A DNA stretch of 64,000 nucleotides. Source: Ascidiella aspersa. Taxonomy: Eukaryota. Positions 1 through 64,000 of the stretch are shown in pieces. Numbering within the stretch: the stretch's first letter is position 1; the number at the start of each line of letters is the position of its first letter. The notes below the pieces were generated by a model. That model ran no database searches. It saw nothing but the letters and a program-made list of their open reading frames with translations, and had not been told where the DNA came from. The position numbers and the translations under genes were made by a program. Location: contig OZ004613.1 of assembly GCA_963924565.1 (NCBI GenBank), positions 26,846,001-26,910,000 of the forward strand, in the 5' to 3' direction.

Positions 1-102
1 AATTTCAACTAGAGCATATTGGAGACAACGACAGACAACTTGTTATGAAAAAAAAATCCATAGCCTGCTACCGTTCACCCTTTACCTTTTCTCTAATTTC
101 AG

Positions 103-3100
103 CTGGAAGGAAGAACGACTTTCTCATCGGTGAAAAGTGAAGTTCAATCTACGCAATTTTCGCGGAGGTTAAAAGAGGTCACTTTGGAAGAAGTAGAAGC
201 GGAGCATTCTGCACTCTTAAAACGAAAAGAGGAGAGCTTACAAAATATGTAAGTTCTGAAATACGGATCTTTTTACTATTTTATCTCCCACCAAAGTTTA
301 AAAAACATTAACGCCACGTATACATAACTTGCCCAATATTTAATTTGTTATCCTGTAAATAGTGTATTGTGGGGGTTCCCAAACATTTTCGTCTGCGACC
401 GCTTTTATTCATTAAAATTATGCGCGACCGATTTTAGTGATAAACAGGACATTGCAATTTTAGTGATAAACAGGACAAGCAATGTACACCTTACTTCGAC
501 ATTGTGTTTTGCTTAAGCTTGCCATTTTCAATATATATGTAACATGTGGTGTGAAACAAAAATGGACCTACTACCAATCTCTTAAACCAGGGGTGGGCAC
601 GTGGGTCATATCCGGCCCGCCAACGCAAATCGTCCGGCCCGTAACCTCTTCACAAACTGGGCACGAGGCCAATTCCCCCTATTTCAACTACGAAAAAGCA
701 AATAATTTGTTTGCGCTTTGCGTAAATCTTGTTCTTCCATCGAGTGTTAATTGAAAAATACCCTAGTTTTATCCCTGATCAACTGTCGTTACGGTAATAA
801 TAAGATGCGTAAAGTCTACACAGTTAACATTTAACTGCCCACAGAGACCTTTCTGAGTTTGGTTTCTGTCCGCGACTAGAAAAAGTTGCCCACCTCTGCC
901 TTAAACTATACCCCTAGGTTGGAAAGCTCTGTTATATTGCCATTTCGATTAAAGTCCAGTTTGTCACCAAAGATGTAGTTACACGAAAATTGTTACATAA
1001 AATCACAGAAGGCAGAAAACTGAACTTTATAAAAAACTCAATGATATTTCTACATTAAAAAATTGTTTATTTAATTCTTTTGCAATAAATTTCACTGTGT
1101 GCTTCCGAAGATTTTAATTGTTGTTTGAATTACAAACAGTTTAAAGCGCAAAGAAGTGGATATCAGTTCATACCTTTGTAAAAAAAAAATGAATGGTATT
1201 TTTACGTTTTACTGTGTACTTCCAAATATACCAATTTATTTCAATCTACAAACAGCCTAAAGCGCAAAGAATTGGATCGAATCGGTTCAAGCCTCCAAGA
1301 GAAGAACGCCGGAATGAGGACGGCGCTCGAATCAACCGAAGTCGAACACCAGCAAGTTTTAAACGAGTTCATCTCGGCCAAACGAATGTTTGACGACTAC
1401 CAGCGCAGGGCAAACGAGCTCATTCCCATTATTGCCGCACATAAAAAGGTAAAAAATAGATTCTTTTGCAGCTGTGTGTATTCTGTGATCGAGCGCCTCT
1501 AAATTTATACTGGCCACATTATATAGTATTCCTGATACCTTCGAAAAGGCTTAACGAAATCAATCAGCTCTAATCAGGGTTATATTGCAAGCAAGGTCAG
1601 GCTGGAAAAACAACTAGCTAGCAGTGAGGTTCGAACTTACGACCTCGGCCATACCGACACAGTCGCTTCACCAACAGAACTACATCGGTTTAGTGGAACT
1701 GGTCAAGAAACAACCGTAGTACCGTTGCGTGTTGTATTGTGCTCATATATGCAACTTCATATTAAAGGGATTAACAGCCCGCTAAGTAACTTTAACGTTC
1801 GCATACGCAATCTGTATTCTTTGATCAAGTCCGTATGTCGTACTGGCCAACGACAGTGGCAGACTTGATGTAGTACACCGGGTGCCTTCGGAAAGGCTCA
1901 TCGAAATCAACCAGTCTAATCAGGGAAGTAGTGTAAGCAAGGCCTGGCTAGAAAAACAACTAGCCTGCGGTGAGGTTCGAACTCACGACCTCCGTCCACA
2001 CCAAAGCTTTTATCACAAAAACGTGGATTTGCTTCCCTGAAAATTATGACGTTGATATAAATTGAAAGGCTACGTTTTGCGCTAAACCAAAGGCAACATT
2101 TCGTATATTTTCCAGCTAATTGTTTCTGATTTCGATTCTCCACTTGTTTAAAAAAGTAAAATGTTTTGATAAACTTCCTATAACTGTTTCACTACTTGTA
2201 ATAAACTATAAGCAACACAAGAAGAGTACAATAAATCTTGTCAAACGAACACTGATATTGGACAATAACAACACTTCTTACTTAGAACTACCAACGTATA
2301 AATGTATACAAGATATAGTATATATTATATATGTTTGTAACAGCACTTATGATTTGCCTTTGTTTGTGTTTTTTGTTTTTACTTGTCACTGTACTCTGTG
2401 TTTCGTTCAGGCCAGTCAAGACCTTGAGAAGAAATACAAGTCCAAGATGGAGACGTTACGCTTGGTGCGCGAAAAACACTTCACACTGAAGAAGGAAGCC
2501 AATACAGTAAAAACGAAGTAAGTGTTACAGTCAAATACAAGCGCATATTGTGTTAGTGGGGTCAGCACGTCACGGTCAAAGCAATTTTTTATGTTAAGGC
2601 AAGAATGGTTGTTGAGCTCAGTAATCATATAATTTGAATATTTGATCAGTGGCTCTTCTTAGTTTTTTTAACCCTGAGATAAACTTAATACAAAGTACGA
2701 CCTGTTATACATCTGTATAATTAAACAACAAAAATATTGTTGCCCGAATTGTATCATTTTTACATCTAGTTTAGGAGTCCTATACTGATACTCTATATTT
2801 TTGGCGATGAAAGACTTAATCCGATACCAAATGGCGCCATTACTATAAACTTTAAAGCAAAATTAATTAAACTGTTAATGGTAATGTTTTCCAAGTTATT
2901 AGGACAAAATTTGTTTTTGCTTCAGGAAGTATATTATTTATTTTCGATTTTTAATGCTTTTTGTAAAATTTCTTGAGAAATTCACATTTAAGGTAGAAAG
3001 CATTGCGTAAAAGGCTAAAATGTAGAATTGATTTGGTATTGGATCGGCGCCGATACGACCCATGTTTGAACAAGCTGCAATACTATCACATGGCTTTTGG

Positions 3101-3604
3101 TATGTGCCCATCGGATATTATCTGACATCTTAAGTTAGGACAATGGCATATAGGGATGTCCAATACTTGATATTTTGTTGCGATACGGATACTCAATATT
3201 TGGGGTAAAACGTTTTGCGATCAAATACCAAATGACGTCATTGCCATGCTTCAACAAGCAAAACAGTTGAAATTGATGCATCGAGGCCATTTTTTGAAGT
3301 AATTAGGCTAAAATTTGCTTTAATCTATTTGTTAATTTGGTATTGGATCGGCACCGATCCAATATTATCGTACATTCCTGAAGACTGTACAGCACAAATC
3401 AATCGGACAATGTTTCTCAGATTGGAAACCGAAGTGAACGAAGTCAAAAGTGCCGAGCAGCGTCGAATCCAGCTCCTCGAAGCCCGACTCAAAAAAGGCC
3501 AAATGATGCTGACGTCATTGCAAGCGCAGCTCAAGGACAAGGTCACGGAAAACGAGGAGCTGACCAAGATATGCGACGAGTTATTCGCCAACGCCGACAA
3601 ATGA
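103..3604 (+). CDS. TACC: TACC-family (transforming acidic coiled-coil) protein, 3' part; 5' exons lie upstream of the window
   Basis: Exons 103-248, 1256-1448, 2411-2517 and 3421-3604 all have AG/GT boundaries and compatible phases (209 aa). The C-terminus ...LQAQLKDKVTENEELTKICDELFANADK* matches the TACC-domain end (vertebrate EQKTKENEELTRICDDLI), and the upstream exons are heptad-like. Confidence 0.8.
588..898. mobile_element. hAT-type MITE
   Basis: TIRs CAGGGGTGGGCA / TGCCCACCTCTG; 8-bp TSD tcttaaac/ccttaaac (7/8). Confidence 0.8.
1511..1735 (-). mobile_element. tRNA-derived SINE-like repeat
   Basis: Reverse strand reads GTAGTTCTGTTGGTGAAGCG (A-box-like) ... GAGGTCGTAAGTTCGAACCTCAC (B-box-like), followed by a body shared with 1868-1995 and 29871-30049. 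Confidence 0.75.
1868..1995 (-). mobile_element. tRNA-derived SINE-like repeat, 5'-truncated copy
   Basis: Clear homology to 1540-1648 (..aatcaggg..aagcaagg..ggct.gaaaaacaactagc..gtgaggttcgaact.acgacctc). Confidence 0.7.
2767..3378. mobile_element. Two adjacent degenerate MITE copies (TAGGGATG-ended, CGATAC-rich)
   Basis: Shared blocks ataccaaatg(g/a)cg.catt and atttggtattggatcggc.ccgat occur twice here and in reverse at ~50367-50670. Confidence 0.55.
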
Positions 3605-5845
3605 CAAACAGGCAAAAATCGCGCAGACGCAACTGTGCTGCTGCTGAAGTCCTGAAACAACACCCTTGTGGGGTGGAGTTTTAAAGAGAGCAAGTGGTCG
3701 TTTCCACCTGTTAGAAAATAGGTGGCTTTTCATGCAAAACAATGCGTGGTCAACGGTACTCTATAATATGATAGACGTTGCACTGTATGTTGTTGAACAT
3801 AGTATATTTCATTGCTTAACTATACTCGAAATAGTACAAGGTATTAATAGATGTTTTTACATCGTTTGAAACTGTAAGTAAATTTGCATTTGTAGGTTAT
3901 ATAAATACTTAAAACACTACAGGGTAATACTATAAATTTAATGTTACAGGATTGTTTAAGGGTTTATTTGCATTTGTAAGTGTACTTTTTTGGCTATAAT
4001 CCTAAATACTGCTGAATCGTTAAGTTTCTTAAAATTGTTTGGTGTTGCAACTTACCAGATATTGATTTTGCTTGCTGCCAGTTACGGTCTGCTGTTAGTT
4101 GCTTAGAGATTTTGCATAGCTGCAAAGCAAAGTTTACTTCATAACTTCGAAGTTTAATAAATGAATTACAAAGTAATGCGCATAATAACTCCATTATTTT
4201 GCTACAAAAACAAGCTCGTTTTCTGATTAACTTTATTGTGGACGAACGAAATACTGGGCTTGGCACTCTATTTTATTGCTTTATGTCAATCGTCAACTCT
4301 TGCTTTAAGGTTTGTTAAGTTATGTTTGTAAAGTCTGCATAAACAACTTGCTAAAAAGTTACTTCCTTGGGTTAAACGATTTCTTTAACTGGAAAAACTC
4401 ACTTTCCTTTTGACTGGAAAAAAGTACTTTTACAATTGCACTGTGATAATGAAATGCATAATGCATGTGTCATAACCGTAATGAACGAAGGTCCACGTTA
4501 TACTTTTATTTTTAGTTTTCTTTATTCATGTGCCTTATTTTCTGTACATGTCATAAGTGCAGCCGCTGATTAAAAAGCAAAGGCTGATTGGCTTTGCTGT
4601 AGTTTGATGCTTACCAAATCTCATTTCGTTTTTTGGTCTTTTTTTCAATTTTTGTTCCTTTTTCATGAAATATATTACAAATCGTAATCGTTTGGGTTAT
4701 AAATAGCTAGCATATAGCAATATTGCAGATTAAATTAATTGCAAAAATGCACTAAAGCTGTTTTTTTTTCTAGTTTACAGTAAGCTACATAATTGAATTT
4801 TGACTTTTTAATTAAAAAAATGTGGAGAACAGATAAAACTAAAAAATGCAATTGTGTATACACATTCAATAGAAGCTGTAAACATGGTTGATTCAACACA
4901 TTTTATAAACATTAACATGGCGCCTTACTTAGTTAGCCCAACTTATTTGAAACTGAATCCGGCTGAATTTTTTTAGTTTCTATTGCTAGTTAACAGTATG
5001 TAATTCAGATACATGTAACACAAATTTGTCTCTAATTTGGTTAACAAACTTGTTAATATTAACCAAATCTAAGTAAAACTAATTTTATGTTAAATTAAAC
5101 TTGACCTCTCTGAAAACCACCTCTGCATGTAGGTAGGTAAGGTCTTCTTACTCTGGTAAACAGGCCTCCATAGTAAATTTAAAACATGAAATTTTTTTCT
5201 AAGTTTCAAAGCAAAACTTGTAGTTAAGTATCACAATGGTTACAGATTCCTTTTTTGACTAATTAAACAGGTATCTAACTAATATTATAACAAATATCCC
5301 TGCAAAAATAATCCTATATATTTTAAGCAAGATACAAACGCCATATGTAGTACATTTGTGTATTTCATGCAATCAATTTTGGCAAATATCCATGGGCACA
5401 AAACAGTGTTTAATGTAAGTACCAAATGGTATACAAAACTAGTGTATATATACTTTAAGGCAGCCATAAGCAAAACATATAAATTTAAAGGTATTGCAGA
5501 AATGTAATAATGGCATTTAGTTAGATAAAACATACATAAATTAGGACAACACAAATTATAAATATTTATACAGATCAAGTGCATAATGCTATATTTTGAA
5601 CTACAGTTAAACTAAACTACCAAAGATGAATAAAATTGTCTTATACAGTAGAAACCCTAATAAGGACGGAAGAGCAGAAATAAAAGTATTTAAATAGTAA
5701 GGGGTAAAATTCAATTTACATTAACACCTTTAATAACGAAGTTTTACTATAAAAATACCACTTGTTAGTTGTTTTACTCTACTGCTGGAATTGGGTAACA
5801 ACACATAAATTATGAACTTCAAAAAATGAACACAACATGGTTTGT

Positions 5846-7525
5846 TTATGTAATCACAGTTGGACTTTCGCGGCCAGTCAGTTCAGGAATTTGCGAGACG
5901 CTGAGAGCAATTTGAACCAGAGGATTAAGAACATCGGAAGCTGCTGATGTCAGAATTGAATCTTCTTTTGCAACGTAGCTATCGACGTACATACGAATGG
6001 TGGCACCACTACTACCAGTTCCGCTAAGGCGAAAAATGATTCTCGACCCGTCGGTGAAAATGATTCGGATTCCCTGTTTTTCTGTGACCACTTTATCGAT
6101 TGGGTCCACGTAGCGGTAGTTATCAACCTTTTCAACTGTGTACGATTTTCCAGCGCCAGTTAGTACCTTCCCACAAAGCGAGTTGTCGTTTATCGCAGCC
6201 GTGAGATTCTCCATCATTGTATTGGCGGCTTTGCTATCGACCTGTTCATAGTCGTACCTTGTGAAGCAATTTCTTCCGTACTTCTTCCAGTGGCCTATAA
6301 TGACGTCCTCGACGGACAGCTTTGTATGCGCAATGATTGACAGCCAGGCGAGGGCAGCCCACATACCGTCTTTCTCACGAATGTGGTTAGAACCAGTTCC
6401 AAAGCTCTCTTCTCCACACAGAGCAATCTTCCCTGCATCCATCAGGTTCCCAAAGAACTTCCATCCGGTCGGAACTTCGAACAGAGGAAGGCCGGTACCC
6501 TTGGCAACCTGATCAAGCGCTCCACTAGTGGGCATACTCCGTGCAAAACCGGTCATTGGATTCTGGACAAAATAAGGAATTGCTTCATAATTTGCAGCGA
6601 TAACAGCTAAAGAGTCGCATGGAGAAACAAAGAAGCCATTCTTTCCGATAATCATGTTCCTGTCACCGTCACCATCAAACGCAACACCGAAATCATGCTC
6701 TCCCTTCTTCATTTCATTCACAAGGTCAGCGGCATAAGTGAGGTTCGGGTCTGGATGACCTCCCCCAAAGTCCTCCAATGGAATGCTGTGGATACAGGCG
6801 TCTTTATTTGCTGAAAGCTCATCACAGATTATTTGGGTTGCGTAGGGACCCATCACACCATGAAGGGAATCAAATCGAACTTTAAAGCTGCCGTCCTTTA
6901 TCAAATCACGGATGGCATCAAAGTTGAAAATACTTTTCATCATTTCGACGTAATCCTGCACACTGCTGACAACTTCAACCTGGAAGCTACGTCCGCCAAC
7001 TGTAAATGAGTGACTGCCAACCTTTTCAATGTCAACATTGAGCGCTTCGCAAAAATTGAAACTCGTCAAAGATTTGGAGACGGCGTAAATCTTATCGGTT
7101 ACACTCGAAGGAGCAGGGCCTCCATTTGCAGTATTAAACTTAATTCCAAAGTCGGCATTCGGACCTCCCGGATTGTGGCTTGCTGTGAGAATAATTCCAC
7201 CAACAGCCTTGTATTTCCGAATGAGACACGAAATAGCCGGGGTGGAAAAGATTCCCGACAGGCCGATTATAAGCTTGCCAACGCCATTTCCCGCAGCTAT
7301 TTTAATGATCTTCTGCACGGATTCCTTCATGTAGTAACGGCCATCGCCGCCGACTATCAAAGTACAGCCCTCCCTCTGCGAATCGTCGATACTGGACAAA
7401 ATGGCCTGGATAAAGTTCTCGGTATAGTTCGGCTTGCTGAGAAACACCTGGGTGCCTTTGCGAAGTCCGCTGGTGCCTGGTTTCTGGTCGTCAAAAGGCG
7501 TTGTTTGGACTTGTTTTACCTCCAT
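5846..7525 (-). CDS. PGM1: Phosphoglucomutase-1, single coding exon (559 aa)
   Basis: Uninterrupted ORF with N-terminal [11 protein letters not shown], catalytic phosphoserine loop TASHNP, metal loop FDGDGDR, sugar-binding [16 protein letters not shown] and C-terminal PTVIT. Confidence 0.97.
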
Positions 7526-8188
7526 GTTTCACGTTCAGTTCGATTTGTAGACGAAAACAACAGGGCTTTTCAATTTTGTGCTGATGTTAATGAGGTAATA
7601 TGACGACGTGACAACAGTCAGTCACCGCAAAAGTTGATCAACCGGTTAATCTCGTAAATGACGCTAAATACCAAGGGTAATTTTCGGGTTTTCGTTGTTA
7701 TTTTATCTAATTATAGATTTAAAAAAAGATAACATGCGTTAATTTATATTTTACACCCCAAAGAAAACATTGTGGTTTAATTCAGTTTGAGTAACTTAGT
7801 TAAAGAAAGGCAAAAACAAACAGCATTCATTTTTACATGTAACCCTGACGTACAAACTTTACTGAAGTACAGTAAAAATATTTAATTTATTAATTTAAAA
7901 TTAGGCAACTAGTTTTGCGAGGATTTGAAAGAAAAAGGTGTAAAATAATAGTGTGAAATAGTCAGTGATTCGTTATCTACGATTCTAAACATTTCTTGAA
8001 AAAGCGTTTAAAAAACGCTGAAGCTAGTTTCAAACATAACTTCCAAAATTAAAAAGTCACCCGGCAAGGAGCAGAGAATTTGTTATTCAAAGAGTTTGAA
8101 TGAATTGATATTCTTTGCATGGAGTCTAGTCATCGCACGATTTCGGTTTTGTTGACGTTACCATCCTTTTTATTGATGTAGTAATTAC

Positions 8189-9083
8189 CAGTATTGTAAT
8201 AAGTCAATGGCTTGACTTGAGTGCATTTAAGTCACTGTTTTCAAATGACTTGACATTTGAAGTTTTGAACGAATGACTAGATTTGGACTTAAGTCATTTA
8301 CAAAAATGACTTCACCTATGCTAAGTTGCTTTAACTAAATACCTTTTAGTGAAATTTGGTTATTTTAGCTTTATTTTTCAATAGGGGGCGAGCATGGCCA
8401 CCGACCACCGTACTATCTGAACTTCACTAAATCTAAGGTAAACAAACTGCCATTGCATTTCTAAGTGCAAACTGTCAGGTCGATTATAGATTTATTGTTC
8501 ATTCCAAAAATTCATCACAGCTCCGCTTTCACTAAAACAACTTACAGCGCAGTAAAACACGTCTCGCCAGTATGGCGTTCATAGCTTTGTTTCCAACTGC
8601 AGTTGAGTTTTTCCAGCATCCGCGATATATAGCACAAAAGTGACTGAGTAGGGATTAGCTGCATCACATGCCGACGGAGTCAGTAGGACATACGGGAAAA
8701 AGGAAGTATGGAATAACGATATAAAACATTCATTCTAAACACGCTCAACACACAAGTTAAATAAAAAAATACAGATGCTCGCTCTCTGAAAAGCCCTATA
8801 TTAAATGTAATAAATTTTAACTTTTAATTTATTTGTTTAGATTTTGTGTTTGTCTTGCAAAATATTGGTCAAAATCGAACGTGTTTACCATTGGTGGAAG
8901 TTTGTTATTAATTTTTGATGCCAATGATGTGACTTGAAATTGACTTGCGTCAATAATGACTTTGACTGGGACTTGTCTCGATATTTGTTGAAAATGTCTT
9001 GACTTGTACCAACTACCAGGTTACTTTGCGTTTGACTTGACTTGAACTTGAGTTGTTTCCCAAATGACTTGTTTACAACAATG
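8189..9083. mobile_element. Non-autonomous hAT element with GACTT subterminal repeats
   Basis: TIRs CAGTATTGTAA / TTACAACAATG; 8-bp TSD gtaattac/gtaaatac (7/8); many tgactt repeats at both ends; a related copy lies at ~42700-43325. Confidence 0.75.
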
Positions 9084-10746
9084 GTAAATACTTACCAATA
9101 ATAGGCTTTAGTACTTAAGTCGTAAAAAGCTTCACTATTAATTGTCTTTTGTCAATCGACGTTTACTGCAAAATTTGTCGTAGTTGCACCATTAAGTTTG
9201 TCAAATTTATCAGATTTTATCACCACAGAATATATTTTGCGCTTCTGTAGAGGTAAAAGTATTAAATAAATAAAAAAGCTAAACAAGAAAAGTTTTTTGC
9301 TGAACACAGATGCACTTGACAAGAACATTTACCATCTGGAAATGACATTCTCTTCGTTTGTTGACAACAACAAATATAGGCCTAATAACACCAATGATAC
9401 TATAAACTATATCAATGATAACACAAGGTCATTATTTTTTATTTCTTTGTCCGTTTTAATTTAAACAATACATAGTAATACCTAACCGTTTTGAAATAAA
9501 AAAACACTTACAAGATATTTTCTAAAAATATGGGCATATTTTTAACCGTTAAGTGGCGCAGTGAAGCAGCAAGAAGCAAAACTGAAAAGGGGTTCGGGTT
9601 TTCTAAGGAGGCTCAGTGGGTTACATAAAAAAAACGTGCAAAAATTCTGCGCTGGCGGAGAGACGGAGATTTATTGGTGCACCGGCTTGTAATGGACTAA
9701 TGGCAATTAATTATTCAAACAAGAATCTTCTGGGAATTTAACCGTTGGCACTGGACGGTTCGCTTCGACGTCGTGAAACTGACTGTTGTTCGTGAAAAAC
9801 TTTGTTTTAAATCTGAGTGAGTTTTGATTTCACTGAGGCTAACTAACACATGTAAAATATCAGATCAGCAACAATAATGCCGATATTCAATATCTTAAAA
9901 ACTTGTTGCACATAATTGTTTTTTTTTTACATAATCTGCCCTTTTTTTTTTAAATGTAAGTAGACTACTTTTTTGTTTTTAACTTTTTATAATATTTTTT
10001 GTTTACAGTATAATGCGAACGACTCTTCATGTTTACAGAAACACAAAACACAAAACCTAAAATGTATTTTGTTTAATAGGGCCAAAATGTAGGCCTAAAC
10101 CTACAGCCATTGTATAATTAATTGAAAATTTGTTTGAAATTTTATTCCGAAAATTCCGGTTTGAAACGGCGTCAACCTGTCGCTTAACGAATTGCCTAAT
10201 TTATCTTGAGATATAATCTGACTGAGTGTTGTGAAAATCCTTATCTTGGTTAGCCTACTGCTGTGTTTGGTCATGGCTATGTTCCCAAGAACGCTGTCAA
10301 TTTGTCCCAGTGGTGCTGTGTATTTGTTTTGTTATTTTTGTCCAAATAAACAAATCCTGCCTGTAGCTCCTGTAACAGTGTTAAGATTTTTAAATAGCTG
10401 AAAAACTTTAGCAAAGTAACTTTAGTAAATCACATTACAGGTACTCTTTCATATGTTGTAACTGGTTTTTAACGAAATAACAAGTTCTCTTTAGGTAGCG
10501 CAAGATTTACGAATTTGTTACAAAACTAAATGATGTGATGATTATTATTTAAGGCGTTGCATTTAAAATATATATCATTATGTTTTATTCTTCTGAAACA
10601 AAGAAATTAACCGAAGTCTTTTGAGAGTGGAATAAAGTTTGTTAAGCTGTGAAATAAATAAGGCGCTCGAAGGTTAACATTTTTAGTTCTGTTTCATTCG
10701 GATCATGTTATGTTCCAAGCAGCTAAGGAACTTATAGGCGCTAGAA

Positions 10747-10873
10747 CAATGGTTCTTAACCGGGACACCAACAAATTCTTAGAGGGGCAAGCTCTACTTT
10801 ACTTTAATATTCAACTCAAGGCACAAGGCAATTACAAAAGCGTACGCGGTAGAAAAAGGGTTAAGAACCACTG
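10747..10873. mobile_element. Short hAT-type MITE
   Basis: TIRs CAATGGTTCTTAACC / GGTTAAGAACCACTG; TSD cgctagaa/ctctagaa. Confidence 0.75.
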
Positions 10874-12699
10874 CTCTAGAAAGTCTGTTTTCTCGCACGG
10901 CTGAAAAGGTATTGATTGAAACTTGTGGACAAATAAAAAAGAATGTGGACTTCGTGTGGTCCAGTCTGATTAAAACTCGACACGCAAAAAACGTATTTAG
11001 TTGCGAAACTAGTAAAGCGAGCGTTTTCCGTTTTACATCTTTCGATTAAATGACACTTTTTTTAGTATTGCTTTACCCAATAATCCGGTAGTCTGAAAAA
11101 AGTACGCTTGACTTCGAGCCAAAAGATATTTTTTTTAATTTTGTAAAATGTAAACACAATTTTTAGGGTTTATTTTAACGATTTATCCACTAATACAAAT
11201 AACCATAGGCGTTTGCCAAAGCTAAAAAAGTATTTTTTTTTATTTGAACGCAAAATTAGATTTTGTATATGAAAGAGATCTTGGCAATCAGCACTTAATA
11301 GAAAATAATTTTTCGAAGGCCATTTTTTTCCTTTAGCGAATTTTTTTTCTTAAGTGTAACATAACGGATAGACAATGTCGAAACAGAATTGCAACACCAG
11401 TCTATCACCTGGTATCGGCGCTTAGCCATTTAAGGTTAAGCCTTGAGGCTCATTTACGGCCTAATCCGAAATTATCCTGTCTGGTCCGAAAATAAATCGT
11501 CGGCGCATTGTTTACGAGCCAATTTCGCCGGACGCACGCGCGGCTATTGTTGCGTCACATACCACATTGATAAGGTGTGAAACTATGAACCGAACAGTTC
11601 CTAACAGTTGCTGTCGTCAAGCGTTTTCACCTGGTAGCTCCCTTTTTTCGTTTTTGAAACGATTTGGGACCTCATAAAGTTTCTAACGGGAAATATAAAC
11701 AACAATTACTCCAAAGTGTAATTTAAATTAATCAGCAAATTCATTGAAAAGTAGTTAGGCTGACAAAATTAAAATTCTCAGGGACTCCAGTTTGAGAATG
11801 TCTGATTTATTACTTTTAAGTCTTTGAGTTGCGAAATAATGTCTTAAACACTTTTTATGTAAACTTGGTTGGTTGAATATTCAACAAAACATTAACTTTA
11901 GTTAACAAGGATACTCTTTTGGGTTTGTTTTGAGAATATAGCGACAATTAAAATCCTAAGGGACTCCAGTTTTAGAACGTCTGGTTTATTACTGTCAAGT
12001 CTTTAAATAGCTAAATTGTGTCTTTCACATTTTTTATTAACTTGATTGAGTGAATGATCAATAGAAAATATTCACTTTTCAAAACTTAACAAGAATACTA
12101 TTTTTGTGTAGTTTTAATCGATTTTTAGGTGAAAAAACAGGAAAATTGTTGTTGCCGATTTGATTGCACCAACGTGAAGTGAGTGGCCACTACGAGACGG
12201 AAAGTTCATTTTTTCGTACGCGCTACGCATTTGAGCGACACGTCATACTCAAAGGTTTCTCGAAAGGTCGTCCACTTTGTAATCCTTTAATCACCAGCCA
12301 ACTTTTAATTTCGCATCCAATTTTGTCTCTCGCGTTTCGCGCAGGACTTTTCTGTTCAAAAAATTTCGCGATTTGACGAGTCAAACTGAAGTAGAGATCT
12401 CACATTATATCGTTTTGAAACCGATACCCGATAACAAATTTATAAACCTTCGATTGGTGGTTATTGATCTTAAACAGCATTTTTCACCTGAAAAGAAAAT
12501 TAATAAATAGAGAGTGTTGGCACTAAAAGGTATCTGAATTTAACCGCTAAGGCTAATTATAGTTTAATAACATGATTAGCATCGTTTTTAGTCTTCATTT
12601 TTTTTGTTTATTTTGTCTTAAAAGTGAATGGCCTAGTATAGGGAACGGATCGGGTATCAGTTAAAATAAAAATGCTGTACTTTACTGAAATATCGTGCA

Positions 12700-15078
12700 T
12701 CAATGTACAGCACAATGTAGCGGACATCAGCAAACCGGTTCACGTCAGCTGACAACTATACCGGGAAAAAAGGCACACTTGACGTTTCAGGGCGCCATTG
12801 TTTTGCGTTTTAGACTAAACGTGCCAAACGCAATAACAACAACAATCGTACAGTACAGGCGACCATAGCGTGCCTTTGTGTATTTTGCCCAAACGCACAA
12901 CAGCTGTACGCGTAAAAGTCCCGCGATAAATGTCGCCCCATTAAATTACATTTACGAGGGCTTAGATTTTTGGGCGTGCAAGCGTTATAGGTGCTAGGTT
13001 GTCAAAAACGCCATAAAACACGCGGCTCCAAAGGTTAACACACCACAGAACAGAACCCCATCATGGGCACACAACGTTGTAATAATAATAATAAAAAAAC
13101 GGCAGTGAAAAATACAACGCCGGCCGAAGCCCAACCATTATATGACAGCGCTTGAATCGGCAAGAATAATCCAGTTTGAAAGAACGAAAGCGACCAAGCG
13201 TCGGTTCTGAACGAACGGCGGCGATTTTTTTTCATCGCCGCTCCACTTCGCCGCGTGTTTTTTGTTATGGGGAGCTGTCAGGCCTTTCGCAGCGCCCGCT
13301 CGCCGTTAGTTCCCCGGGCCGCGACACAAAAACCAGCGTTTCAACTGATCTCACTCAGTCTGGCTGTTCGCTGGCTCGCAAACTTCACTCCCCGCGCGCA
13401 TAACTGCTGCAAAACAGGCGCTTCACTCCCCGTTTTCGTGCTGTTTTGGGTCGTTTTTAAGGCGCTTTTGACCACTGTAGTGGCGTTTTTTCGCTTCCGA
13501 GCGATGCGCGGTAAAATTTGCTCGACAAAGTCGGTGTTTTGCGACTTGGGTGCCAGTCGGGAGGGCGCGAATTGCGGCTTTGTTGATGAAGGCCCGGCCG
13601 TGAGTTGTGAGCGTCGCGGAACAGCCGATGGAACAGCCGCGGCACTGACGCGGCAGGATGCGATGTAATAAAGCCCAGCGTTTCCCTCTAACAGGGCAGA
13701 TAGGCAGGCCAATGGGGAGGCGAACTCTTGCCGAGCAGAGCGTTCGGGCGGCGGGTCTGTTTATTTTTCTCTGTATTTTCTTGCTGCTGCGCCCGCGCGC
13801 TTATCGAAAGAGAGCGGGCGCTTTTACGCTCCGGGCTCTCTGGGCAATAAATCAAGCAAGGGCGCCAACCGAACCGATCTCTGAGGCACAGCGGGACGCC
13901 CAAAGCGAAGCGATCGAATTTTTTTTCGGCCGAAGCCCTTTTTGATCCTTATCGCCATTGATCGCGACCGAAAAACACGGAAAATATTGAACTTTTCTTT
14001 TTTGACCGGTGACTTGAATAATTTCCACTTGACCGCTGATGAATATAATAAAAAACACATAAAAACTGAAAACAGTCGATGCGTTTGCCTTTCCTAGCTC
14101 AGCGCCGCGGCTCGATTTCGGAGACTTTTGGCACTGTAGTGCTATTAACACACAACCAGGGCTGCGCGGTCGGCCGTACGGTCGTTAGTCGCTTTTTGGC
14201 AAAGTGCGATGTGACGAAAATACGTGCTTCTCTGGCCCGAGCGAGCTCGCCTATCGCAGCGCTAGCCTCGTCGACAGGCAAAGCCCATGTTAGGATTATC
14301 TTTCGCCGAGCACCAACGTAATTACGAAAACACATGACCCGCAGCGAGGGAGTAAAATGGAACAGCCGACACTTATTACATCGCGGCGCGCCTGAGACGC
14401 TGCGCAGCTACAGTTGGCAGCTTTTCTGATATCCCTCCGCCAAATCGCCTCTTTGAACGCGTTTAAAGCGGCCTGTCAAGCGTTTTAAACTTTTAAAAAC
14501 GCATGTACTATTTTAACATTATATACTGTAAAATGTGATACGTAAGAATACGTGTTATAATCACACAATCAGCTTTGTTGCCTGAAATTTAAATTCGTCT
14601 CAGTGCGCATGAATATTCGAAAGAAATCGCGCTGTCAGGTTGGCGAGTGTTTGGTGCAGTTGTGCATTGTGCAGTTTTCGATTCCCAGCTCTTCCTACAC
14701 GCTGGACTTACAACACGTGCGAATGTCTCCAGTATTCAGAAACAATTAGTGAAGACGCTGGTTATCAAAATAAGGGGAGAAAGCCAATGTCGGCTCATTC
14801 AGTCAGGCCGCGTCCGTTTGGTCGCTGGGCGAGTGAGGCGCGTTGCTGTGAAGTGTGTGAGGTAGGGAAGGGCTAGTAGCGTATTGAATAAGGCCAGATA
14901 CTGCGTTAATACTTTTGCGTAGCTCGCTGTCGAATCCTTACGCTCGTAGTATAACCCTTGTGCTTTGTTTGCCTTATGTTGCTCAGGAATCTATTGTTTA
15001 AATTCGAAGTAGCCTTGTGGCAGCAGACAGAAAGAAGCGATTGGTCTGCGGCCGCCTTTGTACAGATAGATCTCAGGG
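12700..15078. promoter_or_regulatory. CpG-rich island upstream of ARID1, probable promoter/enhancer region
   Basis: Sharp rise in GC and CpG (many CGCG) without a credible ORF, directly upstream of the ARID1 ATG; CCAAT at ~13709 and ~14784; initiator-like TCAGT at ~14799. Confidence 0.6.
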
Positions 15079-15732
15079 ATGGTAACTAACACGGGCACGA
15101 CTACCGAGACCACGAACAGTGTAAAAGAAAACGGCGACTGCAAGAAAGACCCGCAAACAGCAGCAGCCGCAGCAGCTGACAACACTGTGAAAGACGATGT
15201 CGCAAATTTGAAGCAAGGTGCCGACGACGCGAAACGAACACAGCAACAGCAAAAAACAGCTGCCGCTCAACAGAATGACAACGCAACAACAGCTATGGCA
15301 GCAAACACACCAAGCGAAGCAAGCGAAAACGCCGCCACTTCCAACGGCATTCCGCCAAATCCGGCCTACAATAGCTCCAGATCGTACGGAAATGGAATGC
15401 CGGCCAACGCGCCCCCCGTAAATGGCCCCCCGCAGCCGGGACAGAGCAGCTCCTACCCTAACTACGGCGCCAGTGTTGGTTCATATGGCTACAACCCGGC
15501 TTATATGCAGTCGCCTGGTGCCAGGCCCCCCCACAGTGGCACCAACTATCCACCTATGGCCAGGTACCCCAATTCTGGTGGAGGCGGCACCCCGACCCTG
15601 AACCAGCTTCTAACGGCGCCGTCCCGGTACCAGGACCAACAGGGCCCCTATGCCGGCCATGCCAACGCACCACCCCCTCCGCAGAGCGAATACAGTCAAG
15701 GCCAGCCCTCCTGGCAGCCACGACCCCAGCAG
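15079..15732 (+). CDS. ARID1: ARID1 coding exon 1
   Basis: ATG-initiated open frame containing the ARID1/Osa motif [13 protein letters not shown]; donor CAG|GTAGCC. Confidence 0.85.
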
Positions 15733-18700
15733 GTAGCCATTTTTGTTGTTTCTTTATTTTTTCAAACATAAATATTTTCAGCAGCAAAAAAGTGTGAATT
15801 TATTTTTCGACAAATTAACATACTGTTAATTAACATACTGCTTCCATTTTTGTTGAGGGTTGTTTTGGGTAACACCTATCGTTGTAAAAAACAGTATTGC
15901 TTTTTAAAGCCGTTTTACTGTTTTAACTTAAAATTCAACTTTTCTTTAATTTAGCACAGGCTGCTCAATATTATATTAATTTTTTATTGTAAAAAAAATA
16001 TGTGAATTTAATGTTGTGGTGTCCCGATATTCTCTTGGTTAAGTCACATTTTTAGGGATGTTAACTTTAAATTCAATTTTTCTTTAATTTAGAACAGGCT
16101 GCTAAATTTTATAATAATTTTAAACTAAAAAAAATGGTGAATTTATTTTTGGGTCCCACTATTATCTTGGTTAAGTCACATTTAAAGGATTTCAGCTTAA
16201 ATTTTAATATAACTGCTGTTTTTCTCCAATATGGCTACAGTTATTGCCAGTTTAGCATATCTGTATCCAAAGGGCTGTTTAAAGATTCCCACTTTATTAT
16301 TGATGATGTTTGTTTATTGCTTGTCTGATCCAAGGGCAGCTTCTGGTGTTTGTCTGACATCACAGAGACGACAATTGACTGCTTTGTCAATAATAGATCA
16401 GCTGATATTTATTTGAGTAATTTGCCTTGCTGGTGGAAGTTTGTTTACTTAAATTCTTGTAGTAAGATGGACTCTGATTTTTGCTGATAAGAAATATAGT
16501 GTTAGTCATCACACTACTATGAGTGACTCAGTAATATTTTTTTCCTTCTAGGACTTTTGCTAAACCATGTACAGAAGTATTAATTAGTTACAGAAAAAAA
16601 CAAAGCATTTATTTTTTGGTCATTCATTGATAGTTTTATTCAAATGTGTAAAAAATGACGCTCATTCTTCATTCAGGTAAAATGGCTTTCAACACCAAGA
16701 CCTGTAATTTTGTTAAATTGGTTTTCAAAATTTGGTTTTAGCAGCATTTACTTTCTCACAGTAAAAGTGTTTTCTCTGTTTTAAATTAACTCAAAACTAA
16801 TTAAGGCTTGTGTATATTTGTCTTCCCAAGTGCCTTTTTTAGCCTTACTGTTGAAATAAATTATATTAAAGTTTATAACAGATTCTTTCCATTATTATTA
16901 TTATTTACTGGAAATAGTATTCTCTATTAAGACTCACTTAGTCAAAATATACTGCACAGTTTACTGCTGAAGTATATTAGTAAAGTAATATGTATTTCTT
17001 TGTTGGTACAAGATGTTGTTTTTACAATCTGTTCAACGGTATCCAAAAGTTTTAAATATTTTCATTAAAAAAAATTCAAAGAAGTTGTGTAACCACTAAC
17101 TTGCATCCAAATTATTTGTAAATAAGGCAATCTTTGTAAATATTTTGGAGCACAATACACGGTTTTTTTTAGTAACTTCAATAAAATATAAAAGCCATAA
17201 TATTTGATTTAGCTTATATAAAATATTATGAGCCTCAAATATTATGGCTTTTATATTTTTATTTTTTTGTAAATGTTGTATTTAAAATTTAGGTCCTAGG
17301 TTTTAATAGTGAAGCCTGTCAGTCAGGCACAAAAAACAATGTATTTTGTGGCAGTTTTCAAGCAGTTTGGGTATTAAAATTTTCTTGCAAACCACCACGA
17401 AAAAGGGGTCCCTGAAATTCGGAAATTTTATGTGCGCCTCCTCACATGAAATCTGGCCAAAAATTTAGAATGAAACCTTACGCGTGAACACCATTCAGGA
17501 ACAACGCCAGTGCGGCGCGCTAAGCACGTTTCGAAGTTGACCTTCGTAAACAAGCCGCTACTCCCGGCAGGATGTGTTTTTGAAAAATGTGCCAGAACCA
17601 TGTGATCCAATGAAAAGGCGTCGGTCGTCCCACAGCCACAGCTGATTACGCGTCGCCCCTGCACGCGCGTGCATTGGCGCAAGCGCGCGCGCAAGAGTGT
17701 ATGTGCGCTGAAGTGCTGCTAGCTCCGCGTCCGTCCGCGTGGGTTAGCCGAGCATCAGACGCAGATATAGAGAGAGGGCTTCATCAGTTTTCTTCGGTGG
17801 TGGTCCCTTTTTTCACACGCCCATAGTGTGCCGTAGTTTCTTCCCGCGTCATACCCCCCTTTGGTTTTCACATTGGCGGCTTTCACGCGTCGTTTAACGG
17901 ACAGTCGCATGACTTCAAGGTGACGATTGTGTGTTTCGCGCGTGCTGCTATGTGTCGTCGCCTTTTGTTTCCCGCGTCCAATTCATTCGGTCTTCTTTGT
18001 TCGACTCCGTTCTTCTTTTGTGTCGGCTCTCTGCACGGGCAAAACAAACAGGCGTCCGCGGCGCCACGAACAGTATTTTGCCGCCGATTGATTTTTCGCC
18101 CGTTAAGCCTCTCAAGTTAAAAACAAAACGCCGTAAACAGCTGTTCGCGTCGCTTTTGTACCAGGCTGTTAATAGCTTCCGAGCTTAGTCCAACGCTTGC
18201 GAACGACAGATATTAACGCTTGCCGTCAAAAACAGTCCCAAACTCCCTCCCCAAAGGGCGAAAATCTCGCGTTCCGATCGCAGCCCTTTGCTAAGAATGA
18301 ACTTGAAACCGCCCCGCCACCGCATAATGACATCGATTACACCGGTGGGGAATTTCCTCTCATTGTGACGTAGACAAACAGCAATGTGGCGAGCGAAAGG
18401 TCACGTGGGCACGCAAGTTGTAGCCGCCTGCCTGGCTGTTGTAAATAACGGTGGCTGGCGCGCGGAAAGTTATTTATAGCCGGACTGGTTTGCATAGTTG
18501 CTAATGCCTTTCTCCCCGCCACAAATCTTGTGGAACCTGCCGAATCTGTGGGATTCTTGTCAACTTGTTGTTGTTATGACGCGCCAAGCCATGTGCCACA
18601 CTATTTCACTTCACTTTTAACCTATTTGTTCCATTTACATTGTTTTTACCAAAATTTAAAAACGATCTCATAGATTTTTTACAATTGCAGTTTGGTATCT

Positions 18701-21700
18701 AGGAGTACTGGAGTCCTGATGTTTAAAGTTGTGGCGAATGTTACAAATCGCATGAGAAAAATGTGCTGTTGGTTTTGCCAACTACTAAGAAATTTCAATT
18801 TTTTGGTCTGTGTAGTAGTTGGAAGTTGTAACCCTACCTAATGTATCACCATCATCTGGTGTGCATTTAACAGCTTGTCGACAGTAATTGTAATAATATA
18901 TTGAGACTACCCGGTTATTGAAATATTAGCATGGAAGTATTGGTACTTAATGGTATTGTCAATTGGTTTCTATAGGAGTGATGAATAAAATTTTGGTCAT
19001 TAACTTACTGCAATGAAACTTGAATGCAGGAAGACTCTTTCCTAACACGATATAGTTCTGGAGCATAATAGTTGAAAGTTGTATTAAGACGTAGTTAAGA
19101 AATCAAAGCCCATACAGAAGTAGGTATCATTTCCAATGTTTCAAATATATACAACATATGAAGAAATAAATAAAGAGTTATGTGAAACATTTAAAATGAT
19201 CCCAACTTCTCTGTGGGCTTTCAAAAACAGCCCTGGTTTAACTAATAAATTTAGTAACGTTTGATCCTGTTTGCAATTAGCATTCCAGTCTGTCAAAAGA
19301 TCTTTAGATAAAAACGCTTGCCCAAAACCGCATAATATGTTGCCTGAATGTTATTACAATGTCAATTTTACAATTCTGGCATTTAACTTTGAGAATTTTT
19401 GTATGAATCCCTGCAGCTATAATTAATTAGATTTGGTCAGTGTCAAGTTTGAAACGAGGCGAGAGAACGCAATACGGAAAACGTTACATCATGAAATATT
19501 ATATTATTCAACCAACAATACATTTGATTATGCGAAAGCTAGAACGCGCTAATCTAAAGCCCTATTTAAAAATTCGTAAGATAACTTAATATTAATATGA
19601 ACTCTAAGATTTGACTTATGGCAATTAACTAATTTGGGTGTTTAAGTGTTGATAAACAAGTAACAGTCAGATTAGGAAAAATTAAGTATTAAATCCATTA
19701 ATAATACCCAGAGTAGAATATTTTGCTATGGTGAAAAATGAGTTTGAATTTATGATTTATCAAAATGACTTGAGTAATGGTTAACAACAATTCTCTGGAC
19801 CAATTAATTTGTTTAAAATGCAGTATATAATAGATAGTTTGTTTCTATAATTGTTTTTTTTTATAATTTATTCTTGTGCAGGATTTTTACTGGCTTGTCC
19901 GGTTGAAGTATGCTACCATTTGCAATCCTTTATTCAGACATTTTCCTTCAATAAAACACTCTTATGTCGCTACACAGATAAAATGTGGAAATTTTTGGCA
20001 AACAATATTTTTTGGGGGTAATTAGGTCCACAAAAATAACCCTTTCATGATCCACACATATTTATTTATATTAAGACACAGGCAATGACCTGTATGATCA
20101 ACAATACTAGGCCTGCTTAAATTTACCTGCAGCATTACGTTTGTCTGAAGGTGTTAACACTGCAATTCAGCTCTTACATACAGAGAATCGAGTTCAGTTT
20201 GGTCCATACTGGTTATGCAGGTTTTGATGTATCAGGAAAATCTATGCCGCTGTGCAGCCATTGTAAATATCTACTCATAACGATGCCGCCCATCTTGTAA
20301 ACAGTGATGTGTCGTCCTGTGTGACATTTGTTCAATGCTAGGCATGTGCAGGCAAATTAGTGCCGGTGAAAAATCCATCATATGTTAATGAAATGTAATA
20401 TTGATACCCCCAATACTGTGAAAAATAGTGTTTTGTTGTTAGGCATAGACCGACTATAAAACACATACCAAAGTAGGTTTTAAACATTGCAAACATATAT
20501 GTCTTATTTTTTGTCAAAAGCTGGTTTGTTGTTTATAAGAATTTTGATTTCACATAAAATTTGTTAATTTAGTAATTTATCCAATTGTCTTTTTGTTATA
20601 TTTTACTTGTTTTGAATAGATTACCTTTTGGTGGAAATATACTAAACTGGATGTTGGTTTAACATGCGAGATGTGATGCGATGCGATGCAAACGAATGAT
20701 TGTTTGTTATTTTATCTTCCCTTTGACTTACTCAAATCAATTTGATCACTCTGTTTTTTACCTTTCATTATAGTTAGGAAAACATAATGTATGTTTTTAT
20801 AGCTACTGGGATATTGGTAGCTATAAAAGGATGATTTATTGATTTCGTTTTACAATTACTAAAAGATTATTACTCTTTCTTTCTGATTAAAGCTATAAAA
20901 ATTCATAATTTGGTAGTACATGTTAATAAAATATGATTTGTGCGTTAATTTATTGATAATTATTTTTAAATTTATTTTATTTTACCAAAAACTATTTGAT
21001 CATTTTTTACCTTTCACCATGGGTATAAATTATGCAAAACCAGATTGTACTATTTTGCTGATTGATTTTACTCCAACCTTATTTAGTCTTTTTTTTTATC
21101 TTTTGCCAGGTATGAAACAATTCTTTAATTGGTCTGCACAGGTTTTCATGCAATCAAAATGTGATTACTCTATTTACTAATCTTATACACTTTACTGTTA
21201 GTGTTTTTTTTACAACTGGTCATTATATAGGTATGAAGAAATCCTAACTAGATTTTCATGCATTTAAATGTGATTGGTTTGTTGACTAATTTTAGACACT
21301 TTATTTTTTAGTGATATTTTGCCATTCATTATTTTATATAGGCATGAAAACTCCCAATCGCAACTAGATTTTTTGCATTTAAAACATGAGCAAGTATTTA
21401 TTCTTCCCAGGATTTTTTTCTTCGGTGTTTTTTCTCCTAAAAAAAAATCGTATATTTATAATTATGCCAAACGTGTTCTACTGATAATTGAACTGTCTTT
21501 AACCAATCCGGCGTATTTTTCCCCGCTAATTAACAGCCCGGAAGTAGTATTTTCTGGCAAAAAAAATCCGTTTCGAAACCAACAGGGTGCGCGTTTTACT
21601 TTGACCGCTGTGTAGTGTTTTTGGCCTCGCGTAGTGTCGCCAACCTGCGCGACTTGCGCGTGGTGGCGCGTGTTTATTCGAACCGATTTGACCTCGCGGT

Positions 21701-24700
21701 GACACGCATGACCACAACTCAACTTGGGTGAATCCCCCCGTAAGCTCAATCCTTGACAACACAACCAGCATAGCTCGGCCTCATTTGCGAGACCGCGGCA
21801 TCGTTGGCGGACGCGCGAGAAATTGGCCGACCGATTACTATTTACTGAAGAGACGGCGGCGTTGGCGACACGCTTGTTTGTTGAATGGCTCTTAACAATT
21901 CTTGAAATTCTAATTTTTATTTCAAGCGCGCTTTCGACCGTTTCCTTTTTTTATATTTAATCGCGCAAATTTTTTTGTTTGTAGAATTCAATAAAATCGT
22001 TTTATATACTAAACAATTGGCGACGCGAATTTCGTTAATGACAGTGCCCAAAATTACAATTTTTTGTGAGTGAAATTGTAAAATTTATATTTTCGTATTT
22101 TCATTGCGCTTTTAACCGTATCCTTTCTATATTTAATCGCGCAAAGTTTTTTTGTAGAATTCGTTTTCATATACTCAACAGTTGGCGACCAGGGCTGTGC
22201 GCGAATTTCGTTATTGACAATGCCCGCAATTGAAATATATTTTTTTAACGGTAAAATTTATATTTTCGTATTTTTATTGCGCTTTAAACCGCAACCTTTT
22301 TTATATTCAATCGCGCAAAGTTTGTTATTTTGTGGAATTGAAAAAACTCGTTTTATATACTCTACAGTTGGCCAGTAGGCCTGTGCGCGAATTTCGTTAT
22401 TGACAATGCCCGCAATTGAAATATATTTTTTTTAACGGTAAAATTTATATTTTCGTATTTTTATTGCGCTTTAAACCGCAACCTTTTTTATATTCAATCG
22501 CGCAAAGTTTGTTTTTTTGTGGAATTGAAAAAACTCGTTTTATATACTCTACAGTTGGCGACTAGGCCTGTGCGCGAATTTCGTTATTGACAATGCCCGC
22601 AATTGAAATATATTTTTTTTAACGGTAAAATTTATATTTTCGTATTTTTATTGCGCTTTAAACCGCAACCTTTTTTATATTCAATCGCGCAAAGTTTGTT
22701 TTTTTGTGGAATTGAAAAAACTCGTTTTATATATTCTAAGTTGGCGACTAGGCCTGTGCGCGAATTTCGTTATTGACAATGCCCGCAATTGAAATATATT
22801 TTTTTTTAAACGGTAAAATTTACATTTTCGTATTTTTAAAGGCTTTTATATTCAATCGCGCAAAGTTTTATTTTTCCGCATTCAAAAAACTCGTTTTTAA
22901 ATACTCATCAGTTGGCGAAGGCGGTCGTGTGCTAATTTTGTTAAAACGGGGTCGGACAAAATATTGAATGATAACAATCCCCAAAGTATATTTTGTTTGT
23001 CGAACGATAACAATTGCCTAAAAAAATAAAAAATGATTATTTTTAACAACACAATGCGTAGTTAGTTGACCGGGATGAAAATTAGCTGTATTTTGTTTGT
23101 TTGTTCCGCTAAATACGCGCGAAGTCGCAAAAACGTTTGTACGAGTTTGAGCTAAATTGATATTTTTTTCAGTATGATTTAAACCTTGGTTAAGCTTGTT
23201 TCATGATGCGCATGTTTTATTTTATACGTTAACTCGAAAATTTCCCGCACTTCCGTGTGTATCATCACCCAACGCTAAAATAGCTTTAATTATTCAGCGA
23301 AGCCCTGGATCAAAGTTTAGAGCACTGGGTTAATGAAAATATCGATTGGAACGCTCAAAACGTGGCATTTTGCGATGGATTTAAAGCGAAAGTCGTTTCG
23401 TGAGATCAACACATAAGCGAAAAATACTGTATAAAGATCGTACATACAGCGCCGCGTATGCTTGGGTTTGCTGAAAGAAAGCGCACTGGCCTGAAAACGA
23501 ATCGAACAAAAGCGTGTCTCGCTGCCCAGCGCAGTATTGCCAGAATCGCTCTTTCGCGATGTCTCCGGGCCCTGGCGAAAAGCAACGGGCTGGCACACAA
23601 CACACTCACTCATTCGCATACAGAGAGGCAGCGCTGAAGCCTTCATGCCTCGCGTGTCCTTTCAAAAATAAAAACGAACCACTGCCGACTTCCTATTATT
23701 CCTCCCTCAACCGCTCCCCTTTTCTCTTTATTCTCTCGACCTCTCCCGCTCTTTCTGCCTTAATGGTCGATTGTCCTCTCTCGCCCTTTCTCTTTTTTTC
23801 TCTCGACGTGCTTCTCTCTTTTGTAGCGGGGAGCGCCGTTCTTTTCCCTTTGTCCTTTTTTAGTGGCGCGGCTGGTTTTGCTTGCTTATGGCGTATCTCG
23901 TCGCTCGCTTGGCTTGACTGGACGCTCTCTCTGGCCTTTTCTGACAGAAACGCCTATACATTAGGCAGCGGCCGCGTTTCGACACAACACACAAGGCTGC
24001 TTCTCTCTGGCCACCAGGCCTTGTTTCGCTACACGCAGCAGTCTTTGTTAAACAACCCGACCATTCGCACAGTGCGCGCGCTTGTGTTCCTTTTTATGTC
24101 CACGTCGCTAGTTTTGTGTGAACGCGCTCTGTCGTTGAAAGGAAGACCGTATCCAAGCGCTGACAGCAACTCGAAAACGTCATGTTTAGATGTCCGCGCA
24201 AAAAGCCTATAAAACGTCATATTTTTTTCTGTTTACCGCTGCCTTTCAGTATCGCGTTTCGTCATTCGGCCGTTTTTGCTTTTCGGGCCAACTGGTGAAC
24301 CGTATCCGTGAGTTGTTGCTTTTTCTTTCACGTAAAAACTCACCTGTTTACCAGAAGCTCTCGAGGGTATTTCTATCTTTGTTCGCTGGGGAAAAACAAA
24401 ACGAACGTGCATTTAGGAAAAACAACTATACCCAGTATACAAGTTTAGTTTTTCTTCAAGAAAATGTTTTTTCTTGGCCTCTAAAGCTGAACGTTTTATT
24501 AAAAAATAGTCGCTTTAATTATTTCTGCGTTTTGCGTATATGCTTACCAGTTAAATATTTTATTCACAATACGTATGCCTAAAAAACCCAAAACCTCTCA
24601 AATGACAGCGTTTAATGTTTAGACATCCCAAACCTGTCATTTGAATAGGAAAAGGATCACAATAGACGCGTGATTTATTTTTACACAGCTATTTTATGGC

Positions 24701-36700: not shown

Positions 36701-39700
36701 AAAAGAAGCAACAAGCAGAGCAGCAAGCAGCAAAAGAAGAGCCCCCGAAAGCCCAGACCCCAAGCGCATCTGCCCCACCTAGTGTACAGCCACCACATCA
36801 GCCAATGGAAACGTCGACACCCGGGCAACAACCCGGATATCCGGGGCAACATATGCCTTACCCCCAAGACCAATACCACCCTTCGCACATGGGGTTGCAA
36901 CAGTACCCACCCTACATGAAGAAGCCCCCTGGGGGTTACCCGCCTCACCCCATGCAAGGACCCCCTCGGCACCATGCTAGACCCATGGGGGCTTACCCTC
37001 CTGTTCACCCGTCCAATACTTATCCCCCGGCACACAACGCCTCTTATCCCCCGAGTGCTCAAACCCCGGAAACCCAATCACAAATGACCAGGCCCCAGAA
37101 AATTGCAACCCCGGTGCCCCCTGCTTCATCTGATGAGCCCCCTAAAGAGTCCCCCGACCCCGCAGCACCCTCAATTCGGCCCCCGGTTCCGGTCGATACT
37201 TCTCTGGCTGCAGCAAACCCTTTTAATGAACCCAAGGGTAACCCCCCTTCAGCGTCACCCAGCTACCCTCCAAACCACCCGCAATACCCCCACCAGCCTC
37301 AAATGTCACCCCATGATGCATATAGAGGTTCTTACCCTCCAAGACCGGGGATACCACCATCTCAAATGCCGTATCCAAACAGGTAAAAATATGAATTTGC
37401 AATAAAATAATACTTTAAAGAGACTTATTCTGGTTATGTTGTAAAAAAATGCATAAACATATTGATAAAATGCCACCTTATACTTACCTAACATTGTCAA
37501 AATAGCTTTATACATAGTTTGGTTCTTTTATAAAAAAAATTTTATAAGTTTACTTTGAATTTCTTGAGAAAAATGTTTTTTTTTTAATTTAAAAAAAAAA
37601 AATGCTTTTTAATGTAAATATTTTTAGTATACAATGTGTTATAATAAAAACGTATTCACAACTGTGCTTTGTCATTGCCTTACAGTTCAACGCCGCATTC
37701 GCGACCACTGCCACCGACCCCTTCCCACCCGGGAATGGGGCCGGGAAACCACCACCAAAGTCCCTCACCCAGGAATTCCCCAGCTTACCCGCCCCCTTTG
37801 CCGGGACACCCAATCCCTCCTAGATCATCTTATTCTGGACAGGTGAGTTTATCAAAAATCAGATTGATCATAAAATCACGGTTGCCATAAAGTCTTTAAA
37901 GCTTTAAAAGTCAAAATGTCTTTGAATTGATTTATAGTTTGAAAAGTATTTGAAAAACCTTATGTTTTCCAAAAGTTTTTATTTCATTTTATCATCAGCT
38001 TACTTATGTGTTTAAAAAGTGCCAGTAAGTAAGCAATTTTTCAGTTATTTTTACTGTGTTGGCCATGAAATTTTTAGTGTTTTGTAGTTTAATTATTTAG
38101 TAATAGTCTTCTTTAAAATGTAAAATGCCTGTTTTTTGGTATTTCCAGACAATATTTGCTAAACTCTGTAAAATTTACTGAACAGTGTCTTAAAATCCTA
38201 AAAATTTTTTCGTTGCAGCCTCCATATTCGCAGCATGGCAGTTACCCTTCGCCAGGCCATTACCCCGGCATGAAGCGCAGAGCCCCCGATTCCTACCATG
38301 GACCACCGAGCAAGTTTATCCGGCCGGTCAGTCCCAATTTATAAACAAAATTACATGTGTTTCTCATCCTGTGCTATGCGAATGCTATTCATATGTTTAT
38401 TTATGACTACAGGGTCTTTTTTTTCTTACTTGTTTTTTTTTTAATATAAAACTTGAATAAAAAACAAAAAGTATATTTGAAAATTTGCCAGTAAAAAGTC
38501 AGACACTGTTCTGCATAAAACTTCTTATAGAACTTATTTTAGTTATAAATTGATAATACAAAATTTAGAATATTTTTGTTAATTTTGGTAACTGATTTTC
38601 CAGGAATCTCACCCTCCCCATTACTCTTCCCCCGCTTACCCCCCAAACCACCACCCCCAGTACCGGCCCGACCACGACCCCGCCCACAGATTTTCCTCGG
38701 TTCCACCCACCCACGTAACCTACAGCGGCATGGACGAACAGGGAATGCCCCCTCACCCCACAAACCCCTACCCCGGGGGCGGGTTCCAGAGGAGGAACAA
38801 AAACCTGGGGCCGATGGGCTTTCATAAGAACGAAGCGGGGCCCATGTCGGGCCGGTGGTCGGGGTCCACGCCACAACGAGTTGCAAGCCCCATTCTGTAC
38901 TCGAGCAAAATACACGTGGCCAGACGGTGAGTCGCCTAATATTCAATGAATATGTAGATGAGGGATTTTTTTTCACTGCATTGTTTTAAGCCGTTTTAAT
39001 GATCTCGATCAGGGGGGTTCGACCTTCGGTACGCAGAGCAAACATATGTAGTCCTAACCTCACTCTCGTTTTAAAGGAAGACAATACTTTCGTATAAGTA
39101 GAGGTTCATACTGCCTAGTTTGAATAGCTATCATCGAGTTTGCTTTAATATTTATTAAGATAATTTTATTATAAGATCGTAAACGACTAGTTTTTGCTTG
39201 CATTCTTTGTGCCTTGCTCTTTGCTGCAATTGCGCTGTACCAAACAACAATAAGAATCAGAAGTTTTCCATACAAACTGCCATGAAAATTGCACCCCTTA
39301 TACCAATCGTTACCGCCTCTGATTTTAAATTATTCAGTATATGAAATGTTTGTCCTGCTCAGCTTGAAAAAGCGCAACCTTCATACTTTATGGACCAGAA
39401 CTGTTTTTAACGTCCCCTCTTTACTTTCAGATCCCACCACAGCCAAATGAGCAAGTCGAGCATGTTCTTTCCTCCAGGCTGCGTTGAGTCCACAGCGCCT
39501 CGCATCACCAAGTTTCAGAGGAAAACTTGCAGAGATGGTAAGTTACTAAAAACGGGAAAGGAAAAATTGGGACCCAACATAAAATATTAATATTTTTCGT
39601 CCTCAAGAATCTGTACTTGGCCTACAAAAGTTGTAGCAGATTGGTATTTTTTTACTACATGAATCTAATTTAGTGCAATCGCTCTGAATCATTCTCTAGT

Positions 39701-42700
39701 TTATAACTCTATATCAGGGGTAGGCAACGTGCGGCCCTTTTCCATTTTTTGTGCGGCCCTTCACCTTCTTCCAGCTATTTTTCCCTAAATAAGGGAAATT
39801 TTGCTCTATCAGTTTCTTGTTTGAATCGCGATGTAACCCATAGGCTGCAACGCTACACTAATGCAGTTGAACTCGAAAGCATCGGTTACAAAACAATCTT
39901 CATTCATAAAGTTTTACTTCTGTCACATTGTTTTGATAAAGAATTGTTTTGCAACAATTACACTTGGCTGGTACGATCAAGATTTAACAGACTTTTGCCA
40001 CGCATATCGACTTTGACTGAGATGGTATGTTTAACAGATGGTTTTGAATTAAGGATGTTAATTAAATTGTACTGAGCCGAGTAGCTCATTAGTTTTTCTA
40101 TTAAAAGCTTAAAATATAAATTAGTGTTTATTTGATATGCGGACCTTCTGTAAGCATTACATTGCCTAACTGGCCCTTGTGTTAAAAAGGTTGCCCACCC
40201 CTGCTCTATATGATCAAGATTGTCATACATTACCATAAATTATTTCATTTTTATGCATTGTGAAAAGAGTTAAGAAAACTATAAACTCTTTAAAGCATTT
40301 GTACAGCAGAAAAAAATAATTTTCTCGCTTCGTCAGTCCCTAGAATGAAAATAAATTCACCTTCTCAAAGCTATATCTAAAAAATCGCTTTTTGAAAAAA
40401 CTGTTCGGCCAAATTTAACCCATATTGAGATGCTCACCTAAGCAACCCGTTTTTGTTGCAGTGGGCGTTACGGAGGCGTGGCGTGTGATCATGGCACTAA
40501 AGAGCGGCTTACTAGTGGAAAGTACTTGGGCTCTAAACGCCCTCACCATCTTCCTGTACGACGACCAAGCCGTCCGACAACTGAAGCTCTCGCAACTACC
40601 AGGGCTGCTCGACTGCCTAGTCGAACATTACAGGTAGTGATTTACTTTAAACCAGTTCTTGTTGACCTGCAGAAATTTGTTAGAGGGGCGTATCTTTTTG
40701 GAATCCAAAACCATTGGCAGCAGGTTTCTGCTTGTCGATCACTGTTCCACTGACGCGTATATAAACAATAAAACTCAGTTTTAAAAAACGAGTAAAGGTC
40801 GACTGCCTAGTCGAACATTACAGGTAGATTTTTGAAATCAGTAATTGTCAACCTGCAGTACACTACGCAAACCTTCTTAATTTGATAGAAGGGCGTATCT
40901 TTAAGGAATCCAAAACCGTTGGCAGCAGGTTTCTGCTTGTCGATCACTGTTCCGCTGACGCGTATATTAACAATAAAACTTTTAAAAAACCTGAGTAAAA
41001 CCAGGATCAGACATTTTTTTAAGGAATATATATACAAATGTTTCATTCGAATTATGGAACTGACGATGTCAGTATAGGCGAAATTTACTAAAAACATTTA
41101 CGAAAAGTAAGTTCTTGTAAACATTGTTTTTTTGAGGGACTCCAATGATTTTTGGAAATTGTTTTACCAAGAAATCTTCACATACTTCAAACAGTGGCGG
41201 CCAGAGGTCACCAGACCCAACCTAGAAAAACCTGCTTGTGAAAACAGCTGTAGGTTGTGGTAGTAGCAAAACACACGGTTGTATAAAATCAGTAAGGTTC
41301 GGGAACCACTAGGTCAAAACAGATACAAGGCAACCTGGGAAGTTGAACGCTTCCCGGCTCTGCCTGTGTGATGCTTGGAGCGCCTCTGTAGTGGCGTAAA
41401 GTCTTAATCACAGTATCAAAAATCATCTCACGTCCTATTTCTTCTCTCTGAATTTTCTCGACAATTGCGTCGGGTGTTTAGATGGAAGAATTATGACCAT
41501 GGGCCATTGCATATTCCTTTCACGTTGCATAGATGTTACACATCTGTGAGTGCAGAGTGAAACCATGCAAGGGACATTTGAAATCCTTTATTTATAAACC
41601 AGGGTTATCACAATGATGTAAATAATCTTGTAAATGAGCAATAAATAGTCTTTTAAAAACTCGGTTTTAAGTCCTTGAATAGTATTTGAATATATTTTAT
41701 GTCCTGTGTATGCTATACGTTTAGAAACTACCTTAGTAACGCCAATTTAAAATATTTGTTATTATATTAACCATGACATTTATACTGTTTTTTTCGAATG
41801 ATACTTATAAGCACGCCATATTATCCAATTTTAGGTCTTAAAAATCCATAACTTTTTTAGAAAAGTTAGTAAATGTCTTTGAATTAAGTTGATAAAAATG
41901 GGTAGCAACCCCGCAAAATATCCTATCTTTATAATCCACATGTTAAACTCCGTGTTTAGCAATGATAATTATCGTCTAATTAAAAAAAATCAAAACACTT
42001 GACTCTTCACAAACTGCTTTTAACAAGTCTTGAGTTCATAACAATTCAGTTTACAATAAGCGCGCGTCAAAATATGTCAGCACCACTCAACAACGATTTT
42101 CTCTTTCGACAGACGCTGTCTGGCCGAGCTTTTCTCCCTTCCCGGCGAAACGGAAGCCCTGGGTGTGACGTCACAAAAGGAGGGCGCGATCAAGTTGGAG
42201 GGGGAAGGGGAGACCGGGGCCTCGGACACGGAACCGGAACCGGATTACACCTTCACCACGAAACCCCACAAGCAACGCGGAAGGAAAAAGAAAAGTAAGT
42301 GTTGTGCTTTTTTTGTTCACTTTGAGTGAGCCATGTTTTTTGTTTAATTTTTTAGCCGTTTTTTATTTTAATGTAAGGTAATTTTTTTTATTGTTCCTTT
42401 CAAGTTATAGAATTTTATTTTAAGGTAAAAATGTTTTTTTTAAGTTATTCCTTTCAAGTTTTAGAATTTTATTTTAGGGTGAAAATATTTTTTTAATATT
42501 CCTTTCAAGTTTTAGAATTTTATTTTAAGGTGAAAATGTTTTTTGAATATTCCCTTCAAGTTATAGCCGGCTCATGTTTTACTTCTTAAAAGCTGTTTCA
42601 AATTTGACTTTTACTTATATTAGCAATTCTTTTCTTTTAATTTTTATGTAATTATTTTAATTTTATAGTGATTTAGGATGTTGGTTTTTCACTATTTGGC

Positions 42701-45700
42701 AGTGTTGTAAACAAGTCATTTAAAAAGTACTGAAGTCCCAGTCAAGTCATTATTAGAGCAAGTCAATTCCAAGCCAAGTCCTTGTCACAAAAGTTAAACG
42801 TTAAACTATTCGAATGGGTAAATTCGTTCGATTAGCAGCAATAAATCAACTAAAAAAAATCACAAACGCAATTAACAGTCAAAAAATTGTTTTTAACCCA
42901 ATGCTTAATAAAACATTTCCCAAGTCATTTGTTCAAAAGACTTGAGTCAAGTAAAGCCATTTAAAAACAGTGACTTGAATGCATTTAAGTCTAAAGGCCC
43001 GTTTACACTACAGCTGCACTGAGCTGCACTGGGCGTGAAATTGTTTTCACTTCAGCTGCAGTGAGCTGCGCTGGGCGTAAAAATCGCTCCAAACGTAATG
43101 TGTTTCTATAGCTGCACTGGGCTTGAGTTTAGCAAAGCGTGGAAATCGCTACAAAGCGTATTTTTAAGCTAGCTGCAGCTGCTGCACGGGGCTTGAGTTT
43201 AGCAAAGCGTAAAACGCTCGCCACAATAGAATTTAAATGCAAATTACGCTTTGCTCAGCTCAGTGCAGCTGTAGTGTAAACGGGCCTTAGTCAAGTCAAG
43301 TCATTGACTTAGGTCAATTACAAGGTCACGGATATTCCGCTTATATAACATGTATAGAAAACTTACTTTAACGTACTTTCATCCCTATTTTTTTTAAAAC
43401 AGCACTAAATATTGCAACGCTATGCTTAACAGACATAACTGCATTTAATCAATTGTTTTTGTTTCCAGACTGCGTGATTCCGTCCAAGTATTGTAGCAAG
43501 TTCACCAAACTGCCAATCAAGATTGAACCGAAGACAGACACCTTCGTCATGGATAAATCGCACCAGTGGGACTTCGCTCACCAGGTACTTGAAAAATGTT
43601 CCCTGAAAATGTTCTTTGGCAAACCGCAGCTCGTTTTGCTGTTTCCTATATTTTTAAAATTTTTTTTTTTTATTTTAAAAAATATAAAAAAATACAATGA
43701 ATCGGTAAAATTTTTACGAAACGTTTATTTTGGGGTTTGTTGTTTTAATTTCATCTTTTAGTGCAAACTTTAATACAAAGTAATGCAAAAACTAATTAAG
43801 GTTTTGGAACGTAACGATTTGGAGGTTGTAGCAAGACGTAATAAGAATATTTCGAATTTTCAATTTTTTGGGGGTTATTCCAATTTTTTTCAAAAAAACG
43901 TTTTTTCTACCGTCAGATGGATCTTACCGACGACTTATCGCACATCGTTCTGAGTTTCGCTCAATCCTCGAAAGTGCTAAAGCCAATAGAAGACGAAAAT
44001 CAGAAAGAAGCGGCTCATCCAAACCTGGACGAGTCCACTGTGGTTGTCGAGGCAACCCTGGAGGATGTCCTCTCAATCCCCTGCTCCGTCCTCTTCCCGG
44101 ACGAGTACGACATCCACAAGACCTCCATGACCTCCATCTTGGAAGACACACAAAAGAAGGAAGACGTTTCCTCTGAGCAAAAAGAGAGCAAATCGCTAAA
44201 GACCGCCCTTGTAAAGAAAGTAGATGATGATGATGTTAGCGAGAAAATTGAAGCGCTTAAAAATGAAATCACGAGCGGTGACATAACGACCAAAAACCCT
44301 GACGTCATTGACAAGCTAAATGACGTGACTAACAAGGGCGACGATCTAAAATTGCTCGACGAGAGTAAAACGAAAAACGGTCTGTCGTCGAGTCCCGACG
44401 CAATGAAGAGCAAATCGAAGAAAGTCATCGAGGAGATAAAACTCAAGGAGGAAGTAAAAAAAATGGAAGTGGCTCCTCCGATGTGCAACGGCGTCCAGTC
44501 CGACGAGGGATCAAGCGATGAACACGCAAAGGAAGATTCTGCTGAAGTTTCAAAAGACACAACCGATGCTCCGAAGGAAGCTGATAAAGAAGAGGAAGAA
44601 AAACCGATTGAACTTAAAATCGAAGCAACGACAGACGAGAGTGACGCAGTTAAAGCTCCCGAGAAGGTCTCTGAGCAATCCGTGGATGTTGTGATGGCTC
44701 CTACTCCTTCACGAGTCCGCTTTCGAGTCGAGAGCGTCCTCAAGGAGCGCAACGTGGTCCTCCTGGAAGACGAGGTCCTCGGAAGCGAGGGAACGATGTC
44801 GGACGCTCTCTCTGGATCCGTGGTCGCCTCCAAGACCTGCTCCCGGTTCGAGGAGCTCTCCCAGCGCGCCCAGTGCATCTCAAACATCATCCGCGGTCTT
44901 TCCTTCATCCCCATCAACTGCTCCGACCTCTGTCAGCATCGCAGCCTGATGCGCGCGCTCTCCGGATCCCTCTTGTTACGTCACAAGCACCGCACGCGCC
45001 CGCGTCACGTACAACAATCGGACGCGGCGGCCAACTTCTTAACCTCCGAAGGCGACCATTTCCCCTCTTCCGCGAAATCACCATCCGTGCCGCGATACTT
45101 TGTCGAGTCTTCGGACTTCGCCGCTAAGAAAACGCGCACCTCAGAGCTCTTCGCTCCCAGCGACGATCAGATCGCTCCTTCCGGCAAAAAACGACCGCGT
45201 TTTAGCATCACCGTTTATGACGAGGAAGACAGGGATACAGCAGAGGCGTACAAGAACCCATGGTGGTGGGATTGCGTCCGTCGCATCCGGGAGGACTCCC
45301 TGGTCATCCTGTCCAACATCTCTCCAGCCCTGGACCTATCCAAGCTGCCTGATGATCACACGGCGCTCGCGGTTATCGAGGCCTGTCTTCATTGGACCGT
45401 TTGTCCTTCTTCTGATGCCTCGGACGCATTTTCAAGCAAATCAAAGTAGGTTTTTTAGTTTTACAATGAATTGGTGGGCAGTTTATATTGGGATCGCATA
45501 AGGAACAATTTTCTATCACTCAGTTTAGAAAATTTAAGCATTAATTTCCATGTTTTACAATTTGAAAAATATATATTAGTTAATTTAGAGTAAGACGTAG
45601 TAAGAATGTTTTTACGAACAGTTTATATTAGAGTAGTCTGGCAAGCAATTTTATTTTTCAGTTATGAAAATTGATTCCAAAAGTTAGTTTGTTTTCGTGA

Positions 45701-48700
45701 TTCACAATTTGGGAAGAAATTAATAAACTAATTTAGGTTTTGAAGCATAATGGTTAGAGGTTGTAGTAAGACGTAGTACACTAACTATGTCAAAGCCCAT
45801 ACAGAAGTACGTATTATTTTGATCGTTTCATTTATCTCTTTCTCCATTTTCAATATCAATACAGAGTTATTCGAAACGTTTACAATTATGACCACTTCTG
45901 TGTGAGCTCAAATATTCTTACCAATTTAGCTTTAATTTCTGTGCTCTGTTTTGGTTTGTTTCTTACTAAACTAACCAAACACTTCATTCTGCAGGAATTT
46001 CGTGTCGCCGCAGCGCCTTGCTCTGGAAATTCTCACCAAACTGACGATAAAAGAACACAACATCGATCTTATTCTCGCTACTCGACCCTTCAGCAGGATA
46101 GAAAAGCTGTTCAACTTTCTGGTAAGTCGTGAAACTAATTTTTATCTTAACACTTTTGGTCATCATATATTTAACATAACAATTAAGTGTTATAATTGAA
46201 CTTAACATTCGGTCTTCCAACCCGAAAAGGTAACCAAAAAACATTTTTTTCTATTAAAACCTCGTTCTTTAGTAAATTTTTACAAAGGAAACGAATTGAT
46301 TTATAAATAAACTGTAAATACCGTAATACTGCAGTTTACATGATTATATTGCAGTATGTACGTTTAAATACGCTCGTTTGCTAAATAGAAAAAGTGTGCT
46401 ATTTCACTGGCCATTTTCGTTTGAGCTGTTGCATGGCATCTATAGTTTGCGTGTTCATGTAAACTCTTACTTGCAAGTTTTATCAACTAAAATCCACAAT
46501 TTAACATTTATCATCGATATTTTGTGTTGGTTTCACTGAAATGGAAACTATTTTTCCACCAGCGTTTTTGAACAACAACCGCAACAAAACCGTTTGCAAC
46601 TCTTGTTGTTTCAGGTCAGCTTATTGTGCGACCGCAAGGACCAAGCTATGCGCGAATACTCGCTCGTGTTGCTATGCAACCTTTCGTCCGGTGACGTCAC
46701 TGCTGCGCGCGCAATCGACCTCCAGAAGGGGGCGCTACCGGGCCTCATTTCGTTCCTCGAGGTACGCCGAAATGTTTTTTGCGTTAAGCGATCAATTAAT
46801 TGTTTTGGGTTGTGTGCTGTATTTTAAAACGTATAGAAGTTGTGGTTAACCTTTTTTACCTGGTGGATGGATCCTTTTTTTAAATTACTGAGCACCTTAT
46901 TAATATTTATAACAAAGAAGATTAAGTAGGGTATGCAGTCCTTACCAACTTTCAGCACCCATTTAAACTACTTCCTAGATGTTTTTTTTATTTTGTTTAT
47001 GAGTTGTGCACCCTGTGTTACGATTGTTCAGTCGAATAACTTACTACTTTCGTCTCTGAAGACTTAACATTCAAAAAATTCCAGTTTAAATATGTAGTCT
47101 GTAACGCAAAATTAGCTTTACCGCCGATTTTAAGCCCCGCCAAATATTTTCTTTCCAATTAAAAACGTACGAAAAACGGGTTTACGTAGTACAGAACTTC
47201 TCGTATATTGGCCTAAAAATGCGTCTTTGTTTAATGCTTGCCGCACTTTTTAACGACCGCTAATTTTCACAGGAATGCGAAGAAACGGGTATGTCGAACC
47301 GTCGCATGTTCCCCGCCTCGAGTATCAACTGCGGGACGACCCCGTTCATGATGTACAAGTGCGCCGCCACCCTGCACTCACTCGCACAAGTCTTGGAAAA
47401 CAAGTGAGTAAAAAACATGTCTTTATTGGACTCCTGCCGTAAGACTGAAATAAGAACAACATCTCCATCGAAAAAATATCAAAATTGGACTAATACATAT
47501 ACGTAATAGTCGTATCAACGTCTGCATATAATTAAGTCCTAATTACGTCGAAATAAGACCTAAATGGCCATCTCTCTGTTGGAACTTCCAACTTGGAAGT
47601 GTTGGTTCATCCTTAAAATTTATTTATCGCGGGGTGAACCATTCGCCAGTTTAAGAAAAACTGATTACGCACGCTAACACAAGGCAAATGACAAAATATT
47701 ACGTTACGCTACTCAATTTGGTCCAGTAACTATTATTCCGATATTACGCTTAGAATACGCGGTTATATTTTATGGGGACGTTAACGAATATTTTTAGTTG
47801 AAAACATTTCTCTCTGTAATATGGAAATTGTTTTTATTTTTTGAAACTTACAATTTAGTTTTTTTTTGTGGTTTACGTAACACAATTTTGTTTTTCCTGT
47901 TTAAAAAAACTTTTGGTCAATACACCATCATCAGTGAAAAATAAGGGAACGATTTCCTCAAACCGATTTTCTTGTTATGTCAATAATTTTAAATTTCTGC
48001 TTGTGAATCCCAGCTGTAGGTTGTGTAGTAACCAAACACGTGATTGCAAGCGACTACAAAAACTTCGGGAATCGGGAACCACTCATTTAAAGCGATAAAA
48101 TGATACAAGGCAGCCTGGGAAGTTGAACGCTTCCCGGCTCTGCCTGTGTGATGCTTGGAGCGCCTCTGTAGTGGCGTAAAGTCTTAATCACAGTATCAAA
48201 AATCATCTCACGGCCTATTTCTTCTCTCTGAATTTTCTCGACAATTGCGTCGGGTGTTTAGATGGAAGAATTATGACCATGGGCCATTGCATATTCCTTT
48301 CACGTTGCATAGATGTTACACATCTGTTAGTGCAGAGTGAAACCATGCAAGGGACATTTCATATCTTAAATTGTTACAAGAACTTTTAAACCTAAAATTA
48401 CCAATCAAGAATGGGACTTTTAATAAAAAAAATATATTTTTTAAACAGAATATAATTCGGGTACACTATGCACGGATCTCCAATATAGCTTGATAATGAA
48501 TTGCAAAGCCAAAAAGGTCAACGAGACCGACATCATCTTGATTGAGACGTTTAGATACGAGCTTGCATTATCTTCAGTTAATGTGACTGATAGCAACTCA
48601 ATTGCCTTCCACCCTTTATATATGTGATTCTTGAATGTCTTCTCAGTTACATGAACTAAAGAGAAAGCAAGTTTGTATCGAAACGTCTCAATCAAGATGA

Positions 48701-49022
48701 TGTCGGTCTCGTTGACCTTTTTGGCTTTGCAATTCATTATTAATTATCTATTTCGTTTGACACTCCTTTTTTTACCAAGACCACCGTAGTTTGAGCTTGG
48801 GGTTCTAGGTATGTTTTATGAATACAAACTGTCAGCGAAGAAAATTTAGTTTTGTTTCTGTGATATTTAATATTCCATTTTGTATTTTTCAGACCTGGAT
48901 TTGTAAAATACCAACTTCGACTGTTGTCATTGTCTATGTCACAATTGCTACCACCCGAAGTCACCACGACCGTTTCATCCATCCTTTACGAAATCAGCCA
49001 TGACGGTGGTTCCTTGACTTGA
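15079..49022 (+). CDS. ARID1: AT-rich interactive domain protein 1 (ARID1A/B, Osa, BAF250), 25 coding exons, ~2248 aa
   Basis: Manually assembled exons: 15079-15732, 27313-27468, 28306-28473, 29156-29288, 30085-30312, 30680-30922, 31510-31704, 32443-32499, 33339-33498, 33999-34458, 34932-35132, 35933-36093, 36681-37382, 37686-37842, 38219-38326, 38604-38926, 39431-39537, 40462-40633, 42113-42294, 43469-43584, 43917-45445, 45995-46121, 46615-46761, 47273-47403, 48893-49022. All introns are GT-AG and the total is 6747 nt in frame. Diagnostic motifs: TPTLNQLL, the ARID domain, [29 protein letters not shown], and [16 protein letters not shown]. Boundaries in the P/Q-rich exons are less certain than in the conserved ones. 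Confidence 0.93.
21935..22945. repeat. Tandem array, ~186-bp unit, ~5.5 copies
   Basis: Anchor GCGAATTTCGTT recurs at 22025, 22201, 22387, 22574 and 22760; central copies nearly identical, outer copies diverged. Confidence 0.92.
26290..27060. promoter_or_regulatory. Intronic CpG-rich island, candidate alternative ARID1 promoter
   Basis: GCAGCCAATCAG (CCAAT box, ~26380), CACGTG (26408), TTTATTACATCAAAG (26476) and TGACGTCA (26551) lie about 0.8-0.9 kb upstream of exon 2. Confidence 0.5.
28058..28264. mobile_element. Representative copy of an abundant ~200-bp palindromic (foldback) MITE family
   Basis: Arms GCATAAT(A/G)GTT..GTAGTAAGAATATCAAAGCCCATACAGAAGTAGG and their reverse complement. Other full or partial copies at ~19059-19222, 25326-25487, 27960-28055, 28510-28558, 36140-36270, 36588-36650, 43822-43850, 45742-45921, 61078-61235, 63237-63390. 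Confidence 0.8.
29871..30049 (+). mobile_element. tRNA-derived SINE-like repeat
   Basis: GTAGCTCATTTGGTAGAGCG A box and GGTTCGAA B-box remnant; body homologous to the reverse complement of 1511-1735. Confidence 0.75.
31539..31616 (+). repeat. CAA/CAG repeat encoding 26 consecutive glutamines in ARID1 exon 7
   Basis: 78 nt of mixed CAA/CAG codons in frame. Confidence 0.95.
34932..36093 (+). CDS. ARID1: ARID DNA-binding domain exons (34932-35132, 35933-36093)
   Basis: EPGRREF...[21 protein letters not shown]..|[48 protein letters not shown] aligns to the ARID1-type ARID domain. Confidence 0.95.
39715..40203. mobile_element. hAT-type MITE in ARID1 intron 17
   Basis: TIRs CAGGGGTAGGCAAC / GTTGCCCACCCCTG; perfect 8-bp TSD CTCTATAT. 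Confidence 0.88.
41322..41579 (+). ncRNA. SNORA73: H/ACA snoRNA U17/snR30 (SNORA73) copy 1, in ARID1 intron 18
   Basis: The 3' hairpin TTGCAT..ATGCAA encloses m1 ATATTCCT (41511-41518) and m2 AAACCAT (41560-41566) and is followed by ACA+3 nt (41574-41579). The 5' domain is closed by GATAC/GTATC, and CCTGGGAAG..CTTCCCGGCTCTG resembles vertebrate U17. Candidate H box AAATCA at 41420-41425. Confidence 0.88.
42390..42565. repeat. Minisatellite, ~52-bp unit, ~3.5 copies
   Basis: Repeated ttcctttcaagtt(a/t)tagaattttatttta.ggt.aaaat.tttttt. Confidence 0.75.
42700..43325. mobile_element. hAT element (8189-9083 family, opposite orientation) interrupted by a younger MITE
   Basis: Starts CAGTGTTGTAAACAAGTCATT; aagtc repeats; homology to the reverse complement of both ends of 8189-9083. 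Confidence 0.65.
42994..43288. mobile_element. PIF/Harbinger-like MITE
   Basis: 33-bp perfect TIR AAGGCCCGTTTACACTACAGCTGCACTGAGCTG; internal repeats of gctgcac.gggc; the superfamily is inferred from TIR style only. Confidence 0.75.
43917..45445 (+). CDS. ARID1: ARID1 large exon 21 (charged low-complexity region plus start of BAF250_C)
   Basis: 510-aa open frame containing [35 protein letters not shown] and LHWTVCPS, typical of the BAF250 C-terminal domain. Confidence 0.95.
48102..48359 (+). ncRNA. SNORA73: H/ACA snoRNA U17/snR30 (SNORA73) copy 2, in ARID1 intron 24
   Basis: Identical to copy 1 except 3 substitutions in 258 nt; same m1/m2/H/ACA elements; similarity between the copies stops abruptly after ACATTT. 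Confidence 0.88.
48493..48740. mobile_element. Foldback/MITE palindrome in ARID1 intron 24
   Basis: About 58-bp perfect inverted repeat (ATAATGAATTGCAAAGCC..GAGACGTTT) extending imperfectly to ~100 bp per arm. Confidence 0.8.
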
Positions 49023-50366
49023 CAACGTGACCCCACGTAACCCCTGGGCGGCTTGTGACCCAGGGTAACCCCCGTGGGCCGCGTGGGCGAACGTGACACG
49101 GCATTGAGGTTACTGCCGGTCACCACGAATTTGAGAGTTTCAAGAAATGTGCGTTTGTTTGTTTTTTTCCCCTTTTTTGCCCCGCCTCTCTCGCGGTCAC
49201 GTGATATGCATCGCCCCCTTTTTCGTGCTGCTTCTCTCGCTTCGGGCTTGTTTCGGAATCCCTGCTAATTTTTTGTGCGATTACTGTGAAACAGCTTTTC
49301 CCTTTCTTATCAAATGAATTTTTTTGAAATGAAATCTGCTTTGAATAAAATGTTTCTCTCGGGTCAACGATGATTCTGTCGCGCGTCACGACTGTGCAAT
49401 AATATTCCAGAGTCTTTATATAAATCGGAAATCAAACCGCAACCTTTTGTTTTTCCTGAAGGGCGTCAAGCCCAAATTTGCGCAGGAGACATTTTCTCCC
49501 CACCCCTCCAAAAAAAGAAAAAATGTTCATGCGAATACACAATGCTACAAACAGAAAAAAAGATGGCTCTATTTTGTGTATGTGCGTCCATATGCGTTGA
49601 CTTTTCCTCTGCGGCATTCTTTTTCCCCACCCCCCGTATACCATTCGCCGGTTTCGCGTTCGTTATCTCTATTCGGTTCGTTTCTTTTCCCCAAGTTTTA
49701 GTTCAAGATTATCCATTTTCGCGCGCGCTCGTGTGTTTATTATTATCTCTTGTGTTCGTGACGCGTTTTTCGTGCCATCTTCCATTGGCGAATTGCCGGC
49801 GCCTTGATACCGGTTGAGTACCCGGACACAGGCTCTCACTCCCTTATTTTCCCTCGTTCTTGTTTATTTTTGTACCTCATGTTACATTATTAAAACGTGC
49901 AGGACGTCCCTAATATGCAAATCGCCCCGGCAAGGACGCTTTTTGGTGATATTGGATGGCTATTACTGCTGCTACTGCTGATGGCCACAGGGTGCACAGT
50001 AAGCTATTTAGATTAGAGAAGTAGAGCAGAGTTAAGAGGAGTATTTGAGTGACCTAGGGAAACTTTTGTAACGTTTTTAAGGAGTTCGCTAAATTTTTAC
50101 CAGGAATAGTATTGGGTTGGGATATTTTTGTGAATCAGCAGGCCAGAGTTGTTCCTACTTTTTGTATACTTGGAAATTATGTGAGAGCAGCCGCTGGAGC
50201 TTTTGTGTTGTTGCTAAAGTAAATAATTTCGCGACAATGTTTTAAAATTAGGCAACTATTATTTCATGTAATGCGATAAAAGGATGACAATATATATATT
50301 TTTTTTTTTTCGGGTGGGCAGATTGCCTTAATCGCGATGCGGTATCAAATTTATTATTCAAAGATA

Positions 50367-50670
50367 TAGGGATGTCAAGTTGTAATATCGGTGCCGATTC
50401 AAAACCAAATTAAAATTGGAATTTTAGCCATAGGCTATTTGCGACTTTGCGTCACAAGATATATGTATAAGAAAGTAGTCGCTCTAACAACTGGTGGTGG
50501 CTACACAAATCTTAAACGCCAAAGCTAGTTTTTGCCGAATAAGGAGGAAAAAAATCTCTTTTGAAGGTTGTGCTTAATATATTTTGCTGGAGTATAGTAG
50601 TGGCGTCATTTGGTATCGCATCGCGATATAGCCTACTTTGTCCAAAATATAGGTGTCGAAATTAAATGTC
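50367..50670. mobile_element. Degenerate MITE, same family as 2767-3378
   Basis: Begins TAGGGATGTC; tatagtagtggcgtcatttggtatcg is an imperfect reverse complement of 2822-2847. Confidence 0.55.
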
Positions 50671-51690
50671 AAGGATCAAAATTCCTTAACCAAGGCCCTC
50701 TTATCGGGCATTGGTAATTTTTTCCTGATCACCCACACCAAAATTTGATTAGATACGACTTTGCCTGGACTTTTGTGAGGAATCTGTGGCCAGTATTTAA
50801 CATCCCGGTCTGCTTTATGCAGCAATATTATTGTTACTGCACATACATACATACCGGCTTGCATAGCTTTAACAAACAGTCCGACATTGCGCCATTTTTG
50901 CTATATTATAAACAAGCAGCATGGTCCACTACTTCAACGACATTTATGCACGAGATGAATCAACCATTTGAGCTGATGTGCCCCGATCTATCACATTTCA
51001 ATCAACTCAATGTTCACGGAAGAAGCCTCGTCTAGCCCCTTGGGCCACTTTTCGAGGATCTTCGTGGCAATAAAATCGATATTGAAATGTAATTAAAAAA
51101 AAAATTATTGTTTTTCGAAAGTGATTGAAGTAAAATTAATATGGAAGGTATATGCGGTATTTTTGTGACTTGTCTACCGTTTGTAAAATTGTGAATAAGT
51201 TTAAATAGCGCTTTTAAATTAAACTTAGATTTAGCACGATTAGTTCAGCTGCAATTTGACGTAGGCTGTATGTGATAGCAAATATGGGCAATAATACATT
51301 GACGATTTTTTTCTTCTGCACAGACTATGAACAAAAAACTTAAATCGTTCCAGCAACCTGCAAATCACAAAAACTATAGGTATTTTATGACCTGACAGCA
51401 AAATGTCACCACCGGGAAATTGACACTATCTCGAAATGGAAAACAAAGGCATAATAGGCAGGGGCTAGATCAGTGTTTCTTAAACTTTTTGAGACACGCC
51501 CCCCTTTTACAGTTTTAACAAAACTCACGCCCCACCTTGTTGAAAAATAAAAAAACATGAAGCAGAACAGCAATTTATTTCCAGGTAGGTTGCATTAATG
51601 CGTAGGATGTAACTGTTTTTGGATACCAAATGTTTAATTCGAGTATTAGTAGCAGGGAAACATCACTTCGCCTTTATGTTTAGTCATAAC

Positions 51691-52403
51691 TAGGGCCCTC
51701 AAAAGTCAATACAGTTAAAATTTTTTAAGGACCTCGTCTGTCCACGAATCAAAGAATAAAGTTGTTTTCAGCACCTAGGGGACTGTTTCTAAAAAGTTTA
51801 TAGGTTAAAATAAAGTTAAAATTTACAATGAAGTCAAAATTTGTCAAATTATGGCTTTTTACAAAGTTTTTGTGTTTCTTGAGAATAATTTTTGTAAAAA
51901 TCGTCATGAAAGGATTGTAAATCAGGAACTGCGACACAATTAAACCATATTAACCCATAAACGCAGGCAAAATATCACAATGCCCACTTAGACCAGCGAT
52001 AACTTTTATCGCAAATTGTCCATATTTTTATTTATTGTTGCGTATTTAAATAATTCTTATAAAACACTTTATCTTCATAAACGTGGTCTTTTCGAATATC
52101 AACAATTTGGATTTTAGAAATAGCCTACTGACATTCTGTAATACAAAAATGCCTAAGCAAGCTAAATCTATCGCCAAAAACCCGATTTACTTTTTATAAT
52201 CCATAAAACACCTTGACTTTGCGACAAAATATTACGTTTGGGACTGAAATCGTCAAAATATTATGTTTGGGTAACTGGCATCAATTCAAGGAAGAACTGT
52301 GGCCTCTACAAACAAGCAATTTCGTTAGGTTAAAATAAAGTTAAAATTTGATAAAAATAAAGTTAAAAAAACTTTTTTTTAGGTTAAAATAAAAATGGCC
52401 CTA
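51691..52403. mobile_element. Non-autonomous hAT element
   Basis: TIR TAGGGCC / GGCCCTA; perfect 8-bp TSD GTCATAAC; subterminal aggttaaaataaa repeats. Confidence 0.8.
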
Positions 52404-53314
52404 GTCATAACTTATAAACAGTTTCTCGCGCGTGATTTTACTTAAGTTAAAGTTATTGTAACAATGCTATTGAACGGGTTTATTGTTGCAACCTACAGGC
52501 AACAAATGTAAAAACGGCGTTAATCGTTACCCAGTCAAATTGTAAGGGAAAGTTTGGCATCCCACTCTACCAGTGATTATTAGTATTGATCATTATTTTA
52601 TATTATGTGCCTAACTTTCTTGTGCGTTGTTTCAATTTCGTTTCTTGTGACACTGCAGTGACCCACTGGTTAGAATAGAGTGTGATAATCTATTCATATT
52701 TTTTGTAGGGTTTGGTAAGCCAAAAAGCTTGGGAACCACTGGCCTAACGCGACCCAAATACTCTTATATTGCCATTAGCCACCCTATCCGCATTTACGTA
52801 AGCGCTAGAGAGTAAGCGCGATACAGGGCAGATTTGAAATGCGTTGCTGTTGTCAATATCAGCTTAGCTCTGGCAACGCTGCTGAGGTTAATCAATGTGC
52901 GAGTCAGGTATACGCGTGGAAATGCCTTATCGTAAATAGTTAATGAGTAATATCTAACTGAAAACCAGGTCCTTTGCTGATTCGTTGAAAGGAATGGCGG
53001 CATTTTGATGTTCAAGTGCAAATTTGGGTTAAATTGCAAGGTTTTTATTAAGCAATTTTGACGCTAAACGAAATACATTTAATTTGTTGTATCCAATCAC
53101 GTTTTTGAGGTGCTAGACTTTTCGTAATCATAACTTAGCATTTGGTGGATGGTATTAGGTACTTTTGCATTGTGTAGTTTTGAGTTAGTTAGTGTATAGA
53201 ATCTCTTTGATGTTAAAGTATAAAGTAAGGTCACTAGTTATAGTTGATTCATTCAAAACAAAATTATCAGTTTCCTTTTTTTGGTGACATGCTGTCTTGG
53301 ATACTAAACTTAAT

Positions 53315-53487
53315 TGGCGCTGGTCTAACATCCTACCACAAGTTGAAACAATTATTAAAGCAATTTACAATGTTTGGGTTAGGGTCTCGGTTAGTGTTTG
53401 GCTGAGGGTTGGTCATGCTTACCCTACCCAAACGTTAACCCTAACCTAAAATAATGTGCGTTGTGGTAGGATTCTAGACCAGCGCCA
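53315..53487. mobile_element. MITE with telomere-like internal motifs
   Basis: TIR TGGCGCTGGTCTA..ATCCTACCACAA / TTGTGGTAGGAT..TAGACCAGCGCCA; internal GGGTTAGGG and TAACCCTAACC. Confidence 0.7.
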
Positions 53488-53605
53488 TATGTAAGGTGTT
53501 ACCCTAGTTGGTGGCTTAATTCGAAACAAAATTATCAGTTTGCTGTTTTTTGATGACTTGCTGTCTTATATAATAAGTTTTGATAAGCTTTAAACAAGTA
53601 AGAAG

Positions 53606-54513
53606 CCAGTCTGCATGTTTTAATACACCTTACACGGATATCTTGTGTGTGCAGCTGCAAATTTTGAAATGGGCGCATGTGCAATTATGTTTTTTGCACA
53701 CCTTAAGTTGGAAATCCTACTACAATTTAGCTTTTTTAATATTAAAGTGTGCAGTATACCAATTTTAGAAAAAAAAATTGTGTATGCACCTGCCACAAAA
53801 TGCAGACTGGTACCCAATTAATTTATGGACTTCTTGTATATACGAAATGTATTTTTTCTGAGGTAACCAGTAACATCATTTTTATGTTAGGACATCAATA
53901 GCTAACCAAGCAATAAAACTGCACCCATATTGGCTAAGTGATTTTTGCTGTCAGCAAACAAATATATCTCATCATAAACCTATGTAATGTCGTTTCAACT
54001 ATTGGTAGTTCCACTACATAGTATAAGATTGTGTGGTTATCTTTAATTTAAAAGAGTTCTGTGTCAGTGTGCAAATGTGTGTTGTTAGGCATATATATTT
54101 CAACATGTGGAAGTTAGCACATGTGTGCACCAAATTTTGAGTTGTGTACCAGTCTACATTTTTTGTACTTTAAGTCGAGATCTCCAGTGTGCAGCACCAA
54201 AATTTGAGGTGTGCAGGTGTGCAAGCATGATTTTGCACACTTTAGGTTGTAAATTAAACTACAATTTATCTTTTTTCTGATTTTTTGTGAAATTCTAAGT
54301 AAGTGCGCAATATACCAATTCAAATGTGCACAGAATGCAGACTGGGTTGTGTATCGGCTCATTTGAGAATTTTTACACACCAGAGGTTCTATATCTCTCC
54401 ACAAACTCAACCTTTTTTCTAAAGTTCTGGAAGGCAACTAACTTATTTAGGTTTGCACATATATTTTTTAGAAAAAATATCAGGTGTTCACCTGCCACAG
54501 AATGCAGACTGGC
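53606..54513. repeat. Cluster of related TGTGCA-rich MITE-like units
   Basis: Units bounded by CCAGTCT(G/A)CAT / ATGCAGACTGG at ~53606-53810 and ~54149-54345, plus a third right end at ~54513. Confidence 0.55.
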
Positions 54514-54950
54514 CAATAAAGCAATATGTTGTTAGAAAATTTGTCCCATCCCTTCCTTTAATTTATCATCCTTTACTTTGGATTGCATTGCAAGATAATC
54601 TGAATAATCTCATCTTATGACACTTGCATCAAATGTAATCATTGGCAATTTTTATTGCTTTTGACAGGATGCTGACCATTTAAGAATTTGACATTGGCTA
54701 GCATTACAGTGGGAACGACTTCTCTACATTTAACTAATGAAATTACTAAATTAAAATCATCCCAATCTTCTGTTTTTTGACGGTATTTAACATTAGTGAT
54801 TGTCAAAAGCAAGCTTATTAAAGCACAGATCTTTTGCAGAGTTAGACTAAGATTTGTAGAACACATTTAAAATCAAGTCTTTAGTCTGGTGATGTGAAGG
54901 CAAGTCAGATTAAAGTCCCGCAAAGTGTGTTGTAATAATATCTGCAGAAG

Positions 54951-56728
54951 ATGCCGTTTGTCAGGCGAACAATTGAACCTTTAAAGGTTCGCAAGCAAGA
55001 AGTCGGGACAACTGACCCTCCGTATGATTGCCACGATGATGTAAGTATAATAAGAGTTAAAAAATTGCATTTTCTATGTATATTTTGCAACTTGATTTTT
55101 TTTTAACTAATGTTAAAGCTTTGATTTCCTAGATACTATTATGAATTAATATTGATCTATGAAAATAGAACTAAATTAATTGCTTAGCCTTCAAAACCCT
55201 TGCAATATGATTTTATGGTAAAGCATGTTATTTAAATGCAAATTGCAAGTCTACGCAAAGTTCATATACCGGTAAGTTGTTTGATGTTTATCATATACAA
55301 AATTAGAGTTCAACTAAAAATTTTAGAGTTTATATGTGGCTTTTTTGAGACCATTATAACATTTAGAAAAAGGGCTAAACTTGAATAACAGTTTTAAAAT
55401 CAACATAGATTTTGCCCGACCAGATCAGCTGCAATTTGCTGTCAATGGCAGTATATCGCAAATATGGACAATAAAAATGCATCAATGCAAAATTTGTATA
55501 GGTTGTGTTCCATTTAACATAGTAACAGTATAGCCCAAACCACCACTTCAAGCATTACTGTTGTGAAAACTCAGTTTAGCAGGTTTTTAGTTTTGGTTGG
55601 CTGCATTTCAGGTGGTAAACAACTCGCTGGTAAAAGTCTTGAACCAACTGTCATCCTTGACGCTGCATGCCGAGGATATTTTCAGGGAGATCCACCAAGA
55701 ATCAGATGCAATTTTCAAGTAGGCTTCATACGACAATTAAGCAAAAGTTGTAGCCTTGTAATAATTAGAGTTGATTGCACAATACTTTTCCCATGGAAAG
55801 CTTTTAAATATCTTAGGTCACTTTAAAATAAATGCATTTTTATGTCTTCCTAGGGTTGTTGATGTATGTTTGTGTAATTGCTAGCCAGTTAGCCACATTT
55901 GAAAAACTTTATATTGGCACTATGGTTCATTTCTAATTAAAAACAAAATCAGCAACGTTTTAAATTGGATTTATTTGAATTGTAAAACAAATATACAGAT
56001 ATAATTGTCCCAATATTTAGTAATTTCAGTTTATATGTAGGTTACAAATTTTCTGTAAATCTCTTTTAGACAATCCAAATTCTTTAAAATAAGCTTCTGT
56101 TCCTTTGACTGGTAATTGAAACATACAATAGTCCCAATCTTTAGTGACTCCCATGTATATAAAGGTTTTGGATTTTCTGTAAACCTTTTGTAGACAATCA
56201 AATTTTTTTGAAATCAGCTTAGTGGTTGTCAGGCCTAAGTCTTGCATCACTGAATATTCCATTTCGCCCATTCATATTTCCCCAACCATGAATCTCAGGG
56301 GATTAGCCTTCTTCCAATAATTAATGGAAAGTGATCTGCTTTTGGAAACCTAGTTGTGTTGTTTTTACCAAAAAAAATATTTCTACTGACTATGTTGTTT
56401 TTTAGTATGTTTTTAACTGTTTGGTATAATTGTTTCATTTTTTTTTTTTTTTATAAGTTCCTTATTCATAATAATTTTTAACAGAGGTATTTAATTTATT
56501 GTTTTGTGCAGAATGGTATATTTGTTTAAAACCGTTGTGTAGACTGGCATATTTGCTTGAAAAATTGAAACTGTAAAGACATATTAAGTTAAGCATTTTT
56601 TACTTGCTTTAAAAATGTAATTTTTAAACGAGAAAATTATATTTCTAGGAGATGTGTAAGAGTGAGTGGAAGAATTCAGAAATTGCACGAAACTACAATG
56701 AGGCTCAACCCAAAAGAAGTTCAGATTC
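54951..56728 (+). CDS. NHS-like / WAVE-homology-domain (WHD) actin regulator, first three coding exons (partial)
   Basis: Exons 54951-55040, 55612-55718 and 56649-56728 splice in frame to MPFVRRTIEPLKVRKQEVGTTDPPYDCHDD-VVNNSLVKVLNQLSSLTLHAEDIFREIHQESDAIFK-RCVRVSGRIQKLHETTMRLNPKEVQI, which matches the WHD pattern (MPxxxRxIxP..N..L..QLSSL...AEDIF.E..R...L......L.PK). MPF, HA and the overall divergence favour the NHS/NHSL/GUK-holder branch over WAVE. Confidence 0.82.
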
Positions 56729-59700
56729 GTGAGTTGTTTACAACAGTGTTCAGTACTTTCTAGGTGTTTGTAAAATTACTTGCAGAATTAAAAAAAATTA
56801 TGTTTCACAATGAAAGTTACCAGAATGTCTCCATAATTCTGTCAAAAACACAGAAAAATAATAATTGTGTGAATGATTTTCAATTTACCCATAAGTTTAC
56901 AATTATTTTTCAAACACTTTAAAAAAGAAAATTACTACTGTGACAAATCCCAAATTACATTACCATTTGATTTTTCCATTTTGATCAGGTGTAACTAAAC
57001 CTAAATAACTTCACCCATTTTAACCAGTCATCAAAATCATCAAAGCGAATACACACAGATCAGACCGTAAGCAACAAAGCCTGTTGTGCAAAACTCCAAT
57101 GTTGCAAGATGCTATTTATATCAGGCCACCTGCGCCGCTTGTATGTTTGTAGAAGCCGCCGAAGCCTTGTTTTCAAGCGAGCTAATCCACTCAACTTTTC
57201 AAATCGCCGTATCACCATATTAGGTTGCGCCACGCATTGGCCTGCAGCACTTGCCATTGCTGCTCGTCGAGTTACGCCAACTCCTTACTATTGTGTTTAC
57301 AACCTGCCGCCAGGTAGGGTTAGTCACGCCTGGCGAAATTGCGCCTTAACCGGTTACACAATGTTTTTCGGCATTTCGCAACTCTAGCATTGAGCCCTTT
57401 TTTGGTAAACGGAACTCTCGGCTTGTCAATAGACCTATCTGTGAGCTTTTTAGTGAAAATGGATGGTAATTTTTGTCGCATAAATTTCTAGTAAATATTT
57501 AAAGTATAAACAAAAAAAAATAAAAACCAAATAGAAATGCGCCTATATTTGTCAACTTTTTAAAAACATGGTAGTTCACGTCAATTATAAGTTAATATTT
57601 ACAACCGAACACTGAGCTACAATATAAAATGAAATGAATAGCACCCAAACATTAATATGTTCTCAAACATTTGTAATATTCCTCATCAACGTTGCTTAAA
57701 CTCCAAAAATGATAACCTATTAATATTGCAGTCATTCAAAAAACAAAAATTCAACAGAATCCTTTTTAAAATGCCAAAACAAATATTCACACATTTTAGG
57801 CATCACGTAATATCAATTTATTATTATCTCGTTTTGTTGGAGAATAATCTACAAAGATATTGCCCGCCCGCATTAAACAGATTTACGCTGCACAAGAACT
57901 AATCCCATTAGACGCCCGGTTTCTTGAGACGCGTGAAAATTCAAGAATTAGCGCAACGCGACTTAAATTCAGCAACAAAATGAATCCCGTACTATCTTGG
58001 GCCGGATAATGGAATTCTGATTAATCTAGAACTGTTGCTGTGTGACGGACAATATTGATCTGTTTGTGGCTTCGATCTTTTAAAACACGAAATCGTTCGA
58101 CTGTATCGCAGTGGTGGGATCTAAAATTTTGCGATTTAGTAACTCTGCGGCAAATTTCGATTTCAAATAAGCCAACGATGGTTCGTGGTATAGCTCAGTG
58201 GTTAGGTTTGTTCAACTTGAATGCGCCTCTTATTTCGTGGACTTCCAAAGGGATGTTCTAGCTTCATTTTAACGTGAAACAAATCGATTGTTTTGGCTAA
58301 AATTACTATTGCCATATCCGATATATTCTTGGTCTAATAAACAAGATAATCAGGACATACTAGGTTGAAATTTTGCACTGAATTGCATTCATTTAATAAC
58401 GTCGTGGATACAAACCTTGTATCGGAAGAGGACCAATATTGGTTATCGGCCACAATGCGACCCTACACTATCAAACATATTTTCACACGAATTTCTGCAT
58501 GTTAAATTTTGTGTAATTGCAAAATCAAGCGGTATAGACTCAGACGTGAGTTTCCTATTCTTTAACAAACAAGATATTTTAGTATAACTTGCTATCGCAT
58601 TAGTCTTACTCTTTTAATTATAAAAATCAGTGAAATGTTCATGTGATTGATTGTCAGCTTAAGCCTATAACAAATTAATCCACCAATAAACCACATCCGA
58701 CAGCACTTGGCTTATATTTCCTGAGTGTCAGACGTTCGATTAACCCGCTGATGCCTTTACAATTAAACTCCCGGGCGCTTAGCGTAGGTTTGCGTTGTAT
58801 GCGTTGATGCCCTTGGACTCGATTGACCTTTCCTTGATCCAATAAAAAAGTTGAAATGCATCCGATTTGTAAAAGTTGAGGCCGCGTAGTGTTACTCCTA
58901 TAAAATTTGACAACGCACGCATTAAGGCGGTCTTTAAGCGTTTGTACCCTTTTTATACATAATTCAACCTAAAACTTTTATTAAAGCAGAACCGTGCTGA
59001 CGTGCTGTATTAGTCCATTTTACAGGCGATTATGCTTTTTTGAAAACTATTGCAACACTGACGGGGCTCTGGCATTTGTTTTATAATGTGTGCAGATATT
59101 TGCTTCTTGCTTTTTATTGTTTTTTTAGAAACCTTTTGCTTGATTTTTATTTTACTACCCGTGCAAAACCATCAATTACTCGATAAGTGTGTTAAAAATG
59201 CAGTATGCTAAGCAGAGGCAATTTTCAAGGTTTTGTTTACTGACAATTGGCATACATCAAATTCACAACAAATCCCAAAGTGTATTATTATCAAAAGAAT
59301 CGCCAATTCCTCGTCGCTAGGAAAACTTCCAAATCATCAAAAAACATCTTCGCAAAACCGATCCCCTTAACGTGAGTTAAGTTGTTTATTTCCTTCACGC
59401 TAAATCAATCGTACGAAAGGCTTTCGTCTGGATTCGCTCGTCGGGGAAACACTTAAATCTCTACAACTTCCTTTTGCGATGGAAAGTCAATATTTCGTTC
59501 TAGTCTAGCGATGCCGGCGTTTAAGGGCCATTACATTTAAACCATGTCCGAGCGATTTCGTTTGTCATCTTTGACTCACGTTTTTTGCCCACCGCCGGCG
59601 CCTTGTAAAATGCCCCTTTTTATAAAGTGTTTGGGCTATTTGTTTGTGAAACATCGCAGGACCTGTTTTTTTATGGCTTGTTAAAGTTGGCGGTAAAATG

Positions 59701-62386
59701 TCTTTTCGGCATTTTTTTTCATTTCTTATTTATTTATTTGTTTGGTCCAATCGTTTTTAGTTTCAAAAAAATTCATGATGTTTGGAAGTCTACTGAAATA
59801 AGGCAGCACGAAATTACCTCTAGTAGCCTGGGCATCGGCTAAGGTTTTCTCGCATCGCTGGGCGAAGTTGTTTATAAACCAAACTCGGTATTGTGCGCTC
59901 GAGACTTTTTCAGCCCGCCTCAATAAGCCGCCAACTATCAAGTGTCTCTTTGGCTGATGTCACACAGACCCGTGTTACGTCACAATGGCCCCCGTGTCAC
60001 GTGCGCGTCGTTTGAATGGAGACTGATCGGCGGAATTAGATTAGATCAGGATTTGGACTCGCAGCAGAGTTTACGCCATGTGGTCGCTTTTTGTCTTGCT
60101 TTTTTGTCTTGGCGTCGGCAAATCATTTGGGCATACATACCCCGGTGGGTGAAGAATGACGCCCATTCGTGTGGCAATTGTTCACTTATCCATTGTGGAA
60201 CTTTGACCATTTTCATAATCTTTCAACTTGCTATTTTTGCCTACGATTCTTTTACCTCACAAATCACCATCAAATAGTCAAATTTACACAATCTTGATTT
60301 TTGTTTGTTTTTAGTCTTCTGTGTTTTAACTTAGTGCCGCGATTTTTTCATATGAAATAGTTTCCAGGAAAAATGTTTGCCTACGCTGAATGCATTAGGC
60401 ATTATTACGGGTATATTGTTTTGCATTAGGTTGAATAGAACGCTATATTCTGTGGAGTTCAAAACGGTAATTAGCCTAAGCGACGGCAGAGTAAGCAAGC
60501 CTCAGTAATGCTAAATTGCAAAAATCTCAAAAAGTTTGCTTGCAGAGGAAGAGCAACATGCAGTTGTGCAATTTCACAGCATTAACGATATAGTATTTTC
60601 AACGTGGTTATTTTTATCAAAAAAAAATGAAAAAATAGGTTTTCGTGTTTTTTGGAGACAAACCATAAACCAACTGCAAAACACACAATTTCAAGAGATG
60701 TTATTCTTCATGCAATTTCACTTTTCAATCAGCAACCGTCGACTGGATGTTTTCTTAAATGGTAGAGCTCACAAAAGTCCGCCAACACAAACATTCCTAG
60801 CAAAGCTTTATAAGCACGAGCGCACTTAAATCCGTTATCGATCGACATCCAACTGTATGTTGATGTGCCCTTGACAAGCATGTTGTACAACAAGCATGGG
60901 ACGACATTCTACAATGGTAATCAAGTTCAAAGCGTTTCCTCTCTTAAAACAATGTACTTTGGTTGCTAAAGCTCCTAATGCAATCTCTTCGACATTCATG
61001 CAGCCTTTAAATATTGATGTTAGATGCCAACTTCAATTGCTAATGGTGCTACTTTCACCACGTTAATCAATAAAGTGTGCATAATAGTTGGAGGTTGTAG
61101 AAAGGCGTAGTAAGAATATCAACGCCCATACAGAAGTGGGTATTACTTTGAACGTTTCGAATAACTCTTTATTGATGTTGAAAATGAAAAAAGACTAATT
61201 TGAAACATTCAAAATGCTACCTACTTCTGTATGAACTATACAAACGGCGCTGTATGCCGATACAAACGGCGTTAAAAAAGTTCGTAATACAGCCACAGTC
61301 ACACAAGTTAATGGTAAACCACTATGGGAACGCCATTCCCGTAGTGCTGATAAAATCAGTCATGTCCTACACTAAGTCTGTTCGAAAATGTACCCTTGAA
61401 AGAGTCGAATGGATAGAAATTGGATGTTTTTTGTTTGTTAACTGGTTAATCGGTAAAAGGTTAGTTTAGATGTGTTCTGAGGCGTGAATAATAACATGCG
61501 AATTAAGAAGGGCCCTGAGCATAATGGTGACAGGAAGTTGGTGGGAACATAGAATAAACATCAAACCTATTCATGAGCAGGTGGCATACTTTAAACGTTC
61601 AGAACAATGTTGAAAATGAAAAAGGATAATTCAAAACGTTAACGCAATGTTATATGCTTGTGTATTGCTAACGATATTGGTAAAACTGGTTTGTCGTCAA
61701 CAGGTTCAAGTTGTTTTCATTTATTGGTCGCATAGCTCCTCTGAGGTTAATTTTAGTGAGAATTGCAACATTATTGATAGAACAACGTAAAGTTTATTCA
61801 ATCAATTGTAGTTATATGCTTTTTTTATAAAATGAAACACTGCTACTAATTCGTTGCAATCAACAGCCAAATAAGCATTTGTCAAAATTACCACCTCCCC
61901 CCAAAAAAAAATAAAAACTCTTCTGATTTCGCAGCCGAATCCTAACCAGTCGTTAAAAGTACATTTTCCAGATATCGTGGTCGCATTATATTCTCCCGCA
62001 GTGGTGTCGCCTCTCTCGCGCCCTTCGAAGCAGCATTTTGTTTTCCATTTGTTTGCTCAAAGCTTTTACGACGCGCCGGCCTGAAAGCAGCAGCCCTGCT
62101 CTGTCTCCGTCTGAACCCGCAATTTCGGCAAAATACTATGTTTGGGAAGCACCCAGGCGTGACCAGCGCGCCTATTATCTCGGCCGCGATTGGACGAGTT
62201 ATTATCTCCTTTTTTTTAAATGGGCTAAAAGAGGAAAGGAAACCGCGGTGCATCGACGTCGTTTGATGATTTTTAAGGCGCCAAGTCCTAACAAAACCCT
62301 TCGTGTTTAGGATTTAGTAGATAAAACCAATTTAAATAGACAGCATTGTACAAGTATTAAAACCGATGAAAACGTATAACCTACAC

Positions 62387-62672
62387 CAGTGGTTCTCAAC
62401 CCGGGGTGCCGTTTCTAGTGCTCAAGGGTGCCGAGAGATATTTAAGAATCTTTGAGAATCTAATTTTTGCTCTTATAACTCATTTGTGTAGTTATAGAAC
62501 GGAATAAATCCAATTAAAACTTCCTACGTTGTGCAGTTGATGTGTGTTGTTCCAGTTCAGTTTACTGTGACATTCTAGTGATTTACCTACGAAAAAATCT
62601 TGCAGGGGTGCCGGTGCAATCTATTTATTATTACCAAGGTGTGCCGCAAGCCATAAAAGGTTGAAAACCACT
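62387..62672. mobile_element. hAT-type MITE
   Basis: TIRs CAGTGGTTCTCAACC / GGTTGAAAACCACT with gggtgccg subterminal repeats. Confidence 0.7.
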
Positions 62673-64000
62673 TACACTGTTGTTTTTTTAAAATAACTAT
62701 TATAAAAAAAGTCTAGCGGACTTGGGCCACATGACTCAAATGCCGCGAGGCCAGTGGTTCCCGTTCCCAATCGGAGTGTAGCGGAGTTTCTAACACTTCA
62801 GGGTTTTCAAAAATTCAATTCAGTCTTCATTTTTGTAAAACCTGAAAAAAAAATCGGAGCGCAAACAATTGGCCTAAACATTACTCCCGCAATGGTCTAG
62901 GTGCCAAATCAAATTAGTGAGAATTTTCCATTGATCTTTCCCGCGGGGTCAAACGAAGGTCACGACGCGGCAGATTGCCGGACTTTTGAGTGGTCAAAAA
63001 ATCAATTTCGATCTGGTCCGAAAACGCTTATTGCATTACTTGTCGCAATAGCTTGAATATTGATTTCTTTGAGGTTTATTTGCGTATTTTGGAAGAAAGT
63101 TTATCCCTTTTAAACGTGAATAATACAGTTATTCACCCATTGATTTAATAATTGTGAATTTTTGAGTTGTGATAATTTTTTAATGTATGACCTGTGAAAG
63201 TGTTTGAAGTATGAATTAGAGTTAACACTATTTTGGGTAGTAAGAATATCAAAACCCATAGAGAAGAAGGTATCACAAGATACTGTTGAAAATGAAAGAG
63301 TTATTTGAAACGTTCAAAATGCTACCTACTTCTGTATGGGCTTTGATATTTTTCCTACGTCTTACTACAACCTCTAACCATTATGCTCCAGAACCATTTT
63401 TGGTGATGTTCAAATACTTTGTTGTATAAGCAGGATATTTATTTTAACAGAAAATAAACATATAAAGAAGATGATAAGAATTAATTAATATTTTAAATAT
63501 TAAAAGTATCCCCAAATGAAAATTAATGTAAAAGCTATATTCTTATGTTCAGATAGTCGTGTACGATTGATCAGTAAATTTAATTGAAAAAATGGTTTCG
63601 TAAGCATATATCCGTCAGGTGTCGTTCGCACGGGTCACGTGACGATATTCATTCCATGTTGAATAATGCATCATTATGCGTCATAAGCACCTTGACAATG
63701 GTGCCCAAGGCACCGTGTCCACTTTACATCCCGCAATATAACAGCGCCCTTTCAGTTGTGTGAAAAACGCGCAAGGCCGTAATTTGATTCTATTCGTATA
63801 TAGTTTTCTTTCCAAAGTTTAAATGAGATGAGTGTTGTACCGGTAAGTTAGGTGAAGGAGCAATTGCTAGATTTTTTTGACCTGTTGTGCCAAGTGTTTT
63901 GCTAAAAGTGTATTAGACATTTTAAAAAGGGGTACTAGAAAAAGTACGAGAAAAGTACGAGAAAGGCTAAAATGTCAAAAAAAAATTGGACGCTTGACTA

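Follow-up and report, generated by a model that had tools for sequence, protein, structure and literature searches.

We asked whether two 258-nt blocks in introns of an ascidian chromatin remodeller gene, ARID1, are genuine genes for the U17/snR30 RNA, and whether ARID1 is a regulatory partner of that RNA or a passenger host. U17/snR30 docks via its m1 and m2 motifs on expansion segment ES6, in the 18S part of the pre-rRNA, and is required for the early cleavages that free 18S rRNA. The blocks lie on the + strand of the window (the whole stretch of Ascidiella aspersa DNA that was analysed, 64,000 nt), at 41322-41579 (copy A) and 48102-48359 (copy B). They differ by 3 substitutions and 0 indels (98.8% identity; 41333 A / 48113 G, 41433 T / 48213 G and 41548 G / 48328 T), and copy A coordinates convert to copy B by adding 6780. 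A sequence-only reading of the window had described a 258-nt block that occurs twice with only 3 differences, and both the positions and the count were borne out.

Identity of the blocks as U17/snR30-type RNAs

The earlier reading took both blocks for U17/snR30-type H/ACA RNAs and proposed the SNORA73 covariance model as a check. Against this model (Rfam RF00045), both copies aligned end to end, over model positions 1-219, with 38.1 bits for copy A (E 7.7e-8 on 600 nt, 9.3e-6 genome-wide) and 36.3 bits for copy B (E 3.0e-5 genome-wide). The full-length alignments were significant, but the scores were only about half of the 74 bits set as the curated gathering score, with 0 matches at gathering level. 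In the genome-wide ranking, the top five matches were the five intact members of the family described below, the best of them being a paralogue on contig C5. Since the curated Rfam threshold misses what is a well-supported ascidian U17/snR30 annotation, the SNORA73 model would benefit from tunicate sequences.

The sequence motifs agree with this assignment. The m1 motif AUAUUCCUU (DNA ATATTCCTT) lies at 41511-41519 in copy A and 48291-48299 in copy B, and the m2 motif AAACCAU (DNA AAACCAT) at 41560-41566 and 48340-48346, all on the + strand; both motifs are invariant in 6/6 paralogues. They occupy opposite strands of the 3' hairpin, on either side of a covarying distal stem, as expected of U17/snR30 RNAs, in which m1 is AUAUUCCUA-like, and the predicted consensus fold leaves them unpaired only in part. 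At its last position, m1 reads U in the ascidian copies and A in human U17. Variation there is documented, and the C. elegans U17 homologue CeN96, compared by motif and length, shares this m1 variant, AUAUUCCUU, along with m2 AAACCAU, in an RNA of 221 nt rather than 258 nt (PMC7601244, Table 1). Exactly 7 nt separate m2 from the ACA box in 6/6 paralogues (GCAAGGG in copy A), a spacing reported to be invariant and functionally required (PMC2664660). The ACA box itself (+ strand, 41574-41576 in copy A, 48354-48356 in copy B) is followed by TTT to 41579, where the conserved block ends, so that it stands 3 nt before a 3' end that is predicted from the similarity of A and B.

The H box is less clear-cut. 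A candidate, AAAUCA, is located on the + strand 2 nt past the 5' domain (41420-41425 in copy A, 48200-48205 in copy B). An ANANNA hexamer, AAAUCA or AAAUUA, occurs 2 nt past helix 1 in the same alignment columns in 5/6 paralogues, although such a hexamer easily arises by chance, and one member of the six-paralogue alignment lacks the AAAUCA-type box. The Rfam alignment places the H box at 41480-41485, where the sequence AGAUGG is non-canonical and breaks ANANNA at position 6.

Folding and covariation gave a consistent picture. The minimum free energy of the block was well below that of its own shuffles (z = -5.6), none of which folded as well (0/200). In the six-paralogue consensus, 93% of cells pair and 12/70 pairs show compensatory changes, a result from six related sequences only and for a structure derived from the same six; 0/500 shuffles reached it and slid controls paired at 34-46%. 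The resulting layout, a two-stem 5' domain followed by a hinge, then an internal hairpin and finally a 3' hairpin, agrees with what has been published for human U17 (PMC7601244). [quoted passage not shown] With six members in two protein-coding hosts and compensatory changes among them, the family offers a compact natural set of sequences for the study of U17 structure.

The motifs were also compared with the genome's own 18S rRNA (L012), in which ES6 reads GGAAUA at 808, with a second occurrence at 816, and UGGUUU at 842. By complementarity, the m1 core UAUUCC would pair with GGAAUA and the m2 core AAACCA with UGGUUU, 6 bp each, at an rm1-rm2 spacing of 34 nt (808 to 842). The yeast sites, rm1 G802 and rm2 U836, have the same 34-nt spacing (PMC2664660). 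This predicted pairing is consistent with U17 and does not discriminate, as the rRNA motifs are nearly universal. Together, the motifs, spacing, 18S match and paralogue covariation agree with the earlier assignment of the blocks, and we regard them as real U17 genes.

Position of the copies within ARID1

The surrounding gene encodes ARID and BAF250_C domains on the + strand and is the sole BAF250_C locus in the genome; its closest ARID1 relatives are proteins of Phallusia and Ciona. Its exons are collinear with a Phallusia ARID1A-like protein (P0001), and both host introns have GT-AG ends. Copy A lies in the intron 40634-42112 (GTAGTG...GACAG), whose flanking exons match P0001: the upstream exon, 40461-40633, is 84% identical, its last residues being DCLVEHY followed by a split Arg codon, and the downstream exon, 42113-42314, begins RCLAELF. 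Copy B lies in the last coding intron, 47404-48892 (GTGAGT...TTTCAG), between the penultimate coding exon at 47264-47403 and the last coding exon at 48893-49022, which ends in a stop codon; both exons match P0001 and have RNA depth (~12 for the last exon). All of these exons and introns are on the + strand. The exon map places the host introns six apart, in agreement with the numbers 18 and 24 given to them before, and exon collinearity and splice sites support the earlier statement that both blocks are in sense orientation in ARID1 introns. Copy A starts 688 nt after the first base of its intron and copy B 698 nt after that of its own, and each ends 533 nt before the last intron base.

RNA evidence came from a single stranded run, a paired-end cDNA library of unspecified selection method of which ~6% was read. 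ARID1 reads were sparse (depth about 1-12); near copy B they covered 47300-47499 and 48900-49699, with zero depth over 47500-48299. There were no reads over copy B in this run, in which small non-polyadenylated RNAs may have been lost. The zero snoRNA reads are compatible either with silent copies or with such losses and do not distinguish between them.

A six-locus family and the turnover of U17 hosts

Genome-wide, the family comprises six U17 loci, five of them intact, which speaks against the high-copy dispersed repeat that the earlier reading had named as one refuting case. Three intact paralogues are found ~1.8 kb apart inside an hnRNP A-like gene (two RRMs and an hnRNPA1_LC-like tail) on contig C5, another chromosome, and ARID1 is accordingly not the only source. 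The sixth copy, at C7:5.157 Mb, has a broken 5' end and scores 18 bits with Rfam. At the ARID1 locus of one relative, the exon structure is the same and both introns are present, with U17 not found there, indicating that the arrangement is lineage-specific. The earlier reading had suggested searching for other U17 loci and for the same introns in related species; the loci were found, three intact and one damaged, while the relative's introns were without U17. Overall, the six-locus family looks like a lineage-specific change of host gene of an ordinary kind, another example of snoRNA host turnover.

Variation of the U17 host is known, and the vertebrate hosts named in the earlier reading agree with the literature (PMC7601244). 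Human U17a and U17b (SNORA73A/B) occupy the first two introns (1 and 2) of U17HG/SNHG3 and are, like the ARID1 pair, two sense copies in two introns of one host (PMC7601244, PMC1687206), although the human host is a non-coding 5'TOP gene and the ascidian host a protein-coding chromatin remodeller. In Xenopus laevis, all six introns of the ribosomal protein gene S8 (S7) carry U17, and Fugu U17 is in the S7 gene (PMC7601244). Paralogous U17 copies in several introns of one protein-coding host imply intragenic duplication there (PMC7601244), and both the ARID1 pair and the C5 trio resemble this arrangement; neither ascidian host, however, is a ribosomal protein gene, and the family is divided between two hosts on different chromosomes. 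Cow U17C in TBCD and rat U17 in Pdia3 are, as in ARID1, sense, intronic and lineage-specific, and reside in genes without a ribosome link (PMC1687206). Unlike these retroposons and duplicates, the ARID1 copies show neither a poly(A) tail nor a target-site duplication and look constrained rather than decaying. In the literature searched, neither a link between ARID1 and U17 nor an ascidian U17 was found; ARID1 was not found described as a host, whereas the literature already has changes of U17 host and U17 copies in unrelated introns.

Passenger host or regulatory partner

We consider it probable that copies A and B are genuine ascidian U17/snR30 genes processed from introns, with ARID1 as a passenger host; a passenger is most likely what ARID1 is, rather than a regulatory partner. 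What we infer for expression, processing and function is that ARID1 pre-mRNA would carry both U17 RNAs as part of the transcript, H/ACA core proteins would bind them on the nascent intron, and splicing and debranching followed by exonuclease trimming would yield RNAs of ~258 nt ending 3 nt past the ACA box, which would then enter the nucleolar U17 pool. Exonucleolytic processing of U17 from introns is established in the animal systems tested, Xenopus oocytes and HeLa cells (PMC7601244). The pair itself probably arose by a lineage-specific duplication into ARID1 and then within ARID1, and purifying selection or gene conversion has probably preserved it since. Over ~90 nt immediately 5' of the copies (+ strand, 41233-41321 in A, ~48012-48101 in B), A and B are 82.7% identical with several indels, and their 3' flanks are unrelated. 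We read the upstream flank as a decayed remnant of the duplication unit; its co-duplication fits DNA-level duplication better than retroposition-type copies.

If the ARID1 copies were instead silent or near-silent duplicates (pseudogenes or passengers), functional U17 would come from the hnRNP A-like cluster, and the likeness of A and B would reflect gene conversion or recent copying. The top Rfam score does belong to a C5 copy (42.1 bits), genes of the hnRNP type are highly expressed and typical as snoRNA hosts in comparison with the sparse reads of ARID1, the RNA run contains zero snoRNA reads, and mammals have U17-derived copies in introns of unrelated genes (PMC1687206). Gene conversion between A and B, which are 6.8 kb apart, could also produce their likeness without selection. 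The distribution of the differences argues against silent copies: high identity begins at the first base of the predicted mature RNA and fades within a few nt past ACA+3, while the common flank has decayed, and given the divergence of that flank the probability of <=3 differences in 258 nt is ~1e-17. Two of the 3 differences fall at unpaired columns of the consensus structure, with 41433 in the weakly supported helix 8; the helices of A and B are kept relative to the C5 copies by compensatory changes; and the functional motifs are all preserved, as is the 7-nt spacing, whereas real decay looks like the copy on C7. Silent duplicates are therefore unlikely.

The partial conservation of the upstream flank could also point to independent, capped transcription units inside the ARID1 introns, with upstream blocks 41233-41275 and 41299-41311 as the promoter. 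In yeast, snR30 has its own transcription unit and a cap (PMC7601244), and the 7-mer TCGGGAA occurs at -23 in copy A, -30 in copy B and -22 of U1. About 0.6 common 7-mers are expected by chance, however, and the flank has no significant similarity to U1/U2 upstream regions, in a genome whose snRNA promoter element is undefined. Nor does it resemble the flanks of the C5 paralogues. A genome search with 41215-41321 returned its own location only, a search insensitive enough to miss even the 83%-identical copy B flank, so diverged copies could have been overlooked. With both copies in sense orientation to the host and intron processing of U17 in the animals tested, independent units seem quite improbable.

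A functional role for the host, in which 40S subunit production is coupled to the transcription and splicing of a SWI/SNF subunit, draws on the presence of two intact copies in a single ARID1 gene and on the identical 533-nt distance from each RNA to the intron end, in introns that are otherwise unrelated. We regard such coupling as very improbable: intact U17 paralogues reside in another gene, the same introns of the relative are without U17, the literature search yielded no ARID1-U17 link, and snoRNAs, U17 among them, are well documented to change hosts, usually neutrally (PMC7601244, PMC1687206, PMC13736004). The sequence-only reading had proposed that an ARID1 host would link 40S ribosome biogenesis to a subunit of SWI/SNF, a claim that is not supported, given the paralogues elsewhere, the relative without U17 and the known changes of host, and no new connection between ribosome synthesis and chromatin remodelling emerges from the present evidence. 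It is equally improbable, in our view, that ARID1 is a selected host, such that in this ascidian lineage two introns of the sole ARID1 gene would supply a substantial share of the essential U17, transcription and splicing of a core SWI/SNF subunit would co-vary with 18S processing capacity and the 533-nt distance would be a positional requirement. If the ARID1 copies were the main source of U17, an essential processing snoRNA would depend on a dosage-sensitive chromatin gene.

Two copies of a U17/snR30-type snoRNA

A 258-nt block had been reported to occur twice, and pairwise comparison of copy A (41322-41579) with copy B (48102-48359), both on the + strand, bore this out, with no indels and three substitutions (A/B: 41333 A/G, 41433 T/G, and 41548 G/T). 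Each copy ends in ...AAACCAT GCAAGGG ACA TTT, with ATATTCCTT located 40 nt upstream of AAACCAT. The proposal that these are U17/snR30-type snoRNAs was supported by a full-length alignment to the Rfam SNORA73 model, the 3' hairpin motifs m1 and m2, a 7-nt spacing, and a covarying fold. Rfam searches at curated gathering thresholds gave no match anywhere in the window. With E-value reporting, the whole SNORA73 model (RF00045, positions 1-219) aligned to 41321-41579 with 38.1 bits (E 7.7e-8, 600 nt searched). When RF00045 was searched genome-wide, no locus was found at 74 bits, and the top ranks were taken by five intact members of the family to which copies A and B belong (42.1, 38.1, 36.3, 30.9, and 30.2 bits; E 7.4e-7 to 1.5e-3). 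This six-copy family is the U17 of this genome, if the genome has a U17 that resembles known ones.

Motifs m1 (AUAUUCCUU) and m2 (AAACCAU) are without variation in all six paralogues, and the same m1 variant is given for Caenorhabditis elegans (PMC7601244, Table 1). The gap from m2 to the ACA is exactly 7 nt in every copy, a spacing that is invariant across eukaryotes and required for 18S processing according to Fayet-Lebaron et al. (PMC2664660). In expansion segment ES6 of the genome's own 18S rRNA, the partners rm1 (GGAAUA at 808, repeated at 816) and rm2 (UGGUUU at 842) lie 34 nt apart, as do yeast rm1 G802 and rm2 U836 (PMC2664660). Further complementarity to 18S beyond m1/m2 was not evident, with six helices of at least 10 bp compared to a shuffle mean of 4.4. 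The hinge of copy A (GUCCUAUUUC, 41432-41441) could form 10 bp with 18S 816-825, adjoining rm1, with a mismatch in copy B; 10-bp helices of this type were no commoner than in shuffles. Among the best candidates scored, full-length 18S genes were spread over 13 distant sites on contig C5 (8.80-14.52 Mb), with both strands represented, and formed no tight array; these sites may sample an rDNA region that is very large or mis-assembled.

The copy folds far better than its own shuffles (z = -5.6). In a consensus fold of 70 pairs, based on six related paralogues that also served to predict the structure, standard pairs filled 93% of cells, compared to only 34-46% in slid-register controls, and compensatory double changes occurred at 12 of the 70 pairs, a level reached by none of 500 shuffles. 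In the predicted layout, GAUAC/GUAUC pairing closes the 5' domain, which has two internal stems; an A-rich hinge follows, then an internal hairpin that varies and a 3' hairpin that is conserved. This arrangement agrees with what has been published for human U17 (PMC7601244). The sole weak point of the identification is the H box: the hexamer aligned by Rfam, AGAUGG (41480-41485), departs from ANANNA, and five of the six copies have a conforming hexamer (AAAUCA or AAAUUA) 2 nt past the 5' domain.

The ARID1 host gene and the wider U17 family

Both copies were placed in sense orientation in ARID1 introns by the sequence-only reading, and the gene model agrees. Translating exons and searching them singly, we found one exon for the ARID domain (34956-35174) and three for BAF250_C (44853-45440, 45993-46127, and 46591-46773), all on the + strand; the latter were the only BAF250_C matches genome-wide. 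The closest library proteins were ARID1A-like and came from Phallusia mammillata (68% identity) and Ciona intestinalis. Eight + strand exons are collinear with the Phallusia protein (40461-40634, 42111-42314, 43468-43587, 43914-45407, 45999-46127, 46597-46761, 47264-47404, and 48891-49001). With junctions read from the sequence, copy A lies in GT-AG intron 40634-42112 and copy B in GT-AG intron 47404-48892, the last coding intron; these introns are six apart, in agreement with their earlier numbering as 18 and 24.

The RNA starts 688 nt (A) or 698 nt (B) after the first base of its intron, and in both cases ends exactly 533 nt before the last (41579 to 42112; 48359 to 48892). Because of this shared distance, homology of the whole introns was tested and rejected, as no similarity extended beyond the RNA and ~90 nt upstream of it. 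The downstream sequences are unrelated despite their equal length, which is probably a coincidence, given that intron B contains a high-copy repeat in its downstream portion.

The block is not a high-copy dispersed repeat, an outcome that the earlier reading had named as refuting it: a DNA search found six copies in the whole 308-Mb assembly. Three paralogues (71-81% identity) lie ~1.8 kb apart on the + strand of contig C5 at 17.464-17.468 Mb (G000 C5:17464352-17468185; L007 9352-9606, L009 1136-1386 and 2939-3185), in sense within a host gene, and retain m1, m2, the m2-ACA spacing, and the helices. They are flanked by exons for two RRM domains and by an hnRNP A1 low-complexity/M9-like exon (PF11627, E 0.002, 18.8 bits, below the Pfam cut-off), which makes their host an hnRNP A-like gene, of a type that commonly carries snoRNAs. 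In two cases a good 5' splice site, preceded by a short Tyr/Arg/Asp-rich reading frame, is found 40-60 nt upstream of the paralogue, a layout suggesting that the cluster arose by tandem duplication of an exon-plus-intron unit. We considered that the upstream blocks of copies A and B might be a remnant of the mini-exon preceding the C5 copies, a relic of the hnRNP-like gene that would show DNA transfer; local alignment to the C5 flanks scored at shuffle level, and this idea was rejected.

The remaining paralogue, on contig C7 at 5.157 Mb (G000 C7:5156774-5157008, L006; 70% identity), has a disrupted 5' end with loss of the 5' stem and an Rfam score of 18 bits, and shows how U17 decay looks in this genome. 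It lies near LRR-like exons, and a 45-nt 3' flank with the hairpin GCTGCC-CCGTGC-GGCAGC is common to it and the third C5 copy.

Probable mode of transcription and history of the ARID1 copies

We consider it likely that copies A and B are functional U17 genes, co-transcribed with ARID1 and processed from its introns. H/ACA proteins would assemble with the copies on the intron, and splicing, debranching, and exonuclease trimming would then release U17 into a pool also supplied by the hnRNP-like cluster. Alternatively, the copies could be unused, silent duplicates kept alike by gene conversion. This appears improbable, as high identity is confined to the predicted mature RNA, with decay of the flank that was duplicated along with it: comparison at a constant 6780-nt offset gives 93-100% identity within the block and 20-35% outside it, and the ~90 nt of alignable upstream flank show 82.7% identity with several indels. 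Given this flank divergence, the probability that 258 nt would differ at no more than three positions is ~1e-17. Slightly less probable still is transcription of the ARID1 copies from a promoter of their own, for which the partial conservation of the upstream blocks would speak. However, a genome search, although of limited sensitivity, found no other match to these blocks, and they are unlike the flanks of the other paralogues. They are also unlike the upstream regions of the U1 and U2 snRNA genes; no clear element indicating an snRNA-type promoter was common to those two regions, or to either of them and the A/B flanks. These U2 and U1 genes alternate on a single strand in a 1193-bp tandem unit with at least 40 repeats (G000 C5:29506093-29578111, L017-L032).

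The sequence-only reading had further proposed that an ARID1 host ties 40S biogenesis to a SWI/SNF subunit. We regard such functional coupling as very unlikely in view of the second host, a relative without U17 at this locus, and the known variability of U17 hosts. With further copies in the hnRNP A-like gene, ARID1 is one of two hosts. The relative's ARID1 locus (three metagenome contigs, all of a single organism with 56% protein identity) has the same eight exons, with counterparts of intron A and intron B of 110 and 884 nt, respectively. Rfam and motif searches found no U17 in these two introns or the surrounding 20 kb; thus, the insertion into ARID1 is lineage-specific. U17 hosts vary by species: the mammalian host is U17HG, and frog and fish carry U17 in a ribosomal protein gene (PMC7601244). 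TBCD and Pdia3 have also received intronic U17 copies in sense orientation (PMC1687206). Many snoRNA-host arrangements of this kind are treated as passenger relationships in a recent survey (PMC13736004). U17 is a known family, and our literature search found no paper naming ARID1 as its host; the main value of these loci lies in annotation and improvement of the Rfam model.

A stranded, paired-end cDNA library from the same species, of which ~6% was read, covered exons in the orientation of the + strand gene, including 47300-47499 and 48900-49699. In that ~6%, depth was zero over 47500-48299, no reads fell on copy B, and no splice joints were among those listed; selection by poly(A) or by size, if applied to this library, would in either case have removed an RNA of 258 nt that is not polyadenylated. 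The remaining three runs looked like genomic DNA, and one of these, labelled as a second organism, contains 48218-48376 with one difference.

Repeats and neighbouring genes

Very high-copy short repeats occupy ARID1 introns at 43700-43899, 45700-45899, and 48300-48899 (DNA word depth 10,000-70,000 compared to ~100 in the flanks) and belong to dispersed families with the common core ATCAAAGCCCATACAGAAGTAGGTA. The repeat just downstream of copy B (~48440-48740) is palindromic and encodes the same peptide on both strands. A + strand reading frame at 31494-31766 with a long uninterrupted polyglutamine run (~26 Q) is probably an ARID1 exon. Positions 21967-22919 hold a tandem array of about five ~187-bp units with 75-98% identity. 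Upstream of ARID1, a phosphoglucomutase-1 reading frame of 559 aa (5846-7525, - strand) runs without interruption through all four PGM domains and is apparently intronless in an otherwise intron-rich region.
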